Below are positions 1 through 64,000 of a stretch of 64,000 nt of DNA, one piece after another. Source of the DNA: Chloroflexota bacterium (lineage in GTDB: Bacteria > Chloroflexota > Dehalococcoidia > Lucifugimonadales > UBA2985). How positions within the stretch are numbered: position 1 is the first letter of the stretch; each line of letters opens with the position of its first letter. Below the pieces are notes generated by a model. That model was given only the letters and a program-made list of their open reading frames with translations, was not told where the DNA came from and searched no databases. Position numbers and translations under genes: made by a program. The stretch lies in contig JAQBZZ010000003.1 of the NCBI GenBank assembly GCA_027622595.1, forward strand, positions 6,014 through 70,013. Direction: 5' to 3'.

Positions 1-1140
1 TTACTCGAGATACTGCGGGGATGTCCAGGCCACGGGATGCAAGGTTGGTGGCCACCAGAAGGTTTGCATTCCCAGAGCGGAAGCCCTGCATAGCCCGATC
101 CCGCTGAGACTGGCTCATTTTCCCATGGATTGCCGCCACTGTGTAGCTAGATCGGTCTAGAAATTCCGCTACTCGCTCCACACCCCGCTGAGTCCGACAG
201 AATATTATCGTCTGACCTTCGTGGTCTTTTATCAGGAGTTCCTTCAGGCCGGCGTTGCGGTCTCGCATCGCCACTTCATAGTAGATCTGATCCACTCCAG
301 ACACGGTCTGGGACTCTTCGCCAACCCTGATCCACTCTGGGGACTTCAGGTGCTTGGCGACCATTCGACGGATGGGTGTTGGCATAGTGGCCGAAAATAG
401 GGCCGTCTGCCGCGAGTCGGGGACCTGACGCAGTATTTCCTCGATGTCGTCTGCGAAGCCAATGTCCAACATCTCATCGGCCTCGTCAAGGACGGCAAGT
501 TCGACGGTGCGCAGACTAAGGGTGCCTCTTCTCAGATGGTCAAGCATCCGACCGGGGGTTCCAACCACAATATGGGCACCGCGTCTCAGGTCGCGTATCT
601 GGCGGTCGATATTCTGACCCCCATAGATTGCCACGACTCGGATACCTCGGTTTAGCCCAATGCGGGCCAACTCTGCCGTAACCTGAACGGCCAATTCTCT
701 GGTGGGCGTGAGCACCAACGCTTGCACTTCTGATTGAAGAGTATTGATGGACTCAAGCAGAGGTATTCCAAAGGCAGCGGTCTTACCAGTCCCGGTTTGC
801 GCCTGGCCTACAACGTCCTTGCCGTTCAGGAGGGCAGGGATGACCCTGATCTGGATAGGCGTCGGCTGTTCATACCCCATTTCTTGCAGTGCAATGGAAA
901 TTGGGGCAGAAACATCCAACTCTCCAAACTTCTTATCCCTGGGAAGTGGCTCAGATGCCGAGGCGGGGGGTCTTGCTGATTCGTTCCTGGGGGGAAGGCC
1001 GCGGAAGCGGCGAAAATTCGGTCTACTGTAGTTGTTATTATGCGAATCTCGATTTGGTGTAACGTACGACGTAGCTATGAGTATGTACCTTCTTCTTAAA
1101 TTCGTGGCTCGGACAGAGGATTACATGGGGGAACGGGCAC
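1..1140 (-). CDS. DEAD-box ATP-dependent RNA helicase (C-terminal end runs off window start; N-terminal start unresolved)
   Basis: Reverse-strand translation gives KFGELDVSAPISIALQEMGYEQPTPIQ and AQTGTGKTAAFGIPLL (about 780-930) and VLDEADEMLDIGF (455-493). The frame is open up to a TGA at 1165-1167. The only in-frame canonical start upstream of the Q motif is GTG at 1138-1140. Absent from the ORF track because there is no stop inside the window. Confidence 0.85.
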
Positions 1141-1239
1141 GTAAAAAGAAGTTACACACCCTTTTCAACATCTAGCACTGTAAGGTCACTTCGCAAACTA
1201 TATCACAATATTTGACGAAATGCACGCGGGCCAGCGGCC

Positions 1240-1398
1240 TCACTGCCCGTGGCACTTCTTGTATTTCTGGCCGCTTCCGCACGGGCACTTTTCGTTCCGT
1301 CCAACCTTCCCGTTTTGTCGGAGTATGAACCGCTTTTCTTCACAGCTGGCACATGTACATGCTGGAGGATGCTTGGCAAACCAGGTGGGTCTTACCAT
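1240..1398 (-). CDS. small SEC-C motif (metal-binding) protein, 52 aa
   Basis: Manual translation: [52 protein letters not shown]. The C-terminal CPCGSGxKYKKCHG is the SEC-C motif. AGAGGA lies 7 nt upstream of the ATG. Below the 60-aa cutoff of the ORF track. Confidence 0.7.
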
Positions 1399-1529
1399 CA
1401 GTAATTCCTCTTTCGTGTGGCCGGAATCTATCCCGTTGGAATTCTATAACGAACAAGCGGGTAATGGCTAGGGCAATCGGCTGCCCTGGCATTACCTCGG
1501 TCCATCAATTAAGTTGGGTGCGCTCAGCT

Positions 1530-1835
1530 CTATTTAAGTACTGTGACGTGCCCATAGTGCACGTGGCCACCGGCCTCAGCGACGGCCGTTATTACAGCAT
1601 CCAGTGCTCGAACATCGAAGTCTGGATCGCCAAAGATGGGGCTTGCGCTCAGCGAAAGTGAAACCATCTCGGTGTCAATCGACGAGACTCTGTACTCGAC
1701 ATCGAAGAACGAGTCAACCGTGAAGGTGTAGCCGTCCAGACCGCTCGACCCTATATTCGAGATGTAGGAAATATCAAAGAACGAGTCAACTTGGAAGGTG
1801 CCATTTTCTCGCACTACTTGGATCATATCAGCCAT
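1530..1835 (-). CDS. hypothetical protein; probable downstream part of a split secreted-protein gene
   Basis: 101-aa ORF with an internal repeat (FQVDSFFDISY / FTVDSFFDVEY). It becomes contiguous with ORF 1840-2013 if one copy of a 7-bp tandem duplication is removed. Confidence 0.5.
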   Translation of the reverse strand: MADMIQVVRENGTFQVDSFFDISYISNIGSSGLDGYTFTVDSFFDVEYRVSSIDTEMVSLSLSASPIFGDPDFDVRALDAVITAVAEAGGHVHYGHVTVLK

Positions 1836-1839
1836 GGTA

Positions 1840-2013
1840 TTAGGACCAGTGCCGTCCGGCGCCCATCCCAGTTCCCAGTTCGATCAAAAGGTCCACCTGA
1901 GCATTACCATTCGGTACCGACGCAGCCTGCACATTAGGACGGAATGCCATCAGGCCCACTGCGACCAGTATAGCGATCAATCCTACCAGTGAAACAATAC
2001 CTACTCTCTTCAT
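1840..2013 (-). CDS. signal-peptide-bearing N-terminal fragment of the split secreted protein
   Basis: MKRVGIVSLVGLIAILVAVGLMAFRPNVQAAS is a typical signal peptide. AGGAG lies 7 nt upstream of ATG 2013, and the track's TTG at 2028 lies inside that SD. The ORF ends 4 nt before the next ORF, just after the CCCAGTT x2 repeat. Confidence 0.5.
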   Translation of the reverse strand: MKRVGIVSLVGLIAILVAVGLMAFRPNVQAASVPNGNAQVDLLIELGTGMGAGRHWS

Positions 2014-2251
2014 GTAACTTCTCCTCAAATTGTTATTTTGGCCGCGCCGTAATTCAGTGCCGCATATAGTGCCAAATCATAACACGATGTCTCCCGCGCC
2101 GTGCTGCATCAATGTCATCGAAAGAGTGTGCAAGGGCAATCAATCGTGGGGCAGTAGCGGATCATATCAAATACTGACAAAGCCTGAAGTCGACTGGGCT
2201 GTTTCCACGGCTTGGCCCTGTTCCATATGGGCAATTCCCTCAGCTTGTTCT

Positions 2252-2701
2252 ATGATTGGTCTGATGAGAACGATGCTCGGAAAAGCGCGCTGGTATCTGC
2301 TCCTTCTCCTGTTGCCGATGGCCCTTGCCACAGGGTCCTGCGGCATGATGGGACACATGGGACCAATTGCGCCCCGCCCTGAAGTGACCCCCGCTCCTAC
2401 AGCCACCCCTGGAGGTTCAGCCACCGTGAGCTACCGCGAAGACATAGCCCCGCTTCTGAAAAAGGACTGCGTCTCATGCCACGGGGGTCAGATAGGCCTC
2501 TACCTGGACTCTTACGGCACTCTGCTGTCTGGCAGCTCATGGGGCAGGGTCGTAATTCCAGGCGACACGTCAAATAGCACCCTGTTGCAGCGTATCAAGG
2601 GAGAGATACAGCCGCGAATGCCCCTGAACAGGCCATCCATGTCCTTGGATGAGATCGCGCTCATCGAGACCTGGATACGGGAAGGCGCGGCCAACAACTA
2701 G
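2252..2701 (+). CDS. lipoprotein with planctomycete-type cytochrome c (CxxCH) domain
   Basis: Signal peptide plus Cys (LLLLLPMALATGSC), then DIAPLLKKDCVSCHGG...VIPGDTSNSTLLQRI...MP...LSLDEIALIETWIREGA. The upstream 74 codons of the track ORF look non-coding. The start could be ATG 2252, 2264 or 2273. Confidence 0.7.
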   Translation: MIGLMRTMLGKARWYLLLLLLPMALATGSCGMMGHMGPIAPRPEVTPAPTATPGGSATVSYREDIAPLLKKDCVSCHGGQIGLYLDSYGTLLSGSSWGRVVIPGDTSNSTLLQRIKGEIQPRMPLNRPSMSLDEIALIETWIREGAANN

Positions 2702-2918
2702 TTTCTCCACAAGACATCATCACGGTATCATCAGCATATCGGGTATCCACAAGAAGACCCGCTGTCCCTGGACCACTGGAAGCCGCCATACCGTGACGAA
2801 AAACGCAATCAGCCGATTGCGCTATCTGGAAGACGATACGTGGATACAGGGGTGTATTCAGTCATTGTGATGAATTACACAGATGGAGTGCCGCCGTATA
2901 CCGTACGATTACAGAAGA

Positions 2919-2947
2919 TTGACTATCTCAAAATCGTGCCTTATTAT
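2919..2947 (+). promoter_or_regulatory. sigma70-like promoter TTGACT-17-TATTAT
   Basis: -35 at 2919-2924, a 17-nt spacer, and -10 at 2942-2947, about 35 nt upstream of the DUF35 gene start. Confidence 0.5.
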
Positions 2948-2981
2948 GCCCGTGTCCTGTATTTTCGAGCGGAGGTGAGCG

Positions 2982-3392
2982 TTGCCCAAGCAAGCCCCTG
3001 TCCCGGATGAGTTGAGCAAGCCCTTCTGGGATGCCTGTAACGAGCGGCGACTGGTGGTGCAGAACTGCACGGCGTGCAACAGGATGCAATATCCCCCGGA
3101 GCAGACGTGTTCAGAATGCGGTTCTGAGCATAATTTGGAGTGGCGCGAGGTGAGCGGGCGTGGCAAGGTGAACGGCTATTGCGTGATGCACGACTCCCGC
3201 ATCAGGCTGCTCCAGGCAGACCAGCCGTTCAACATAGTGGTGATAGAGTTGGAAGAAGACCCTGCAATCAAGTTCCTATCGCACCTGCCCGGGACACCGG
3301 TGGACCAGGTCCCTGTTGGGGCCAGTGTCCTAGTGGACTTCCAGGAGGTAGGGCCCGGCCAGTTGATACACGAGTGGCGGGTGGTTGGTTAG
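2982..3392 (+). CDS. DUF35 OB-fold / C4 zinc-ribbon acyl-CoA-associated protein (copy 1)
   Basis: SKPFWDACNERRLVVQNCTACNRMQYPPEQTCSECGS followed by an OB-fold-like tail. GGAGGTG lies 5 nt before the TTG start. Paired with the downstream thiolase-like gene. Confidence 0.85.
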   Translation: MPKQAPVPDELSKPFWDACNERRLVVQNCTACNRMQYPPEQTCSECGSEHNLEWREVSGRGKVNGYCVMHDSRIRLLQADQPFNIVVIELEEDPAIKFLSHLPGTPVDQVPVGASVLVDFQEVGPGQLIHEWRVVG

Positions 3393-3440
3393 ACCGCTCT
3401 GGTCTACCATAATTGGCATAAGGCATCACGCAGAGAGAGG

Positions 3441-4766
3441 GTGAAAATGGCACCAACCGGATGGTTTCCAACCACAAGAAATCGAAGCCAGGAGGGTCTG
3501 GGTGTATGGGAGCATCGCGGTAAGGTAGCCGTCGTCGGAATAGGCAACTCCCCGACGGCTCGGCGCTGGGACGAAACCGCGGATACCAGCGTCGGTGCCT
3601 GGGCTATCAGTGCGGCCCAGAAGGCCCTGGACGAAGCCGGGATTTCCAGAGACGAAGTCGATGGCGTGGTCACCTGCCCGCAGGGCATGGGAAGCCCCTG
3701 GGCGCCGAACCCGATACCGGAAGATTTTGCAAAGGCGTATGAGCCAACGGACAACCCCGACGATGGTCTTACAGGCGTATCCGCGGACTGGATCGTCAAG
3801 AACATGGGGTTGAAAAACGTAAAGGCCACATATCATACCCCGGCCTGCATCTCTCCCGCTCTGTGCGCCGGGGCCCAGGTCGTCGGCGACGGTGAGGCCA
3901 GCACAGTTCTGGTAATCAGGGGCACTGGCAACTTCTCGGGTCGGTACGGGCAGTATGGGGCAGCGGCGGGTGACACAGCGTCCGGGCCTGGTCAGTGGAC
4001 CAATCCCTGGGGCTGGCAGTTGATTCCCCAGATAGCCTATGGTTTCGACCAGTATTGCCGCAAATACGGCTCCAGTCATGACAGGATGGCCCCCTTCGTG
4101 CTCAACCAGCGCAAGAACGGTGCCCTGTTTCCAGAGGGATACTACTATCAGCACCGGCCTGATGATCTCAAAATAAGTGTTGAGGAGTACCTATCCGCGC
4201 GGTGGATATGCAAGCCCATGAATATCTACGACTGCGACATGCCGATCCATACCGCCGGGGCCTTTTTACTCACCACCGCGGAACGGGCAGTGAACATGAA
4301 ACAAAAACCCGTGTACGTCCTCAACCACGTCTCGCAGAGGGCTAAGGTACGGAGCAGTGTTGAGACCCTGGATGAGACGGAGGCGTTCACCGACAGCATC
4401 GCCCGTAAGGTATATGAGGGATCAGGTTTGACCGCAAGCGAGTTGGACATCTGCAACCCCTACGACGGATTCACCCTCTTCACCCAGTATTTCCTGGAAG
4501 GCCTGCAGTGGCACGGTGTGCAGAGGGGTGAAGCCCACGACTTCTATGCCGGAGACATCAGCGTCAAGGGGCCGCATCCATTCAGCTCCAGTGGGGGCAA
4601 CAACGGCAATGGGCGAACGCGCTGGTGGAATCAACTCGATTGCATTCAGCAGCTGCGCGGAACGGCAGGGGAGCGGCAGGTTACTCTAAAGGCCGAGACG
4701 GCGCTGGCCGGTGCCTTCACCCCTAACATGTCCGACTGGATGGTATACGGCACCAGCCCTGACTAA
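3441..4766 (+). CDS. thiolase-like (SCP-x / lipid-transfer-type) protein (copy 1)
   Basis: 441 aa with KVAVVGIGNS, HTPACISPALCAGAQVV, a NPYDGF-type segment, and SSGGNNGNGRTRWWNQLDCIQQLRGTAGERQV. This is the typical partner of DUF35 proteins. Confidence 0.85.
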   Translation: MKMAPTGWFPTTRNRSQEGLGVWEHRGKVAVVGIGNSPTARRWDETADTSVGAWAISAAQKALDEAGISRDEVDGVVTCPQGMGSPWAPNPIPEDFAKAYEPTDNPDDGLTGVSADWIVKNMGLKNVKATYHTPACISPALCAGAQVVGDGEASTVLVIRGTGNFSGRYGQYGAAAGDTASGPGQWTNPWGWQLIPQIAYGFDQYCRKYGSSHDRMAPFVLNQRKNGALFPEGYYYQHRPDDLKISVEEYLSARWICKPMNIYDCDMPIHTAGAFLLTTAERAVNMKQKPVYVLNHVSQRAKVRSSVETLDETEAFTDSIARKVYEGSGLTASELDICNPYDGFTLFTQYFLEGLQWHGVQRGEAHDFYAGDISVKGPHPFSSSGGNNGNGRTRWWNQLDCIQQLRGTAGERQVTLKAETALAGAFTPNMSDWMVYGTSPD

Positions 4767-4795
4767 ACCGTCCGGTCTGATAAGACGGCTTGATT

Positions 4796-4837
4796 AACCT
4801 ATCGCTTACTCACTCCTCGGAGAGTAAGCAATAGGTT
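4796..4837 (+). terminator. 16-bp stem hairpin after thiolase-like gene 1 (no U-tract)
   Basis: AACCTATCGCTTACTC / GAGTAAGCAATAGGTT with 1 mismatch and a 10-nt loop. Confidence 0.35.
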
Positions 4838-5094
4838 CAAAAGATGACGGTGGCCGGTTGATAAGCCAGCTCCACCTGTATATGCGGATACGGTACGTAT
4901 ATGTGGAAAGGGGGGATCAACCGCACCAGATCAGAATGCGCCAGCGTTCATGAAGCCTGTGGGAAGCTTACCGCAACGGCAATAATGGGGCTGGCTAATA
5001 AAACACGATGGGATATGTACTGGAGCCATCGTTATAGATTATAATGCACCATCGCTGGGACTGAAGCCCACAAAATCTGGAAACGAGGTGACAC

Positions 5095-5502
5095 ATGGCA
5101 AAGCTAATACCGGTACCCGATGATTTGAGCAAGCCTTTCTGGGACGCCATAAATGAGAAGCGGTTGGTGGTGCAGAACTGCACCGGTTGCAATACCATGC
5201 AGTACCCGCCACGAGCGGCCTGTCAGCACTGTGGGTCCGACAAGTTTGAATGGAAAGAGACAAGCGGGAAGGGTCATATCCTGTCCTTCTTCGTCACGTA
5301 TGACGGCAGGTACCAGCGGCGCATACCCGACCAGCCCTACAACGTGGCCATTGTAACCCTGGACGAAGACCCCGGCATCAATTTCTATGCCAACCTTGGC
5401 GGACAGCCCCCCAGGCAGGTTCCCGTAGGGGCAGCGGTAGAGGTGGTATTTGAGGAGGTTGCACCCGGCCAGCTGATCCACGACTGGAAAGTCGTAAGCT
5501 AG
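5095..5502 (+). CDS. DUF35 OB-fold / zinc-ribbon protein (copy 2)
   Basis: SKPFWDAINEKRLVVQNCTGCNTMQYPPRAACQHCGS. Clearly a paralog of 2982-3392. Confidence 0.85.
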   Translation: MAKLIPVPDDLSKPFWDAINEKRLVVQNCTGCNTMQYPPRAACQHCGSDKFEWKETSGKGHILSFFVTYDGRYQRRIPDQPYNVAIVTLDEDPGINFYANLGGQPPRQVPVGAAVEVVFEEVAPGQLIHDWKVVS

Positions 5503-5549
5503 GCTACCTTAGGTTTACAGTACCAAGCCACGCATAGTAAGGAGAGAAA

Positions 5550-6875
5550 ATGACGACAGAATACACTGGATGGACAAGGAATAAAGAGGGATTGGGGCTA
5601 TGGCCTCACCAGGGCAAGGTCGCTATCGTGGGATGGGGCCAGTCAGACGTCGACCGGCGCTGGGACGGCGTCTCCATGGACAAGACCTATGGAGCCTACG
5701 GCATGAAGGCGATTCAGCAGGCACTGGATGACGCCGGTGTGAAGGCTGAGGATGTCGATGGAATGTTTGTCTGCCCCGAGACCGGAGCGGGAGCCACCGG
5801 CGGCGCCTCCGCCGACTGGGGGCCGTCGCGGCCGTACTTCGAGCCTCCCTACGACTCTGAGTGGGGACTCAGCCGGCTGAATGCCAAATGGATCATCGAC
5901 AACATGCCGGGTTTTACCAATGTCAAGTTCGCCCCTGACAACGTGCCTGCCATCGGTGAGCAGATGGGGATGGTCTCTCAGGCCGTTGCGGAGGGTAAGT
6001 GCCAGACCGCATTGCTGGTGTACGGGATGAACAACTTCGAAGGGCGGTATCGCCACGGCGGCGACAACGCGTCGGACTTCGCCCCCGGACCCAGGCAATG
6101 GAGTGCCCCCTGGAGCTCAGGCGACGGGTTGCAGCTCACCGGTGCCATCACAATCCAGCAGTATTGCGCAAGATATGGTGTGAACTGGGATGAGCTAATG
6201 GCCCCCGTGATCATAAACGAGCACAGGAACGGTCTCATGCATGATTGGGGCTTCTACTCCCTGCATGGTGCCTCCGGGCTTACCTACGAGGACTACGCAA
6301 ACGCTCGGCCTGTGCTCTGGCCCTGCAGGATATGGGACTGTGACCGGCCAACCAACGGGGTCGGCGCCTTCCTGTTCACCACCGGCGACCGCGCCAAGGA
6401 CATGAAGCAGAAGCCGGTCTATGTCCTCAACCACAACGGAGGACAAGGCGGGTCTGTGCGAAGCAGCCAGGAGACCCTGGACGAGTCGGAGGCCGGCAGG
6501 GCCATGGTGGCCCGGATGGCATACGAGGGCTCAGGTCTCCGTCCGGAAGACGTCGACATCTTCAACCCATACGATGGCTACTCCTTCTTCCTCCCGTTGA
6601 CCCTGGAGGGATTCGGGTGGCACGGAGTTGGTAAGGGTGATTCCAAAGACTTCTTCAACGGTGACATCTCGGTAGAGGGGCCTCATCCCTTCACCTCCGG
6701 CGGCGGGAACCTGGGTGTCGGACGCACCCGCACCGCCATGTATATTGACAGCATCCAGCAGCTCCGTGGAACGGCTGGCAAGCGCCAGGTCAATATCAAA
6801 GCTGAGACGGCGATCTGCGCCTTCGCTCCGGCGAGAAGCGCTGCATACATGTGCCTTTCCAGCGTCAAGCCCTAG
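5550..6875 (+). CDS. thiolase-like (SCP-x type) protein (copy 2)
   Basis: 441 aa, collinear with 3441-4766 (KVAIVGWGQS..., TSGGGNLGVGRTRTAMYIDSIQQLRGTAGKRQV). Confidence 0.85.
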   Translation: MTTEYTGWTRNKEGLGLWPHQGKVAIVGWGQSDVDRRWDGVSMDKTYGAYGMKAIQQALDDAGVKAEDVDGMFVCPETGAGATGGASADWGPSRPYFEPPYDSEWGLSRLNAKWIIDNMPGFTNVKFAPDNVPAIGEQMGMVSQAVAEGKCQTALLVYGMNNFEGRYRHGGDNASDFAPGPRQWSAPWSSGDGLQLTGAITIQQYCARYGVNWDELMAPVIINEHRNGLMHDWGFYSLHGASGLTYEDYANARPVLWPCRIWDCDRPTNGVGAFLFTTGDRAKDMKQKPVYVLNHNGGQGGSVRSSQETLDESEAGRAMVARMAYEGSGLRPEDVDIFNPYDGYSFFLPLTLEGFGWHGVGKGDSKDFFNGDISVEGPHPFTSGGGNLGVGRTRTAMYIDSIQQLRGTAGKRQVNIKAETAICAFAPARSAAYMCLSSVKP

Positions 6876-6898
6876 CCCTACAGGCTTGCGAGAACTTC

Positions 6899-6937
6899 AG
6901 TGGGCCTGCTCTCCAATGAAAGGGGAGCAGGCCCACT
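6899..6937 (+). terminator. 16-bp stem hairpin after thiolase-like gene 2
   Basis: AGTGGGCCTGCTCTCC / GGGGAGCAGGCCCACT with 1 mismatch and a 7-nt loop. No clear U-tract. Confidence 0.4.
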
Positions 6938-7068
6938 TGTATAACTGCAACGCGGCTTGCCGGAGACATCCGTATGCCAGCCCAGTGCCGCACGGGCTTT
7001 AACACAAAATTGGCGATTAGGATTGCATCCCGTGTCTGGTTGGCTGCAATCGTAGATCAGGCTTTTGC

Positions 7069-7097
7069 TTGACAAAAAGAACCCTCTTTCGTACCAT
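7069..7097 (+). promoter_or_regulatory. sigma70-like promoter TTGACA-17-TACCAT
   Basis: -35 at 7069-7074, a 17-nt spacer, and -10 at 7092-7097, upstream of the HAD gene. Confidence 0.5.
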
Positions 7098-7194
7098 GCC
7101 CGTTAGTGTGGTCATGTGTCATCAGCACTGGAGACAATTCCCGACACATGGCGTAATATAGGTTCCAGCACGACTCGAAAGGGGAGGGCCGTAC

Positions 7195-7776
7195 TTGAAG
7201 ATCCTGCTAAGTTTTGATATAGACGGTACCCTGGAGACAGGTGACCCACCCGGGCCTGTGACCCTGGATATGGTGAGAAGAGCTAGGGACATGGGATGCA
7301 TAATCGGCAGCGCCTCCGACCGTTCCATTTCATCCCAGACTGCCATGTGGGAGAGAAGCGAAATCGTAGTGGACTTCGTGGCCAATAAGCATGTCCTGAT
7401 GGAAATAAAGCAGCGGTTTGAGGCAGATTTCTACCTGCACCTGGGAGACAGGGAGTTGGATCGCCAGTTCGCTCGTGAGGCCGGGTTTGATTTCATGTGG
7501 ATGGATGAAGCTGCCTCTGAGCCTTGGATTGCCATACAAAATAGTGGCATAGCACAGGTGCCGGATGGTACAGGTGCTTCCATCATTGAAAAAGGTGTCC
7601 TCAACAGCAGTGGGCCAGCGGGAATAATCAAGCCTCCACAATTCTCCACATCCGATTGCAATGTGGTTAACAAAGAATACAACTGGTGTGAAACACACCA
7701 CAGGCCCATCTGGGAGTGCAAGAAATACGAGGCCGACCTCAAGGCACCACAGAAGGAAATGGACGGTCTTGACTGA
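7195..7776 (+). CDS. HAD-superfamily hydrolase with C-terminal extension
   Basis: Motif I FDIDGTLE at the N-terminus. GGGGAGGG precedes the TTG start. Confidence 0.75.
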   Translation: MKILLSFDIDGTLETGDPPGPVTLDMVRRARDMGCIIGSASDRSISSQTAMWERSEIVVDFVANKHVLMEIKQRFEADFYLHLGDRELDRQFAREAGFDFMWMDEAASEPWIAIQNSGIAQVPDGTGASIIEKGVLNSSGPAGIIKPPQFSTSDCNVVNKEYNWCETHHRPIWECKKYEADLKAPQKEMDGLD

Positions 7777-7875
7777 GTGGCGACGTCCGGGTGGAATCGC
7801 GGCCTCTGAACTGCCCTCTGGGGCATGCACCTCTCCCAAGACAGTCCGGATTGTATGAATGAATTGACGGCGAAA

Positions 7876-7904
7876 TTGACACGGGTTTAAGGGCGTGCTA
7901 TACT
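7876..7904 (+). promoter_or_regulatory. sigma70-like promoter TTGACA-17-TATACT driving the Cys leader
   Basis: -35 at 7876-7881, a 17-nt spacer, and -10 at 7899-7904. The ATG at 7915 is 10 nt after the -10. Confidence 0.6.
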
Positions 7905-7914
7905 CATGGCTAAG

Positions 7915-7965
7915 ATGTTTACGCATTATTTGTTGGTGAACTGCTGCTGTACCGGTGGACCATAG
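7915..7965 (+). CDS. polycysteine leader peptide MFTHYLLVNCCCTGGP (16 aa)
   Basis: Read directly: atg ttt acg cat tat ttg ttg gtg aac tgc tgc tgt acc ggt gga cca tag. Three consecutive Cys codons at 7942-7950. Located between a promoter and an intrinsic terminator, upstream of the sulfate assimilation genes. Confidence 0.6.
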   Translation: MFTHYLLVNCCCTGGP

Positions 7966-7993
7966 GGGCAGAATATATCTGCTGGAGTGCAGC

Positions 7994-8034
7994 GCGCCCC
8001 CTTCAACTGAGTTTGAAAGGGGCGCTTTTATTTT
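7994..8034 (+). terminator. intrinsic terminator (attenuator) in the leader of the tauE-cysH-cysC-sat operon
   Basis: GCGCCCCCTTC (7994-8004) / GAAAGGGGCGC (8015-8025) with a 7-bp GC core and 1 mismatch, then TTTTATTTT (8026-8034). Confidence 0.7.
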
Positions 8035-8081
8035 GCCCTGTTTTTCTGTAACTACAACTACCGCACTGAATTGGACGACAA

Positions 8082-8863
8082 ATGGAACTACAACCGATAA
8101 TAGTATCAGCCGGACTGGTCATTGGGGTTCTCATCGGGCTCACAGGTATGGGGGGCGGTGCTTTGATGACCCCCTTCCTGATACTCATGGGAGTCCGGCC
8201 CTCCGTCGCCGTTGGCACAGACCTCTTCCAGATGATGTTCACCAAGTCCTTCGGTGCTTGGCAGCATCACCGTCAGGGTACGGTGAACTACCGCGTGGTG
8301 TTACCTCTGATCCGTGGGAGCCTTCCCGGCGCGCTGCTTGGAGTGGTGTTGCTGGTAGTACTCCGGGACAGCTTCGGCATATTCATGGACGTTTTCCTGG
8401 CCCGTCTTCTGGGAGGAGTGCTGACCCTGGTTGGAGTCGCCCTTCTCCTTCGCCTGCTCCTCCGACGGTGGTTTCGTATCGGTTGGAGTCATGGGAAGGG
8501 CTGTCCCTGGAGGGCATGGGAGCCTTCCTTCTTACGGGGCTGGGTGCAGTTGTAGGCTTGCTGGTGGGGCTTACATCGGTTGGCAGCGGCACCCTGTTCA
8601 TCGTAATACTGACCGCCCTGTTTCGCATATCAATGCGCACCATAGTTGGTACCGATGTCGCACACTCCGCTATTCTCACAGCGGGGGCAGGTCTGTTACA
8701 CTTAGGATTCGGGAATGTAGACTTGGTGCTGGCGGCGAATATCCTCGTCGGCTCCATTCCGGGGGTCATCGTGGGGAGCCGCCTCACCGTAAGGGTCCCA
8801 GAAAGAGGGCTCAGGGCCGTGGTGGCACTGGCATTGATGGCCGTGGGATTGAAATTGCTCTAG
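8082..8863 (+). pseudogene. TauE/SafE-family sulfite exporter / anion permease, interrupted by a frameshift near 8460-8515
   Basis: The N-terminal half (LIGLTGMGGGALMTPFLILMGV...AVGTDLF) is in the frame of ORF 8082-8555. The C-terminal half (GLGAVVGLLVGLTSVGSGTLFIVILT...IVGTDVAHS...) is in the frame of ORF 7955-8863. Confidence 0.7.
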
Positions 8864-8876
8864 TTGGAGGAATGAA

Positions 8877-9629
8877 TTGTTAGATCAGGCACGTGAGTTG
8901 ACGGCAGAAGACATGGATAGAATAAACCAGGACTTGGAGAATAAGTCCCCGCAGGAGATATTGGCGTGGGCTTTTGAGAAGTTTGCTCCTGACATTGTGC
9001 TGGCGTGCAGCTTCGGCGGTGGTTCAGGCATGGTGCTGCTGGACATGGCGGCGCAGATATATCCTCAGATCAAGGTGTTCTACCTTGATACCGACTTTCT
9101 CTTCCCGGAGACCTATGCACTCCGTGACGAGGTGGCCAGGCGATACGGCGTCTCGCCGGTGGGCTTCAAGTCCCGCCTCACGGTGGCGGAGCAGGCAGCC
9201 CAGTACGGTGAGGCTCTATGGAGCCGTGACCCCGATCTCTGCTGCGAACTCCGGAAGGTTGAGCCAAACCAGCGCGCCCTTGAGGGAGAACGGGCCTGGA
9301 TATCCGGCCTACGACGTGACCAGTCTCCCACTCGCCGCGACATGCAGGTGGTATCCTGGGACACCCAGTTCAACCTTGTGAAGCTGGCTCCTCTGGCCGC
9401 CTGGGGAGAAGCCCAGGTGATGGACTACGTTCACGAGCACAAAGTGCCGTACAACCCCCTCTACGATCAGGGGTATCTCAGCATCGGGTGCATGCAATGC
9501 ACCCGTGCCGTCAAACCGGGAGAAGACCCTCGGGCCGGTCGCTGGGCCGGTACAGACAAAATAGAATGTGGCATCCACCTGCCTGGGCAGGAGCCCGTAG
9601 AGCAGGGGACTGCCGGAGGTGCAAAGTAA
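8877..9629 (+). CDS. cysH: adenylylsulfate/phosphoadenylylsulfate reductase (CysH, Fe-S type)
   Basis: [31 protein letters not shown] and KIECGIH motifs. GGAGGA precedes the TTG start. Confidence 0.9.
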
Positions 9630-10234
9630 TGACACAGGTTAATCTCAACCGCCAGGATAAGGGATTCACGCTCTGGTTCACCGGGCTCTCAGGAGCTGGT
9701 AAGAGCACCATCGCCGAGAAGGTGTATCAAAACCTCAAAGAGGCGGGCAGGAACGTGGAGATGCTGGACGGCGATGTGGTGCGTACAAACCTGAGCAAGG
9801 GCCTTGGGTTCAGCAAAGAGGACAGGGACACCAACATACGGCGCATAGGGTTTGTGAGCAAACTTTTGAGCCGGAATGGGACAATCGCCATCGTCGCCGC
9901 TATTTCACCCTACAGGGATGTGCGTGATGAAGTGCGCGAAGAGATCGGCGACTTCGTTGAGGTGTTTGTGGAGTGCTCACTGGAGGAGTTGACAAGGCGC
10001 GACGTTAAAGGCCTGTATGAAAAGGCCATTCGCGGAGAGATAAAGAACTTCACAGGCGTATCCGACCCCTACGAGGAGCCTCTGAACCCGGAGGTGGTTG
10101 TCAACTCTCAGCATGAGAGTGTGGAGGAGAGCATTTCCAAGGTGATGGCCAAACTCAACGAGATGGGGTATCTGTCTGCCGACATGGCAACTGGAGGATC
10201 ATCTCCGATGGTGGGCACAGGGAGAAACGCATGA
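9629..10234 (+). CDS. cysC: adenylylsulfate kinase
   Basis: [17 protein letters not shown] (P-loop) and LDGDVVR. The ATG overlaps the cysH stop (TAATG). The track ORF start at 9488 lies inside cysH. Confidence 0.9.
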
Positions 10235-11406
10235 CCACTCAAGTAAAAGATGACATGAAATTGACACCTCCACACGGAGGCACACTGATCAATGGATACG
10301 CCGTGGAAGACCAGACCCAGGCTCTCAGGGAAGAAGCCAGTGGTCTTCCAAGCGTAGTTATCAACGCAAGGCAGCTTTCCGATGCCCACATGATAGCCCA
10401 GGGGGCCTTCAGTCCGCTGCAGGGCTTCATGGGTCATGAGGACTACAGTGCCGTCGTCAAGGACATGCACCTGGCAAATGGCCAACCCTGGCCCATCCCG
10501 GTAACTCTGGCGGTGGACTCCCACCAGGCCGCGGAACTCAAAGAGGGAAAGCGGATTGCTCTGTCCATGGGGGACGGAGAGGTTGTCGGAGTTCTCTCTT
10601 TGCAGGGGAAATTCCGCCGCGATAGGGAGGAAGAGGCCCTGGCGGTCTATCGTACCACAGAGGAACAGCACCCCGGGGTGGCCAACCTGTACCAGGACGG
10701 AGATGTGATTCTGGGTGGAAAGGTAACTCTGTTCCCCGGGCTTCCTGCCTTGGAGGATGGTATCTTACCTCACTACCGCACTCCGTCCCAGACCAGGGAG
10801 GCTATATCTCAGTTGGGATGGTATACTGTGGTCGGTTTTCAGACCCGCAACCCTGTGCACCGTGCCCACGAGTATATCCAGAAGTGCGCTCTGGAGGCGG
10901 TGGACGGCCTTCTGCTTCATCCACTGGTAGGAGAGACCAAGAGCGACGATATCCCCGCTTCTGTGCGCATGCGTTGCTATCAAGTGCTGTTGGAAAATTA
11001 CTACCCACAAGATAGAGTGCTCCTCTCGGTATATCCCGCATTCATGCGCTACGCGGGGCCCAGAGAGGCCATCTTCCATGCTCTGGTGCGCAAGAACTAC
11101 GGTTGCACTCACTTCATCGTTGGGCGAGACCACGCCGGGGTCGGGAACTACTACGGGCCTTACGACGCCCAGCATATCTTCAAGGAGTTCCAGCCGGGGG
11201 CTTTGGGGATAACCCCGCTGTTCTTCGAGAACTCCTTCTTCTGCCGCCAGTGCCACGGGATGGCAACGGAGAAAACCTGCCCTCATGGTGCTGACCACAG
11301 AGTCAGCCTGAGTGGTACACAAGTGCGGGAGATGCTGGCCAAGGGGGAGATGCCGCCGGAGGAGTTCACACGTCCGGAAGTAGCCAAGGTGCTGATGGAG
11401 TCCTAG
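10231..11406 (+). CDS. sat: sulfate adenylyltransferase (ATP sulfurylase)
   Basis: [13 protein letters not shown] and GRDHAGVG motifs. ATGA overlap with cysC. Confidence 0.9.
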
Positions 11407-11440
11407 TTCAGAAGTCGAGCTGGCACTCTCTTTTGATGCA

Positions 11441-11812
11441 ATGTCTGTAAGTCGAAGAAGCACCCAGGAGTATGCCGATGCGCTGCTGGCGTCGCCCTCG
11501 GCCCGCATATCGGTGACGCTGAAAAGATGGACGACCGGCGTCACCCTGTTGCACAGGCGCAGGGCCATAGCCAGGTGCCACGCTTCCAGGGTCGGCCTGT
11601 GGACGGCCGCATTCATGGCCCAGGCCCTTGGAGTAGACATCCCACCGGTGGGGGAAGCGGTGACCACACAGGTGTCTTCAGGAACCCTCTGGCGTGCCGT
11701 TGGTATCTCCAGCCTTGACCTGCGAAAGAGAGAGGCCCGTGTGCTGCTACAGCGTCTGCTGGAGGAGGCGGAGATGCAGCGGGCCGTCGGCACCGGGGCA
11801 GAATCACACTAG
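11441..11812 (+). CDS. hypothetical ORF (weak)
   Basis: The only sizeable ORF in the 440-bp gap after sat. No recognisable motif and no clear RBS. Confidence 0.2.
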   Translation: MSVSRRSTQEYADALLASPSARISVTLKRWTTGVTLLHRRRAIARCHASRVGLWTAAFMAQALGVDIPPVGEAVTTQVSSGTLWRAVGISSLDLRKREARVLLQRLLEEAEMQRAVGTGAESH

Positions 11813-11850
11813 GTTAGTTCCTAGCCACATATCTCATTGAGATGTAACGT

Positions 11851-12225
11851 CTATTCGCTCACCGGGACGTCGTGTGACGCTTCATCGCGGCTTGCCATGT
11901 ATCCTCCCACCATCGCTCCCACCGACCCCAGCACGGTGGTGTAGACCAGGACCATTATGCCGATGATGGTCAGGATGTCGCTATCCACCCAGGAATTCAG
12001 CGACGGGACAAGCTTATCTAGTGCCAGCACAGCCCCGACGGGAAGCACCATGAATAGCCCCATTAGAGCACCTATCACGAGTGCCTGTTCCGGCTCAGCG
12101 CGGTGCTTGCTTCCGGCGAACCATCCGCCGATCAACGGCCCTATGGGGGCGGTGACGAAGTGGATCAATGGCGGCAGGAAGCAACCCAGGCTTATTGCGA
12201 ATCCCATCAACGCGTGTTTAATCAT
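11851..12225 (-). CDS. small integral membrane protein
   Basis: 124 aa with about 4 hydrophobic helices. Overlaps the upstream membrane-protein ORF by 8 nt. Confidence 0.6.
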   Translation of the reverse strand: MIKHALMGFAISLGCFLPPLIHFVTAPIGPLIGGWFAGSKHRAEPEQALVIGALMGLFMVLPVGAVLALDKLVPSLNSWVDSDILTIIGIMVLVYTTVLGSVGAMVGGYMASRDEASHDVPVSE

Positions 12226-12691
12226 AATTACTCTCTGGATTTTCGATCTGGTCAGTGTGTTCCCGCATTTGCCTGAATAGATCGAAAGAGAGAGGCCATT
12301 GGTCGGCTAGAGCAAGTTTAGCCCGCCGGTCACTTGGATCGTCTGGAATAGCTTTAACGAAGATGCTTCCAACCCAGGCTAAGGGAACTCCGATGGGGAT
12401 CAGTAGAAGGCGCAGAGGCGGTGCTTTTTCCCACAGCCAACTTGTACTGACTAACAGGGTAACGATGATTGCCCAGATCAAGCTGAAGGGTAGTAAGAAC
12501 AATACTCCACCTGGTACTAAACGCTTAACTATGCTAAGTATAAGGAGTAAAGGCAACGTGATTATCAACGAAGGCACTAACAACAAGAAGTTGCCGATGG
12601 TCACTAATCCTTTAGCTACGACGGTGAGTAAGGTCGGATTATCTCCAAGCCGCCCCATCATATCTTCGTATTCCCATTCTCTGTCGTTCAT
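12218..12691 (-). CDS. integral membrane protein, hypothetical
   Basis: 157 aa with several TM segments, in an AT-richer stretch. Confidence 0.6.
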   Translation of the reverse strand: MNDREWEYEDMMGRLGDNPTLLTVVAKGLVTIGNFLLLVPSLIITLPLLLILSIVKRLVPGGVLFLLPFSLIWAIIVTLLVSTSWLWEKAPPLRLLLIPIGVPLAWVGSIFVKAIPDDPSDRRAKLALADQWPLSFDLFRQMREHTDQIENPESNYD

Positions 12692-12737
12692 CGCTTCGCT
12701 GACCTCGATCTACCTTGCATGCGTGCTTTCAGTTCTC

Positions 12738-14603
12738 CTACAAAAACTCCTTCACCTTTTTGGCCAGGGTGCGCGTCATGCCCGGGACCGCGGCCAACTC
12801 TTCCATCGAGGCTTCTTTGACGCCCCTTACCGACCCGAACTTCCGTATCAGCATACGCCTTCGTTTGGGGCCGATGCCGGGCACAAGGTCCATCGCCGAC
12901 TGCATGCCTTTTTTGGTGCGGCTCTTCTGGTGGTACGTGATGGCAAAGCGGTGGGCCTCATCGCGTAGTCTCTGCACCAGGAACAGGGCAGGGGAGCCTC
13001 GTGGCAGCTTGATCGACTCCGGCGTATCCCGCACGAATATCTCTTCCTGCTGCTTTGCCAGGCTGGCCAGCGGGACGTTGTCGATGCCAAGCTCCAGGAA
13101 AACCTCGACAACGGCGTTCAGATGTCCCTTACCCCCGTCGATGAGCACAAGGTCGGGGATGATCCCCCAGGTCTGGCCGCTCTCCTGGCCGTCCTTGTTA
13201 CGGCCAAGGCGCTGAAAGCGGCGCCGCAGCATCTCCTGCATCATGGAGTAGTCGTCTATGCCCTCCACCGTCTTTATCTTGAACCTGCGGTAGTGCGACG
13301 ACTTGGACACGCCATTTTCGAAGACCACCATGCTCCCGACAGGAGTATTGCCCTGTATGTTGGATATGTCGTAGCACTCCATGCGACGGGGCATCCTTGG
13401 CAGGTTGAGCCTCTCCTGAATCTCCTCCATCGCCGACTCCAGGGTATCGGTGTCGGCAAGCCACTTCACCTTCAATTGCTCGAACCCGCGTGTTGCGTTC
13501 TCCGCCACCATATCGACCAGCTTGCGTTTCTCACCCCGTTCGGGCACCCGAATTTCCACCCTCTTGCCGCGCTTCTGCTCCAACCACTGATGAATCAGGT
13601 CGCCGTCGTCCAGCGGGTGTTGCAGCAGCAGACGTGGGGGGATCTGCGGCACCGAGTCGTAGTACTGCTTGACGAAGTCCGCCATGACACGCGTCGGCTC
13701 GTCGTCCTGCACGCCGCCCATTATGAAGTGGTCTCTGCCTATCAGCTTGCCGCGCCGCACAAAGAAGACCTCCACCCACGCCTCGTCCCTTCCACGCGCC
13801 AGTGCGATAACGTCCTGGTCCTCTTCGGCCAGCGAGACTACCTTCTGACCCTCGGTCACACGCTCGATGGCACGCAACTGGTCACGCAACAACGACGCTC
13901 TTTCGAACTCAAGGGCCTCAGCGGCGGCCTCCATTTTGCCCCGCAGGTCCTTCACCACCGCCTCCGTCCTACCCTCCATGAACATCACAACCTGGTCGAT
14001 GACCTTGCGGTACTCCTCCTTGGTGGCCGTGCCTATACATGGGGCCACGCAACGGTTGATGAAGTGCTCCAGGCAGGGTCGTGGGTCATTTCCGGTGATC
14101 TCACGGGTGCAGGAGCGGTATGGGAACAGTTTCTTAAGCAGGTCCATGGTCTTGCGCACGGAGCCGGCGCTGGCGTATGGGCCGAAGTAGCGGGCGCCGT
14201 CGTTGGATACACGACGGGTGATGTACACCTGTGGAAACTCCTCGTTGAGGCCGATCTTCAGGTACGGATATGTCTTGTCGTCCTTGAGGCGGGAGTTGTA
14301 CTTGGGGCGACGGCTCTTGATGAAGGTATTTTCTAAGATGAGGGCTTCCGCCTCCGACTCGGTGACGATGAACTCGAAGTCCCTGACCCTGGCGACCAGA
14401 TGGCGTATCTTGGTCTCCATGTTGGCGGGCGAGCCGAAGTACGATTGAAGTCGGTGGCGCAGGCTGGAGGCCTTGCCGACGTATAGCACCTCGCCCTGGG
14501 CGTCCTTCAACAGGTACACCCCCGGCCGGGTGGGGGTGGCCTTGAGTTGCTCGGATAGAGTAGTGTTTACCATACCATTGAATTTTAGCATAGCGAACAG
14601 CAA
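12738..14603 (-). CDS. uvrC: excinuclease ABC subunit C
   Basis: GIY-YIG N-terminus (PGVYLLKDAQGEVLYVGKASSLRHRLQSYF) and a C-terminal HhH region. The start may be TTG 14603 or ATG 14573. Confidence 0.9.
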   Translation of the reverse strand: MLFAMLKFNGMVNTTLSEQLKATPTRPGVYLLKDAQGEVLYVGKASSLRHRLQSYFGSPANMETKIRHLVARVRDFEFIVTESEAEALILENTFIKSRRPKYNSRLKDDKTYPYLKIGLNEEFPQVYITRRVSNDGARYFGPYASAGSVRKTMDLLKKLFPYRSCTREITGNDPRPCLEHFINRCVAPCIGTATKEEYRKVIDQVVMFMEGRTEAVVKDLRGKMEAAAEALEFERASLLRDQLRAIERVTEGQKVVSLAEEDQDVIALARGRDEAWVEVFFVRRGKLIGRDHFIMGGVQDDEPTRVMADFVKQYYDSVPQIPPRLLLQHPLDDGDLIHQWLEQKRGKRVEIRVPERGEKRKLVDMVAENATRGFEQLKVKWLADTDTLESAMEEIQERLNLPRMPRRMECYDISNIQGNTPVGSMVVFENGVSKSSHYRRFKIKTVEGIDDYSMMQEMLRRRFQRLGRNKDGQESGQTWGIIPDLVLIDGGKGHLNAVVEVFLELGIDNVPLASLAKQQEEIFVRDTPESIKLPRGSPALFLVQRLRDEAHRFAITYHQKSRTKKGMQSAMDLVPGIGPKRRRMLIRKFGSVRGVKEASMEELAAVPGMTRTLAKKVKEFL

Positions 14604-14617
14604 TGTGCTTATGAACT

Positions 14618-14716
14618 GTCATTGCGAGGAGGAGGCAGCCGACGAAGCAATCAGCCATACCTCACGAGCGGACAAACCATACCGCTCACGTCCTTCGACA
14701 GACTCAGGGTGAGCGG
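14618..14716. repeat. GTCATTGCGAGG...CGACGAAGCAATC / TTCGACAGACTCAGGGTGAGCGG repeat element
   Basis: Shares its termini and core with the elements at 46553-46663 and 33250-33440. Confidence 0.6.
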
Positions 14717-14724
14717 GTTATATT

Positions 14725-14756
14725 TTCGGCAATCCAGTACGTCTTGGATTGCCGAA
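14725..14756. other. perfect 12-bp stem hairpin in the uvrC/ispH divergent region
   Basis: TTCGGCAATCCA - 8-nt loop - TGGATTGCCGAA. Confidence 0.6.
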
Positions 14757-14859
14757 CGCGGTCCAATTAAAGCTTGCCTACCAAAGAAGCGTGCAGGGTA
14801 TACCCCGCACGCTTCTTTGCATATAATGCTCCGAGGAGAAATACGGAGTTTACCAAGTT

Positions 14860-15765
14860 ATGGAAGTAGTCCTTTCCGCCCCAAGGGGTTTCTGTGCCGG
14901 CGTCGTGCGGGCCGTGGACGTGGTGGAGTTGTGCCTTGAACGCTTCGGCTCACCCGTCTACGTGCGGCGGGAGATAGTCCACAACCCCCACGTGGTATCC
15001 AGCCTTAAAAGCAAGGGAGCCGTCTTCGTCGAGGAGTTGGACGATGTTCCTGAAGGTCAGCGGGTGATCTTCAGCGCCCACGGTGTCTCCCCCGCCGTCT
15101 GGAAGCATAGCCGGGAACGGGGGCTAAAAGTGGTGGATGCCACCTGTCCACTGGTCACAAAGGTGCATCTGGAGGCATTGAAATACGCCAGTGAGGGCTA
15201 CTCCATATTCCTGATAGGGCATACAGGCCATGACGAGGTCATAGGGACGATGGGCGAAGCTCCTGAGTCGAGCATCCTGGTCGAGGATATAGCACGTGCC
15301 CGCACCGTTCAGGTCCCCGATCCTGAGAGGGTGGTTGCCCTGACACAGACCACGCTGAGCGTGGATGACACAAGCGAGATAATGAGGGTGCTCAAGGAGC
15401 GGTTTCCAAACCTGGTCAGCCGCAACGACATCTGCTACGCCACCACCAACCGGCAGGCGGCGGTCAAAGCCATCACTAAAGAAGTTGACCTTGTACTGGT
15501 CATCGGCGCCCAGAACTCTTCCAACTGCAACCGGTTGCGGGAAGTGGCCGAGGCCGAGGGAGTGCCGGCCTACCTGATAAGCGGCCCCGCAGACATCCAG
15601 GACGAGTGGCTGGAGGGCGTTGAGCGCGTTGGCATTACATCAGGAGCGTCTACGCCGGAGCGCCTGGTTGACGAGGTTGTGGCCAGCCTGAAGCCCACAA
15701 GGGTACGCAACGTGGAATTGGTGGAGGAGGTCGTCTTCTTCCCACTTCCCAGAACCCTGCGGTAG
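14860..15765 (+). CDS. ispH: 4-hydroxy-3-methylbut-2-enyl diphosphate reductase
   Basis: SAPRGFCAGVVRAV, FSAHGVSP, DATCPLV and GHTGHDEV. Confidence 0.92.
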   Translation: MEVVLSAPRGFCAGVVRAVDVVELCLERFGSPVYVRREIVHNPHVVSSLKSKGAVFVEELDDVPEGQRVIFSAHGVSPAVWKHSRERGLKVVDATCPLVTKVHLEALKYASEGYSIFLIGHTGHDEVIGTMGEAPESSILVEDIARARTVQVPDPERVVALTQTTLSVDDTSEIMRVLKERFPNLVSRNDICYATTNRQAAVKAITKEVDLVLVIGAQNSSNCNRLREVAEAEGVPAYLISGPADIQDEWLEGVERVGITSGASTPERLVDEVVASLKPTRVRNVELVEEVVFFPLPRTLR

Positions 15766-15876
15766 CGCCTGGAGCTTCACCGGAGAAGTCCCATGTCTGG
15801 AGTAGCCAGGGCCTGCGCCCCTAATCCTGTATTCCATTGTCACTCCGAAGCAGATTACACCTGGTGTTGTGTCGGG

Positions 15877-17118
15877 TTATTGGTCCGCTTTCTTCTGGGG
15901 GCGCAGCAAGAGTCGCAGCCCAATGGGTGTCATGAGTGTGGTGGTGATAGCCACTATAACTACTGCCGAAAACATTGACGACACGACAGAGGGAACAGGC
16001 TCCGGCACTATGAACAGCCCTGCCTCCAGGGCTACGGTTGCGACAATGAGCTCCACCGCACCACGTCCATTCATGCTGACGCCAATCGCTAAGCTCTCCC
16101 GCCAAGGCATGCCGGTCAGCAGCGCAGGAATGCTACACCCCAACAACTTCCCCCCTATGGCAGCACCCAAAAGGGCCGTCGTAAACCACGCGGCTTCACG
16201 AAACGCACTAGCGTCCAGATGCAATCCGATGGACACAAAGAAAATGGGCGCAAGAAAGCCCAGCGTTATACCCTTGACCTTCTCTTCCATATCTACCAGG
16301 TGCTTTCTGCTATGGATGACCTGCTCAGAAACCATGAGGCCGCCTACAAACGCACCGATGATGAAGTGCATTCCCAGTGCCTCCGCCAGAACTGCCATAG
16401 CCAGACCGAAGGCCGTGAAAACGGTAAAATGAAGCTCAGCGGACTTGGTAGTGGGCAATAACTTGTCCACCATCGGCACAATGTAGCGCCCCACTGGTAT
16501 GCTCACGGCAAGGAACATCGCCACCTTTCCCAGAATGAGCAGTATCTGTCCGGCGGAAATGGAACCACCAGCAGAAAGGATGGTTGTTAGAAAACTCAGC
16601 AGCACGAGGCCCGCGATATCATCTATGACCGCAGCGTTGATTATGGTGCTACCCACACGGGAGCGCAGGTGTCCAAGGTCAATCAAGGCCCGGACGCTCA
16701 CGGGTATCGCGGTAATGGTCAGTGCTACGCCCAGAAAGAGCGTCTGCGCAAACTTGTACTCGGAGGCAGGAAGGAACGCCCACCCTACTAGGGTTCCCAG
16801 AAGGAGTGGTATCATGACCCCTCCTGCCGCGACAGGGACACCTACCTTGGAAGCCCACAAAACGTCTCGAAGGTTAACCTCAAGGCCTGCCATGAACATC
16901 AGGAAGAAGATTGCCACATCCAGGAGGCCCTTAAAGAAAATGTCATCGGTGATGTCCAGGATGTGCAAACCGCTCCATGGAATCACAAGTAGGGCAACGC
17001 CTAGGATAACTCCAACGAGAAGCTCACCAAGGAGGCCAGGGAGCTTGACGCGTTCCATTAGCTCGCCGCCAGTTCGGGCAGCACCTATGACAATGAGGAT
17101 GACGAGAAATATCTCCAA
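15877..17118 (-). CDS. cation:proton antiporter (CPA2 / Kef-type)
   Basis: 413 aa, polytopic. N-terminal GGELMERVKLPGLLGELLVGVILG is typical of the Na_H_exchanger family. Confidence 0.85.
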   Translation of the reverse strand: MEIFLVILIVIGAARTGGELMERVKLPGLLGELLVGVILGVALLVIPWSGLHILDITDDIFFKGLLDVAIFFLMFMAGLEVNLRDVLWASKVGVPVAAGGVMIPLLLGTLVGWAFLPASEYKFAQTLFLGVALTITAIPVSVRALIDLGHLRSRVGSTIINAAVIDDIAGLVLLSFLTTILSAGGSISAGQILLILGKVAMFLAVSIPVGRYIVPMVDKLLPTTKSAELHFTVFTAFGLAMAVLAEALGMHFIIGAFVGGLMVSEQVIHSRKHLVDMEEKVKGITLGFLAPIFFVSIGLHLDASAFREAAWFTTALLGAAIGGKLLGCSIPALLTGMPWRESLAIGVSMNGRGAVELIVATVALEAGLFIVPEPVPSVVSSMFSAVVIVAITTTLMTPIGLRLLLRPQKKADQ

Positions 17119-17259
17119 CTAGTCCCTCTTGGCTTCTTCGCCTGTGCTTGCTACTCCCACCATGTGCTTAATCCAGAGGCATAGCACGACGAACCTCTAA
17201 TAAATAACAGAGGGTCAGGCTCTTCGGCAGCGTAGCTGAGCAGATTCGCCTGACTTCGG

Positions 17260-17595
17260 TTATCTCAGCACTACGGTGAAGACAGCCAGGATCATAAGGA
17301 CAAGCGCCGTGATAATCCCGATGCGTTTGATCTCGGGCCAGATGTACGGGTTATGAGTGCGGGCGGCAGGAACTGGAGCGCGCCTCTCCTGGATGACGCT
17401 TCTGCGCGCATCAGGGGTACGGGATTCCAGGGTCGGTGCTGCTGGTGTTGCCCTCGGCGTCATACCGGGGGTAGCCGTTTCTATCCGGGCAGCGGGTATG
17501 CTGGCCTCAACTCCAGAGTGGTGCTTTGGAGCTCTCCGTTTTCTCTCTCTAAGCTCTGCCTGTTTCGAGGCCACTCGCCGCGACTTGTTAGGCAT
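17260..17595 (-). CDS. hypothetical basic protein with C-terminal TM anchor
   Basis: 111 aa with an Arg/Lys/Pro-rich N-terminus and a single C-terminal helix IGIITALVLMILAVFTVVL. Confidence 0.5.
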   Translation of the reverse strand: MPNKSRRVASKQAELRERKRRAPKHHSGVEASIPAARIETATPGMTPRATPAAPTLESRTPDARRSVIQERRAPVPAARTHNPYIWPEIKRIGIITALVLMILAVFTVVLR

Positions 17596-17774
17596 CAGAT
17601 AGTCTCCTATTCATCTTCATCGCACTTATTGCGGTTCCACTCCCTATAGCATAAGGCTCAATGAGCAATGATGGAAGGGGTGTGAACGCGAAATCCGGCT
17701 TAATCATATAGTGCCTTATCGCTCGGCTAAACCTTTTGACCTGGTAGGTGGCATCTCATGAAGGGCTTTCAGGG

Positions 17775-18695
17775 CTATGCCCTTGGGTGGGCCTTATCGT
17801 ATTCCACCTGTACCTGTTCCTGCGCCAGGTGAGTGTATACCTGGGTGGTGGATATACTTGCGTGGCCAAGGAGTTCTTGAAGGTATCGTAGCGGTGCCCC
17901 CCCCCTCAGCATATGGGTGGCAAAGCTATGTCTCAAAGTGTGGGGAGTGATGGGAGTCTCTATGTTTGCCCGACTGCCCCACCCCTTCAATATCAACCAG
18001 AAGCCCTGCCTGGTCAGCCGCTCCCCCCGTTGGTTGAGGAAGAGAGCATCTTCTCTGACGCTGCCCTTCTTACGCTGGGAAAGCAGATGCGGCCTTACCT
18101 CTCTCAGGTATGCGCCGAGCGTGATTGCAGCCTGGTCATGCATGCTTATCAATCGCTCCTTCGACCCCTTCCCAAGGCAACGCACGTACTTCTCATTCAG
18201 GTTCAGGTCTCCTACTGCCAGGTGCACCATCTCGCTTACCCGCATCCCGGTGGCGTACATCAGCTCCATCATGGCCATATCCCTCTGAGACTCGGGGGTG
18301 GCCCCAATTGACGCCTCCTGAAGCAGCAGACCCATCTCCTTCTCGCTGAGGGACTTGGGCAGAGTTCGCCCTATTCTAGGAGATTCGAGGGACTCCGTCG
18401 GGTCCTGGGATACAAGCCCCTCCTCCAACAGGAAGTTGAATAGGGATTTTGTCGATGCTATCTTCCTGGCGCGTGTGGTCGCGGAATACTCTCTTTCCTG
18501 TAGGACAAGGGCGTACTGCGTGAGCAACGGCTGACCCACCGACTCCCAACCGGGGTTTTCACCGGGCAGGTTGCCCTGCTCCTCCAGGAAGTCCAACAAC
18601 TGAGAGAGGTCGTTCCTGTAGGCGGAGACGGTGTTGTTGGACAGCCCCCTCTCCGATGTGAGGTAGTCCAGGAATGCCTCTAAAGTCTCTCTCAC
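17775..18695 (-). CDS. tyrosine recombinase XerC/XerD family
   Basis: HTLRHSFATHMLRGGAPLRYLQELLGHASISTTQVYTHL, plus an N-terminal SAM-like domain. Confidence 0.9.
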   Translation of the reverse strand: MRETLEAFLDYLTSERGLSNNTVSAYRNDLSQLLDFLEEQGNLPGENPGWESVGQPLLTQYALVLQEREYSATTRARKIASTKSLFNFLLEEGLVSQDPTESLESPRIGRTLPKSLSEKEMGLLLQEASIGATPESQRDMAMMELMYATGMRVSEMVHLAVGDLNLNEKYVRCLGKGSKERLISMHDQAAITLGAYLREVRPHLLSQRKKGSVREDALFLNQRGERLTRQGFWLILKGWGSRANIETPITPHTLRHSFATHMLRGGAPLRYLQELLGHASISTTQVYTHLAQEQVQVEYDKAHPRA

Positions 18696-18798
18696 ATGCC
18701 TCCCGCTTCATCTGCCAAAGTGGCCTAATTCTACCATATACATACGGGCACATGCGTACGGGGCATAACCCTGCACTTCAATTGGCGCTGTACTCTCC

Positions 18799-18827
18799 TT
18801 GACAGGGGTTATAGCTGAAGGTAGAAT
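18799..18827 (+). promoter_or_regulatory. sigma70-like promoter TTGACA-17-TAGAAT
   Basis: -35 at 18799-18804 and -10 at 18822-18827, upstream of lgt. Confidence 0.55.
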
Positions 18828-18865
18828 CGTGCCTAGTCAGCAACGGTAGGGAGTGACGCAGCGCA

Positions 18866-19705
18866 ATGATTCAAATTGGAATGAACCCCAACATCATCGA
18901 TTTGGGTGGCTTTGTCCTCACGTGGCACGGCTTCTTTGCGTTCGTTGGCGTGGTTGTAGCCGTGCTGCTGGTGGCGCGCTGGGCACCGCGGGAGGGAATA
19001 GTAAGCGACGTGATTTACTCCACCGCCATATGGGCCATTATCGGGGGCATTCTGGGAGCCAGAGTGGTGCACGTCATTGATAGGTGGGACTTCTACAGCG
19101 ACAACCCCGTGGAGATCATAGCCATATGGCGCGGTGGAATCGGCCTGTTCGGGGCCATCCTGGGCGGCTTTGCTGGGGGTGCTATTTACGCCAGGCTCCA
19201 GGGCTATCCCATAGGCAGGCTGGCGGACCTAACGGCACCCGCATTGATAATCGCCCAGACCATCGGTAGGATTGGAGATGTCATAAACGGGGAGCACATC
19301 AGCAAGGCTACCGACCTCTCCTGGGGGTTCGTGTATACCCACCCTGGAAGCCTTTCCAGTCAGGTGCACGGTCTGATTGCCTCTCACCCCGTTGTCGTGT
19401 ACGAGATGATTTGGAACATGATGGTGTTGGGTCTGGTGTGGTGGCTCTGGGGACGTGTCAAGCCGGACGGCATGCTGTTTGCCCTGTATCTCAGCCTCTA
19501 CGCCTTTGGACGGTTCTTCATCACCTTCCTGAGGGAGGACAAGGTCTGGTTTGCAGGCCTGCAGGAGGCGCACCTGATTGCCATTCTCATCGTTGTGGTG
19601 GCTGTCCCTTTGCTGGTCTATAAAGGGCGTCTTGTGTCCAAGGGTGAGGAAGTCGGGCCGCCAGTGAACCTTCGCGGCCAGACCAGGGCCGACAGGCGGG
19701 GCTGA
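18866..19705 (+). CDS. lgt: prolipoprotein diacylglyceryl transferase
   Basis: GFFAFVGVV, WRGGIGLFGAILGG and GRIGDVINGEH. Confidence 0.9.
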   Translation: MIQIGMNPNIIDLGGFVLTWHGFFAFVGVVVAVLLVARWAPREGIVSDVIYSTAIWAIIGGILGARVVHVIDRWDFYSDNPVEIIAIWRGGIGLFGAILGGFAGGAIYARLQGYPIGRLADLTAPALIIAQTIGRIGDVINGEHISKATDLSWGFVYTHPGSLSSQVHGLIASHPVVVYEMIWNMMVLGLVWWLWGRVKPDGMLFALYLSLYAFGRFFITFLREDKVWFAGLQEAHLIAILIVVVAVPLLVYKGRLVSKGEEVGPPVNLRGQTRADRRG

Positions 19706-19715
19706 CGCACTGTAA

Positions 19716-21416
19716 TCATGCCCCGGACGGCCTCTCCGCCAGACGGAAGTCGTGGATGATCATGCGCATGCTCTCCTGCCCTTGCCACTGGTTCAGCCCA
19801 ACGCTGTAGACCACGTCCAGAAAGTCCGTCTTGTCCTGCCACGCCTCTCCCTGACCGAAGGCCATTGCATTCCACAATGCTCCGCCATGCTTCAGCCGCA
19901 GCCTCAGGTGCTTGCCCTGTGCGCCAAGCCGCATGGCATCCATGACCTTCACCCCCTTGGTGATGAAGACCGGCGCTGGATTTCCCTCTCCGTAAGGGGC
20001 CAGCTGCTGAAAGAACTGGAAGTTGGCTCCGGTGATGGAGGTAAGGCGGACGTGTGCATCGATGTTGATGGTGGGTTGTAGGGAGAGGTGCGCCAGTTCC
20101 CGCCGGGCTATGATCGTTAGCCGCTCCCGCAGATCGGGGAGCCTCTCTTTTTGTATTATGAACCCCGCTGCTCTGGGATGTCCTCCAAACCGGATGAACA
20201 GGTCACCGCACTCCTCCAGTGCCGACGCCATGTTGAACTCCGGAATACTCCGGGCGCTGCCCCTTCCCAGGTCTCCGTCCAGGGCGACCACCACAGCCGG
20301 TAGATAGTACTGATCCACCAGCCTGCTGGCCAGCAGCCCGACTATCCCGGGAGTGAACTTCTCATTCCATAGAAATATCAGGTGATCGGAAGGAAGGCTC
20401 TGGTCTATCTGTCCAGCGGCGTCATCAAGGGCTTTCGACGTGAGTTCCTGTCGCTCCCGGTTCATACGGTCAAGCTCCTTTGCTAGTGGAACAGCCTCCT
20501 CATGGGACGACGCCCGGAGGAGGTTGTAGCTGCTCATGGCGTGCTCCAGCCTGCCCGGTGCGTTGAGGCGCGGTCCAAGGACAAAGGATATGGACTCCGT
20601 GTCCAGCACCGAGTCTGCCTGTCCTCCCAAACGGAGGAGTTCCTTCAATCCGTGCTTGAGGTCCGCGTTCATGGAGCGTAAACCAGCGGCCACAATGTAC
20701 CTGTTCTCGCCCACCAGGGGAGTCACGTCCGTCACTGTGCCAAGGGCTGCCAGTTGGAGCAATCGTTCGTCCCACGGCTTGCCCATATGCTCGGATAGCC
20801 CCTGCACCAGCTTGAAGGCCAACCCCACTCCCGCCAGGTTGGGAAACGGGTACACCGAACTCGACAGCTTGGGATTCACGATAGCCAGGGCGGCAGGGAC
20901 TTCCGGAAGCGGAGTGTGGTGGTCGGTTATGATGGTGTCTATGCCAAGCGAAGCGGCCTCTGCCACCTCTACAGGGGAGGTGATCCCGCAGTCCACGGTG
21001 ACGATGAGCGTGACCCCTTGCTCGTGCATGGCCTGGACTGCCTGGGAACTCAGGCCGTGGCCCTCCTTCACCCGGTGCGGCAGGTAGGGGATGACCTTAC
21101 CCCCAAGGTTCTCAAGGCCCTCAGCCAGAAGCGCCGTGCCGGTGATGCCGTCGGCGTCGAAGTCCCCGAAGATGCCTATGATTTCGCCGTCAAGCAGCGC
21201 CCTCTGTAGGCGGGAGATGGCGATCCCAATATCGGGAAGAAGGAGGGGGTCTTCCAGCAACCTCTCATCCCAGCCAAGGAAGGCCTCCGCGCCGGGCAGG
21301 TCTGTGATACCGCGGTTGTGTAGAAGCTGTGCCGCCAGTGGAGAGAAGGGCGCCAGCTTCTGGCTGGCCTCCTGGGAGATTCGTGGTGTGACGTGCCACA
21401 CCTTACGGCTTAACAA
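19716..21416 (-). CDS. recJ: single-stranded-DNA-specific exonuclease RecJ
   Basis: DHH motifs GDFDADGITG, TVDCGI and ITDHH, plus a DHHA1 region GGHPRAAG. Confidence 0.9.
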   Translation of the reverse strand: MLSRKVWHVTPRISQEASQKLAPFSPLAAQLLHNRGITDLPGAEAFLGWDERLLEDPLLLPDIGIAISRLQRALLDGEIIGIFGDFDADGITGTALLAEGLENLGGKVIPYLPHRVKEGHGLSSQAVQAMHEQGVTLIVTVDCGITSPVEVAEAASLGIDTIITDHHTPLPEVPAALAIVNPKLSSSVYPFPNLAGVGLAFKLVQGLSEHMGKPWDERLLQLAALGTVTDVTPLVGENRYIVAAGLRSMNADLKHGLKELLRLGGQADSVLDTESISFVLGPRLNAPGRLEHAMSSYNLLRASSHEEAVPLAKELDRMNRERQELTSKALDDAAGQIDQSLPSDHLIFLWNEKFTPGIVGLLASRLVDQYYLPAVVVALDGDLGRGSARSIPEFNMASALEECGDLFIRFGGHPRAAGFIIQKERLPDLRERLTIIARRELAHLSLQPTINIDAHVRLTSITGANFQFFQQLAPYGEGNPAPVFITKGVKVMDAMRLGAQGKHLRLRLKHGGALWNAMAFGQGEAWQDKTDFLDVVYSVGLNQWQGQESMRMIIHDFRLAERPSGA

Positions 21417-21600
21417 ATCATCGCCTTATCTTGTTATTCCTCTTTGGTTCCCCATAACCACCATAAGCAGGATAGGTCTGGGGAGACTGGTACTTAGTTT
21501 CATGAGTCAAAGTGTGGAAAAGCGCAACCCGAGTTCCGCTCATCCTTCGACTGGCTCACCACGAGCGGAGAGTTGTGACGCCCTTTTTCGCTACCAGGCA

Positions 21601-21861
21601 CTAGTAGCCCCATCCGTAGTAGTCCTCGCCCAACTCGTCCACATATCCGTCCAGTCCAAGCTCCGCGCCGCATTTGGGGCAGATACAGTTCTTTTTGATA
21701 CCGAGTTTGGATGCTGCAGCAGAGGCACAACTGAGGCAGACTGCCGTCCCGCACCTCCTGCAACCCACATGCATCTTCTGTACTGAGCTTAAGTCCGACT
21801 CGTCTGCAATGGGCATCCGCTCGTCAAGGTTGGAGCCACAGTGTGTACACGTCTCGGTCAT
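21601..21861 (-). CDS. small Cys-rich zinc-ribbon protein
   Basis: 86 aa with CTHCGS, CRRCGTAVCLSC and CICPKCG. Confidence 0.55.
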   Translation of the reverse strand: MTETCTHCGSNLDERMPIADESDLSSVQKMHVGCRRCGTAVCLSCASAAASKLGIKKNCICPKCGAELGLDGYVDELGEDYYGWGY

Positions 21862-21944
21862 ATTTCAAACCCGTATCTCTGCCCAAAGCCCTTATTTGTT
21901 TGCACTCAGGCACTCGTGTGGTGTATTGGGAATCCATTGTAAAT

Positions 21945-22023
21945 GTCATTCCGAGCGTTAGCGAGGAATCCTGCGGGGTGGCATCCCCTCCACCACCAGA
22001 TACTTCACTGCGTTCAGCATGAC
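21945..22023. repeat. palindromic repeat element GTCATTCCGAGCG...CGTTCAGCATGAC
   Basis: The termini are inverted repeats related to the GTCAT[TG]C family. Lies between two convergently oriented transcription units. Confidence 0.6.
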
Positions 22024-22066
22024 AATCCGAACCTCATATTATGCAGCGAATTTCTGCCTTACCGCG

Positions 22067-23311
22067 CTAGCCTTCAGAAAACCTCTTGAATGCAAGGCAG
22101 GTGTTGTGGCCGCCAAAACCAAGGGAGTTGGAGATGACGGCGTTTACCGCACCCGTTCGAGAGGTATTGGGGATGTAGTCCAGGTCGCAATCAGGGTCCG
22201 GATTGTCCAGGTTGATGGTGGGAGGTATTGCGCCGCGGGAGACAGCGAGGACGCATATGGCTGCTTCCAGTGCTCCACCGGCTCCCAGCAGATGCCCCGT
22301 CATGGACTTGGTCGAGCTGATGGGTACGGTATAGGCCTCCGGCCCGAACACGGCCTTGATGGCCATGGTCTCGTACTTGTCGTTCATTGGAGTAGAGGTG
22401 CCGTGGGCATTGATGTAATCAACGTCTTTTGGAGTGAGACCTGCCTTCTTGAGGGCGATGCGTATCGCCCTGGCTCCCCCCTCTCCTCCGGGCGACGGCT
22501 GGGTTATATGATGGGCGTCGGCCGTGGCCCCATGTCCTGCCAGCTCCGCCAGAGGCTCGACCCCCCTCGCCAGGGCATGCTCCAAGCTCTCCAGGACCAG
22601 GATGGCTCCTCCCTCGCCCATGACAAACCCGTCGCGCTTGGCATCGAAGGGCCGGGATGCCTTCTGAGGCTCGCTGTTGCTGCGCGAAAGGGCATTGCAG
22701 GCGTTGAACCCTGCTATTCCGATGGGGCAAATCGGGGCCTCGCTGCCTCCGGTGATGGCAACGTCGATCTGGCCGCTCCGTATAAGTTCAGATGCTTCCG
22801 CAATGGTGTCGGCGCCGGTGGCGCAGGATGAGATGGCGCTGAAGTTTGGCCCCTTGGCTCCCAGCATTATGGATACCTTTCCGGACGCCATATCCCCAAG
22901 CATCATGGGAATGAGGAATGGGTTCACCTTGGATGGGCCACGCTCCATCATCACCTGAAGTTCCTTCGAGAGTGTGATGATTCCCCCAATGCCGCTGCCT
23001 ATCATCACGGACACCCTCTCCGCATTCTCCTTGTCCAGGTTCAGCCCTGCCTTGGCCACTGCTTCCTGGGAGGCTACTGCGGCGAACTGCACAAAGCGAT
23101 CCATTCTCAGGGCCTCCTTGCGGTCAAGGAAGTCCGTTGGCTCAAAGCCCTTGACCTCTGCGGCTATCCTGGTCTCAAACGGCTCCGGATCGAAGCTGCT
23201 GATATAGTCCACGCCGGACTTCCCTGCCAGAAGGGCTTCCCAGGTGGTATCGGCGCTGAGGCCAAGGGGACTGACTATTCCTATGCCTGTTACTACTACT
23301 CTTGTTCCCAA
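22067..23311 (-). CDS. fabF: beta-ketoacyl-ACP synthase II
   Basis: 414 aa with SSCATGA (active-site Cys), NAHGTSTP and GFGGHN. Confidence 0.92.
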   Translation of the reverse strand: MGTRVVVTGIGIVSPLGLSADTTWEALLAGKSGVDYISSFDPEPFETRIAAEVKGFEPTDFLDRKEALRMDRFVQFAAVASQEAVAKAGLNLDKENAERVSVMIGSGIGGIITLSKELQVMMERGPSKVNPFLIPMMLGDMASGKVSIMLGAKGPNFSAISSCATGADTIAEASELIRSGQIDVAITGGSEAPICPIGIAGFNACNALSRSNSEPQKASRPFDAKRDGFVMGEGGAILVLESLEHALARGVEPLAELAGHGATADAHHITQPSPGGEGGARAIRIALKKAGLTPKDVDYINAHGTSTPMNDKYETMAIKAVFGPEAYTVPISSTKSMTGHLLGAGGALEAAICVLAVSRGAIPPTINLDNPDPDCDLDYIPNTSRTGAVNAVISNSLGFGGHNTCLAFKRFSEG

Positions 23312-23405
23312 GGCTCTGGCTCCTTTCGAATATCTGGCACATTCTACCAGACTTTTCCAAAATGTTGTATGGCACGTTAGAGAGACTTAAATGGCAAAAA
23401 TGACA

Positions 23406-23414
23406 TGCTATAAT
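23406..23414 (+). promoter_or_regulatory. extended -10 promoter TGcTATAAT
   Basis: TG at 23406-23407 and TATAAT at 23409-23414, 20 nt before the cca ATG (short 5' UTR). Confidence 0.45.
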
Positions 23415-23433
23415 CGCGCCAGTTGTCGCGTGG

Positions 23434-24708
23434 ATGGTGTACTTGGACTTCCTGCAGCTACTGGAAACCAGCCTCCCAGCCGGGAGATTGGCCCTTGTGA
23501 GAACGGCAGGGCAGATTGCCCTGGAAGAGGGTGTGTCCCTATATCTCGTTGGCGGAGCCGTGCGTGACCTGCTTCTGGGGCGGCCCACCGAAGACCTTGA
23601 CCTTGTGGTAGAGGGCGATGCCGAGAGCCTGGCCTCCATAATCGCCAAAAGGCTTTCGGGGCAGGTGGTGTCCCGCTCACAGTTCTCCACGGCCAAGATC
23701 AAGGTGGACGGCGTATCCCTTGACCTGATAACCGCCCGTAGCGAGCACTACAGCCGTCCAGGCGCGCTGCCACAGATAGCCCACGGCAACATGGAAGACG
23801 ACCTTGCGAGACGTGACTTCTCCATCAACTCGATGGCATTTCCTCTTCACACGGGTGCTAAGGGCCAACTCCTTGATCCATTCGATGGCCAGGCTGACCT
23901 GCAACGCGGCCTCATACGGGTGCTCCACGATAAAATCTTCGTGGACGACGCCACCCGCATCATGAGGGCCGTGCGTTACGAGCAGCGTTTGGGGTTCCGT
24001 CTGGAGGATGACACCGAGACCCTGCTCCGCCGGGACCTGCCAATGCTGGATACCATCAGCGGCGACAGGCTCCGTAGAGAGTTGCAACTGTGGCTTAAAG
24101 AGGAGCGTTGTGTGGAGATTTTTGTAAGGGGCGACCAACTGGGAGTAACGGGAGCCATCCATCCTTCTCTGGCAGGCTCAGGCGAGGTGATCAAAAAGGC
24201 GACAAACCCCGTAGGGGCAGGTTTCAAACCTGCCCTTTGGGAAGGAACACGCTCCCTGGACGAGTATGTATACCTGGGTCTTCTGGCCTATGCCATGGAT
24301 ACTTTAGAGGGAGAAAGACTCATAGGACGACTCCGTATGCCCCCTCGGTGGGCGGCCGTTGTGAGGGACACCATTGCTCTCAAACACAAGCTGCCGCGGC
24401 TCTCCGACGCCAGTCTGTCGCCGTCACAGCTGTACGAAGCCCTTGCCCCTTCATCCACAGCGGCAGTGCAGGCATGTGCATTGGCCGCCCCAAGCGGGGA
24501 GGCTCGCCGTAACCTCACACTGTTTCTTGAAAAACTGCGCCACATCAAGCCAGTGCTTGGTGGAAAAGACCTCATCGAGCTTGGCGTGCCACAGGGCCCT
24601 GACATCGGAGAGATGCTTGCGAGGCTGCGTTCGGCGCGGCTGGATGGGGCCGTAACCAGCCGCTCCGAAGAAGTGGCTCTTATGAAAAGCTGGCTGGCGG
24701 CCCAATGA
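23434..24708 (+). CDS. cca: CCA-adding enzyme / poly(A) polymerase-family tRNA nucleotidyltransferase
   Basis: LYLVGGAVRDLLLGRPTEDLDLVVEGD and RRDFSINSMA. Confidence 0.85.
   Translation: MVYLDFLQLLETSLPAGRLALVRTAGQIALEEGVSLYLVGGAVRDLLLGRPTEDLDLVVEGDAESLASIIAKRLSGQVVSRSQFSTAKIKVDGVSLDLITARSEHYSRPGALPQIAHGNMEDDLARRDFSINSMAFPLHTGAKGQLLDPFDGQADLQRGLIRVLHDKIFVDDATRIMRAVRYEQRLGFRLEDDTETLLRRDLPMLDTISGDRLRRELQLWLKEERCVEIFVRGDQLGVTGAIHPSLAGSGEVIKKATNPVGAGFKPALWEGTRSLDEYVYLGLLAYAMDTLEGERLIGRLRMPPRWAAVVRDTIALKHKLPRLSDASLSPSQLYEALAPSSTAAVQACALAAPSGEARRNLTLFLEKLRHIKPVLGGKDLIELGVPQGPDIGEMLARLRSARLDGAVTSRSEEVALMKSWLAAQ
24211..24237. repeat. REP-like hairpin GTAGGGGCAGGTTTCAAACCTGCCC embedded in the cca coding sequence
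   Basis: The same 25-nt core recurs intergenically at 25192-25220. Here it is translated as VGAGFKPA. Confidence 0.7.
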
Positions 24709-24787
24709 GTTTGTAAGGCAACACAATGAGAATAACCAGGGAGAGCCTGCACTAACCAGTGAGAGAGCGGGAACTGTCTCATTGTAG

Positions 24788-25180
24788 GTGGTACTAAAGA
24801 TGGAGGGCAACCCAATGTGGCTACCAATTCTTGGGGCACTAGTTTTATTACTAGCTTCGCTTTTGCATTCATATAGTGCAATTGGCACACTAGTGCGACC
24901 AATACTTGCTCCAGCCGTCTTCTACTCCTCCGCTCGTATACTTTATGAAGCAGGCTGGATTTTGCTTTTTGTGATTGGAGTGGCATTATGGTTTATCGCC
25001 AATTGGATTTGGGGGGTTGTTGCCATTCTGGTATATTGGTTTGTCCTTCCACTGATCGTAACGCCGATTGTGAAGAGATATATGCTACCACCTTGGGAGG
25101 AAGTCAAAGATTATTTTGACTTAGAGAAAGACGGATATACCAAGAATAACTATCGCAATGGAGATTGGTGGAAGGACTGA
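24788..25180 (+). CDS. hypothetical membrane protein
   Basis: 130 aa with 3-4 TM helices. AT-richer than its surroundings. Confidence 0.55.
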   Translation: MVLKMEGNPMWLPILGALVLLLASLLHSYSAIGTLVRPILAPAVFYSSARILYEAGWILLFVIGVALWFIANWIWGVVAILVYWFVLPLIVTPIVKRYMLPPWEEVKDYFDLEKDGYTKNNYRNGDWWKD

Positions 25181-25191
25181 TCTCACCAGCT

Positions 25192-25258
25192 GTAGGGGCA
25201 GGTTTCAAACCTGCCCCTACGCGTACGCCCTCTTATGGGTGCAGGGCTTCGCCCTGCC
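25192..25258. repeat. two adjacent REP-like hairpins (R1 GTAGGGGCAGGTTTCAAACCTGCCCCTAC; R2 ATGGGTGCAGGGCTTCGCCCTGCC)
   Basis: R1 is a perfect palindrome at 25192-25220. R2 at 25235-25258 recurs at 26149-26172. Confidence 0.7.
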
Positions 25259-25731
25259 TAGACCAACGCCTCGTACACCAGGCCCACAACAAGGCCGTAG
25301 AGCAGGTGTAGCATTAGGAACCCCATCACAGTCAGGGGCGGATGGTTCTTCACAAAGATTCCGGGGGCCATCATCTCGCCGCTTTTCATCATTGGGTGCA
25401 TCTGCGGCACCATTCCAATGCCAACGCCCACCATCAGCCAGTGAACGAACCCAAGTAGAAGACCCATTACAGCGAAGCCCGAGTCTACGTCCAGGGCCGT
25501 GTAGACCCCGGCGTGGATGAGTCCAAAGACAACGCCCATCATCGCATGCATCATCCCGCCGACCACGTACGCAGGCATCTTGCTTCGTGTTGCCATCGTG
25601 CCAAGCATGTACAGCAGGTTCATCGTCATCTGCTTTGGCATCATAGCGATGCCCATGTAAAGAACCGCCGTCATGGCCGCTGTGGCCACCAGTCCCGCCC
25701 CGATTGCTGCTCCAGCGCTAAAGTCCATCAC
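25258..25731 (-). CDS. methionine-rich integral membrane protein
   Basis: 157 aa, of which 25 are Met (MMHAMMG, MVPQMHPMMKSGEMM), with about 4 TM helices. Confidence 0.65.
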   Translation of the reverse strand: MMDFSAGAAIGAGLVATAAMTAVLYMGIAMMPKQMTMNLLYMLGTMATRSKMPAYVVGGMMHAMMGVVFGLIHAGVYTALDVDSGFAVMGLLLGFVHWLMVGVGIGMVPQMHPMMKSGEMMAPGIFVKNHPPLTVMGFLMLHLLYGLVVGLVYEALV

Positions 25732-25880
25732 TACCTCCTGCGAATTACCTGCGATTCATCGGTGGATGATTGAAGCATCCACCAGCATCTGGGAAATATC
25801 TCTCAAATGCTTAGATGCGCAGTTCTCGCAAGAGTTTCACACGGCTAGAGAGCTTTGCTCAAGGAATCGAGACTTACCAT

Positions 25881-25995
25881 GTCACCCTTCGTCCGCCTGC
25901 GGCGGACGAAGGGTCTGGGGCAGTGGGGCTTATTCTTCGCATGTTGAAACCCCACCCCAGATTCTTCGCCCTTCAAGAAGGACTCAGAATGACAT
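25881..25995. repeat. 115-bp palindromic repeat element (GTCACCC...CCACCCCAGATTCTTCGC...CTCAGAATGACAT)
   Basis: The 3' half is nearly identical to 29955-29990. Contains an internal hairpin CCCTTCGTCCGCC/GGCGGACGAAGGG. Confidence 0.65.
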
Positions 25996-26144
25996 CTTGG
26001 GAAAGGGACTGGTAGAGATAGGTTAAATTGCCTCTACGCGTATTGGATGCCCTTTTGTGAGTGCAGGGATTTTTACACTGCACTGCTAACAGGTACGTGA
26101 GGACAGAGAGGCACTACCTCTCTTTGTGAAATCCAGGGACATTC

Positions 26145-27011
26145 TCATATGGGTGCAGGGAATCGCCCTGCCTGCCCTAGCAGCCGTTTCTGATGAAACA
26201 GGTACTGCTGGGCGTATCCGGCGTATCCGCCCCACTTCTCCACAGACCAGTCCCGAATGCCTTTGTAGTTTAGTATTGCTCCATCCAGGTACCAGTCCTC
26301 CATCGCACGGCGTACCCACCGGTCCACGGGACAGGCGTCCATCTTATCGAGCGAGAATAGGAGGACACAGTCGGCCACCTTGTCCCCAACGCCAAGCAGG
26401 GAGTTGAGCACGTCCTTGGCGTCCTGGTAGGGAGCATCGCGCAGGGGGGCAAGCTTAATTTCTCCGCTGGCCACCCTCTCGGCCGCCTTTGCCACGTACT
26501 TGGCGCGGAACCCCAGCTTCAACTCTCTCAGGGCCGTTTCTCCGGCCTCGGCCAGTCTCTGCGGCGTCGGGAAGGAGTAGTCGACGTAGTCGTCCAGTTT
26601 CAAGGGCTGTCCGTAGCCCTTGGCGATGGCTTCCATGCTCGCCGAGATGCGGGGTATGTTCGAGTTCGCGGAGCATATGAAACCCACGAGGCATTCCCAC
26701 GGGTCCTGGCGCAGAATGCGCAGCCCGCGGTATTCTGTAATGGCACTGTGCATGCGGGGGTCGGTGTCGATGCGGGAGTAGATGGCCTCCAGGTCGTCGT
26801 CAAGGCGGAGATAGTCCCGCAGAGCGGTCTCTGTCTGCTCCGGCGACGGTGAGGAGCTGCGTACCTCCAACTGTGAGCCGTCCTGTTTCAACGCCATCAG
26901 GTCATCATGGAGAACGCCGTAGTACCAATCGTCCCTGCGTCGCCATCGAAAAGCCTGGCCGCTCTCCAGGGTGCTGACCAGGTCCAGCGGCTGGGCCATG
27001 GTGAGGTTCAT
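26145..27011 (-). CDS. 8-oxoguanine DNA glycosylase (OGG1-like, HhH-GPD)
   Basis: The N-terminal LESGQAFRW is OGG_N-like. HhH-GPD region LLGVGDKVADCVLLFSLDKMDACPVDRWVRR. The preferred start ATG 27011 forms an ATGA overlap with the dinG stop. Confidence 0.8.
   Translation of the reverse strand: MNLTMAQPLDLVSTLESGQAFRWRRRDDWYYGVLHDDLMALKQDGSQLEVRSSSPSPEQTETALRDYLRLDDDLEAIYSRIDTDPRMHSAITEYRGLRILRQDPWECLVGFICSANSNIPRISASMEAIAKGYGQPLKLDDYVDYSFPTPQRLAEAGETALRELKLGFRAKYVAKAAERVASGEIKLAPLRDAPYQDAKDVLNSLLGVGDKVADCVLLFSLDKMDACPVDRWVRRAMEDWYLDGAILNYKGIRDWSVEKWGGYAGYAQQYLFHQKRLLGQAGRFPAPI
26149..26172. repeat. R2 hairpin repeat copy (ATGGGTGCAGGGAATCGCCCTGCC)
   Basis: Second copy of the 25235-25258 repeat. 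Lies within the last 9 codons of ogg. Confidence 0.65.
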
Positions 27012-29821
27012 GGCTTGTCTGCTATCCATTGCTCCACGGCATGTGACAGGTTTCGAAGCGGGCCTTTCACCACCGTGCATTTTGGCAGGGATTCAAGGAA
27101 CACCGGGCCGTATGGCCTTGATAGGATGCGTTGGTCAAGCACAACCACTACCCCTCTGTCATCCTCGCCGCGGATGAGCCGGCCAAACCCCTGCCGGAAG
27201 CGCAGCACCGATTGTGGCACGGCGAACTGGTTGAACGGGTCTTCAAATAACTGGGAACGTGCGGCAAACACCGGGTCCGTGGGAACGTTGAACGGGAGAC
27301 GGGCCACCACCAGCACCTTCAACGCTCCTCCCGGGATGTCGACTCCTTCCCAGAAGCTGGACGTTCCAAGCAGCACCGAGTCCGGGTTCTGCATAAAGGA
27401 GTGCAGCAGGTTTCGTGGAGTGCCGTCCACTCCCTGGGCCAGCACCTTTATTCCCTGTCGCTCCAGCTCTTCCTTTATGCCGGTGCGGGTGGCCTGAAGG
27501 GCGGCGTGAGATGTGAACAGCCCCATGGTGCGGCCACCGGCAGCACGGGAAACGTCTATAATCGCCTGCTGCACCGCCTCCTGGTAGCTACGGCTGCTGG
27601 GCTCCGGCATATCTCTGGGCAGGCACAGCAGCACAGCCTTTGGATAATCGAAAGGGGAGTCAACCAGAAGCTCGTCCGTGTCCTCCAGCCCCAGCCGCTC
27701 GCTGATGTGGTTGAAGTTGCCCTGGGTGCTCAGAGTGGCACTGGTGAGGATTACCGATTCCTTCTGTGAAAACAGCCTTTCTTGAAGCAACTCTCCCACA
27801 TGCATCGGGGCGATGTCTAGGGTGATCTCACCGTCTCTGCCTTCCTGGGTCATCCAGTATATCTGGTCTTCATTCGGTTGAATGATGAATAGCCTTAGCT
27901 TTTCCCGGATGTCTTCGGCGGCGCTCAAGCACGAGGACATCTCCATAATCAGAGAATCGTACCCGGCCAGCTGTTCGTCTTCCAGTCCGGCGAGGGCCTG
28001 GAGCAGCTTTTCAAGGTTTCTGGCGATCTGGGACAGTCCCAGGTCGACGTTCTCCCAGGCCACCTCAACGTCCGACCATCCCGGCTGGACCCGGGAGTTT
28101 CTTGTCACGCTGAGAAGTAGGTGACGGGTGTCTCCCTCGTCGTGGTGGTTCCGCAGGAATATCGCCAGAGTGTTCCACAGTGTTCCTGTATGGTCCTTGG
28201 CATTGGGCAGCAGGGCTTCTCCGTCCTGAATCAATGGCTCCACCACACCTGCCCGCGCCGCCGCCAGAAGCTGGCCCATGAATGCCCTCATCTCTCTGTA
28301 GACGCCGCGGCTTCCCTCCAGCCTTTCCTGGTACTCCTCCGTCGCGCCCTGGGACAGCCTGGAACCGAACTGGCTGGTGGCCTCCTCTTCCAGGTGATGT
28401 GCCTCATCTATGACAAGGTAATCGTAGCTGGGTATGATGCCTCCGCCCTCCGCCAGGTCCCGCATCAGAAGGGCGTGGTTGACCACGACCAGGTTGGCGG
28501 CATCGGCCTGCTCACGTGCTGATCTCAGGAAACAGGACTCACGTACCCGCGGCGGACATTCGACTGCGCCAGCCGCCGACATGCGGCTCCACAGAGGCAT
28601 ATCGCGATGGGCCATGTTCATCTCCGCCCGGTCGCCGCTGACGGTATCCTGAAGCCAGACCGTGACCTTTGAGGCAACGCGGGCCTCCTCTGAAGAAAGG
28701 GTCTCCTCCCTCATCAGCTGTCTCCATCGTCGGAGGCACAGGTAGTTATCGCGGCCCTTCAGAAGCGAGAAGCGGACACCTGCGAAGTCGGGCGACCACT
28801 CCTCCAGTGCGCGTGACAGGGTTGGGAGGTCCTTGGCGATGAGCTGTTCCTGAAGGTTGATTGTGTTGGTGGATACTACCACTCGTGTATTGTTCTCGAG
28901 TGCGAAGAGCAACGCCGGCATCAGGTAGGCCATCGACTTACCGACCCCCGTTCCTCCCTCTACCACCAGCGTGCTTTTACTGTCCATCGCCTTGGCGACG
29001 GCCTTGGCCATCTCCGTCTGCTGTGGCCGATAGTGGTAGCCCTCTAAGACTTGGGCCAGTGGCCCGCCGTCACGGAAGAAATCGACCACCGCTTCCTGGT
29101 TCAAAGGGTGGTGTTCCGTCTGTAATCGAGGGGCGGAAGGGGACTCCATGCGCTTTCCCAGAGCCTCCATGTCCAGCCCAAGAAGGCCTGTGGACACCGG
29201 CCTGAGTTCCGTCTCCCCGCTCTTGGTTGCCTGCAAACGAAGGAACAGAGTGGACAGATGTCCCTTCGCCCGGGCATATAGACGGCTCAACTCGGACAGC
29301 AGCCCCTCGTCCAGTTCCATCGCCACATTCGTCAGAGCGTGAAAGACCTGCCCAGTGACCGCGGCGTCCTCCAGCGCCCTGTGAAGGCGGGGATGTTCTA
29401 TGCCAAGCGATGCTGCCAGCGGCAGAAGGGAGTATTCACGCAGACGCGGCAGGAGCACGGCTGCCATCTCCCGCGTATCGTAGACGAGGTTGGTCATGTT
29501 CAGGCCATTCTTTGCCAGGAACCCCAGGTCAAAGTCTATGTTCTGCCCGACTATGGGGTGATTGCCGATGAACGACTCCAATTGGGGTGCCACAGTGGCA
29601 AAGGGGGAGCCTGCATCAACCTCCGCCTGGGTAATACCGGTCAGCTCCTTGATAAACTGGGACAGGACTTTGTAAGGGTTAACCAGGGCCTGAAAGGTGT
29701 CTATGGTGCGGTTGCCCTGAAACTTGACCGCACCCACCTCGATAATCTCGTCGGTCCTGTTATCGAGACCCGTTGTCTCCAGGTCAAGGGCTACGCATAT
29801 TTCATCACTTGTAAATGTCAA
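27008..29821 (-). CDS. dinG: DinG-family ATP-dependent helicase with N-terminal DnaQ-like 3'-5' exonuclease domain
   Basis: The N-terminal VALDLETTGL...EIIEVGAVKF is DEDD exonuclease-like. Helicase motifs VVEGGTGVGKSMAYL and VIDEAHHLEE. Confidence 0.9.
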   Translation of the reverse strand: MTFTSDEICVALDLETTGLDNRTDEIIEVGAVKFQGNRTIDTFQALVNPYKVLSQFIKELTGITQAEVDAGSPFATVAPQLESFIGNHPIVGQNIDFDLGFLAKNGLNMTNLVYDTREMAAVLLPRLREYSLLPLAASLGIEHPRLHRALEDAAVTGQVFHALTNVAMELDEGLLSELSRLYARAKGHLSTLFLRLQATKSGETELRPVSTGLLGLDMEALGKRMESPSAPRLQTEHHPLNQEAVVDFFRDGGPLAQVLEGYHYRPQQTEMAKAVAKAMDSKSTLVVEGGTGVGKSMAYLMPALLFALENNTRVVVSTNTINLQEQLIAKDLPTLSRALEEWSPDFAGVRFSLLKGRDNYLCLRRWRQLMREETLSSEEARVASKVTVWLQDTVSGDRAEMNMAHRDMPLWSRMSAAGAVECPPRVRESCFLRSAREQADAANLVVVNHALLMRDLAEGGGIIPSYDYLVIDEAHHLEEEATSQFGSRLSQGATEEYQERLEGSRGVYREMRAFMGQLLAAARAGVVEPLIQDGEALLPNAKDHTGTLWNTLAIFLRNHHDEGDTRHLLLSVTRNSRVQPGWSDVEVAWENVDLGLSQIARNLEKLLQALAGLEDEQLAGYDSLIMEMSSCLSAAEDIREKLRLFIIQPNEDQIYWMTQEGRDGEITLDIAPMHVGELLQERLFSQKESVILTSATLSTQGNFNHISERLGLEDTDELLVDSPFDYPKAVLLCLPRDMPEPSSRSYQEAVQQAIIDVSRAAGGRTMGLFTSHAALQATRTGIKEELERQGIKVLAQGVDGTPRNLLHSFMQNPDSVLLGTSSFWEGVDIPGGALKVLVVARLPFNVPTDPVFAARSQLFEDPFNQFAVPQSVLRFRQGFGRLIRGEDDRGVVVVLDQRILSRPYGPVFLESLPKCTVVKGPLRNLSHAVEQWIADKP

Positions 29822-29885
29822 ATTGCTGGTCCTTACATCCTAATGTCTGAGTCAAAGATTCGCTGCATAATGCGAGGTTTGCATT

Positions 29886-29990
29886 GTCATGCTGAACCCT
29901 TCGGCTCTGCTCAGGGTAAACTCCGTGAAGCATCTGGCGGGGAGGTATTTCCCCCCACCCCAGATTCTTCGCTAACGCTCAGAATGACAT
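29886..29990. repeat. 105-bp palindromic repeat element (GTCATGCTGAAC...CCACCCCAGATTCTTCGCTAACGCTCAGAATGACAT)
   Basis: Same family as 25881-25995. Directly abuts the IS3 remnant. Confidence 0.65.
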
Positions 29991-29993
29991 AGC

Positions 29994-30728
29994 TGCTAAC
30001 CTCACGGACACCACACCAGTATACGGAGAACCGAGACCAAAAGAGAAGCGAGAGAGCGCGGAGTTAGTGGTGGCCTTGAATCTCCTCTTCTGCTTGCACC
30101 GTATGCCCAGCTTCTTCCGGATACGCTTGATGCGCCAGATTCCCACCCGGACGCCGTGCTCAGACAGGTCTCGCTGTAGCCGTTCCGGGCCATAGGTCTG
30201 CCTTGTCCGATTGTGGGCCACCATGATCTCAAGCTCCAGCCTCACTTCCTCCTGTGCTCGCCTGGACGGCGGACGGTCCACCCAGGCATAGTAACCACTA
30301 TCCGATACCTTCAATATCCGGCTCAGAAGACATTTGGGGTAATCGAGCCGCAATTCCTTCATCATCGCGTACCGGGCAGCGACTCCCCGGCAAAGTACGC
30401 GGCTGCTTTTTTAGTATGTCTCGCTCCATCCTCACCTCCGCCAATTCCTTCTTCGTCCGAGCAAGGTCCATCTCAATTTCGGTCAAGGGCCTGTAAGTCT
30501 TACCGACATCTCCCAGTTTGCCAGACCTATGTGCCTTCACCCAGTACCCTAATGTCGATGGCGGCAACAACAGCCTGCGGCCTGCCTCTGGCAATGATAG
30601 CTTCTCTTCTGCTATCAGCCTCACCGCTTCCTCCCGGAACTCTCTGGTATACCTTCCTCGTGGAACCCCTTTCATGCTGACACCTCCGTCGTATTATCCT
30701 ACTCCGATTTTGGTGTCCATTTTTCCCA
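29994..30728 (-). mobile_element. decayed IS3-family insertion sequence remnant (orfA plus N-terminal orfB only, no DDE domain)
   Basis: The orfA-like ORF 30298-30675 (HTH, ...MERDILKK) has an A6G slippery run at 30406-30412. orfB' 29979-30365 (YGPERLQRDLSEHGVRVGIWRIKRIRKKLGIRCKQKRRFKATTNS) stops before any rve/DDE region. Putative ends TGGGAAAAATGGACACCA (30728 inward) and TGCTAACCTCACGGACACCA (29994 inward). Confidence 0.7.
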
Positions 30729-30782
30729 TCCTACCTCAGAGGATAAGCTGGAATCCAAGAATAATTCGTAATAAATGGTTCA

Positions 30783-30811
30783 TTGACAATCGGTGATACG
30801 GGCATTAACCT
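30783..30811 (+). promoter_or_regulatory. possible promoter TTGACA-17-TAACCT
   Basis: -35 at 30783-30788 and -10 at 30806-30811, upstream of the zinc-ribbon gene. Confidence 0.35.
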
Positions 30812-30841
30812 GCCACCTACTGGCCAGACCAACTAGTTTCA

Positions 30842-30873
30842 GGCCACTTAGTTTTTGGCCACTTAGTTTTTGG
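30842..30873. repeat. 15-bp perfect tandem repeat GGCCACTTAGTTTTT x2 (plus a degenerate third copy upstream)
   Basis: Copies at 30842-30856 and 30857-30871. Lies in the putative 5' UTR of 30888-31343. Confidence 0.8.
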
Positions 30874-30887
30874 AACGAAGGAAAACA

Positions 30888-31343
30888 ATGGTAAAAAGTA
30901 ATGAGATGAACTGTCCCAGATGTCATGGGGCGCTGTCGGTTGAGAAGTACAAAGGGATCGAAGTGGACCGGTGCTCAAGCTGCAAGGGGATGTGGTTGGA
31001 ATACCATGAGCTTGACCAGCTTGAGGATAAGGAAATGGACGATGACGACGCGAATGGCATGGTCATGTTCCGTTCTTATGTGGGAGACCTTCACTGTCCC
31101 ACCTGTCAGAGTGGGATGCAGATGTTCCACTATCGGGCATACGAGTTGGAGTTGGACTTTTGCCCGAATGAGCACGGGTTCTGGCTGGACAGCGACGAGG
31201 AGAAGCGCGTGCTGGAGATAATGAAGCAGCGTGTCAAAGACATAAAACGCTCCTCCAATGCCGAGGTGGAGTGGGCGGGTATGTTGAAACGCTTCAAGTC
31301 AAAATCCTTCGTCGATAACATGAAGGGTATGTTCCGCCGCTAG
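30888..31343 (+). CDS. TFIIB-type zinc-ribbon domain protein (two zf-TFIIB-like repeats)
   Basis: CPRCHGAL...VDRCSSCKGMWLEYHELDQL and CPTCQSGM...LDFCPNEHGFWLDSDE. AAGGA lies 7 nt before ATG 30888. Confidence 0.75.
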   Translation: MVKSNEMNCPRCHGALSVEKYKGIEVDRCSSCKGMWLEYHELDQLEDKEMDDDDANGMVMFRSYVGDLHCPTCQSGMQMFHYRAYELELDFCPNEHGFWLDSDEEKRVLEIMKQRVKDIKRSSNAEVEWAGMLKRFKSKSFVDNMKGMFRR

Positions 31344-31531
31344 GTTTTTTTCACTGGTATTTCAACTCCAAGGTTTTCTCCGGCGCACGACTTCTTCTTT
31401 ACCTGCGTTACTACCCTCACGGCCTCCTGAGTTTTGGGGTACAATGCACGAGCTTCCTTGGTATTCATTTTGAAGCATTCTTACTGGTAACCTTTACTTT
31501 GGAAATATCCCGGTAGGAGAGAATTACTCCC

Positions 31532-33232
31532 ATGCGCATGACCAGTATTTTCGGCAAGACCCTGCGGGAAGAGCCTGCGGAAGCGGAGACGGCCAGCCAT
31601 CGCTTGTTGTTGAAGTCGGGGATGATAAGACAGGTGGCCTCCGGCATCTACAGCTATCTCCCTCTGGCGTGGCGGTCTTTGAGGAAGATAGAAAACATAA
31701 TCCGCCAGGAGATGGACGCCGTGGGAGGGCAGGAGGTGAGGATGCCTGCGCTGCATCCCAGGGAGCTGTGGGATGAGACTGGCAGAGCCGAGGCTATGGG
31801 CCAGACGTTGTTCACGCTGCAAGACCGTCGTGAGAGACCTCTAGTGATGGCCCCCACCCATGAAGAGGTGTTTACACTCATGGTGAAGGCCAACGTACAC
31901 AGCTATCGCGACCTGCCCCGTATCCTCTATCAGATTCAGACCAAGTTCCGCGACGAGGCCCGGCCCAGGGGAGGGCTGCTCAGGGTGCGTGAGTTCGATA
32001 TGAAGGATGCGTACAGCTTCGATGTCGACGCGGAAGGGTTGGCGCGAAGCTACGATGCGATGGTGCAGGTGTACAAGAACATCTACAGCCGCTGCGGTTT
32101 GCCCGCGGTGCAGGCGGAGGCCGATAGTGGGGCCATCGGTGGCAAAGACTCTCATGAGTTCATCCTACCTGCGGAGAGCGGAGAGGACGTGCTGCTGCTC
32201 TGTCCCGGCTGTGGCTACGCCGCCAACGCCGAGCGCGCCGAGAGCGTGAAATCCGTCCAGGCCGAGGAAGCTCTGCTCCCCATGAGCGAGGTTCATACCC
32301 CCGGGGTCAAGACCATTGATGACGTGGCGGCGTTCCTCGGGGTTTCCAAGAGCAATACGCTGAAGGCCGTCTTTTATGCCTGTGATGGGCAGGTTGTCTT
32401 CATCACCATACGGGGCGACCTGGATGTGAACGAGATCAAGCTCAAGAACCTCCTCCATTGCAAGGAGCTTCGGCTGGCGACGGATGGGGAGGTGGAGGGA
32501 GCCGGGCTAGTGGCCGGTTCGGCCTCTGCGGTAGGCCTGAAAGGTATTAGAAGCGTCGCCGACGACTCCATAAAGCTGGGGGCCAATTTCGTCGTGGGCG
32601 CAAATCGGCCGGACTATCACCTGCTCGGTGCCAATTACCCAAGAGACTTTGAACCGGACGTGATCGCGGACATCGCCCTTGCCCAGGAGGGCCACGACTG
32701 CCGCCGGTGCGGCACGCCGCTGGAGGCCAAGCGCGGCATAGAGGTTGGCCATGTGTTCAAGCTGGGCACCTTCTTCAGTGAAAGTCTTGGTGCTAGCTAC
32801 CTAGATAACGATGGAGCACAGCAGCCGATAGTCATGGGAAGCTATGGGATAGGTGTCGGGCGGTTGCTTTCCGCCGCCATAGAGCAGAACCACGATCAAA
32901 AAGGCATTGTTTTCCCAAAGGCCATAGCTCCGTACCAGGTGCAACTGGTGGCCCTGAACGTGGAGAACCCCCAGGTGGCCGAGGCCGCCGAAGACTTGTA
33001 CCAGCGTCTGGAACAGGCAGGTCTGGAGGTGTTGTATGACGATCGTTCGGAGACGGCCGGTGTGAAATTCAACGACGCCGATCTTTTGGGCTTCCCGGTC
33101 CGAATAGTGGTAAGCCCGCGGAACCTGAATCAGGGCAGCGCTGAGGTCAAACTGCGCAGGGAGAGCGAGGCGCAGCTTGTCGGCCTTGAAGATGTGGTGG
33201 GGAAGGCGAAGGAGCTGCTGGAGGCTGACTGA
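31532..33232 (+). CDS. proS: prolyl-tRNA synthetase (bacterial type with editing insertion)
   Basis: The N-terminal SHRLLLKSGMIRQVASGIYSYLPLAWR and the class II motifs (FRDE, GGKDSHEF, GSYGIGVGR). Confidence 0.92.
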   Translation: MRMTSIFGKTLREEPAEAETASHRLLLKSGMIRQVASGIYSYLPLAWRSLRKIENIIRQEMDAVGGQEVRMPALHPRELWDETGRAEAMGQTLFTLQDRRERPLVMAPTHEEVFTLMVKANVHSYRDLPRILYQIQTKFRDEARPRGGLLRVREFDMKDAYSFDVDAEGLARSYDAMVQVYKNIYSRCGLPAVQAEADSGAIGGKDSHEFILPAESGEDVLLLCPGCGYAANAERAESVKSVQAEEALLPMSEVHTPGVKTIDDVAAFLGVSKSNTLKAVFYACDGQVVFITIRGDLDVNEIKLKNLLHCKELRLATDGEVEGAGLVAGSASAVGLKGIRSVADDSIKLGANFVVGANRPDYHLLGANYPRDFEPDVIADIALAQEGHDCRRCGTPLEAKRGIEVGHVFKLGTFFSESLGASYLDNDGAQQPIVMGSYGIGVGRLLSAAIEQNHDQKGIVFPKAIAPYQVQLVALNVENPQVAEAAEDLYQRLEQAGLEVLYDDRSETAGVKFNDADLLGFPVRIVVSPRNLNQGSAEVKLRRESEAQLVGLEDVVGKAKELLEAD

Positions 33233-33249
33233 ACCACTGCGCGTAGTCC

Positions 33250-33440
33250 GACAGGCTCACCATGACCCTTCGACAGGCTCAGGACAGGCTCAGCACCCAC
33301 AATTAGCCGCTGTTGCAACGGTCTGATGAGCGGCGGGAAAGCCCCGCTCATTTCCTCCGATAGGCTCAGCACAAGCGGTAAGCGACCATGTCAATCGTGG
33401 TTCTTAGAGTATGCTCAGGGTGAATTCCGCATCGCTCGGA
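33250..33440. repeat. cluster of short GC-rich repeats (GAYAGGCTCA x4, CTCAGGGTGAA unit) downstream of proS
   Basis: GACAGGCTCA at 33250, 33272 and 33283, and GATAGGCTCA at 33359. The CCTTCGACAGGCTCAGG unit resembles 14692-14710. Confidence 0.55.
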
Positions 33441-33535
33441 GTGATATTGCCTCCTGCGCCTACAGGAAAGCATACGCAGAGCACCTCGTTGGTCTCAGGG
33501 CATACCAGCCAAATGTCAAAATGCCTCAGCGTGTG

Positions 33536-33796
33536 TTAGCTGTTGGCGACGCCCTTGCCGGTGAGATAAGTGATGGCGTCTTGTACCCGTAATAGCGTCT
33601 CAGCGTCCTCGTCGGAAATCTCTATCGGGTTATCGTCGGTGCTGAATTCGTCCTGAAAGGCCAGGATTAAGTCTACCAAATCCAGTGAATCGGCCTCCAG
33701 GTCTTTGGTAAAGGACGCCTCTGGTGTCACGGCTGACTCTTCCACGCCCAGCCTCTCTGCTACAATCTTCTGTACTCGTTCTAGAACTGTTGCCAA
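33536..33796 (-). CDS. acpP: acyl carrier protein
   Basis: [20 protein letters not shown] (phosphopantetheine Ser in DSLD). Confidence 0.9.
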
Positions 33797-33836
33797 CCGG
33801 AACCTCCTGTGAGTTTTGATATGTTTCCCAATTGAA

Positions 33837-34271
33837 CTACCTGGTCGAAAGCTTTTCTGCTTCTACCACGGATCCCAATACCCCATTGATGAACTTGAAT
33901 GAATTATCGCTGCCGAAAAGTTTAGCCAACTCCACCGTCTCGTTAATGACCACCTTGGGCGGGGATGCCTTATCCACAGTTAGCTCGTAGATGGCCAGTC
34001 TCAGCAGGCTGCGGTCTACTATCGATAGCTGAGATATTGGCCAGGATGGAGCGAACGTGGCGATTGTACCGTCTATGAAGGCCATGTTGTCCAACACCCC
34101 GTCCACCAGGTTACGTGCAAAGGCGGCAGCATCTTTGGGAAGCCGCTTCCCATCTAAATAGCGGCTGCTGACCACGTCAGATGGGTGATCCACGCTGTCC
34201 ACTTCATACAGGACTCGCAAAGCCACGGTTCTTGCCTTGCGCCTTGCCGTAACAAATTTGTCCTCCACCAT
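33837..34271 (-). CDS. nusB: transcription antitermination factor NusB
   Basis: 144 aa with [16 protein letters not shown] and a helical NusB-like pattern (LLRLAIYEL). Confidence 0.85.
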
Positions 34272-34387
34272 CTACTTAAACCCCCGCGATGACATTATTC
34301 TCTTGTTAAAGGACTCTCTTACTGAAGACCACTTCAGAGGTTCACTCTAAAGACCTATACGCTGTTTGAGCCGTTTTCTAAGTGGCA

Positions 34388-35356
34388 CTAAGTAGCCAGA
34401 AGCTGAATACTCTCCGGGTCACTAACATTGGTTATCTCTGCATCTGCACTGATGCGCTTGACCATGCCACTGAGCACCTTACCTGGACCAATCTCGTAGA
34501 AAGTGGTTATCCCTGACTTCGTCATGTATTCCACCGAGTCTTTCCACTTGACGCAGGTGCAGAGACCGGAGGTAAGCTCGTGTTTTATATCCTCGACTGT
34601 GGTCAAGGGTAGACCTGTGCAGTTTGCGACGATTGGGATGGATGGTTCCTTGAAGGTGAGGCTATCCACAATCTTGGCGAGTCCTTCTTGGGCGGGCTCC
34701 ATGAGCCTGGAATGAAAGGCCCCGGCCACCACAAGGGAAACTGTCCTTCTGGCACCCCTGGCATTGGCCAGTTCCATGGCCCTATCCACGTCGGCTTTGT
34801 CCCCGCTTATAACTGTTTGGTCCTGGGTGTTGATGTTGGATATTTCGGTGTTGGTTTCCCGACAGATTTCCTCCAGTGCAGCGTTCTCCATGCCCATTAT
34901 GGCGGCCATGCCGCCCTCTCTCAGGTCGGCGGCATACTGCATCAACCGACCTCGCTCTCTCACCAGACGTGCCGCGTCCGCGATGCTCAGGACTCCGGCA
35001 GCCACAAGGGCGGTGTACTCTCCGAGGCTATGCCCTGCCACCAAGGCTGCTTTGGGCATTCGATCCTGCCCAAGGGCCTCTTCCAGGGCTTTGAGGCAGG
35101 CCAGACTAACCGTCATAATGCCGGGCTGAGCGTTTATTGTCTTCCTCAGCTCATCCTCCGGCCCCTCGAAAAATATTTTGGAAAGAGGCGTCCCCAAAGC
35201 CTCATCCACTTCATCAAAGACGGCCTTTGCCGCCGGAGAGCTTTGATAAAGCTCCAAGCCCATTCCCACAGCTTGGGAACCCTGCCCTGGAAACAAAAAG
35301 GCTATCCGGGAAGCTGGGGAAGCTGGATTTATGGCGTTGGAACTAGCGCTCACCAT
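34388..35356 (-). CDS. fabD: malonyl-CoA:ACP transacylase
   Basis: FLFPGQGSQ, GHSLGEY and AGAFHS. Confidence 0.92.
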   Translation of the reverse strand: MVSASSNAINPASPASRIAFLFPGQGSQAVGMGLELYQSSPAAKAVFDEVDEALGTPLSKIFFEGPEDELRKTINAQPGIMTVSLACLKALEEALGQDRMPKAALVAGHSLGEYTALVAAGVLSIADAARLVRERGRLMQYAADLREGGMAAIMGMENAALEEICRETNTEISNINTQDQTVISGDKADVDRAMELANARGARRTVSLVVAGAFHSRLMEPAQEGLAKIVDSLTFKEPSIPIVANCTGLPLTTVEDIKHELTSGLCTCVKWKDSVEYMTKSGITTFYEIGPGKVLSGMVKRISADAEITNVSDPESIQLLAT

Positions 35357-35412
35357 AGACTCCTGATTCGTTAACGACGATAGCTATTTCACGATATGTG
35401 CGCGAAAGGGGA

Positions 35413-35619
35413 CTAGCCGCGACTTGCCTGTCCCGTGGACTCTTCCTTGGCTATCACCTCACGGCCATTGTAGTATCCGCACACCGTGCATACCCGGTGT
35501 GGCCTCCTGGGGCTATGACACTGGGGGCAGGTGCTTAGCTGAGGCACATGGAGCTGATAGGAAGCCTGGCGTGAGCCTATCCGTGCTCTGGTACGTTTTT
35601 TCTTTGGTAGTGCTCCCAT
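35413..35619 (-). CDS. rpmF: 50S ribosomal protein L32
   Basis: MGALPKKKRTRARIGSR...CPQCHSPRRPHRVCTVCGYY. Confidence 0.9.
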   Translation of the reverse strand: MGALPKKKRTRARIGSRQASYQLHVPQLSTCPQCHSPRRPHRVCTVCGYYNGREVIAKEESTGQASRG

Positions 35620-35633
35620 AGGATTATCTCCTG

Positions 35634-36179
35634 TTATCCTTTCCCATTAGCTGTGAGAAGGTCTAGTAGTGGACTCCACTTGGAATCTGTGTATGTGGAA
35701 CAGTCACATGGATGGTTGTTTAGGTCGGCTCCGCAGGTGGAACATAGGCCGGCGCAGTTCTGATGGCATAGCGGCTTCATGGGGAGATTTACGATGACGT
35801 ATTGCCTTACGGCCTCGGTCAGGTCCAGGGTGTGTTGGGAATCCAGGGTAAAGGTGCCAGCCCTGACATCCAGGACATCAGGGCTTCCCTGCGTGCTAAC
35901 TGAGCCATCACCGTCGATTTCCACCGTCGCCAGATACTCCTCGTTCAGGCGGAAGCGCACCGGGTTTTCAGCGAGAGTCAGACAGCGAGCGCAAGTGATG
36001 GAGGCATTGGTTTCTACGGGACCGCTTACCCAGATACCCTTGTCTATGCCCGTAAGAGTTAGCTCTCCCCTGACCCTTGTGGTGCCAATCTCAGGCAAAG
36101 GCTCAAAGGTCTCATCTAGGGAATAGTTTCTACGTGCTCCAATGCCTTCCTTTAACAGTTGGGCCACATTAAACCGCAT
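35634..36179 (-). CDS. DUF177 / YceD-family protein
   Basis: 181 aa with CxxC...C pattern (CARCL, CHQNCAGLCSTCGADLN). Sits in the conserved position upstream of rpmF. Confidence 0.85.
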   Translation of the reverse strand: MRFNVAQLLKEGIGARRNYSLDETFEPLPEIGTTRVRGELTLTGIDKGIWVSGPVETNASITCARCLTLAENPVRFRLNEEYLATVEIDGDGSVSTQGSPDVLDVRAGTFTLDSQHTLDLTEAVRQYVIVNLPMKPLCHQNCAGLCSTCGADLNNHPCDCSTYTDSKWSPLLDLLTANGKG

Positions 36180-36344
36180 ATCATCTCCCCGGGCCGGATA
36201 TCAGCCCTCAACAGAGAGAGATTATAGTTGTAGCCTATCTTGGTGTCAAGGAGAATGAGGGTGTCTGCTAAGATTTTCACATACCATTGCAGGCCCTTCC
36301 GTACAGGTCATCCAAGACCCCCAACTAATCAACGACCTTTAAGT

Positions 36345-37664
36345 CTAGCTGTTGAGGATGCTCTCCTGTGCAGGCCGCACCGGGAGCACGATTGTAACTG
36401 TTGTCCCTTTCCCCACCTGGCTGTCCAGAGTTATGGTCCCTTCGTGTTGCTCCACGGTCCTTCGACTTGAGGCAAGCCCTACGCCGGACCCTTTTCCATC
36501 TGGCTTGGTGGTGAAAAATGGGTCGAAGACCCTTTCGAGTTGTTCTCTCGGGATTCCGACGCCTGTATCGGTAAGTTTGATTTCCACTCTATCCTCTTCT
36601 GCTCTGGTTGAGATGTCCAAGAAACCTTCCTTTGACATGGCATCAAGGGCATTGGCTACCAGGTTGACGAATACCTGTCTTATCTGCTCCCCGTTGCACC
36701 ATATATGGGGTTCACCGGGGTCCAGCAGAAGAGTGAGCTTGATCTTGCTGCCGCTCGTATCCAGCCCATTAGCAGATACCACGGACGAAATAATGGAATT
36801 GAGGTTATGGATGCTCTCGTTGGACTGCCTTTCTTTAAGCAAGTCCAGGAGTGGAAGCAGCGCATCATTGGCATGAACGATCTCTGCCTTCAACGTGTCC
36901 ATTGATTGCTGCGAGGCGGCTTGGCCGTCCATCTCATGCATTAATGCCGACAGGGTTTGCAGGGAACTCTCGATTTCCCGGGCAGAAGCGGAGACTGCCT
37001 CTTCGATTGCTGCCATCCTGGTAGACTTTGTCAGATGGCGGCGAGCCTGGTCAAGCTCATGCCGCTGTTGCTCTAGTTGATGACGGAGATGGGCTATCTC
37101 CATGACGGCAGATGCCTGGTGAGCCAGTAGTCCTATGGTCTCCATCTCCTCACAGTTGTAGGTATTTCCGCCCTTTCTACGTCCCATTACCAGAAGCCCC
37201 TCGGTCCGGATAGAAACGAACAGCTTGCAGTGCAGGGCTGAGAGTGCCTCCTGTTCAGCGAGAGGGATTCCCTGCCACTGTGGCAAGGGATATATCTCCT
37301 CGGCTGCCACCACGCGGTGTTGCTCCTCAAGCCAGATGAGGAACGGGCTTCTTGACTGTAGCTGCATTGGGTAAAGGTCGTCGACACCTTCTGAGGCGGC
37401 AATCACCAGCTTATCCTGGTCGGGCTGGGGCAGAAACAGGACGACTCGTTCTGTTTCTATACACCGGGCTATCGCGGACACCAACGTCCGTCCTATGCTG
37501 GACGGGTCTGGTATCTCCTGGCCCTGGTCGCTGAGGCGTTGCACCTCATCGAAGGACTGCCGTCTCTTGTGGGCAATCGCTCTGCCATCGCGGTTGCGAA
37601 ACAGGCTGACCGCTCTGGTCAGAGACGACTTTATGCTGAGTAGGCTCCTATACATGGGTGCCAT
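36345..37664 (-). CDS. GAF-domain sensor histidine kinase-like protein (atypical H-box)
   Basis: HATPase_c motifs VFVNLVANALDAM, DTGVGIP, FDPFFTTK and GSGVGLA. Confidence 0.8.
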   Translation of the reverse strand: MAPMYRSLLSIKSSLTRAVSLFRNRDGRAIAHKRRQSFDEVQRLSDQGQEIPDPSSIGRTLVSAIARCIETERVVLFLPQPDQDKLVIAASEGVDDLYPMQLQSRSPFLIWLEEQHRVVAAEEIYPLPQWQGIPLAEQEALSALHCKLFVSIRTEGLLVMGRRKGGNTYNCEEMETIGLLAHQASAVMEIAHLRHQLEQQRHELDQARRHLTKSTRMAAIEEAVSASAREIESSLQTLSALMHEMDGQAASQQSMDTLKAEIVHANDALLPLLDLLKERQSNESIHNLNSIISSVVSANGLDTSGSKIKLTLLLDPGEPHIWCNGEQIRQVFVNLVANALDAMSKEGFLDISTRAEEDRVEIKLTDTGVGIPREQLERVFDPFFTTKPDGKGSGVGLASSRRTVEQHEGTITLDSQVGKGTTVTIVLPVRPAQESILNS

Positions 37665-37804
37665 TTAGCCCTTACAGAAGGTCTACCAGTAAGAATTCCT
37701 TCATATCATTACGGATTCAGTGCCGGTGCAATTATAGAGGCGAATAATGGTGCAAGGCCTTTTCCTCGTGTATAATAACTGTACCACGGGAGGGAGGGGA
37801 TGCG

Positions 37805-38209
37805 ATGTCTGAGCGGTACCAACGCGAGATAGAAGAAATCCTCCAGGAAGTAGGAGAAAACACTCCTACTAAAGAGTCCGCGGAAGCCAGAAAGAGTTCC
37901 CTTCTGGCCTCGTTTGCCCGCATTGGTAGAGGCATTGGGAATCGTATTTATCTGAGGTCCGGACGTATAATGACAATCGGTATCGTCTTGCTGTTGTCGG
38001 CGATTCTTGTCAGCGCCATGTTCCCCGGACTTTTGGGTCCCTTTGTCTGGTTGGGCCTTATTCTGTTCATACTGGTATATGCGCTTTTCTTTGCGCGGTC
38101 CAATCTTAATACTGAGAAACGGTGGCGTGGAAGGCTGATTGAGCAACCATCGCCAAATTGGAAAGTCGATGGCTTGTGGGAGAGGTTTCAGCGCTGGTTG
38201 CGGCACTAG
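37805..38209 (+). CDS. hypothetical membrane protein
   Basis: 134 aa with two central TM helices. Confidence 0.5.
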   Translation: MSERYQREIEEILQEVGENTPTKESAEARKSSLLASFARIGRGIGNRIYLRSGRIMTIGIVLLLSAILVSAMFPGLLGPFVWLGLILFILVYALFFARSNLNTEKRWRGRLIEQPSPNWKVDGLWERFQRWLRH

Positions 38210-38448
38210 GTTTCCCGTAGGGTATCTACTCCAAGTCTGGTCTGCTCTCCAACTGCATCTTGGTTGTGGTTCCTTTGCAAGCGCTGGAGTAGGGCAACGC
38301 AAAGGAACTTGCTCATTACCTCTCAGCTTTGTATTCTTCCTGATATCACTCTATATAGCATAGCTTCTTTTGGCCGGTGTGCTATGGGTTCTCCACCTTG
38401 TGTATAATGAACAGGTATTTTTTTAGGTTGTCGTTTTGGGGGTTCCTT

Positions 38449-39486
38449 ATGTTCTCATTGACCAGACGCCTCCGGTGGTGGACTCTGCTGGCCCTGCCAG
38501 TGTTTCTACTGGCCCTCGTAGCCTGCGAAACAGTCGCCACACCCACTGTTATCCCAACGCCTACTGCCACTCCCATTCCTCTGCTGTTGCCCATACTGGT
38601 CGACCCTGATGACGATCCACTAGGATTCTTCCAGTCGATACCGGAGGAGGAGCAACAGTGCCTGACACAGTCTCTGGGTCAGGCCAGACTCGACGAGATC
38701 CTCGGCGGTGCGGGATTCGCTAGGGATGACGGTCTGGTTATGGAGCAGTGCATAAGTAAGGAGACATTCGCACGTGTAATATTGGGGTTGTTTGTCAACC
38801 AGGCGGGTGATCTCAGAGATGACACCTCGGCCTGTGTGTGGGATGTCTTGAGCGGGGTAGACCTGAAGAGGCTATTTACCAGCGACGATAATGAAGCCCT
38901 GGTGCTGGCACTTCAGACAATTATAGACGCATCCTTTTGTCTAACCGACGAGGAGATTGCAATGGCAGCGGCATCTGCCGGGATAGAAGAGTTTCCCATA
39001 GCCGGGCTGAGGTGTTTGGCTGAACGGGTGGAAGTGGAAAGCCTGGCAGCTATATTTGGTGACAACCCGGGGATGCCATCCGCGGAAGTCGTTGTCGCTA
39101 TGCTGGAATGTGGCATCGGGATGCTTGGGCCGGAGGGAGAGTTCCCTCAGCTTGCGCCGGAGCAGTTAGCCTGTCTGGAGGCGGCATTGGACGCCGAGGC
39201 CCTGGCGCAGTTTCTTAGTCAGGGAGGTGATCTACCCTTAGAATCCATAGCTGCCATGCTGGAATGTGGCCTTGAGATGCTTGGGCCTGAGGGGGTTGAT
39301 GGCAGCGGAGCCGATGGCGGTATAGGCGTCGACATCAGCGCAGAGGACCTTGCATGCATTGTGGAGGCGTTGGGAGAGGAAGCCCTGGCTGAGATCATAG
39401 CGGGGGAACGTTTGCCCACCTTCGGAGAGATACTGGCACTGGCGGCTTGTGACCTGAATTTAGAAGAGTTGGTCGGCGGTAGCTGA
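38449..39486 (+). CDS. secreted lipoprotein with periodic Cys-containing acidic repeats
   Basis: MFSLTRRLRWWTLLALPVFLLALVAC (lipobox). Internal repeats AMLECGIGMLGPEGE / AMLECGLEMLGPEG and EQLACLEAAL / EDLACIVEAL. Confidence 0.6.
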   Translation: MFSLTRRLRWWTLLALPVFLLALVACETVATPTVIPTPTATPIPLLLPILVDPDDDPLGFFQSIPEEEQQCLTQSLGQARLDEILGGAGFARDDGLVMEQCISKETFARVILGLFVNQAGDLRDDTSACVWDVLSGVDLKRLFTSDDNEALVLALQTIIDASFCLTDEEIAMAAASAGIEEFPIAGLRCLAERVEVESLAAIFGDNPGMPSAEVVVAMLECGIGMLGPEGEFPQLAPEQLACLEAALDAEALAQFLSQGGDLPLESIAAMLECGLEMLGPEGVDGSGADGGIGVDISAEDLACIVEALGEEALAEIIAGERLPTFGEILALAACDLNLEELVGGS

Positions 39487-39605
39487 AACCCTGAATATCC
39501 CATCCACATTACCAAAGAAACTGGAGCGCCCCTTTATACGGGGCGCTCCAGTTTCAAGTTACGCTACTGAGGACATCGTGGGAAGTGATGAAGGGTCTTG
39601 CCACG

Positions 39606-41396
39606 CTAGATGGCGCACTCCCCTTCGCCCCGTTCCACCTTGTACAACACCGTTTTGTCCCAGTCCATGTACGTATCGATGTTCTCTCTGTTGAGGGTTC
39701 CCAAATCCTGGTACTCCCCAATAATGGCCTCAATGGGTCCAACCCCAACCCTATCAACGAATGTGTTGAAGGGTTCTGCCTCCGCCCGGTGCTTCTGGTA
39801 GTAGCCAAGGACGTTGCGTATGATCTCCGGCACCCTCTTTGCGGGGACCTTTCCCTTTGGCCTCAGGCCGATACGTGCCTCCGTCTGGCCATTCAGGTCC
39901 TGGTAGCTGCCCCCGATGAACATCTCGTAGGCAGGGACGTGGTTGCCTTTATCGCCCTTCATGGAAGCGCCGTGGAACCCTATGTTAGCCAGGTGGTGCT
40001 GTCCGCAGGAGTTGGGGCATCCGCTCATCTTGATGTGCAGACTCTTGACCAGGGGGTCGGAGATGTCCATATTGGCGAGTTCCTCGCGTATGGCCTTTCC
40101 AAGACCCATGGCGGAGGTGATGCCAAGCTTGCAGCTATCGGTGCCCGGGCAAGATGTGACGTCGGTTATGGTATTCACCTCTGGTTCGGCCAGGCCTGTT
40201 TCCTTCAGGTCCTTCCACAGGGGGTACAGGGCCTCTTCCCGCACCCAGCGGAAGGCCATGTTCTGCTGCTGTGTGAAGCGGGCCCGGCCGCTGGCGTATT
40301 TCGTGGCGATGTCGGCCAAAAGAGGAAATTGGTGATCTTGAATGTCGCCCTGGGGCAGCTTTACCAGCACCACGTGGAAGCCGGCCTGTTTCTGGGTCTG
40401 GACGTTGGTGTTACGCCACAGCTCGAACTCGCCTCTGTCCCCGTTGGGCGATATCTGGGTTCCAGCGGCTGGGGGCTGGGGCGCGTCGGCCTCCTCGTCG
40501 TCCAGGTACAGCAGGGGTGTTGGGTCAATGGTTTTCTGTGCCCAGGGCCTCTTCAGCTCTTCCTCCACCAGCTTGCGGAACTCGTCAATGCCGATGCGGT
40601 CCACCATGAACTTGATACGGGCCTTCATCCTGTTCTTCCGCTCCTGCTCCGAGGCATCGAATACCCGCAGGACCGCTTCGCTGATGCGCAGGTAGTTATC
40701 CACGGGCACGAACTCGTACAGGGTGGGTGCGATACGGGGCATGATGGCAAGGCCGCCACCGACAACCATCTTGAATCCCTTCTCGATTTGACCGCCCACT
40801 TCGCGGGTCTTTGGTATGAAACCTACATCGTGGATGCTGGTGAGTGCGCAGTCCTTTTCGCAGCCGGAGAACGATGTCTTGATCTTGCGGGGCATACCCT
40901 GGCTTACAGGGTGACGCAAGAAGTACCGGGCGTAGGCACCGGCATAGGGCGTTGTGTCAAAGGGTTCGTCGGCGCAGACACCAGCCAGAGGGCATCCAGT
41001 GACGTTGCGTACCGTATTGCCGCAGGCCTCCCGTGTGGACAGTCCTGCCTGCCCAAGGACACTCAATGCCTGGGGGGTCTGTTCCAGGGGCACGAAGTGG
41101 AACTGCATGTTCTCCCGGGTGGTCACATGGCCCTTTTTCATAGGGGCAAAGTCCCGTGCTATGACTCCCAGGCGCTCCAGTTGTTCCGAAAAGACCTCTC
41201 CAACGGGCAGCTTTACCCTGAGCATGTGGACGTCGGGCTGGCGTTGTCCGTAGACTCCCATCCTGAGACGGAATGCCTGGAATGCTATTGGGTCCCAGTC
41301 ACCCTGAATAAACTCCCCCACCACCCTCTCAAAATTATCAAGCTCTTCTTGGAGAACAGGTAGGATACCCTTCTCATTTATCTTTGCCTGGCTCAT
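39606..41396 (-). CDS. sir: ferredoxin-type sulfite (nitrite/sulfite) reductase, siroheme-[4Fe-4S]
   Basis: TSCPGTDSCKLG and SGCPNSCGQHH cluster-binding motifs. AAGGAGG RBS. Confidence 0.9.
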   Translation of the reverse strand: MSQAKINEKGILPVLQEELDNFERVVGEFIQGDWDPIAFQAFRLRMGVYGQRQPDVHMLRVKLPVGEVFSEQLERLGVIARDFAPMKKGHVTTRENMQFHFVPLEQTPQALSVLGQAGLSTREACGNTVRNVTGCPLAGVCADEPFDTTPYAGAYARYFLRHPVSQGMPRKIKTSFSGCEKDCALTSIHDVGFIPKTREVGGQIEKGFKMVVGGGLAIMPRIAPTLYEFVPVDNYLRISEAVLRVFDASEQERKNRMKARIKFMVDRIGIDEFRKLVEEELKRPWAQKTIDPTPLLYLDDEEADAPQPPAAGTQISPNGDRGEFELWRNTNVQTQKQAGFHVVLVKLPQGDIQDHQFPLLADIATKYASGRARFTQQQNMAFRWVREEALYPLWKDLKETGLAEPEVNTITDVTSCPGTDSCKLGITSAMGLGKAIREELANMDISDPLVKSLHIKMSGCPNSCGQHHLANIGFHGASMKGDKGNHVPAYEMFIGGSYQDLNGQTEARIGLRPKGKVPAKRVPEIIRNVLGYYQKHRAEAEPFNTFVDRVGVGPIEAIIGEYQDLGTLNRENIDTYMDWDKTVLYKVERGEGECAI

Positions 41397-41450
41397 TATG
41401 CCTCCTTAAGATTTTGGGAGATTTCGGTGCTTACAATGTGGGATTTCTTG

Positions 41451-41498
41451 ATAAAACAAATCGCCCCCTCAGTGTAGTACACGCTGAAGGGGCGATTT
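41451..41498 (-). terminator. intrinsic terminator (attenuator) in the sir leader
   Basis: Minus strand: AAATCGCCCCTTCAG (41498-41484) / CTGAGGGGGCGATTT (41472-41458) with 1 mismatch, followed by the TTTGTTTTAT tract. Lies 60 nt upstream of the sir ATG. Confidence 0.7.
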
Positions 41499-41532
41499 AT
41501 AGATTTAATGGTTACCAGGTAAGCCCCTTATT

Positions 41533-41592
41533 TTAGGGTCTACAACAGCAGCAATTTATGGTAAATCCTCCGTATGTCTGAAAGGCGTTCAT
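41533..41592 (-). CDS. polycysteine leader peptide MNAFQTYGGFTINCCCCRP (19 aa)
   Basis: Minus strand: atg aac gcc ttt cag aca tac gga gga ttt acc ata aat tgc tgc tgt tgt aga ccc taa. Four consecutive Cys codons at 41553-41542. Confidence 0.65.
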   Translation of the reverse strand: MNAFQTYGGFTINCCCCRP

Positions 41593-41601
41593 TTGTCGTG
41601 A

Positions 41602-41630
41602 ATCTTAGTCCACTTAAGCAACAATGTCAA
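41602..41630 (-). promoter_or_regulatory. sigma70-like promoter TTGACA-17-TAAGAT driving the sir Cys leader
   Basis: -35 at 41630-41625 and -10 at 41607-41602. The ATG at 41592 is 9 nt after the -10. Confidence 0.6.
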
Positions 41631-41695
41631 GTTATTCGTAAAGGTTGTTGCTTGATGGGACGGCAGGTGCTACAGTCGCCGTGGAACTGACTATC

Positions 41696-42340
41696 ATGTC
41701 TACCGAGATGGACAAGGCCAGGAAGAGACTATTCGATGGTCTTCGCAAAGAGATCGCCGCGGAGAGGGTGCTTGATGCCATGGAAAGAGTGCCGCGGGAG
41801 CTATTTGTGCCTGAGGCAAGCCGCCACCTGAGCTACGAGGACATTCCGCTGCCCATAGGAGAGGGGCAGACCATATCTCAGCCGTACATCGTGGCGTTGA
41901 TGACCGATGCCCTGGAGATCGGGGATGAGGACACGGTACTGGAACTGGGTACAGGCAGTGGGTACCAGGCGGCTATACTCTCTCTACTGGCACGGAAGGT
42001 CTTGTCCACTGAGAGAATTGCTTCCCTGGTGGAGGAGGCTGGGAGATTGCTCACCTCGCTGGGATACGATAACGTGGAAGTGCGCCTGGACGGGAGCGAG
42101 TTGGGGTGTCCTGAGGAAGCTCCATTCGATGCCATTATGGTCACGGCAGCCGCTCCTACATTGCCCCGCGTGTTGCTGGGACAGATGGCTCAGGGAGGAA
42201 GGCTGGTGATTCCAGTCGGGTCTCAGCAGGAGCAGGGGTTGGTTAAAGTGACCAGAATCGACGATGGGTATTCCATAAGCAATCTGGGTTCATGTCGCTT
42301 TGTGCCTCTGTTGGGGAGAGGGGCCTGGGACGACTTTTAG
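41696..42340 (+). CDS. pcm: protein-L-isoaspartate O-methyltransferase
   Basis: GEGQTISQPYIVALM and VLELGTGSGYQAA. Internal ATG chosen as the start. Confidence 0.88.
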   Translation: MSTEMDKARKRLFDGLRKEIAAERVLDAMERVPRELFVPEASRHLSYEDIPLPIGEGQTISQPYIVALMTDALEIGDEDTVLELGTGSGYQAAILSLLARKVLSTERIASLVEEAGRLLTSLGYDNVEVRLDGSELGCPEEAPFDAIMVTAAAPTLPRVLLGQMAQGGRLVIPVGSQQEQGLVKVTRIDDGYSISNLGSCRFVPLLGRGAWDDF

Positions 42341-42453
42341 CAGTCCGCATGCAAGAAACGCTTCTTGTACGTAGAACATGGTCTTTCCTTGCTACCCTAT
42401 TTTAGCTTTGCTATACTAGCCGCTGGGTTAGATTTAGAGGACGTTCTTAAGCT

Positions 42454-43944
42454 ATGCCTGAGACAAAAAAATACGAGACTGTTATTGGACTGGAAGTCCA
42501 TGCTCAGCTCCTTACCAAGAGCAAGATGTTCTGCTCTTGCCCAGCCGACTACATTCAGGGCTCTCCCAACTCGGTGGTGTGCCCGGTCTGCCTTGCTATG
42601 CCTGGCGTCCTTCCCGTGATAAATCGACGGGCCGTGGAGTACGTCATAATGACCGGCCTTGCGCTGAACTCCACCATATCCCAGGACACCCAGTTTCATC
42701 GCAAGAACTACCCTTACCCGGACCTGGTGAAGGGATACCAGATATCCCAGTACGATGTGCCAATCGCCGTGGGGGGGTGGCTCACCATAGACGTGGACGG
42801 AGAGCAGAAAAAGGTGGGAATTACCAGGGTGCACCTAGAGGAGGACGTCGCCAAACTCCAGCATATTCACGATGCTCAGGGAGAGAGTTACAGCTTGGTG
42901 GATGTAAACCGCGCGGGGATTCCCCTTATGGAAACGGTGAGCGAACCCGATATGCGTTCCCCAGAGGAAGCCCGTCAATACTTGGAGAATTTGAGGGCCA
43001 TCCTTCAATATCTCGGAGTCTCCACGGGAAATATGGAGGACGGCAGCTTTCGGTGTGATGCCAACATAAGCATTCGGCCTGTGAACAGCACCGAGCTATT
43101 TACCAGGACCGAGATAAAGAATATGAACAGCTTTCGGGCGGTCTATCGCGCCCTGGAGTACGAGGTGGAAAGGCAAATCAAGGTGGTCGAGGAAGGCGGC
43201 AGGGTGGTGCAGGAGACCAGGGGTTGGGTGGAGGAACGCGGGGTTACGGTTTCCCAACGGACCAAGGAGTCCGCTCACGACTATCGATATTTTTCGGAGC
43301 CGGACCTGCCTCCACTCTCCATAAGCAGAGAGTGGGTTAAGGAGGTCAAGGCCGGTCTGCCGGAGCTACCCGGAGCAAGGCGAGACAGGTTTGTTGCCGA
43401 GTACGGCCTTTCTCTGTATGATGCCAGTCTCCTTATCACTTCCAAGAGCACAGCGGACTTTTTTGAAAATGGTCTCAGAGCCAAGGATACCAAACCAGTT
43501 GAGGTGACCACTAAAGCCAAGGCAATTGCCAACTGGATGCTGGGCGATATGACGGGCCTTCTGAATGCCTCCGGCGTGGAGCTTGGGAACGCCAGGATCA
43601 CGCCCCAGGGTCTGAGAGAGTTCACTGACCTGATCGAAGCGGGGACAATCAATGGCCCCGCGGCCAAAGCAGTATTTGAAGAGATGTTCAAGTCTGGAAA
43701 GGGAGCTATGATAATAGCCGAGGAGCAGGGTCTGACCCAGATAAGCGATGCCGGTCTTTTGGATGAGGCCGTGGCAGAAGTTCTCCAACGGAACCCACAA
43801 GCGGTTCAGGATTTCCTTGGTGGCAAGGAGACCGCCGTCAAATTCCTGGTGGGGCAGGTCATGAAAGAGACCCGGGGCAGGGCCAATCCAGCCATGATAA
43901 GTAAGATTCTCCTGGAAAATCTTGGCACCGAGTTAAACGGATAA
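42454..43944 (+). CDS. gatB: Asp/Glu-tRNA amidotransferase subunit B
   Basis: [23 protein letters not shown] and a C-terminal GatB_Yqey region. Confidence 0.93.
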
Positions 43945-44171
43945 TGGACTCCTTTTTTCAGGCAGCCCAGATTCTGGTTTCCGTTCTCTTGGTGGCCGTT
44001 ATTCTGATCCAGATTAGGGGGCAGGGATCGGGCTTCTTCGGCTCGGGCCAAGCCTCATTCCGTACCAGACGGGGCGTGGAGAAGACCCTGTTCCAGGGCA
44101 TCATAGTGCTGGCGGTGGTCTTTACCCTACTGGCAATTGTAAGTGCCATACAGCCTTCCTGGTTGTTCTGA
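43944..44171 (+). CDS. secG: preprotein translocase subunit SecG
   Basis: 75 aa with LLVAVILIQIRGQGSGFFG. Confidence 0.85.
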   Translation: MDSFFQAAQILVSVLLVAVILIQIRGQGSGFFGSGQASFRTRRGVEKTLFQGIIVLAVVFTLLAIVSAIQPSWLF

Positions 44172-44189
44172 TACCTTGCCTGGTATATC

Positions 44190-45026
44190 GTGACCCTCTC
44201 TCTGGTAACACTCACAACTGACTTCGGGACCAGGGATTCGTACGTAGCGGAGATGAAGGGGGTTGTTCTACAGATCAACCCCGGCGCTAACCTTGTAGAC
44301 ATTTCCCACGGCATCGACCCGCAGAGTGTGATCCAAGGGGCCTTTGTGCTGGGGCATGCCTACCACTCTTTTTCAAAGAGCGCTATCCACGTGGCCGTGG
44401 TTGACCCTGGTGTCGGCACGTCGCGTCGTGCCGCTTTGCTGGTCACGCCGGATGGCTTCTTTCTGGCTCCCGATAACGGACTCCTCACCTACACTTTTAG
44501 GGATAGCCCTGAATACCGGGCTGCTGCACAGGGCCGACGGTTCCTGGAGCCGATGGATGTACCGATACCCCCGGACTGTGCCGCCTACAACCTATCCAAC
44601 GAAAGTCTGTGGAAAACTCCCCTCAGCGACACCTTTCATGGCCGGGATATTTTTGCGCCTGTGGCGGCACACCTTTCACTGGGTACTACGCCGGAAGAGG
44701 TGGGAGAGCCTTTGCGTTCTCTCGTGTGCCTGTGCATTCCTCATACACAACGGAAGGGTGATACCCTCACAGGCCACGTCGTCCACATTGACGGATTTGG
44801 GAACCTGGTGACGACCATAGACGGGAAGGCGTTGGCTCAAAGCATGGTAGAGGTGCTTATAAAGAGTCGTAGGATACAGGGGGTGAGCGGGGCTTACGCT
44901 GAAAGCGCCGGCCTTCTCGCCATAGTCGGAAGCCACGGTAATCTGGAGATTGCTGTAAAAGACGGCAGCGCCGCTCTGGAGCTGAACGCGAAGGTGGGAG
45001 ATGAAGTGGTGGTGGAGTTGGCTTAA
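44190..45026 (+). CDS. SAM hydroxide adenosyltransferase (DUF62, chlorinase/fluorinase family)
   Basis: VTLTTDFGTRDSYVAEMKGV, DISHGI and FHGRDIFAPVAA. Confidence 0.85.
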   Translation: MTLSLVTLTTDFGTRDSYVAEMKGVVLQINPGANLVDISHGIDPQSVIQGAFVLGHAYHSFSKSAIHVAVVDPGVGTSRRAALLVTPDGFFLAPDNGLLTYTFRDSPEYRAAAQGRRFLEPMDVPIPPDCAAYNLSNESLWKTPLSDTFHGRDIFAPVAAHLSLGTTPEEVGEPLRSLVCLCIPHTQRKGDTLTGHVVHIDGFGNLVTTIDGKALAQSMVEVLIKSRRIQGVSGAYAESAGLLAIVGSHGNLEIAVKDGSAALELNAKVGDEVVVELA

Positions 45027-45032
45027 GATTAT

Positions 45033-46472
45033 CTACAACCTCAGCTTGCCCGGGTTCATTATGTTGCGTGGGTCAAGGGCCGCTTTGATGTTGCGCATCA
45101 CGTCCATACCGGCTCCCAACTCTCGCGGCATCAGATGTGCCAGCTTCACTCCCACGCCGTGCACGTACTCCATGGAGCCTCCCATATCCTGGGCCAGTGT
45201 GACGATCTCGTTGACCGCCTTGTCCAGTCGTCCACCTGTTCCATCGCCCTCGAGGCCGATGTCCACCAGGATCACGGAAAACAACTCCGGTTGAGTCCAC
45301 AGGGCGTATTCCCGCACCTCCAGGTGACTCATGGCAGCGATCTCCTGGCAGCAGAGGCGATACTCCAACACTCGTGAGGCGGGGATGGCGACGTGTGGGT
45401 AGGCAGTGGTCCTGGGCCAGTCTCGCAGGGGCCAATCTCTCACGGGCTTGTCTATGTAGTTCTCCTTGTAGCGGTAAGCCGAGTCGTGGCGGGTGTCCCA
45501 GTACTCCTGGGTCGGGACCGGTCCGATGTCCTCTCCACTGGAAGCAACGCAGACCTTCAAAGTCCTTGCAACCTGGGCTTTGACCTCCTCTGCGTATCCC
45601 TCGAATACCAGATACATCCATGTTTTATACGGGGTTTTATACGGGATGGATGAGTCGTCCGAAGCGCTGCTTTTGGACGTATCTGGCTCTTCTGTCAGGT
45701 CTATCAGGGCGGGTTTGAGGCCTATGGAGAACATCTCAAGCATGGCGTGGAATCCATCCTCGAAGTTGGGAAAAGCTATTGTCTTGAAGAGACGGGACTC
45801 CGGTAGGCGGAAGACCCTGAGGGTAGCCCGGGTTATGATGCCGAAGACACCCTCAGCCCCGATGAACAGGGGGTGAAGGGACGGCCCTGCCGAGGTCTTG
45901 GGCACCGCCCTGGTCTGCATGACCTCTCCGTTGGGCAGGACCACTTCCAGACCCAGTACCTGGTCTCCCATAGAACCGTATTTGGCGGCCCTGTACCCCA
46001 CGCTATTGGTGGATATGGTACCTCCCACGGTCGCTATGGGTACGCTGTAGGGGTCGTGGCCCAGCATGAGCCCCTGCTGGTTGAGGGCGGTGTTGAGGTC
46101 TGCCAGCACGGTGCCAGCCTCCACGGTAGCCGTCATATCCTGGGGGTTCACCTCGACGACACGGCCCATCTTCTTCAGGTCTACGGCTATGCCCCCCTGG
46201 AGCGGCGTAACGGCACCCGTTAACCCCGTGCCTCCGCCGTAGGGTATCAGGGGTATGCGTTCCTCGTAGGCGAGCTTGACTATCTGTGCTACCTCGATGG
46301 TGGAGGAAGGTCGTACCGCTGCGTACACCCGCGGCGTGGATGGGTCTGTCTGTCTGCTCCCCCATCGTCCAAAGGCGTCCAGGGAGTATGCTTCAATGGA
46401 GGACTCGTCCAGCAATACGTCCTCTGGCCCAACGATGCTTTTCAGAGTTTCCAAAGCCGACGGGGAGACCAC
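45033..46472 (-). CDS. FAD-linked oxidase (GlcD / D-lactate dehydrogenase family)
   Basis: PYGGGTGLTGAV in an FAD_binding_4-type N-terminal domain, plus the C-terminal oxidase domain. Confidence 0.85.
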   Translation of the reverse strand: MVSPSALETLKSIVGPEDVLLDESSIEAYSLDAFGRWGSRQTDPSTPRVYAAVRPSSTIEVAQIVKLAYEERIPLIPYGGGTGLTGAVTPLQGGIAVDLKKMGRVVEVNPQDMTATVEAGTVLADLNTALNQQGLMLGHDPYSVPIATVGGTISTNSVGYRAAKYGSMGDQVLGLEVVLPNGEVMQTRAVPKTSAGPSLHPLFIGAEGVFGIITRATLRVFRLPESRLFKTIAFPNFEDGFHAMLEMFSIGLKPALIDLTEEPDTSKSSASDDSSIPYKTPYKTWMYLVFEGYAEEVKAQVARTLKVCVASSGEDIGPVPTQEYWDTRHDSAYRYKENYIDKPVRDWPLRDWPRTTAYPHVAIPASRVLEYRLCCQEIAAMSHLEVREYALWTQPELFSVILVDIGLEGDGTGGRLDKAVNEIVTLAQDMGGSMEYVHGVGVKLAHLMPRELGAGMDVMRNIKAALDPRNIMNPGKLRL

Positions 46473-46552
46473 AGTGTGTTCCTCCTTCAGACCCCATAAT
46501 AGGTTACATCAGGGGTGGTGGGAACCCTGGTGTAGTGTTACACCTATGAATT

Positions 46553-46663
46553 GTCATTGCGAGGAGTCCTTCCTGTATACGGGAAGGACGACGAAGCAAT
46601 CTGGAGGGGGGACACCTCACAGCCAGATTGCCACGACCCTCCTTCGTCGGGCCTCGCAATGAC
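46553..46663. repeat. 111-bp MITE/REP-like element with perfect 12-bp terminal inverted repeats GTCATTGCGAGG / CCTCGCAATGAC
   Basis: Two inverted GTCATTGCGAGG..CGACGAAGCAATC units with an internal hairpin GTCCTTCC/GGAAGGAC. Confidence 0.75.
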
Positions 46664-46692
46664 ATTCGCAACAAGCTTCGGAGACACCACTC

Positions 46693-48075
46693 TCAGCTAA
46701 GGCCTTTGAATCTCCACTTGGTGCCATCGGCGGAGTCCTCCAGGGTCACGCCCAGCTCTTCCAACTGAGTGCGGATTGAGTCGCCCATTTGGAAGTTGCG
46801 TTCGGCCCGCAGTTGGGTGCGGGTCTCCACCAGGAGGTCGATGAAAGGGTAGGCGTCTTTGTGCTCCGAACCAGCTTGCTCGTTCAGAGAAAGGCCGAGG
46901 ACAGATGCCATCTCACGCAGCGCTCGCTGAGCCCCTCCCACTGCCGCGCCCGTCTCCTTGTGACGGTTGATCTCATGCGCCAGGTCAAACATGGAGGCCA
47001 GAGCCTGAGGAGTGTTCAAATCATCGTCCATGGCGGCGAGGAAGCGCTTACGGTAGGTCTCTGCGTCCACCTGGCCTTCGTCTTCACTCTCGGTTTTGCT
47101 CCGCAATGCGTTATGCAACCGCTCCAGCGCGCGGGAGGCGGAGGCCACACCCTCTTCGGTATACATGAGTGGGCTTCTGTAGTGGGACGAAAAGAAGTAC
47201 ATGCGAAGAGTGTCGGGGCTGTGAGTGGCGAGAGCGTCTCGACAGCTGACGAAGTTCCCGGTGTGGCGCGTCATCTTTTCGCTGTCGTCGTCCGGGAGCC
47301 TTAGCAGGCCGTTGTGGACCCAGAAGCGCACGAACGGCGAGGCTCCGGTGTAGACCTCTGATTGGGCGATCTCGTTCTCATGGTGTGGGAAGATGACGTC
47401 CTGTCCGCCGCCGTGAATGTCTATCTGTTTCCCAAGCAGGCTCATGGACATGGCGGTACACTCGATGTGCCAGCCGGGGCGTCCGGGGCCCCAGGGAGTG
47501 GGCCAGGACGGCTCCCCCTCTTTGGACGCCTTCCACAGTGCGAAGTCCATCGGGTCTTCCTTGCGGGGGTCAATCTCGATGCGTGAACCGGCCCTCATGT
47601 CCTCTATGGGGCGTCTGGAGAGATGCCCATAGTTCTGGAAATTACGCACCCTGAAATAGACATCGCCCTCTACAACATAGGCGTTATTCTTCGCGATGAG
47701 GTACTGGATAATCTCTATCATGCGGTCTATGTACTCCGTAGCCCTGGGGTAATCGTGGGCACGTTGTATACCCAGGGCATCCATTTCTCCCAGGAACCGC
47801 TGGATGTAGTGCTCCGCCAGTTCGCCAATGCTGCGCCCTTCCTTTTGAGCCACCTCAATAATGCGGTCCTCTATGTCCGTGAAGTTCTGGACCTGGTGGA
47901 CCCGATGGCCCTGATACTCCAGGTAGCGGCGGAGCACGTCGAAGAATACATACGACAGGGCGTGGCCTATGTGGCAGGGGCCATACAGATTGGGGCCACA
48001 CACGTAGATGGTGACCTCGTCCGCCATGGGGGCGAACTCCCGTTTTTCTCCTGAGAGGGTATCGTACAGTCTCAT
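46693..48075 (-). CDS. cysS: cysteinyl-tRNA synthetase
   Basis: CGPNLYGPCHIGHALSY (HIGH), and WPTPWGPGRPGWHIEC. Confidence 0.92.
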   Translation of the reverse strand: MRLYDTLSGEKREFAPMADEVTIYVCGPNLYGPCHIGHALSYVFFDVLRRYLEYQGHRVHQVQNFTDIEDRIIEVAQKEGRSIGELAEHYIQRFLGEMDALGIQRAHDYPRATEYIDRMIEIIQYLIAKNNAYVVEGDVYFRVRNFQNYGHLSRRPIEDMRAGSRIEIDPRKEDPMDFALWKASKEGEPSWPTPWGPGRPGWHIECTAMSMSLLGKQIDIHGGGQDVIFPHHENEIAQSEVYTGASPFVRFWVHNGLLRLPDDDSEKMTRHTGNFVSCRDALATHSPDTLRMYFFSSHYRSPLMYTEEGVASASRALERLHNALRSKTESEDEGQVDAETYRKRFLAAMDDDLNTPQALASMFDLAHEINRHKETGAAVGGAQRALREMASVLGLSLNEQAGSEHKDAYPFIDLLVETRTQLRAERNFQMGDSIRTQLEELGVTLEDSADGTKWRFKGLS

Positions 48076-48554
48076 ATTTTATCCTCTATGGTGGCGATGG
48101 CCAAAGCTGATATCCCCTCGCCTCGACCGGTGAAGCCCATACCGTCTGAGGTCGTGCTTTTGATGTTCACCTGAGTCTGGCTCAGCCCCAGGGATTCGGC
48201 AATTGTTTTGCACATATCCTCAGAGTGGGAAGCCAGTCTCGGACGTTCGGCGACTATTGTAGCATCGAGGTTTGTTACATGCCAGCCTTGCTGTTTCAGG
48301 AGTTCAGCGCAATAACGGAGAAACTCCAGGCTGGACGCTCCGTGGTATTTGGGGTCTGAAGATGGAAAATAAGTTCCTATGTCCCCAAGGCCTGCGGCCC
48401 CCAGTATGGCATCCACCAGGGCGTGGATCAGGGCGTCCCCATCGCTATGGCCAGCCAGCCCGGCCTCGAAGTCGATCTGGACGCCGCCGAGCCAAAATGG
48501 ACGGCCTGCCTCCAGTCTGTGAGCATCGTATCCTATCCCTGTGCGAACGGACAT
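48072..48554 (-). CDS. ispF: 2-C-methyl-D-erythritol 2,4-cyclodiphosphate synthase
   Basis: GIGYDAHRL and GHSDGDALIHALVDAILGA. ATGA overlap with cysS. Confidence 0.92.
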   Translation of the reverse strand: MSVRTGIGYDAHRLEAGRPFWLGGVQIDFEAGLAGHSDGDALIHALVDAILGAAGLGDIGTYFPSSDPKYHGASSLEFLRYCAELLKQQGWHVTNLDATIVAERPRLASHSEDMCKTIAESLGLSQTQVNIKSTTSDGMGFTGRGEGISALAIATIEDKI

Positions 48555-48614
48555 AATAGACTCCAGTGCTCAGCTTGTCATCCAAAAGAGTTCGGGGGAT
48601 TGATGAGATAGCTC

Positions 48615-49361
48615 CTAAGAGTCGGCTCGGCTTTTAAAAATAGCCTCGGCTAAATACAGGTCAACCTGGGTTGTTATCTTGATGTTTTCCGCAGAACCCG
48701 TGAACACCTTCACGGAGTGTCCCAGCCTCTCCACCAGGGAAGCGTCGTCGGTGACACCATCCGGGTCTCCCCGGTACGCTTCCTGTAGCAGATCGTAATG
48801 GAATACCTGGGGTGTCTGCACCGCTCGCAGGCTCTCTCGTTGCAGGGTCTCCTGGACAGTGCCATCTGCCGACACCTTCTTCATGGTGTCATTCACGGCA
48901 ATCGCCGGGACGGCGGCCCCTGTTTCCAGCACCTTCTCCAGCCCCAATCTTATGATCTCCTGTGTAACGCATGGCCTTGCCCCATCATGCACCATTACCC
49001 ACTCGCATTGCGAGATGTGCTGCAATCCTGCCTTCACTGAGTCCTGGCGTCGTTGTCCGCCAAGGCAGACGTGCTTCAGTTTCTTCCATCCTTCGACGGC
49101 TGCCAGGGATCGTCCCTTTCCCAGGTTGTGCTCTCCCAGAACAAGGACTATTTCATAAACTAGCGGGCATTCTTCGAAGACGGAAATCGTGTGGCTTATT
49201 ACGGGCCTGCCAAGGAGGGGCTCAAATATCTTGTCCCGGGGCTTCATATCTCTGCCCATCATGCGTTGGCTTGCCCCCGCAGCAACGATGATTACTCCCA
49301 CACGAGAGTTATCGCCATCGTTTGCCCTATTGTCTGATGGCGGAGCCGTTCTCTGGGTCAT
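48615..49361 (-). CDS. ispD: 2-C-methyl-D-erythritol 4-phosphate cytidylyltransferase
   Basis: VGVIIVAAGASQRM and VHDGARP. Confidence 0.9.
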   Translation of the reverse strand: MTQRTAPPSDNRANDGDNSRVGVIIVAAGASQRMMGRDMKPRDKIFEPLLGRPVISHTISVFEECPLVYEIVLVLGEHNLGKGRSLAAVEGWKKLKHVCLGGQRRQDSVKAGLQHISQCEWVMVHDGARPCVTQEIIRLGLEKVLETGAAVPAIAVNDTMKKVSADGTVQETLQRESLRAVQTPQVFHYDLLQEAYRGDPDGVTDDASLVERLGHSVKVFTGSAENIKITTQVDLYLAEAIFKSRADS

Positions 49362-49364
49362 CGC

Positions 49365-50414
49365 CTAGATCTCCAGGGGCTGGGCGAAGATGATGCGGCC
49401 CGCGGCTGTCTGGAGCACTCGGGTAACCGAGACTTCAAGATGGGAATTGATATGTCTCTTGCCACCTTCTACAACCACCATGGTTCCGTCATCCAGAAAG
49501 GCTACGCCCTGGCCGAACTCCTTTCCCTCCTGAATGATCCGTACCAACATCTCCTCGCCAGGAAGCACAACAGGCTTGAGGGCGTTGGCCAGCTCGTTGA
49601 TATTGAGTACCCGTACGCCCTGAATCTCGGCGACGCGGTTCAGATTAAAGTCTGTTGTCAGAATCTGAGCTTTTAGGCTCTGGGCCAGTTTCACCAACTT
49701 CGCATCCACCTCGGAGTCATCCCGTGCGTCCACATCCAGGATTTGAATGGGCACCTCGGCTTCCTTCCGCAGCCTGTTCAGCATCTCAAGGCCACGTCTG
49801 CCACGGTTGCGTTTGAGAGCGTCACTGGAGTCCGCAACGTGCCTCAGTTCGTCCAGGATGAACCTGGGAATTACCATGGTGCCGTGCACAAAGCCCGTTT
49901 TGGTTATGTCGGCGATCCTTCCATCTATGATTGCGCTGGTATCCATAAGGACCCGTCCATTTGAGTTGTTTCTATCAGCAACCTCGCCGCGCCTGGAGCG
50001 TTCTGGTAATAGCTGAAACAGCTCTCTCTCCCGGGAGACCATTATTGCAAGACCAAGAGGACCTAGTAGAAGGCTTAAGGCAACTGGTACAGCCACACCC
50101 GGCCATCCCGGTAGCCTGGCAAATGCGATTGAGAGCAGGGCTGCCACCGTGAGTCCAATAACCAGGCCAACGGTGCCTGATACCAACGCACTGAAGGTTA
50201 TGTCGGCAAAGGCCCTGCTGAGACGGGTGATCGGGCGAAGAACCAAATAAGGAGTGAGAATTAGTCCAAAAGCCACGCCTAGGATTAGCCCCCCCAGACC
50301 AAACGGAATAAAGCCGGGATTATTGCTAGCGTCTCCGATCAGGGTTCCCGCCCCCCATCCACCTAGCCCAGCGAGTAGTGCCCCCGCGAGGCGATACCAC
50401 CACTTTGTCCCCAT
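49365..50414 (-). CDS. PIN/TRAM domain protein (YacL-like), membrane anchored
   Basis: N-terminal TM helices, a PIN domain (VLMDTSAIIDGRI, ILTTDFNL) and a C-terminal TRAM domain. Conserved yacL-ispD-ispF-cysS neighbourhood. Confidence 0.85.
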   Translation of the reverse strand: MGTKWWYRLAGALLAGLGGWGAGTLIGDASNNPGFIPFGLGGLILGVAFGLILTPYLVLRPITRLSRAFADITFSALVSGTVGLVIGLTVAALLSIAFARLPGWPGVAVPVALSLLLGPLGLAIMVSRERELFQLLPERSRRGEVADRNNSNGRVLMDTSAIIDGRIADITKTGFVHGTMVIPRFILDELRHVADSSDALKRNRGRRGLEMLNRLRKEAEVPIQILDVDARDDSEVDAKLVKLAQSLKAQILTTDFNLNRVAEIQGVRVLNINELANALKPVVLPGEEMLVRIIQEGKEFGQGVAFLDDGTMVVVEGGKRHINSHLEVSVTRVLQTAAGRIIFAQPLEI

Positions 50415-50664
50415 TTATTTATCTCCTTCCTCCTCCCCTTTTGCGGTAACAATCATCAGGTGCCTCATAAAAACTTAAAGTGCACAAAAGTACACTTTCT
50501 TTGATGGTAGGTACCCTTATGTTTTGTCCCGTTAGATGTCAGAGAATCGAGTGAGCATCCTCCTGCGTTAAGCGCTACCAGATAGTGCATCCACTGCAAC
50601 GGCTCAGATTAACATGGCAGGATGGCAGTGTCAAAATGGAGCCCCCCGGTCTGGGTAGTGAAAC

Positions 50665-50693
50665 TTGACCACCATTCCTTCCTGACCTATGAT
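50665..50693 (+). promoter_or_regulatory. sigma70-like promoter TTGACC-17-TATGAT for tRNA-Pro
   Basis: -35 at 50665-50670 and -10 at 50688-50693. The tRNA 5' end is 9 nt downstream. Confidence 0.55.
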
Positions 50694-50701
50694 GAAGTCC
50701 G

Positions 50702-50777
50702 CGGGGTGTGGCGCAGTTGGCAGCGCGCTACGTTTGGGACGTAGAAGTCGTCGGTTCGAGTCCGACCACCCCGACCA
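50702..50777 (+). tRNA. tRNA-Pro (anticodon UGG), CCA encoded
   Basis: Manual cloverleaf: acceptor CGGGGTG/CACCCCG, D arm GCGC/GCGC, anticodon stem CTACG/CGTAG with loop TTTGGGA (TGG at 50735-50737), T arm GTCGG-TTCGAGT-CCGAC, discriminator A, CCA. Confidence 0.9.
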
Positions 50778-50858
50778 TATGCTCAGGCATGGCCTGAACG
50801 TTGATTGTAGTGTCTACTTGTGGTTTACCAAAGTGAACCCGTTCTTTACGGGCATCCA

Positions 50859-51125
50859 TCATTCGGTGTCTCTGACTACCTCCACTTTTTCCACCCATAC
50901 TGTGGGGAGGTGAATTCTTACGTGTAGCACGGCGTGTTTGGTCGGGAGTGTTGCACCGCATGTGACTTGGCCGTCGTACACCATTGACCCGGTGTACCCG
51001 GCACCTGGATACGTCTCCGGAAGATGTATATTCTCTTCGACGTTGTGTGCGGGACACAGAATCGTGATCACCTGCATGGCAACCCCCATATGTATGTCGC
51101 TACTCTTGAGCGGATAGCCTTCCAC
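50859..51125 (-). CDS. hypothetical small ORF (weak)
   Basis: An 88-aa GTG-start ORF, or 72 aa from the internal ATG preceded by GGGGG. No motif recognised. Sits in the 580-bp gap after tRNA-Pro. Confidence 0.25.
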   Translation of the reverse strand: MEGYPLKSSDIHMGVAMQVITILCPAHNVEENIHLPETYPGAGYTGSMVYDGQVTCGATLPTKHAVLHVRIHLPTVWVEKVEVVRDTE

Positions 51126-51294
51126 CGGAAATCAATCAGGCCCCCTGGCAATCAACCCTGCGATGCACTATACTTGATTTGTTTAGGCGTCCTTTGGATC
51201 AAGGATCATAATAACTTCATGTCCCTGTTACAGACGTGAAGCATCATGCTTCATCCTGCTAGATAGCTCCAGACAAATTAGCTGGACGCAGGTG

Positions 51295-51323
51295 TTGACA
51301 AATTAGTCGTCTGCCTATAGATT
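51295..51323 (+). promoter_or_regulatory. sigma70-like promoter TTGACA-17-TAGATT for the str operon
   Basis: -35 at 51295-51300 and -10 at 51318-51323, about 65 nt upstream of rpsL. Confidence 0.55.
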
Positions 51324-51387
51324 TACTATTTGGCACTCGGGAACGATCTATGTCCTTTGTTTGCCGGAGCTAAAGGAGCATTCAGGT

Positions 51388-51813
51388 ATGCCTACAGTGA
51401 ACCAGTTGGTGAGGAAGCCTAGAGTCAGGGTGGTCAAGAAGGCCAAGGCCCCGGCCCTGCGGTACGGCTTTAACTCATTGAAGAATCGCTTAAAGCGAAC
51501 AGACGGCTCCCCTCAGAAGCGGGGCGTCTGTGTTCAGGTGCGTACGATGACTCCCAAGAAGCCTAACTCAGCCTTGCGGAAGGTGGCTAGGGTGCGTCTG
51601 GCCAATGGGATGGAAGTAACGGCCTACATTCCCGGTGAAGGGCACACTCTTCAGGAGCACTCAGTGGTGCTCATACGGGGAGGGAGGGTCAAGGACCTTC
51701 CCGGAGTTAGGTATCACATCATCAGAGGGGCGCTGGACTGCACAGGGGTGGCAGAGAGAAGGCGGGGGCGAAGCAAATATGGAGCCAAGCAAGTAGCAAG
51801 GGCAGGTAGGTAG
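51388..51813 (+). CDS. rpsL: 30S ribosomal protein S12
   Basis: [12 protein letters not shown]...[24 protein letters not shown]. The track's start at 51361 is rejected. Confidence 0.93.
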
Positions 51814-51817
51814 AACT

Positions 51818-52288
51818 ATGGCTCGACGCAGACGGTCTACCAAGAGGGAGATTTCGCCGGACCCAAAGTACAACAGTGTGTACTTGGCCGGTTTTATAAA
51901 TAGGGTAATGACTCGGGGCAAGAAATCTGTTGCCCAGCGCATTGTTTATGATGCCTTGGATTTGGTGGAGAAGGAAACCTCCAGGGACCCTATGGAGACG
52001 TTCAACCAGGCGATGAGGAACGCCACCCCTCAGTTGGAAGTGAAACCCAGGCGTGTGGGTGGAGCGACATACCAGGTGCCTATTGAGGTAAGAAGTACCA
52101 GGCAATTATCCCTGGCCATGCGATGGCTTCTCGGGGCTAGCCGTGCCAGGACAGGGCGTCCTATGGCGGAGAGACTGGCCCTTGAGCTTCAGGAAGCCTC
52201 CAGAGGGCAGGGAGCAGCAGTGAGACGAAGAGAGGAAATCCATCGAATGGCCGAGGCTAACAGGGCTTTCGTCCATTATCGTTGGTAG
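51818..52288 (+). CDS. rpsG: 30S ribosomal protein S7
   Basis: MARRRRSTKREISPDPKYNS...VGGATYQVPIEV. Confidence 0.93.
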   Translation: MARRRRSTKREISPDPKYNSVYLAGFINRVMTRGKKSVAQRIVYDALDLVEKETSRDPMETFNQAMRNATPQLEVKPRRVGGATYQVPIEVRSTRQLSLAMRWLLGASRARTGRPMAERLALELQEASRGQGAAVRRREEIHRMAEANRAFVHYRW

Positions 52289-52321
52289 GATTCCTCACAC
52301 AGATCGATACTTAGATTTCCT

Positions 52322-54394
52322 TTGGTTGGATTGGAGAGATTCCCCGTGGATCGTATACGGAATATAGGTTTTATTGCTCACATTGACGCTGGCAAGACCA
52401 CCGTCACGGAGCGCGTTTTGTTCTTTACAGGGCGGACCTACAAGATAGGTGAAGTCCACGACGGCACTGCGGTCATGGACTGGATGGCCCAGGAAAAGGA
52501 ACGGGGAATTACCATTACCGCGGCAGCTACCACGTGTGAGTGGAAAGGCTACCGCATCAACATCATAGATACGCCGGGCCATGTGGATTTCACGGCAGAG
52601 GTTGAGAGGAGTCTCCGGGTTCTGGACGGTGGGGTGGTGGTCTTTGACGCGGTGTCCGGGGTGCAGCCCCAATCGGAGACGGTATGGAGGCAGGCCGATA
52701 AGTACCATGTACCCCGAATCTGCTTCATAAACAAGATGGACCGGGTGGGCGCCAATTTTCAGCGTACGATAGATATGATCTCCGACAGGCTTAGTGCAAA
52801 CCCTGTTGCAGTACAGATTCCGGTGGGAGAAGAGATATCCTTTGTGGGAGTGATAGACCTGGTGGAAGAGAAGGCAATAATGTTCTCAGATGAGGGGGGG
52901 TTCATTCCCACCGAAGCCCCTATTCCAGAGGAGATGCTTGAGCATGTCCGCGGCTACAGGGATAGGCTGGTGGAAAAAGTAGCGGAAACCGATGACATTC
53001 TGATGAGTAAGTATCTTGATGAGAAGCCCATCTCCAAAGAGGAGATAAAGCAGGCCATCAGGCGGGCCACCATCAAGAATCTCATTGTCCCCGTGCTGTG
53101 TGGCAGCGCTCTCAAAAATAAAGGTATTCAGGGTATGCTGGATGCCGTGTGCGAATACCTTCCTTCCCCCTTGGATGTCCCTCCCGTCAGCGGGATTCGC
53201 CCCAAAACGGGTGAAGTGGTGTTTATGAAGGCTGATGAGTCCGCTCCCTTCTCCGCCCTGGCTTTCAAAGTCATGACAGACCCTCACGTAGGGCGTCTGG
53301 TATACCTCAGGGTATATTCGGGTCAGATGAAGGCGGGTACAGCAGTGTACAACTCCACCAAGGCCACCCGTGAGCGGATGGGTAGAACTCTCAGCATGCA
53401 TGCCAACCGTCGGGAGGAAACGGAGGTCATCTCTGCTGGAGACATTGCTGCTGCCGTAGGCTTGAAAAACACCTTCACCGGGGACACTATTTGCAGCGAG
53501 GGCTCGCCGGTGATTCTGGAATCGATTCGTTTTCCGGAGCCGGTGGTGTCCGTAGCAATAGAGCCGAAGACCAAGATGGACCAGGAAAAGCTCATCGACT
53601 CCCTGATAAAGCTGTCCGAGGAAGACCCGACCTTCAGGATCAAAGTGGATGATGAGACCGGGCAGACCATAATGTCAGGTATGGGAGAGCTGCACCTAGA
53701 AGTGCTTGTGGAGAGGCTGAGAAGCGAATTTCAGGTGGCGGCCAACATAGGCCGGCCCAAGGTATCTTATCGGGAGACCATCACCGAGCCCGCGAGGGCG
53801 GAGGGCAGGTTTATCCGCCAGACTGGCGGCCATGGACAGTTTGGCCACGTGTGGCTGGAGCTTGAACCTCTGGAGAGAAACGCTGGCATCCAGTTTGAGA
53901 ACAAGATTCGTGGAGCGGCCATTCCAAAGGAGTACATCCCTTCGGTTGAGAAGGGGGTGAGGGAGGCCCTGGAGACCGGCGTTCTGGCTGGCTATCCCGT
54001 GATAGACACAAAGATATCCCTGGTGGATGGCAGCTATCATCCCGTTGACTCATCTGAAATGGCGTTCAAGATGGCTGGCTCTATAGGTGTGAAAGAAGGC
54101 GTAAGGAAGGCCAAAGCCGTGCTCCTTGAGCCCATCATGGAGGTGGAGGTGGTCACCCCGGAAGAGTTCCTGGGCGAGGTGTTGGGCGACCTGGGTGGTC
54201 GGAGGTCACGCATTCGCAACATTGATGGTCAGGGGGCCTTGCAAACTGTGCAAGCATATGTGCCATTGGCAGAGACCTTTGGATACATCACCACCCTGCG
54301 CTCTCTTACGCAGGGGAGGGCCAGCCAGACCATGGAGTTTGGTCACTATGAGGAAGTTCCCCAGGCAGTTGCCCTGGAATTGGTGAAGGGATAG
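52322..54394 (+). CDS. fusA: elongation factor G
   Basis: [23 protein letters not shown] and NKMD. The exact TTG/GTG start is uncertain within the first about 10 codons. Confidence 0.93.
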
Positions 54395-54404
54395 GATAGA
54401 AGTT

Positions 54405-54713
54405 ATGCCTCAGCAGAAGATTCGCATAGTATTAAGGGCATTCGACCACAAAATCCTGGACATTTCCGCAACCCAGATAGTGGAGACGGCGGAGCGGACG
54501 GGTGCGGGTGTGGCCGGGCCTGTGCCATTGCCAACGTCTATCAGGAGGTTCTGCGTCATTCGCTCTCCTCATGTAGACAAGGACTCTCGGGAGCATTTCG
54601 AGTTGCGCTCTCACAAGCGCCTCATAGATATTCTGGACCCCAGTTCCAAGACCATTGACGCCCTCACGCGGCTCAGCGTACCTGCGGGTGTGGACATTTC
54701 TATCAAAACTTAG
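54405..54713 (+). CDS. rpsJ: 30S ribosomal protein S10
   Basis: [16 protein letters not shown]...PLPT...[14 protein letters not shown]. Confidence 0.93.
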
Positions 54714-54729
54714 TTAGTTAGGAAGGTTT

Positions 54730-55350
54730 ATGAAGGGCATTCTAGGACGAAAACAGGGTATGACACGCGTCTTCTTGGAAGATGGCGTGGTGGAGCCTGT
54801 CAGTGTCGTTGCGCTTGGACCCTGCGTCGTTACCCAGGTAAAGACCAGGCAACGGCATGGCTACCAGGCGATACAGCTTGGCTATGAAACGGCCAAGAAA
54901 CTCAACGAGCCTGAGGCAGGCCACCTAAAGAGGATAACCCAGTTTCGGCATTTGAGGGAGTTCAGGGTGGACGATCTGGGGGATGCCCAGATAGGCCAGA
55001 GGATAGATGCGGCGATTTTCCAGCCCGGGGACCTGGTGGACATAATCGGCATATCCAAAGGTAAAGGATTCGCCGGAGTTATGAAACGCCACCACTTCGC
55101 GGGTGGGCCAAAGACACATGGTCAGTCAGACCGCGCGAGGGCTCCCGGTTCAATTGGTGCAGGCACATCCCCCGGAAGGGTTTTCAAGGGGACGCCAATG
55201 GCAGGACACATGGGGTATCGCAGGGTCACCGCTATTAACCTGACAATAGTACAGGTGGACACGGAACGTAATCTCATTCTGGTGAGAGGGGCCGTTCCGG
55301 GGGCCAAGAATGGAATGTTAGTGATTAAAGAATCTCGGGGAAAGGCGTAG
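54730..55350 (+). CDS. rplC: 50S ribosomal protein L3
   Basis: MKGILGRKQGMTRVF...GKGFAGVMKRHHFAGGPKTHG. Confidence 0.93.
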   Translation: MKGILGRKQGMTRVFLEDGVVEPVSVVALGPCVVTQVKTRQRHGYQAIQLGYETAKKLNEPEAGHLKRITQFRHLREFRVDDLGDAQIGQRIDAAIFQPGDLVDIIGISKGKGFAGVMKRHHFAGGPKTHGQSDRARAPGSIGAGTSPGRVFKGTPMAGHMGYRRVTAINLTIVQVDTERNLILVRGAVPGAKNGMLVIKESRGKA

Positions 55351-55353
55351 GCA

Positions 55354-56022
55354 ATGCAGCTACCTCTTTTGAACTCCTTGGGAGAAGCCGTTGGTACCAT
55401 CGAGGTAAGCGATGGACTGTTCGATGTGCCCATGAACCAGGCATTGGTACACCAGGTTTCGGTGTCTCACATGGCGAATGCCCGTCAGGGTACCTCGTCT
55501 ACCAAAACACGCGGCATGGTATCCGGTGGAGGGGTAAAGCCCTGGCGACAGAAGCACACCGGTAGGGCCCGGCAAGGCAGCATTCGGTCGCCCCAGTGGC
55601 GGGGTGGCGGTATAGTCTTTGGGCCTCATCCACGGGACTACTCACAACGCATTCCCAAGAAGATGAATCGCGGAGCAATACGCTGCGTCATCTCTCAGAA
55701 GGCACGTGATGAGAAGCTGGCGGTGGTGAACGAGCTCCAGCTTGAGCAAGCGAAGACCAGTGAGATGGCAAGAGTGCTGTCGAATCTGGGAATAACTACT
55801 CCCGCCTTGATCGTGACCCTTAATCCCCAGGACAACGTAATTCGCGCTGCCCGGAACCTTGGCCGTGTGAGGACCATTCCGGCTTCCCAGCTGAATGTGC
55901 TGGACTTGCTGAATCACGACCGTGTTATCATGACGGAACAAGCTGTGCGAAGGGCCGAGGAACTGTGGGCCTCTGCAGATACAAAGGTAGACGAAGAAGC
56001 CCAGGGTCAAAGGGGGGGATGA
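55354..56022 (+). CDS. rplD: 50S ribosomal protein L4
   Basis: GGGVKPWRQKHTGRARQGSIRSPQWRGGG. Confidence 0.92.
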   Translation: MQLPLLNSLGEAVGTIEVSDGLFDVPMNQALVHQVSVSHMANARQGTSSTKTRGMVSGGGVKPWRQKHTGRARQGSIRSPQWRGGGIVFGPHPRDYSQRIPKKMNRGAIRCVISQKARDEKLAVVNELQLEQAKTSEMARVLSNLGITTPALIVTLNPQDNVIRAARNLGRVRTIPASQLNVLDLLNHDRVIMTEQAVRRAEELWASADTKVDEEAQGQRGG

Positions 56023-56026
56023 AGAG

Positions 56027-56314
56027 ATGCACGTATTTGAGGTACTGCTCAGGCCACTGGTCACGGAGAAGAGCACCATCCTGCAGGATGGGCACAATAA
56101 GTATGCGTTTGAGGTGGACACACGGGCCAATAAGGTCCAGGTGAGGGCGGCGGTGGAGGAGTCCTTTAGCGTCAAGGTGACTGAAGTTAACATTCTAGTT
56201 GTCAAAGGCAAGAAGAAGCGGTTTGGACGGAAGGCAGTCCAGAAAGCTTCTTGGAAGAAGGCCGTAGTGAGCCTTCGGACCGGCGACAAGATTCAGCTGT
56301 TTGAGGGAGCTTAA
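56027..56314 (+). CDS. rplW: 50S ribosomal protein L23
   Basis: LLRPLVTEKST...YAFEVDTRANKVQVRAAVE. Confidence 0.92.
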   Translation: MHVFEVLLRPLVTEKSTILQDGHNKYAFEVDTRANKVQVRAAVEESFSVKVTEVNILVVKGKKKRFGRKAVQKASWKKAVVSLRTGDKIQLFEGA

Positions 56315-57139
56315 GTGCCACTAAGGAAAGTAAAACCCACATCTCCTGGCCGGCGTGGCGTTGTCCTGCCGTCCTTTGAGGAGATTACCAAGAGCAAGCC
56401 TGAGAAGTCCCTGCTGCTCTCTCTGCGCAAGAAGGGCGGGAGGAATGCTCAGGGTAAAATTACCGTTCGTCATCGTGGAGGCGGCCATAAGCGAAGACTG
56501 CGAATCATAGACTTCAAGCGGGACAAGGCGGGAGTTCCGGGCAAGGTGGTTTCGATTGAGTATGATCCCAATCGTTCTGCCCGTATTGCCCTGATCCAGT
56601 ATGCAGACGGGGATAAACGGTACAATTTGGCTCCACAGGGACTGACGGTGGGGACCAGTATTGCGGCCGGTCCCAATGCTGAGATCGCTGTGGGTAATGC
56701 CCTTCCCCTGAAGCTGATACCTTCTGGGAGCTCTGTGCACAACGTGGAAATGCACCCCGGGCGTGGAGGGCAACTGGTGAGGGGTGCTGGCACCTCGGCT
56801 CAGGTGCTCGCCCGTGAAGAGAGTCACGTACTGCTGCGCATGCCCTCCGGGGAAGTGCGCCGAATTAATCCGGAGTGTATGGCCACCATTGGACAGGTGG
56901 GAAATCCAGACCATAAGAACATCAAGCTGGGTAAGGCGGGCAGGAAACGCCACCTGGGGCGCAGGCCTGAGGTGAGAGGGTCCGCCATGAACCCAAATGA
57001 CCATCCGCACGGCGGAGGGGAAGGTCGTTCGGGAATAGGAATGCCGGGGCCCAAGACTCCTTGGGGCAAGCCTGCCCTCGGGTACAGGACCCGTCGTAAG
57101 AACAAGAACAGCAGCATGATTGTAAGGCGTAGGCCCTAG
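56315..57139 (+). CDS. rplB: 50S ribosomal protein L2
   Basis: [19 protein letters not shown] and [12 protein letters not shown] start. Confidence 0.93.
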
Positions 57140-57170
57140 AACATGTACGTGACGGGAAAGGAAATAAGGG

Positions 57171-57482
57171 ATGTCTAGATCCATCAAAAAGGGACCATTT
57201 GTTCATCCCAAGCTGATGAAGAAGGTGGAAGCTCTACAACGGAGTGGGGTCAAGGCTGTAATCAAGACCTGGTCCAGGGCTTCCATGATAATGCCGGAAA
57301 TGGTGGGATTGACAATCGCCGTGCACGATGGTCGCAGACATGTCCCCATTTTCGCAACGGAGAACATGGTAGGTCATCGGTTGGGGGAGTTTGCTCCCAC
57401 CAGGACTTTTAGAGGCCACTCCTCCAAGTCCGAGCGTACTACGCAGGTAAGACCTGGCGGGACTAGTGGGACTGGAAGGTAG
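57171..57482 (+). CDS. rpsS: 30S ribosomal protein S19
   Basis: [15 protein letters not shown]...[16 protein letters not shown]. Confidence 0.93.
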
Positions 57483-57492
57483 GTATATAAGG

Positions 57493-57834
57493 ATGGCTGT
57501 AAAGGCTGTTGCCAAGAACATAGGCATTTCCCCGAAGAAGATGCGCCGGGTGCTCAAGACCGTTCGGGGACAAAAAGTGGAATCTGCCCTGAAGATTCTG
57601 GGCTTTCTGCTTACGCCCGCGGCCAAAGAGGTAGCCAAGGTGGTGAAGTCTGCCGCCAACAACGCGGAGAACAACAACATGATGTCGCAGGGAGATCTCA
57701 AGATAGTTGCCATTCACGCCGATCCCGGGGTCACTCTGCGGAGATTCAGGGCCAGGTCAAGGGGTAAGGCCAGCCGGATTCTGAAACGCACTTGCCATGT
57801 CACCGTCGTGGTCGATGAAGAGGGGGCTGCCTAA
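57493..57834 (+). CDS. rplV: 50S ribosomal protein L22
   Basis: [28 protein letters not shown] before ATG 57493. Confidence 0.9.
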
Positions 57835-58577
57835 TGGGTCAAAAAACTCATCCCATAGGGTTTCGCCTCGGCATAATCAATGACTGGCAGGCCAAGTGGT
57901 ACGCAAACAAGCCGTCGCAGTATCGCGCACTGCTGCAAGAGGATCTGAAGATACGTCATGCCATATTGTCACGTCTCCCGGAGGCCGGCATATCCAAGGT
58001 TGAACTGGAAAGGGGCGCCCAGGAATTGGTGGTAACCATTCACTCCGCACGGCCTGGTATTGTAATCGGCCGTGGAGGACAGAGGGTGGAGGATATACGG
58101 AAGCTCGTTGAGGGACTATCCCACAAACGGGCCAGACTGAACGTACAAGAGATCCGCCAGCCGGAGTTGGATGCTCAGCTGGTGGCCGCGAGTATTGCCG
58201 AACAGTTGGGGCGTAGGATCGCGTTCCGCCGTGCCATGCATCAGTCCGTTGGTCGGGCCATGCAGTCTGGGGCACTTGGTATAAAGGTCATCTGTTCCGG
58301 CAGGCTGGGCGGCATAGAAATAGCACGTCGTGAGAAGGTGATGGAGGGGCGCGTACCTCTCCACACACTTCGGGCAAACATAGACTATGGCCTTGCGGAA
58401 GCCCGCACCGCTATGGGACGTATTGGGGTGAAGGTGTGGATCTACCTGGGCGATGTTTTGCCCGAACCCAAGGTGGTAGAGGTGGAGGCCGAGGAGATGA
58501 GGTTGATTGAGGTTACTGTTGGTGGTCAAGAGGAGCCCGCGGAGGAGTCACTGGATGTTACAACCGAAGAGAACTAA
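57834..58577 (+). CDS. rpsC: 30S ribosomal protein S3
   Basis: [26 protein letters not shown] domain and an acidic C-terminal tail. Confidence 0.93.
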
Positions 58578-58983
58578 GTTTCGGAAAATGCATAAAGGCC
58601 GCCGCCGCGGTACCGCGCAGGTGGGCAATCAGGTGAGCTTTGGCGACTTTGGTCTCAAAGCTACCTCAGCTGCTTGGGTCACCGCACGGCAGATAGAGGC
58701 CGCTCGTCGGGCCATTACCCGTCACTTCATGCGAGGTGGAAAGGTGTGGATTCGCGTGTTTCCTGATAAGCCTGTTACAACTAAACCGGCAGAAACACGC
58801 ATGGGCAGCGGAAAGGGCAGCGTGGACCACTGGGTTGCGGTTGTTAAGCCGGGCCGTGTTCTCTTTGAAGTATCCGGCATCGGGCAGGATGTGGCACATG
58901 AAGCCCTGAGACTGGCTTCCCATAAACTGCCTGTCAGTACGTTAATGATATCCCGAGGCGATGGTCAGCAGGCCTCGGAGTAG
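58555..58983 (+). CDS. rplP: 50S ribosomal protein L16
   Basis: [29 protein letters not shown]. Overlaps the rpsC 3' end by 23 nt. Confidence 0.9.
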
Positions 58984-58994
58984 AGGGGATACGT

Positions 58995-59192
58995 TTGGAT
59001 ATTCTGGAAATAAGGGCTCTGACGGACGAACAGCTTGCCGCAGAGTTGGATAGCACTTACAGGGAGTTGATGAATGTTCGCTTCCGCTTGAGCACGCGCC
59101 AGCTCAATAACCCGCAGGAGCTCAGGAACGTACGAAAAACTATTGCCAGGGTGAAGACAGTGATACGCCAGCGAGGATTGTTGGAGAGATGA
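58995..59192 (+). CDS. rpmC: 50S ribosomal protein L29
   Basis: 65 aa with [30 protein letters not shown] start. Confidence 0.9.
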
Positions 59193-59193
59193 A

Positions 59194-59574
59194 ATGCTGA
59201 GAGGACGAAGAAAGACCAGGGTCGGTCGTGTGGTAAGCGACAAAATGGATAAGACGGTGGTGGTGGCTGTCGAATGGCGCCAGACCCACCCCCTTTACGT
59301 CAAATCGGTGAAGCGGATCACCAAGTTCCATGCTCACGACGAGGATAACGCGAGTAAGGTGGGAGACGTGGTGAATATCATGGAGACACGTCCCCTATCC
59401 AAGACCAAGCGCTGGAGAGTGATGCAGGTCATCTCTACTGGAGATATTCCCATCAGCGATGAACTTCTGGAGCTTCCTGAACTGGAGCCTGAAATGGAAA
59501 TGGAAGACCTTGATGAGAGTGAGGGTGATGAGGCGGAGAGCGACGACCAGGCGGATGAGGAGAAAGAAGAATGA
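59194..59574 (+). CDS. rpsQ: 30S ribosomal protein S17 with about 40-aa acidic C-terminal tail
   Basis: [22 protein letters not shown]...[13 protein letters not shown], then [38 protein letters not shown]. Confidence 0.9.
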
Positions 59575-59939
59575 TTCAGGTGTATTCGCGCTTGACTGTG
59601 GCCGATAACTCGGGGGCCAAGGTCATTATGTGTATCAACGTTCCCGGAGGGACAGGCAGGCGATATGCCCGCGTTGGTGATATCATTGTGGCCTCTGTTA
59701 AGGAAGCTACACCGGCCGCCGCTGTGAAAAAGGGGGAGGTGGTTCGGGCGGTGATTGTTCGCACTGCGGCCCCTCACCGACGGGCCGATGGGTCTTATAT
59801 ACGCTTTGATGAGAACGCCGCTGTGATACTCACTGAAAGTTTGAATCCTCGGGGCACCCGCATCTTCGGCCCTGTGGCGCGGGAGCTGAGAGACAAGGCT
59901 TTCATGCGTATAGTCTCTCTGGCTCCGGAGGTGCTGTAG
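59571..59939 (+). CDS. rplN: 50S ribosomal protein L14
   Basis: [17 protein letters not shown]...[11 protein letters not shown]. Confidence 0.93.
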
Positions 59940-60250
59940 TGAGGTTCAAGCGAGAGGATACAGTCCAGGTTATTACAGGTAAGGACAGAGGGAAACGGGG
60001 CAAGGTACAGCACGTTTTTCCTAAGAACAGTTCTCTTGAGGTAGAAGGGGTCAATATTATCAAGCGGCATGTCCGTGCCCGTCCCAACGTACGCCAGGCG
60101 GGGATAGTGCAGCATGAGGCTCCTTTTAGTATCTCAAAGGTGATGCTAGTGTGTACCCACTGTGATCGTGCAGTGCGGGTAGGCCATAAAATTTTGGAAG
60201 ACAATCAGAAAGTCAGGGTGTGTAGTTCATGCCGGGAAGTGATAGACTAG
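59939..60250 (+). CDS. rplX: 50S ribosomal protein L24
   Basis: [20 protein letters not shown] (KOW). Confidence 0.92.
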
Positions 60251-61230
60251 AAGAGGTCAGCGCCTCGGAGGCTTCTGAGGGAGATGCCAAGGCTTCTCCT
60301 GTAAGAAAGCCACGTGCAAGGCGTGCCAGCGCGCCGGAGACCACTGCGGTGGAGGCTGCCGTCTCCGAAGCACCGGAGGCTTCTGAGGGAGATGCCAAGG
60401 CTTCTCATGTAAGAAAGCCACGTACAAGGCGTGCCAGCGCCTCGGAGACTACCCCTGAAACCACAGAGGTAGAGGCTGCTGCGCCGGAAGCATCGGAGGC
60501 TTCTGAGGTTCCTGCGGCAAGGAGTCCACGGACTCGGCGCGCCAGTACTGCTGTTGCTGAGACAGCAGTAGAGGATGTACCGCGGCCAGCGAGAGCACCG
60601 CGCCGGAGAGAGGCTGAGGAAGAGGCCCCAGCCGAGGTGGCACCCAGGGTCAATAGGGTTCCGCGCCTGTTGGAGCAGTATCGCTCACAAGTGAAGGAGA
60701 AATTGAGGGAAGAGTTTGGCTATCAGAACGTCATGCAGATACCGAAGATAGAGAAGGTGGTTCTTAACATTGGATTGGGGGAAAGCAAGACCAACCCCAA
60801 AGCCATGGAGAATGCCACCCGGGACATGGCGCTGATAACGGGGCAGAAACCCATTATCACGCGGGCAAGAAAGTCGATAGCAGGGTTTAAGCTGAGGGAG
60901 GGGGACCCTATAGGGACCGCTGTGACGCTCAGAGGTGCCCGGATGTATGAGTTCATGGATAGGCTGCTTAATGCTGCACTACCCCGCCTTAGAGACTTCC
61001 GTGGGGTGTCCAGAAAGGCATTCGATGGCCGCGGGAACTACTCCCTCGGTATTCGGGAGCAGGTCATTTTTCCGGAGATAGATTACGGTCAAATAGACCG
61101 CATTCGTAGCTTGCAAGTGTCCATTATCACCACGGCTTCCACGGACGCGGAAGCCATGCGTCTCTTGGACCTTTTGGGTATGCCATTCACCCGTGAAGCG
61201 GCGGGAGTTAGTGGAGACGGTAATGCATAG
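60229..61230 (+). CDS. rplE: 50S ribosomal protein L5, ORF carries a 136-143 aa repeat-rich N-terminal extension (alternative start GTG 60637)
   Basis: The canonical L5 begins about [41 protein letters not shown]. The upstream 408 nt are in frame and contain 3 repeats. Confidence 0.85.
60266..60600 (+). repeat. three tandem 108-120 bp repeats (CGGAGGCTTCTGAG...RRAS units)
   Basis: The unit starts at 60266, 60374 and 60494. Copies 1 and 2 are nearly identical over about 65 bp. Confidence 0.8.
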
Positions 61231-61337
61231 AGGGCATCGCACTGAGGGCACGCCCCAACATATGAAGAGAAGGTTCTTCGTAGCTATAGAATATTGGTTC
61301 GGCGTCATAGTCATATAAATTATTAAGGAAGGTTCAA

Positions 61338-61523
61338 GTGGCCAAGACATCCCAGATTGCCAAGTGGAGAAAGCCCCAGAAGTACACCGTAAGGTTCCAT
61401 AACCGGTGCAACCTCTGTGGCCGTCCGCGGGCTTACATAAGGCATTTTGGACTCTGTAGAATATGTTTTAGGACTCTTGCCCTGAGAGGCGAGATTACGG
61501 GCATTAGGAAGGCCAGCTGGTAG
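61338..61523 (+). CDS. rpsN: 30S ribosomal protein S14 type Z (zinc-binding)
   Basis: 61 aa with [23 protein letters not shown] start. Confidence 0.92.
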
Positions 61524-61528
61524 TTCAT

Positions 61529-61927
61529 ATGAATTCAACCGATCCCATAGCCGACATGCTGACAAGAATAAGGAACGCCGTTGCGGTGCGCCATGATACG
61601 GTGTTGGTGCCAGGGTCAAACCCCAAGGTGGCCTTGGCGCGGATAATGAAGGATGAGGGGTTCATTGAGGACTTTGAGATACTAAGGAGCGGGCCTGAGC
61701 GCACCTTGCGAGTCCGCCTGAAGTACCGTGACAAGAAGGAACCGGCCATCTCCGGCCTGAAACGAGTGAGCAAACCGGGACTACGGAGATACGTAGGAAG
61801 CAAGGAGATCACTCGAATATACGGCGGTATGGGAGTGTCCATAATATCCACGTCTCAGGGAGTGATGACCGGGTCGGAGGCCAGGAGACGTGGGATAGGC
61901 GGAGAATATCTATGTTATTTGTGGTAG
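61529..61927 (+). CDS. rpsH: 30S ribosomal protein S8
   Basis: DPIADMLTRIRNA. Confidence 0.93.
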   Translation: MNSTDPIADMLTRIRNAVAVRHDTVLVPGSNPKVALARIMKDEGFIEDFEILRSGPERTLRVRLKYRDKKEPAISGLKRVSKPGLRRYVGSKEITRIYGGMGVSIISTSQGVMTGSEARRRGIGGEYLCYLW

Positions 61928-61931
61928 TAAT

Positions 61932-62477
61932 ATGTCAAGAATAGGTAATAAGCCCATCCCAATCCCTACCGGAGTACAGGTTGAGATTGATGGGGCCAAG
62001 GTTGTGGTCAAGGGTAGCAGAGGCACTCTGACACAGTCCTTCAACCCTGATCTCTCTATCCTTAGGGACGGCGACGTCTTGAGAGTGACAAGGCCCACCG
62101 ACGGCAGGGAGCACAGGGCTCTCCATGGCCTTACCGGCGCGCTTCTGGCCAACATGGTCATAGGCGTGAGCGAAGGGTATCAGCGGAGTCTGGAGTTGGT
62201 TGGGGCGGGCTATCGCGCTCAGCAGTCAGGGGAGAGCATAATACTACAGGTGGGGTACAGCCATCCTGTGGAGATCGTTCCGCTGCCTAAGGTCGTTCTT
62301 TCGTTGGAGGGTAACAACCGCATTAATGTCAATGGCATAGATAAGCAGGCGGTGGGAGAGATGGCGGCCCGTATAAGAAGGGTCCGCCGCCCAAATGCAT
62401 ACACTGGCAAGGGAATAAGATTTGCCGGTGAGAGAGTGCGTCTCAAGCCGGGCAAATCTGCTGGAAGAAAGGCATAG
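61932..62477 (+). CDS. rplF: 50S ribosomal protein L6
   Basis: [15 protein letters not shown]...[11 protein letters not shown]. Confidence 0.93.
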
Positions 62478-62479
62478 TT

Positions 62480-62848
62480 ATGGCCAGGGTTAAGAATGCC
62501 AGGGTTATGCGTCTTATACGTCACAAACGGATAAGGCAGAAGATACAGGGGACTTCCTTGCGGCCTCGTCTGGCGCTATTTCGAAGTTTGAACAATATCT
62601 ATGCCCAGGTTATAGATGACACTCAGGGAGTTACCCTGGCAGCGGCTTCCAGCCTGGAATCAGAAATTAAAGAGGGCAAGGACTCTCAATCCAAGGGTGA
62701 GGTGTCTATCCTGGTAGGGGCTTTGTTGGCCCGCCGGGCCAAGGAAAATGGGATTAGTAAGGTAGTTTTTGACACCGGTGGATATAAGTATCACGGCCGG
62801 GTGAAGGCATTTGCCGAGGCCGCCAGAGAGGCTGGGTTGGAGTTTTAA
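62480..62848 (+). CDS. rplR: 50S ribosomal protein L18
   Basis: [20 protein letters not shown]...[26 protein letters not shown]. Confidence 0.93.
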
Positions 62849-63348
62849 TGTCACAACAGTACAGATCAGAATCTTCAGATATGCAGCTCACGGAGCGCGT
62901 TGTGAAAATCCGTCGCGTCACCAAGGTAGTGAAGGGCGGAAGGCGTCGAGGGTTCAGCGTTATGGTGGTGGTGGGTGATGGCGAGGGCCGCGTTGGCATG
63001 GGACTGGGCAAGGCATTTGCCGTTCCGGATGCTGTGCGCAAGGGAGTGACCATAGCCAAGAAAAACCTGGTCAGGGTGCCTCTGAGCGGGACCACTATCC
63101 CCCATCAGATAATGGCAAAACACTGTGCATCCCTTGTTCTTCTCAAACCAGCCGCTTCGGGGACCGGGGTGATAGCTGGAGGTGCGGTAAGGGCGGTGGT
63201 GGAAGCGGCAGGAATCCGCGATATTCTCACCAAGTCCCTTGGGAGTGCGAACGCCATAAATGTGGTCAGAGCTACAATTCAAGGGCTGACGCAACTCAAG
63301 GACCCTGCTCTGGAGATTGCTAAAAGGAAGGGCGTAAGCCAGTCGTAG
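62848..63348 (+). CDS. rpsE: 30S ribosomal protein S5
   Basis: [38 protein letters not shown]. Confidence 0.93.
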
Positions 63349-63423
63349 TGGTGAGGTTCAGCTAAGAATTAACATTGAGTACTGGTGGTGTGCGGGCTGC
63401 CTACCAATAAGTAAGAGGATACC

Positions 63424-63609
63424 TTGAGCAAGATACGCATACAGTGGAAAAAAAGCGCCATAGGCTACCCAAAGGAGCAGGGTCGAGTGATCCGGGCCCT
63501 TGGGCTTAGGCGTCTCAACCATGAAGTGGAACGGGAGGACAGTCCCGTTATTCTTGGAATGGTCCATAAAGTCAGACATCTGGTCCAGGTAAAACAGGGA
63601 GAGGAATGA
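63424..63609 (+). CDS. rpmD: 50S ribosomal protein L30
   Basis: IRIQWKKSAIGYPKEQGRVIRALGLRRLN. TTG start. Confidence 0.88.
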   Translation: MSKIRIQWKKSAIGYPKEQGRVIRALGLRRLNHEVEREDSPVILGMVHKVRHLVQVKQGEE

Positions 63610-64000
63610 GATTAGACCAGCTAAGAGCGCCTTTGGGAGCTCGCCGCTCGCGAAAACGCGTAGGGCGAGGCAATGGCAGTCAAGGTACGTACTCCGGTCG
63701 GGGCGTGAAGGGCCAAAAGGCCCGCTCTGGCGGTGGGGTGCGCCCGAGCTTTGAGGGAGGACAGCTTCCTCTGGTGAAGCGTCTACCCACCCAGCGCGGC
63801 TTTGTGAACATCTTTAGACAGGAGTACGCCACCGTCAATCTGGATGTCCTTGCCGCCCGGTTCCCTCAGGAATCTGAGGTGACTCCACCGGTTATGAAAG
63901 AGGCCCGTTTGATTCGAGGTTCGAATCTGCGAGTGAAGGTACTGGGTCGAGGCGAGATCGGTCGGGCCGTTACAATCGCAGCCCACAAATTCTCCACAGA
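63606..64000 (+). CDS. rplO: 50S ribosomal protein L15 (3' end beyond window)
   Basis: Manual translation MRLDQLRAPLGARRSRKRVGRGNGSQGTYSGRGVKGQKARSGGGVRPSFEGGQLPL. ATGA overlap with rpmD. Absent from the ORF track because there is no stop in the window. Confidence 0.9.
   Translation, partial: MRLDQLRAPLGARRSRKRVGRGNGSQGTYSGRGVKGQKARSGGGVRPSFEGGQLPLVKRLPTQRGFVNIFRQEYATVNLDVLAARFPQESEVTPPVMKEARLIRGSNLRVKVLGRGEIGRAVTIAAHKFST

Follow-up and report, generated by a model that had tools for sequence, protein, structure and literature searches.

Leader-peptide attenuation is the textbook mode of regulation for Trp, His, Leu, Thr, Phe and Ile/Val. For cysteine, no uORF-mediated attenuation mechanism has been described, according to Canestrari et al. 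2020 (10.1101/834739). Poly-Cys leaderless small ORFs (sORFs) were predicted in mycobacteria by Seliverstov et al. 2005 (PMC1262725) and were later described as the 'Cys ribulon', with Ms5788A as its example (Canestrari et al. 2020, 10.1101/834739). Ms5788A regulates translation, its Cys tract pairing with the Shine-Dalgarno (SD) sequence of the next gene (10.1101/834739), and no terminator was found in Actinobacteria (PMC1262725). The uORFC-8-2 motif, located upstream of cysS in Rhodobacterales, is a predicted ribosome-mediated attenuator (Brewer et al. 2021, PMC8632094). Its two Cys codons, at positions 14-15, lie inside the first of two stems; it is confined to alphaproteobacteria, and no leaderless start has been described for it. 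The literature searched reports no amino-acid attenuators in Chloroflexota or Acidobacteriota and holds nothing relevant on a leader peptide or attenuation for cysteine in Chloroflexi or Acidobacteria. Leaderless genes have been predicted in both phyla (PMC3160421), and leaderless translation in Dehalococcoidia is likewise a prediction.

We analysed a 64,000-nt stretch of Dehalococcoidia DNA (the window) that contains two leader units, module 1 upstream of tauE-cysH-cysC-sat and module 2 upstream of sir. Both are probably trpL/hisL-like ribosome-mediated transcription attenuators for cysteine, with a leaderless or near-leaderless leader peptide. As in E. coli trpL, Salmonella hisL and the leu, thr, phe and ilv leaders, codons for the end product form a run within a short ORF, and an intrinsic terminator separates this ORF from the first structural gene. 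Also as in those leaders, though here in silico, a ribosome at the stop codon masks region 2, and a stall on the regulatory codons leaves it free. The sir-type leaders also share the weaker 1:2 hairpin of the classical attenuators. The units differ from these systems in the amino acid that would be sensed, cysteine, in a leader peptide that apparently begins 8-10 nt after the -10 element without an SD sequence, and in a very short antiterminator that sets a G-run against a C-run.

With the mycobacterial Cys sORFs, the units share at least two consecutive Cys codons near the stop, a putative leaderless start, presumed sensing through ribosome stalling, and a position before several cysteine or sulfur operons per genome (two loci in the window), so that independent leaders would make up a regulon. 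In contrast to them, each sORF has a canonical intrinsic terminator behind it, and no downstream SD is paired with the Cys tract; the two groups have no sequence relationship. Tandem Cys codons and a terminator stem with a U-run also recall uORFC-8-2, but this motif controls a tRNA synthetase gene, whereas the units described here precede sulfate assimilation genes (tauE/cysH/cysC/sat and sir) and have their Cys codons outside the terminator and the first stem. The earlier note was right about the mycobacterial sORFs, albeit they act on translation and not via a terminator (10.1101/834739). Its statement that such attenuators had not been described holds in the literature searched, except that a Cys-codon uORF with a terminator was predicted before cysS in Rhodobacterales (PMC8632094). 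In the literature searched, there seems to be no earlier report from these phyla of a classic switch of this type that responds to cysteine.

Module 1 and the genes behind it comprise the following features:

7876..7904, + strand: promoter (TTGACA 7876-7881, 17-nt spacer, TATACT 7899-7904)
7915..7965, + strand: leader sORF MFTHYLLVNCCCTGGP followed by TAG (ATG 7915-7917)
7942..7950, + strand: Cys codons TGC TGC TGT, where a ribosome is proposed to stall when Cys-tRNA runs short
7963..7969, + strand: TAG (7963-7965) fused to GGGGC (7965-7969), the putative upstream strand of the antiterminator (region 2)
7970..7993, + strand: spacer with two small hairpins in the constrained MFE fold (AGA/UCU 7970-7980, GCUG/CAGC 7981-7993)
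7994..8034, + strand: intrinsic terminator, the candidate attenuator (hairpin 7994-8025 plus TTTTATTTT 8026-8034; -26.2 kcal/mol)
8035..8039, + strand: GCCCU directly 3' of the T-tract (MFE folds)
8082..8883, + strand: tauE, TSUP-family sulfite/anion exporter and first gene behind module 1 (Pfam TauE, 1.1e-25)
8877..9629, + strand: cysH, APS/PAPS reductase (Pfam PAPS_reduct, 3.2e-49)
9488..10234, + strand: cysC, APS kinase, ORF as listed (Pfam APS_kinase, 1.9e-63, domain from residue 58)
10231..11406, + strand: sat, ATP sulfurylase (Pfam ATP-sulfurylase, 1.1e-100, plus PUA_2)

The promoter, ATG, sORF, Cys codons, TAG-GGGGC, terminator and small hairpins that the earlier note had placed in this leader were all found at the positions it gave, and the second copy that it had seen upstream of sir (41451-41630) was recovered on the - strand with the same elements. 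The module 1 promoter is identical to the consensus at 11 of 12 positions and has an extended -10 element, with a TG at 7896-7897 (TGcTATACT, 7896-7904); the region holds four promoter-like sites, compared to 1.2 +/- 1.0 in shuffled sequences. The ATG lies 10 nt past the -10 element, leaving no room for an SD sequence, and because the sORF starts this close to it, the mRNA is predicted to be leaderless or nearly so. An in-frame ATG at 7906 was rejected as the start codon, being only 1 nt after the -10 element and absent from relatives.

Downstream of the sORF, GGGGC (7965-7969) is complementary to GCCCC (7996-8000), a segment common to the terminator and the antiterminator. The two pair in the fold with a ribosome on the Cys codons, and a ribosome on the stop codon blocks this. 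The terminator arms, GCGCCCCCTTCAA and TTGAAAGGGGCGC, contain a single C.A mismatch. In the constrained MFE fold, the small spacer hairpins sit inside the antiterminator helix, and their sequence is only partly conserved. In read-through transcripts, the GCCCU at 8035..8039 might pair with the GGGGC that follows the stop. For such a P0 helix between the post-stop GGGGCAGAA and UUUUGCCC, past the terminator, 82% of the cells were paired in the alignment of the module 1 leaders (A2), a value indistinguishable from that of shuffles. Among the genes, tauE is split in this assembly by an apparent frameshift near 8460-8490 (the intact TauE of the relative L128 matches two frames in tblastn), and the true start of cysC is probably near 9630-9660.

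Module 2 lies on the opposite strand and comprises the following features:

41602..41630, - strand: promoter (TTGACA 41630-41625, 17 nt, TAAGAT 41607-41602)
41533..41592, - strand: leader sORF MNAFQTYGGFTINCCCCRP followed by TAA (ATG 41592-41590, TAA 41535-41533)
41523..41529, - strand: AAGGGGC, located 3 nt past the stop codon and the putative upstream strand of the antiterminator
about 41453..41500, - strand: intrinsic terminator plus TTTGTTTT (-28.8 kcal/mol)
39606..41396, - strand: sir, assimilatory sulfite reductase, behind module 2 (Pfam NIR_SIR, 1.1e-55, plus NIR_SIR_ferr)

The module 2 promoter agrees with the consensus at 10 of 12 positions and is kept in 16 relatives; the ATG is located 9 nt past TAAGAT, and the Cys codons occupy 41553-41542. 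In the fold with a ribosome on the Cys codons, AAGGGGC pairs with GCCCCUU of the terminator arm. A 1:2 hairpin is possible between the Pro codon CCC (41538-41536) and the post-stop G-run. The sir gene itself has a strong SD (AAGGAGG).

The two window modules were compared with 22 homologous leaders (24 in total). The architecture of module 1 recurs before tauE-cysH-(cysC)-sat in six further Dehalococcoidia loci (L001, L126, L127, L128, L130 and L131), whose Sat proteins are 72-82% identical. All follow the arrangement TTGACA-17-TGnTAnnnT, 8-10 nt, ATG, with the -35 element, the TG and TAnnnT invariant across the seven leaders of alignment A2. The six relatives encode sORFs of 16 codons in the same frame and position, ending in C[C/S/T]C-[T/R]-G-x-[P/S/T]; the Cys codons read CCC, CSC or CTC, with synonymous TGC/TGT changes, while the spacer and the peptide's N-terminal half vary freely. 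The stop codon fused to the G-run (CATAGGGG) is invariant in 7/7 leaders and is followed by the terminator, in which 96% of cells form standard pairs and the changes are limited to G-U/A-U wobble.

The architecture of module 2 is present in 16 out of 18 Dehalococcoidia sir loci (Sir at least 74% identical). These relatives have a sORF of 13-14 codons with two to four C-terminal Cys codons, then [R/N/K]-Pro-stop, 2-5 nt, a run of three to five G and the terminator. Across the 17 sir leaders, the GGG of the post-stop G-run is invariant, and RNAalifold predicted the CCCU/GGGG hairpin in all of them. The terminator stem differs among relatives (TCAG/CTGA vs GAAGC/GCTTC) with its pairing kept, including one GC-to-AU compensatory pair. 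Both leader types were found together in five other MAGs (L082/L127, L092/L001, L095/L128, L084/L130 and L124/L131).

Across the 24 leaders, the -10-to-ATG spacing is always 8-10 nt, where no SD is possible, and at least two Cys codons are always kept. Fixed elements are limited to the start codon, the Cys codons, the stop context, the post-stop G-run and the terminator. The sORFs show signs of translation, since their frame is preserved in all leaders, the Cys run has synonymous TGC/TGT changes and, in L081 and L124, it was shortened by whole-codon deletion. A locus search based on cysH, which needs shared exact 8-mers, yielded two informative Chloroflexota relatives, the Sat and Sir searches being far more productive. 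The SAR202 relatives L086 and L093 have a different leader upstream of sir, without a sORF.

We then folded the nascent RNA of the 24 leaders, before emergence of the 3' arm of the terminator, with the ribosome position imposed as a block. When the ribosome occupied the last Cys codon, the post-stop segment (the 16 nt beginning at the stop codon) paired with 3-10 nt of the terminator 5' arm in 24/24 leaders; when it occupied the stop codon, this pairing fell to 0-2 nt. For module 1, the corresponding energies were -14.2 and -5.7 kcal/mol. In some sir-type leaders (L083, L095 and L110), a stall on the first Cys codon frees the 1:2 hairpin and the fold gives no antiterminator. Shuffled spacers still paired at least four arm nucleotides with the post-stop segment in 9-73% of cases, depending on the leader (57/100 for module 1). 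Alone, the 5-bp antiterminator helix is therefore statistically weak and not exceptional in single sequences, and the argument for it comes from its positional conservation across related leaders. At 5-7 bp of invariant G and C, the helix is too short and uniform to offer covariation. As in trp, the terminator is far stronger than the antiterminator (extra folding energy of -26 vs about -9 kcal/mol), so the outcome would depend on kinetics.

The logic proposed in the earlier note, in which a Cys stall frees the antiterminator and a ribosome at the stop codon masks it, is thus supported by constrained folding, conservation and gene context: the two folds are mutually exclusive in silico, the behaviour was reproduced in both modules and all 22 homologous leaders, and the sORF-terminator arrangement is conserved in six module 1 loci and 16 of 18 sir loci. 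The transcription start, leaderless translation, stalling, termination and cysteine response that follow are, for both modules, predictions from sequence. Transcription from a strong sigma-70-type promoter would place the 5' end at or 1-3 nt from the sORF AUG, where a 70S ribosome would initiate without an SD. When cysteine is plentiful, the ribosome would pass the three to four Cys codons and rest on the stop codon, masking the G-run, which overlaps the stop in module 1 and lies 3-5 nt beyond it in module 2. With its C-run free, the 5' arm of the terminator would then pair with the 3' arm, and RNA polymerase would terminate at the U-tract, about 60-70 nt past the stop. When cysteine is scarce and little tRNA-Cys is charged, the ribosome would stall 13-21 nt before the G-run, on the Cys codons. 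The exposed G-run would capture the C-run once transcribed, forming an antiterminator of 5 bp (module 1) or 7 bp (module 2), and the blocked terminator would allow read-through into tauE-cysH-cysC-sat or sir, respectively. In sir-type leaders, the Pro CCC and the first stop nucleotide would pair with the G-run in a weak 1:2 hairpin, which would favour termination when the ribosome is absent. Because both leaders would read the same signal, they may form a small ribosome-sensed cysteine regulon.

The arrangement also occurs beyond close relatives. We scanned 185,579 genomes for the pattern TTGACA-N17-TAnnnT-N8-10-ATG-N18-45-(TGY)3, which retrieved at least 49 in-frame sORFs of at most 50 codons. 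The units among the matches listed belong mostly to Acidobacteriota and Chloroflexota, and most of the listed sORFs have a strong terminator 55-65 nt past the stop. Among the matches listed, units precede sulfur assimilation and cysteine synthesis genes wherever found, and 24 of the 33 first downstream genes scanned belong to these functions. These 33 ORFs include 13 NIR_SIR, seven 1-Cys peroxiredoxins, four PALP (cysteine synthase fold), three PAPS_reduct, two TauE, one sulfate-binding protein and one JAB. Distant units include one upstream of cysH (L002), one before sir-cysG-cysH in an Acidobacteriota genome (L019), two tandem units before tauE-cysH-cysC-sat (L187), and two others of like logic (L133 and L153).

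Several other readings of these leaders were weighed. The sORF might sense cysteine by stalling but act on translation or mRNA stability, the stall opening a structure that hides the ribosome-binding site and the hairpin being unregulated. Ms5788A, the only experimentally studied poly-Cys leaderless sORF, acts in this manner (10.1101/834739), and when module 2 is folded at full length, the sir SD pairs with codons 2-4 of the sORF. However, those codons vary among relatives, and we rejected the pairing as a conserved feature; moreover, neither the tauE nor the sir ribosome-binding region is complementary to the Cys tract, and in each leader a canonical GC-rich hairpin and its U-tract separate the sORF from the first gene, making this output unlikely. 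Slightly less likely still is a regulated terminator whose sensor is a leader-binding protein or a small molecule (riboswitch- or TRAP-like), the poly-Cys ORF being incidental or secondary. Riboswitch or T-box control of sulfur metabolism is known in other phyla (S-box references in PMC1262725), and the sir leaders of L086 and L093 lack the sORF. Nevertheless, the segment from stop to terminator comprises only about 30 poorly conserved nucleotides, too small for an aptamer, and what is conserved is a Cys-codon reading frame, synonymous changes included, with the Cys run alone common to unrelated peptide families. Rfam searches returned only a tRNA in the whole window at gathering thresholds and, for both leaders at E up to 10, only sub-threshold chance matches, such as PyrG_leader at 18 bits (cut-off 65).

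We give a marginally lower probability again to functional Cys-rich micropeptides (metal- or redox-active), co-expressed with sulfur genes, with a hairpin that merely ends a short transcript. The conservation of the Cys runs and some C-terminal residues (CCCTGxP; CCCC[R/N/K]P) would fit such a role, as would the peroxiredoxins, 7/33 downstream genes among the matches listed. The N-terminal halves, however, are unconserved even in close relatives, the Cys run is reduced to CSC, CTC or CC in some genomes, and the conserved C-terminal codons are RNA pairing partners (CCC with GGG; TAG fused to GGGG). In addition, neither the stretch from the terminator to tauE nor that from the terminator to sir has an apparent promoter of its own for the downstream operon, and in different phyla sulfur assimilation genes follow sORF-terminator units whose peptides are unrelated. 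A chance co-occurrence of a promoter-like site, a short TGY-repeat ORF and a hairpin has next to no probability, as the comparative data already refute it. The six frames of the window do contain 14 runs of at least three Cys codons, but only modules 1 and 2 form a short ATG-started ORF directly after a consensus promoter, and only in these two intergenic cases, both before sulfate-assimilation genes, do promoter, ATG and terminator coincide. Likewise, two of the five TTGAYN-16..18-TAnnnT-5..11-RTG sites on both strands of the whole window are these sORFs. The arrangement is also kept in more than 20 related loci, and the downstream genes listed for the at least 49 pattern matches are almost all sulfur-related. 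A simple consensus terminator scan listed neither module's terminator, that of module 1 probably escaping because the mismatch breaks its stem. Absence of terminators was nonetheless rejected, both being considered real because RNAfold and conservation in relatives clearly support them.

Attenuation by a cysteine-sensing ribosome is, therefore, the reading that we favour for both modules. On a wider scale, there is about an even chance that Chloroflexota (Dehalococcoidia), Acidobacteriota and some Bacteroidota possess an undescribed 'cysteine ribulon' that spans phyla, made up of terminator-coupled leaderless poly-Cys sORFs and with the ribosome as the cysteine sensor. If so, its targets would include sat, cysC, cysH, sir and tauE, the genes for cysteine synthase and a sulfate-binding protein, and even those for 1-Cys peroxiredoxins, and the long-standing gap left by the lack of a classical cysteine attenuator would be filled. 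Such a system would further imply that trp-type attenuation, with its tight ribosome-polymerase timing, can run from a leaderless mRNA. Dehalococcoidia/SAR202-like Chloroflexota and Acidobacteriota are abundant, mostly uncultured bacteria whose gene regulation has been little studied, and these units would provide a first handle on the regulation of their sulfur assimilation. The motif (a promoter, an ATG within 10 nt, a Cys run and a terminator about 60 nt past the stop) is simple enough for automatic annotation and could predict cysteine-regulated genes in metagenomes, for instance those of 1-Cys peroxiredoxins. The link of the units to 1-Cys peroxiredoxins was unexpected.

The short open reading frame (sORF) and terminator preceding tauE-cysH-cysC-sat (module 1), together with a similar unit preceding sir (module 2), are probably trpL-style, Cys-specific leader-peptide transcription attenuators with a leaderless start. 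Direct reading of module 1 agrees exactly with the description in the earlier note, which had proposed a Cys-sensing attenuator there. The second unit that it had placed upstream of sir is present on the minus strand, with a promoter, sORF, G-run and terminator. The features are as follows.

7876-7881 and 7896-7904, plus strand: module 1 promoter, TTGACA, 17-nt spacer and TG-extended -10 TGcTATACT (consensus match 11/12)
7915, plus strand: module 1 start codon ATG, 10 nt past the -10
From 7915, plus strand: module 1 sORF of 16 codons, MFTHYLLVNCCCTGGP
7942-7950, plus strand: module 1 Cys codons TGC TGC TGT
7963-7965, plus strand: module 1 stop codon TAG, its G shared with GGGGC (7965-7969)
7994-8025, plus strand: module 1 terminator, a 13-pair hairpin followed by TTTTATTTT (-26.2 kcal/mol)
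41630-41602, minus strand: module 2 promoter, TTGACA, 17 nt, TAAGAT
41592, minus strand: module 2 start codon ATG, 9 nt beyond the promoter
Minus strand: module 2 sORF of 19 codons, MNAFQTYGGFTINCCCCRP, with stop codon TAA
41529-41523, minus strand: predicted module 2 antiterminator strand, AAGGGGC
Minus strand: module 2 terminator with TTTGTTTT (about -29 kcal/mol)

The distance between the -10 element and the ATG of module 1 leaves no room for a Shine-Dalgarno (SD) sequence. Past the Cys codons, GGGGC (7965-7969) is complementary to GCCCC (7996-8000), which lies within the 5' arm of the terminator hairpin. This hairpin is not reported by a simple terminator scan, probably owing to a C.A mismatch that breaks the stem. 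The module 2 hairpin cannot be the terminator of the upstream neighbour, a PCMT methyltransferase gene, since that gene is divergent. A consensus promoter followed by a start codon within 5-11 nt occurs at only five sites in the whole window, and two of these are the poly-Cys sORFs; the 12 remaining three-Cys-codon runs fall out of frame and lack a promoter/start context. Pfam domains behind module 1 are TauE, PAPS_reduct (cysH), APS_kinase (cysC) and ATP-sulfurylase (sat), and the gene behind module 2 encodes an assimilatory sulfite reductase (NIR_SIR). CysH, Sir and Sat have their closest relatives in MAGs of the Dehalococcoidia (Chloroflexota), with about 80% amino-acid identity, which places the window in that class.

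Relatives, to which the earlier note had pointed for a check of the sORF-terminator arrangement, keep it for both leaders. Module 1 recurs before tauE-cysH-(cysC)-sat in six other Dehalococcoidia loci (L001, L126, L127, L128, L130 and L131). There, the -35, TG and TAnnnT are invariant, the -10-to-ATG distance is 8-10 nt, the sORF always has 16 codons, with CCC, CSC or CTC at codons 10-12, and 'CATAGGGG' plus the terminator is invariant (96% of terminator cells paired); divergence is found in codons 1-9 and the spacer. Module 2 was found in 16 of the 18 Dehalococcoidia loci with a Sir at least 74% identical. Its sORFs have 13-14 codons in relatives, against 19 in the window copy, and close with 2-4 Cys codons and then (R/N/K)-Pro-stop. 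A run of 3-5 G lies 2-5 nt past the stop, followed by about 30 variable nt and the terminator, whose stem sequence varies with the sub-group (CGCCCCCTCAG/CTGAGGGGCG versus CCCCCCGAAGC/GCTTGCGGGGGG) with pairing kept, including a GC-to-AU compensatory change at one pair. The sORF and terminator were absent from the 250 nt upstream of sir in the SAR202-type relatives L086 and L093 (Sir 76% identical, AT-rich DNA), and relatives with a Sir about 60% identical likewise lack the sORF. L086 and L093 have another conserved sequence upstream of sir, …gatgtataatgca…aaatgcattttgcatt….

Between relatives, the Cys runs show synonymous TGC/TGT changes, in L081 and L124 the run is shortened by whole-codon deletion, and the reading frame is strictly maintained across leaders, which argues for selection on sORF translation and not on the RNA alone. 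Both leader types are present in five other MAGs, so that, judged by sequence, the pair behaves as a small regulon. In RHO1_bin_9 (L082 and L127) and B4_bin.23 (L092 and L001), the Cys run is weakened in each of the two leaders: one MAG has CSC and CTC, the other CC and CSC. Other genomes with both leaders have 3-4 Cys codons in each. This paired weakening points to genome-wide tuning of attenuator sensitivity.

Nascent leaders (n=24) were folded up to the emergence of the terminator 3' arm, with the ribosome represented by forcing the RNA single-stranded through 13 nt beyond the first base of the A-site codon. The stall/stop geometry put forward in the earlier note was reproduced in 24/24 leaders. 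A ribosome placed at the last Cys codon gave pairing of the post-stop G-run with the C-run of the terminator 5' arm in all 24 MFE structures; moving it to the stop codon reduced the contact to 0-2 nt. The corresponding energies were -14.2 versus -5.7 kcal/mol for module 1 and -10.4 versus -2.0 kcal/mol for module 2. Stalling on the Cys codons would let the G-run capture the terminator 5' arm (a 2:3 antiterminator), and a ribosome at the stop would cover the G-run so that the terminator (3:4) forms; the constrained folds show 2:3 versus 3:4 logic like that of the trp attenuator. The antiterminator comprises only 5-7 G:C pairs, invariant and without covariation, and, depending on the sequence, 9-73% of spacer shuffles formed a similar contact. 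The argument for this candidate antiterminator comes from its conserved position in two independent families of leaders, rather than from the module 1 helix alone. For these leaders we infer the TSS, leaderless initiation, stalling, termination and cysteine response.

All 17 sir-type sORFs end in (R/N/K)-Pro-stop with CCC as the Pro codon (window 41538-41533; columns 52-60 of the sir-type leader alignment, A1). RNAalifold pairs this codon and the first stop nucleotide with the G-run in a small hairpin in 17/17 leaders. This 1:2 equivalent would favour termination in an untranslated leader; in some sir-type leaders, a stall at the first Cys codon leaves it free. Slow peptide release at Pro-stop is known in Escherichia coli and would prolong G-run coverage. 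The invariant Pro(CCC)-stop may be explained by the CCCU/GGGG 1:2 pairing, by slow release or by both.

No Rfam family matches the window leaders. Cys-rich leader peptides were predicted in Actinobacteria, where no terminators were found (Seliverstov et al. 2005, PMC1262725), and computational predictions of leaderless genes exist for Chloroflexota and Acidobacteriota (PMC3160421). The mycobacterial precedent mentioned in the earlier note is borne out by Canestrari et al. (2020, 10.1101/834739), who showed poly-Cys leaderless sORFs to be cysteine-responsive and described uORF-mediated attenuation for cysteine as not previously reported; the case dissected there is translational, the Cys tract pairing with the SD of the gene that follows. 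That pairing, the defining feature of the mycobacterial class, is absent from the window units, which share its poly-Cys, putatively leaderless sensor and whose predicted mode of action is that of classical attenuators. They are distinct from the Rhodobacterales cysS motif, a two-Cys-codon uORF and terminator predicted upstream of that gene (Brewer et al. 2021, PMC8632094). As modelled, the window units would combine classical-type attenuators with a mycobacterial-like leaderless poly-Cys sensor. A limited literature search found nothing on such leaders in Chloroflexota or Acidobacteriota.

The same design, with unrelated peptides, occurs in more distant Chloroflexota loci (L002, L133, L153 and L187). 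The L002 unit is immediately upstream of cysH, the L153 leader reads MVTRRQSDICCCT-TAG-GGGC, and in L187, from a more distant Dehalococcoidia MAG, tandem units (2292-2730; …SCSCSCCCCTT… and …SCACCCACCCTP…) precede tauE-cysH-cysC-sat. Scanning one genome per species (185,579 species) for TTGACA-N17-TAnnnT-N8-10-ATG-N18-45-(TGY)3 yielded at least 120 loci. Among the matches listed, at least 49 are in-frame sORFs of up to 50 codons, chiefly from Acidobacteriota (Acidobacteriaceae, Terriglobia, Pyrinomonadaceae) and Chloroflexota, most with a strong terminator 55-65 nt beyond the stop. Pfam scanning of 33 first downstream ORFs from these listed matches gave NIR_SIR (sulfite reductase) in 13, PALP (cysteine synthase fold) in 4, PAPS_reduct in 3, TauE in 2, and a sulfate-binding protein (SBP_bac_11) and JAB in 1 each; in 7, a 1-Cys peroxiredoxin (AhpC-TSA) takes the place of a sulfur-assimilation gene, and one of these loci, L252, belongs to a Chitinophaga (Bacteroidota).

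Loci L206-L325 include a large acidobacterial family of predicted leaderless poly-Cys sORFs ending in …STGAGRLLT-stop and followed by a terminator (e.g. L281, 1-260, minus strand). Here the terminator-arm complement, ACUGGCG, lies within the 3' part of the sORF; the predicted attenuator logic is unchanged and its geometry is different. In L283 (5313-5480) and L325, the gene downstream of a third type of leader, MSDAMCLCSCCCCPEARGPSASTCAQLTT with a terminator, is PAPS-reductase-like; the L283 genome (OZ242025.1, Dehalococcoidia, also the source of L088) carries a sir-type leader too.

Just 3' of the module 1 U-tract, TTTGCCC is conserved at the same positions in L126-L131. This region (8029-8039) is predicted to pair with the post-stop GGGGCAGAA (7965-7975), enclosing the terminator in read-through RNA; L001 has one C-G to U-A change in this helix, which overall is indistinguishable from shuffles. 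Compared with the intact TauE of L128 (260 aa), the window tauE gene (8082-8883), first behind module 1, is split across two reading frames near 8460-8490, with 72-73% identity on either side; this is either misassembly or a pseudogene. Immediately 3' of sat, a 123-aa ORF (11441-11812, plus strand) without a Pfam match is 80% identical to its L128 counterpart (6198-6569), occupies the same position in L001 (6636-7007) and is probably an uncharacterised operon member. At 7069-7161 (plus strand), a further consensus promoter (TTGACA-17-TACCAT) lies 10 nt before the GTG of a 17-codon ORF with one Cys and no Cys run. This ORF precedes a DUF7124-like ORF (7195-7776) and may likewise have a leaderless start.

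Follow-up and report, generated by a model that had tools for sequence, protein, structure and literature searches.

A putative cysteine-responsive, ribosome-mediated transcription attenuator upstream of the sulfite reductase gene sir in a Dehalococcoidia genome

What controls the expression of sir, and what is the role of the cysteine codons clustered upstream of it? The gene lies in the 64,000-nt stretch of DNA analysed here (the window), and its product carries the NIR_SIR (PF01077, 1e-55) and NIR_SIR_ferr (PF03460, 3.5e-28) domains. We read it as an assimilatory sulfite reductase and as the regulated gene. A promoter, a short open reading frame (sORF) with a run of Cys codons and an intrinsic terminator precede it (Table 1). 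The sir leader is probably a classical four-segment attenuator of transcription, mediated by the ribosome and responsive to cysteine. Of the hallmarks of such attenuators, it has clustered Cys codons, an intrinsic terminator and an antiterminator arm that a ribosome could mask. The earlier note on this DNA had placed the promoter, the start codon, the sORF, the Cys codons and the stop codon on the minus strand, and all of these coordinates are right. The complementarity of AAGGGGC and GCCCCTT, the terminator and the position of sir downstream likewise stand after sequence reading, folding and domain search.

The sir-leader promoter matches the consensus at 10 of 12 positions and is the sole promoter-like site that a promoter scan returned within 40900-42300 (1.4 kb). 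The same scan gave no promoter-like site in the stretch from the terminator to sir. Only 9 nt separate the -10 hexamer from the sORF ATG, which leaves no room for a Shine-Dalgarno (SD) sequence and suggests a leaderless-type start. To our knowledge, leaderless translation has so far not been demonstrated in Dehalococcoidia. A run of at least four Cys codons occurs once in the 64 kb, both strands counted, with 0.1 expected, and the pattern TTGACN-N16-18-TANNNT-N5-11-RTG has four matches in the window, two of which are the sir leader and a second Cys leader (locus 1). Both leaders are unannotated and escape gene callers as well as Rfam. Assignment of the terminator to a convergent gene was rejected, as PCMT (41645-42340, plus strand) on the other side points away; the plus-strand ORF over sir is an antisense shadow and not a convergent gene.

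Table 1. Coordinates of the features of the two Cys leaders and their downstream genes in the window
Feature	Position	Strand	Description
sir-leader promoter, sigma-70-type	41602-41630	-	TTGACA 41630-41625, 17-nt spacer, TAAGAT 41607-41602
sir-leader sORF	41533-41592	-	MNAFQTYGGFTINCCCCRP + TAA; ATG 41592, TAA 41535-41533, 19 codons
Four consecutive Cys codons	41542-41553	-	TGC TGC TGT TGT; proposed sensing codons
Segment 1	41535-41543	-	GUAGACCCU; sORF end: last Cys, Arg and Pro codons and U of the stop
Segment 2, antiterminator arm	41519-41529	-	AAGGGGC (41529-41523) and CUUA
Segment 3	41487-41493	-	GCCCCUU; within terminator 5' arm, complementary to segment 2
Intrinsic terminator, segments 3:4	41450-41500	-	Hairpin 41500-41456 and U-rich tract
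sir Shine-Dalgarno	41401-41407	-	AAGGAGG; kept in most close orthologs
sir	39606-41396	-	596 aa, ATG 41396; NIR_SIR family; homologs in Dehalococcoidia and SAR202 MAGs
Locus 1 promoter	7876-7904	+	TTGACA, 17 nt, TATACT, TG-extended -10; 11/12 matches
Locus 1 leader sORF	7915-7965	+	MFTHYLLVNCCCTGGP + TAG; three Cys codons 7942-7950
Locus 1 switch	7964-8034	+	GGGGC 7965-7969 directly 3' of TAG; GCCCC 7996-8000
Locus 1 regulated operon	8092-11406	+	tauE-family permease, cysH, cysC, sat

The terminator is the strongest structural element of the sir leader. Its hairpin has 17+3 bp and a folding energy of -30.4 kcal/mol (z = -9.06), and none of 200 shuffled sequences was as stable. UUUAUC follows directly 3' of the hairpin, whose end itself lies within the U-rich tract. 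A simple terminator scan did not detect this hairpin, which was found by folding instead; we suspect that the scan overlooked it because an internal mismatch adjoins the loop. The AAGGGGC of segment 2 pairs perfectly with segment 3, and this antiterminator helix (2:3) has 7 bp and -10.4 kcal/mol. Segment 1 can in turn pair with segment 2 (-6.9 kcal/mol), forming a putative anti-antiterminator or pause hairpin. Taken as single sequences, neither 2:3 (z -0.92) nor 1:2 (z -0.67) rises above shuffles, so that the support for these two helices is comparative. At -30 kcal/mol, the terminator greatly exceeds the antiterminator in stability, and only a kinetic switch would work. The antiterminator could be displaced by the 3' arm of the terminator, which would count against the attenuator.

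We collected 10 distinct sir leaders from close relatives with 68-96% Sir identity. The promoter hexamers and their spacing are the same in all ten. The sORF encodes 13-19 aa and ends in C(2-4)-x(1-2)-Pro-stop, with an N-terminus that drifts freely; a G-run 5-13 nt after the stop and a CGCCCC/GGGGCG terminator with a U-rich tail are kept in every leader of the set, some of the tails being poor (e.g. UUUCAUUCC). Orthologous leaders devoid of Cys runs, which the earlier note had named as grounds for abandoning its reading, did not turn up: Cys run, G-run and terminator occur together in 10/10. Its 'N-CCC(C)' peptide core is not conserved, since in the orthologs the residues that precede the run are SA, IV, YR, SL, PL or IR. 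In the 13 close leaders that were inspected, the ATG lies 8-10 nt after the -10, again without space for an SD.

This pattern of conservation also bears on whether the peptide itself matters. Cys-rich small proteins exist, and the sORF, with a strong promoter and a terminator of its own, might encode a functional Cys-rich micropeptide, metal-binding or redox-active for example; the hairpin would then end the short transcript of this peptide, and sir would depend on a separate promoter or regulator. However, in a relative with 96% Sir identity, 4 of the first 13 leader residues are changed while the Cys run and the four segments are intact. Drift of this kind, which spares the Cys run and the last residues, speaks against a function of the peptide. 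Moreover, across Dehalococcoidia the length and spelling of the sORF vary widely at a constant position upstream of sir or cysH, the conserved positions are accounted for by RNA pairing (CCC with GGG), and the promoter scan returned no candidate between terminator and sir. We regard the micropeptide as very improbable, the least probable of the explanations weighed here.

The alternative helices of the attenuator reading, in turn, can form in all close leaders: 1:2 at -3.5 to -17, 2:3 as a duplex at -9 to -19, and 3:4 at -15 to -40 kcal/mol. The three helices are mutually exclusive. Helix 1:2 is stronger in most orthologs than in the window (down to -17 kcal/mol) and weaker in relative L083 (-3.5); 88% of its alignment cells are paired, with zero compensatory changes, and it overlaps coding constraints. 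In helix 2:3, 91.9% of the cells are paired, compared with 54-70% in slid controls. Two of its pairs show compensatory changes (L087 has GAGGGG/CCCCUC and L088 has UCGGGG/CCCCGG), and its covariation score was reached by 0/500 shuffles. The core GGGG:CCCC pairs are invariant, so the covariation of the antiterminator, which comes from two pairs beside this core in 11 related sequences, is modest. The consensus fold of the sir leaders recovers the core of 1:2 and the terminator, with compensatory changes in four terminator pairs.

The geometry of the leader fits a ribosome that chooses between these helices. Counted from the first base of the stop codon, segment 2 occupies +6 to +12, and the last Cys codon begins at -9. 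With about 12 nt protected 3' of the A-site codon, as we assume, a ribosome at the stop covers segment 2 and a ribosome stalled on the Cys codons does not, as the earlier note had proposed. Among the close leaders, the first base of the last Cys codon lies 9-16 nt from the predicted duplex and about 13-15 nt from the G-run. When the 13 leaders were folded without the 3' arm of the terminator and with a ribosome on the Cys codons, 2:3 was the lowest-energy structure in most of them; with a ribosome at the stop, the 2:3 pairing was lost.

From these elements we infer the start of transcription, the translation of the sORF, the termination and the response to cysteine, in the following way. The near-consensus promoter would start transcription such that the sORF AUG lies at the RNA 5' end or no more than ~3 nt from it, a position that implies leaderless-type initiation. 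The 19-codon leader would be translated while RNA polymerase makes the next ~130 nt. When Cys-tRNA(Cys) is ample, the ribosome would reach the Pro-stop end of the sORF and, with the stop codon in its A site, mask ~12 nt downstream including the AAGGGGC of segment 2. Segment 3 would then pair with segment 4, and the resulting terminator would end transcription ~55 nt before sir. When Cys-tRNA(Cys) is scarce, a ribosome stalled at one of the four Cys codons would mask segment 1 and leave segment 2 exposed to pair with the GCCCCUU of segment 3 as soon as this is made. The 2:3 pairing would take up the core of the terminator 5' arm, allowing read-through and expression of sir. With no translation at all, 1:2 and 3:4 would both form, again leading to termination.

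Alternatively, the output of the leader might be access to the sir SD, with a Cys-stalled or queued ribosome opening a sequestering pairing as in mycobacteria. In such translational attenuation, the hairpin and U-tract would be secondary or constitutively leaky, or the translational effect would be an extra layer over transcription attenuation. The only experimentally dissected Cys leader does unmask a downstream SD through stalled ribosomes (10.1101/834739). For the sir leaders, 5-6 of 12 full-length lowest-energy folds place the SD in a pairing with the 5' portion of the sORF, and five other leaders pair it with a local CUCC just upstream, as in ACUCCCAAGGAGGC. The partner of the SD thus differs among orthologs, and no conserved sequestering helix is evident. 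In addition, every leader has a strong hairpin with a U-rich tract between sORF and sir, which would be superfluous for a purely translational device, and the post-stop G-run complements the terminator 5' arm, not the SD region. We therefore consider translational attenuation unlikely, although it is the most serious competitor of the transcriptional switch.

The window holds a second leader of the same design on a sulfur operon, which comprises a tauE-family permease gene, split by a frameshift, and the genes for a PAPS reductase (cysH), an APS kinase (cysC) and an ATP sulfurylase (sat). At this locus 1, the ATG follows the -10 by 10 nt. The GGGGC next to the stop is able to pair with the downstream GCCCC, and the terminator hairpin (7994-8025; -20.4 kcal/mol, z -3.77) is followed by UUUUAUUUU. 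As the start of the locus 1 peptide, the ATG at 7915 is the most likely one; an earlier ATG sits just 1 nt after the -10. The two leaders of the window share their architecture, but a covariance model built on the sir leaders gives the locus 1 leader only 8 bits, and we dropped the claim of demonstrable homology, there being no detectable sequence homology. The proposal of the earlier note, that at two sulfur loci a Cys leader controls an intrinsic terminator by means of an antiterminator arm next to the stop codon, is supported by the comparative data. If both leaders act as proposed, the whole route from sulfate to sulfide would answer one signal.

To see how widely such leaders occur, we turned to other Dehalococcoidia. 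A metagenome scan with the Sir alignment returned relatives of at most 60% identity, a set suited to breadth and not to close covariation. In ~1.2 Mb of Dehalococcoidia loci, each of at most 10 kb, a pattern of promoter plus sORF (up to 45 aa, -10-to-ATG distance 5-11 nt) matched 71 times. The sORF has at least two Cys codons in 56 of these matches, and 55 of the 56 precede sir or cysH by 117-257 nt in the sense orientation. Distant Dehalococcoidia carry Cys-rich leaders of other spelling at the same position, and relatives also have Cys leaders upstream of tauE-cysH-cysC and of cysH alone. For instance, L172 has separate Cys leaders for sir and for tauE-cysH-cysC, the latter with six Cys codons, and in L173 a Cys leader upstream of cysH contains UAGGGGGUAGCGCU, complementary to the terminator arm AGCGCUACGCCCC. 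The earlier note had recommended a scan of relatives with a leader covariance model, and in such a scan the sir-leader model matched the tauE leader of L172 (25.8 bits) and also L001. Distant CxCxC leaders were not found by this model, and for leaders of this type a crude count of bases paired under a ribosome mask gave 18 vs 12 of 33, with no clean separation. The duplex of segments 2 and 3 beats 95% of shuffles in 11 of 34 diverse leaders, a weak test because shuffles retain the G content.

The breadth of the Cys enrichment also speaks to another explanation, in which a protein, a small ligand that binds RNA, or Rho governs termination in the leader and the Cys codons are incidental. Rho-dependent termination has been proposed for actinobacterial Cys leaders without terminators (Seliverstov et al., PMC1262725), and an additional protein factor is compatible with the present evidence. 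However, Rfam 15, which includes leader models for Trp, His, Leu and Thr, returned nothing but one tRNA from the window at the gathering score, and even at E up to 10 it gave the two leaders only weak unrelated matches. The region from stop to terminator is poorly conserved outside the segments, the promoter-proximal sORFs are extremely enriched in Cys, and the Cys codons keep a fixed distance from segment 2. Such control by a factor other than the ribosome therefore seems highly improbable, only slightly less so than the micropeptide.

A bolder proposal, which we put forward tentatively and which may well be wrong, is that sulfate assimilation throughout Dehalococcoidia, SAR202-type members included, is under the control of leaderless Cys-codon sORFs that evolve independently and drive terminator/antiterminator switching, and that in the subclade of the window the Pro-stop end serves programmed slow termination. 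The C-terminal Pro is invariant in this subclade, even when spelled CCA, which no longer pairs with the G-run. If the proposal is true, a transcriptional 'Cys ribulon' would stand in place of a protein regulator of the CysB or CymR type, and the Pro-stop would keep the ribosome parked over the antiterminator arm until the terminator has formed. We know of no classical attenuator in which a parking element of this kind has been described as functional. Among the loci searched here, the combined signature of consensus promoter, ATG within ~10 nt, Cys-rich sORF and terminator produced hardly any false positives. The signature would lend itself to mapping the cysteine regulon in metagenome-assembled genomes.

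In the enterobacterial paradigm of trpL, hisL, thrL, pheL, leuL and ilvL, a short leader ORF contains many codons for the amino acid that the pathway produces, four RNA segments form 1:2, the 2:3 antiterminator or the 3:4 intrinsic terminator, and the position of the ribosome selects the helix to control the biosynthetic genes of that amino acid. On the reading proposed here, the sir leader resembles these attenuators in each respect. Even the sORF ends have counterparts: pheL ends in Pro-stop, as the sir leader does, and thrL ends in ...GAG-stop, as do more distant Dehalococcoidia leaders. We are not aware of an attenuator for cysteine in E. coli, where the cys regulon is under CysB. The present leaders differ from the enterobacterial ones in that cysteine would be the amino acid sensed, in belonging to the phylum Chloroflexota, and in their probably leaderless or nearly leaderless start codon, 8-10 nt after the -10 instead of behind an SD. 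No similarity to enterobacterial leaders was found in sequence or through Rfam models.

Cys-codon leaders have been described in other bacteria. In mycobacteria, attenuation is relieved when starvation makes ribosomes pause on Cys codons (Canestrari et al. 2020, 10.1101/834739, Mol Microbiol 114:93). The mycobacterial 'Cys ribulon' consists of polycysteine leaderless sORFs at several independent loci per genome that respond to one signal, evolve fast and apparently have independent origins; the dissected case is translational, with a stalled ribosome freeing a sequestered SD and no terminator, and the authors left the mechanism at the other loci undetermined (10.1101/834739). The leaders studied here share with it an unannotated, putatively leaderless-type sORF as the first cistron before cysteine or sulfur genes, at least two Cys codons in succession towards the C-terminus, an occurrence at several independent loci in one genome and fast-evolving sORFs. 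Unlike their mycobacterial counterparts, they belong to another phylum and each has an intrinsic terminator with a matching antiterminator arm. In Rhodobacterales, uORFC-8-2 upstream of cysS has tandem Cys codons, a terminator stem and a U-run, and was proposed to sense Cys-tRNA(Cys) by ribosome-mediated transcription attenuation (Brewer et al. 2021, PMC8632094). The sir leader likewise combines a uORF with tandem Cys codons and a terminator. However, uORFC-8-2 controls cysS, has its two Cys codons inside the first stem, comes from Alphaproteobacteria and has no described leaderless geometry, whereas the genes here are sir and tauE-cysH-cysC-sat and segment 1 follows the Cys codons, which are not part of a stem. 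In Actinobacteria, comparative genomics revealed candidate leader ORFs with Cys runs near the stop at cys/cbs operons (Seliverstov et al. 2005, PMC1262725); these lack recognisable terminators, in contrast to the clear, conserved terminators here.

We found no Cys attenuator in Chloroflexi or Dehalococcoidia in the literature, setting aside the attenuator survey of Lopatovskaya et al. (2010, Mol Biol 44:128), which our coverage did not include, and no published work on gene regulation of this kind in Dehalococcoidia or SAR202. As Cys-codon leaders are already known from mycobacteria, where they act translationally, and from cysS of Rhodobacterales, the mechanism suggested here is not new. Instead, our data would add Chloroflexota to Actinobacteria and Alphaproteobacteria as groups with Cys-codon attenuation, and they suggest that a full classical terminator/antiterminator switch is compatible with a leaderless-type start. 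In Dehalococcoidia and SAR202, a large and mostly uncultured group, the proposed attenuator provides sulfur assimilation with a concrete and testable regulatory logic.

The minus strand ahead of the sulfite reductase gene sir carries a promoter, a start codon, a short open reading frame (sORF) with a run of Cys codons, two complementary arms and a terminator, each at the position that the earlier note had assigned to it (see table). The promoter is the sole promoter-like site within 40900-42300, and the run of four Cys codons is unique on both strands of the 64 kb (0.1 in shuffles). The terminator hairpin, with z = -9.06, was equalled by 0 of 200 shuffles, and the entire 204-nt leader is more stable than its shuffles (z = -4.65). 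We number the RNA arms 1 to 4, where 1:2 is the anti-antiterminator or pause hairpin, 2:3 the antiterminator and 3:4 the terminator. Alone, neither the 7-bp antiterminator (-10.4 kcal/mol, z = -0.92) nor the 1:2 hairpin (-6.9 kcal/mol, z = -0.67) stands out against shuffles. The terminator region is near-palindromic with unlike flanks, which explains why R1, our covariance model of sir leaders, also scores the opposite strand (31.8 bits). Bidirectional function seems unneeded, since no plus-strand gene ends there.

Features of the two Cys leaders and their surroundings
Feature	Position	Strand	Remarks
sir leader promoter TTGACA, 17-nt spacer, TAAGAT	41630-41625, 41607-41602	minus	10/12 consensus positions
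sir leader sORF MNAFQTYGGFTINCCCCRP	ATG 41592, TAA 41535-41533	minus	ATG 9 nt past -10
sORF Cys codons TGC TGC TGT TGT	41553-41542	minus	
Segment 2, AAGGGGC	41529-41523	minus	Exact complement of segment 3
Segment 3, GCCCCTT	41493-41487	minus	Inside 5' arm of terminator hairpin
sir terminator hairpin	41500-41456	minus	17+3 bp, -30.4 kcal/mol; U-rich tract at its end and beyond
Near-palindromic terminator region	41443-41498	plus	A-rich flank on one side, U-rich on the other
CUCC motif just upstream of sir Shine-Dalgarno	~41399-41422	minus	
sir Shine-Dalgarno AAGGAGG, then sir ATG	ATG 41396	minus	~55 nt past terminator
sir, nitrite/sulfite reductase, 596 aa	ATG 41396	minus	PF01077 1e-55, PF03460 3.5e-28
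Locus 1 promoter TTGACA-17-TATACT	7876-7904	plus	11/12 consensus, extended -10
Locus 1 sORF MFTHYLLVNCCCTGGP	ATG 7915, TAG 7963-7965	plus	ATG 10 nt past -10
Locus 1 antiterminator arms GGGGC / GCCCC	7965-7969 / 7996-8000	plus	GGGC adjoins stop directly
Locus 1 terminator	7994-8025	plus	-20.4 kcal/mol, z -3.77; then UUUUAUUUU
Locus 1 TauE-family permease gene	8092-8863	plus	Frameshift-split; break between ~8433 and 8525
Third promoter-plus-start TTGACA-17-TACCAT-8-GTG	7069-7106	plus	Opens 16-aa ORF VWSCVISTGDNSRHMA

Almost every relative of the Sir protein comes from a metagenome-assembled genome (MAG) of Dehalococcoidia, SAR202 or Chloroflexota, the best species-representative match being the Dehalococcoidia MAG L001 (81% identity). 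The sir loci of relatives with 68-96% Sir identity (L001, L081-L091) yielded 10 distinct leaders. All 10 have TTGACA, ~17 nt, TAnnAT and then ATG after 8-10 nt, an ORF of 13-19 aa, a G-run 5-13 nt past the start of the stop codon, and a terminator of the form CGCCCC...GGGGCG whose tail is U-rich (poorly so in some), followed by the sir Shine-Dalgarno sequence (SD; AAGGAGG in most). In line with the model of the earlier note, the Cys run is kept in every one of the leader peptides, which read MHAPQTYGGFAVNCCCCRP (L081), MDARLRSACCCCRP (L001), MYRKLAIVCCCCTP (L083), MHRVAIFYRCCCKP (L084), MYARFTSLCCCRNP (L086), MNAFLPPLCCCCRP (L087), MTPYSFVNCCCCIP (L088), MCSWFAVYIRCCRP (L089), MFAYSVLNRCCCKP (L090) and MKRRIVVDIRCCRP (L091). 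Only this run and a C-terminal x-Pro-stop are conserved; the N before the Cys run, proposed earlier as part of a common peptide core, is not. At 96% Sir identity, a relative already has 4 of the first 13 leader residues changed. Residues that drift around a kept Cys run form the pattern of a sensing leader, and it is therefore unlikely that the sORF encodes a functional micropeptide.

Three mutually exclusive helices are possible in every close leader, in locus 1 (the second Cys leader of the window) and in the relative L022. Across leaders, helix 1:2 joins the Arg/Lys-Pro-stop codons (GCCCU) to AGGGGC (-3.5 to -17 kcal/mol), helix 2:3 joins the G-run to the C-run of the terminator 5' arm (duplex -9 to -19 kcal/mol), and helix 3:4 is the terminator (-15 to -40 kcal/mol). 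A weak point is that the antiterminator is far weaker than the terminator, so that the switch would have to be kinetic. When nascent RNA of 13 leaders was folded up to the terminator loop under differing ribosome positions, a ribosome placed on the Cys codons gave 2:3 as the lowest-energy fold in most leaders, and moving it to the stop codon abolished this pairing. In the sir leader of the window, with positions relative to the first stop-codon base, segment 2 lies at +6 to +12 and the last Cys codon begins at -9. If a ribosome protects ~12 nt 3' of its A-site codon, the footprint argument of the earlier note holds, as a terminating ribosome covers segment 2 exactly and any wait at the Cys codons leaves it free. 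The extreme Cys enrichment, and the narrow range of distances from the Cys codons to segment 2, make it unlikely that a ribosome-independent factor controls termination.

Covariation was measured on A3, an alignment of 11 leader sequences. In helix 2:3, 91.9% of cells are paired, versus 54-70% with the partner slid by 1-3 columns; two pairs show compensatory changes (5 cells), and the covariation score was reached by 0 of 500 column shuffles. Variants include GAGGGG/CCCCUC (L087) and UCGGGG/CCCCGG (L088), and in L022 a 3-C run faces a 3-G run. This evidence is modest, because the GGGG:CCCC core never varies. Helix 1:2, which overlaps codons, is 88% paired with no compensatory changes in A3. 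The RNAalifold consensus contains both the terminator and the core of 1:2, and 4 of its pairs are compensated.

Locus 1 precedes genes for a TauE-family permease, PAPS reductase, APS kinase and ATP sulfurylase, and together the two leaders stand ahead of every sulfate-to-sulfide step. The kinship suggested for them is upheld in architecture but is undetectable in sequence by R1, which gives 108.9 bits to the window sir leader, 25.8 bits (E 7e-4) to the tauE leader of the relative L172 and 8 bits to locus 1. The permease matches its Pfam domain in two halves, and the intact L172 homolog aligns over residues 1-117 in one frame and 148-255 in another; the frameshift could be an assembly error or mark a pseudogene. 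The pattern TTGACN-N16-18-TANNNT-N5-11-RTG has four matches in the window, two of which are the Cys leaders. The 16-aa ORF at the third promoter-plus-start lies upstream of an ORF (7195-7776) with a weak DUF7124 match.

The wider set of Sir relatives came from 80 species-representative genomes and 80 metagenome contigs. Elsewhere in Dehalococcoidia, Cys-rich leaders with a different spelling occupy this site, among them MHSTCKTICICTCTCPPKSGAG, MLVNNICICTCTCPPP, MINGTGNVFLCCTCPPT, MTLINQVTVCDCTCMK, MAHTAFHQVCACRCGP and MIIKICSDYCSCICRL. The promoter-to-ATG geometry is the same in all, and a terminator is detectable in nearly all (L003 is the exception). A blind regular expression (promoter, start codon 5-11 nt on, ORF of at most 45 aa), run on both strands of ~1.2 Mb of loci, gave 71 matches, of which 56 encode at least two Cys; 55 of these 56 are in sense orientation to sir or cysH, 117-257 nt ahead of it. 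With looser criteria, Cys-rich sORFs turned up in 36/143 upstream regions versus 10/143 antisense. Two relatives of locus 1 were fetched through CysH. In L172, sir and tauE-cysH-cysC are neighbours on one contig, and a separate Cys leader with terminator precedes each (1935-2060 and 3955-4085): MLIGSKLDRLMCRCCL ahead of sir and MVVRFSATCCCCCCMPAP, with six consecutive Cys codons, ahead of tauE. The latter lacks a clear consensus promoter and may therefore also receive read-through from sir. In L173, cysH stands alone behind the leader MCVTISLVCCCPP, and the terminator arm AGCGCUACGCCCC has its complement, UAGGGGGUAGCGCU, past the leader's stop. Cys leaders ahead of sir, tauE and cysH in relatives, together with the blind matches, support the idea of a regulon.

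The leaders of L050-L072, L121, L124, L130 and L131 have alternating Cys, CxCxCxCPP(K/T)..GAG-stop, ~170-260 nt upstream of sir. Here CCGCCCAC of the Pro-Pro-Thr codons resembles the terminator 5' arm GCGCCCACC, and segment 2 appears to lie inside the ORF, formed by G-rich Gly-Ala-Gly codons. Their ending is reminiscent of E. coli thrL, which ends in ...GNGAG. Farther afield, the sir homolog of an Acidobacteriota MAG (L080) is preceded at 1085 nt by an ORF, MTASAHVRAILATCCPCCCCCRPNRPTGG... (1802-1915), which hints at polyCys leaders also outside Chloroflexota and Actinobacteria.

The elements of the sir leader, their conservation and their geometry are plain to see, and we consider it likely, judging from sequence, that it acts by classical four-segment leader-peptide transcription attenuation in response to cysteine. 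Transcription would begin at or close to the ATG, as the -10 leaves no Shine-Dalgarno space and the start is then leaderless or near-leaderless. With plentiful Cys-tRNA, a ribosome translating the sORF would reach the Pro-stop and mask segment 2, so that 3:4 forms and transcription terminates. With scarce Cys-tRNA, it would stall at the Cys codons, 2:3 would form and the polymerase would read through into sir. Without translation, 1:2 and 3:4 would both form, again leading to termination. The last residue is always Pro in the leaders of the window's subclade, even where L083, locus 1 and L022 encode it with CCA, a codon unable to base-pair with the G-run. Hayes, Bose and Sauer reportedly found in 2002 that peptide release in E. 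coli is slower after a C-terminal Pro. Speculatively, these two points suggest that the Pro-stop might hold the ribosome over segment 2; it is not general, as ~22 of ~55 leaders tallied from the blind matches end in Pro.

An additional layer that acts on translation, as in mycobacteria, is possible. In 5-6 of 12 full-length folds, the 5' part of the sORF is what the sir SD pairs with; the local CUCC is an alternative partner. However, the SD partner is not conserved across leaders, and a purely translational device would make the conserved terminator superfluous. The CUCC motif recurs at the same site in L001, L083, L084, L086 and L087; it can make a small SD-sequestering hairpin (e.g. ACUCCCAAGGAGGC in relatives), which may be a second, translational layer added to attenuation.

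Our literature search found no published description of Cys-codon leaders in Chloroflexi, and no Rfam family matched either window leader. In mycobacteria, cysteine operons are attenuated through polycysteine leaderless sORFs, which act by releasing an SD from sequestration, and transcriptional action at the other loci of that study is left open (Canestrari et al., 10.1101/834739). Cys leader peptides without terminators have been predicted in Actinobacteria (Seliverstov et al., PMC1262725), and in Rhodobacterales the uORFC-8-2 motif ahead of cysS combines two Cys codons with a terminator (Brewer et al., PMC8632094). The Dehalococcoidia leader would share its mechanism with enterobacterial attenuators, and its amino acid and leaderless-type start with the mycobacterial sORFs. 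The phylum is new, and the leaders stand ahead of sulfate-reduction genes; the mechanism itself is already known.
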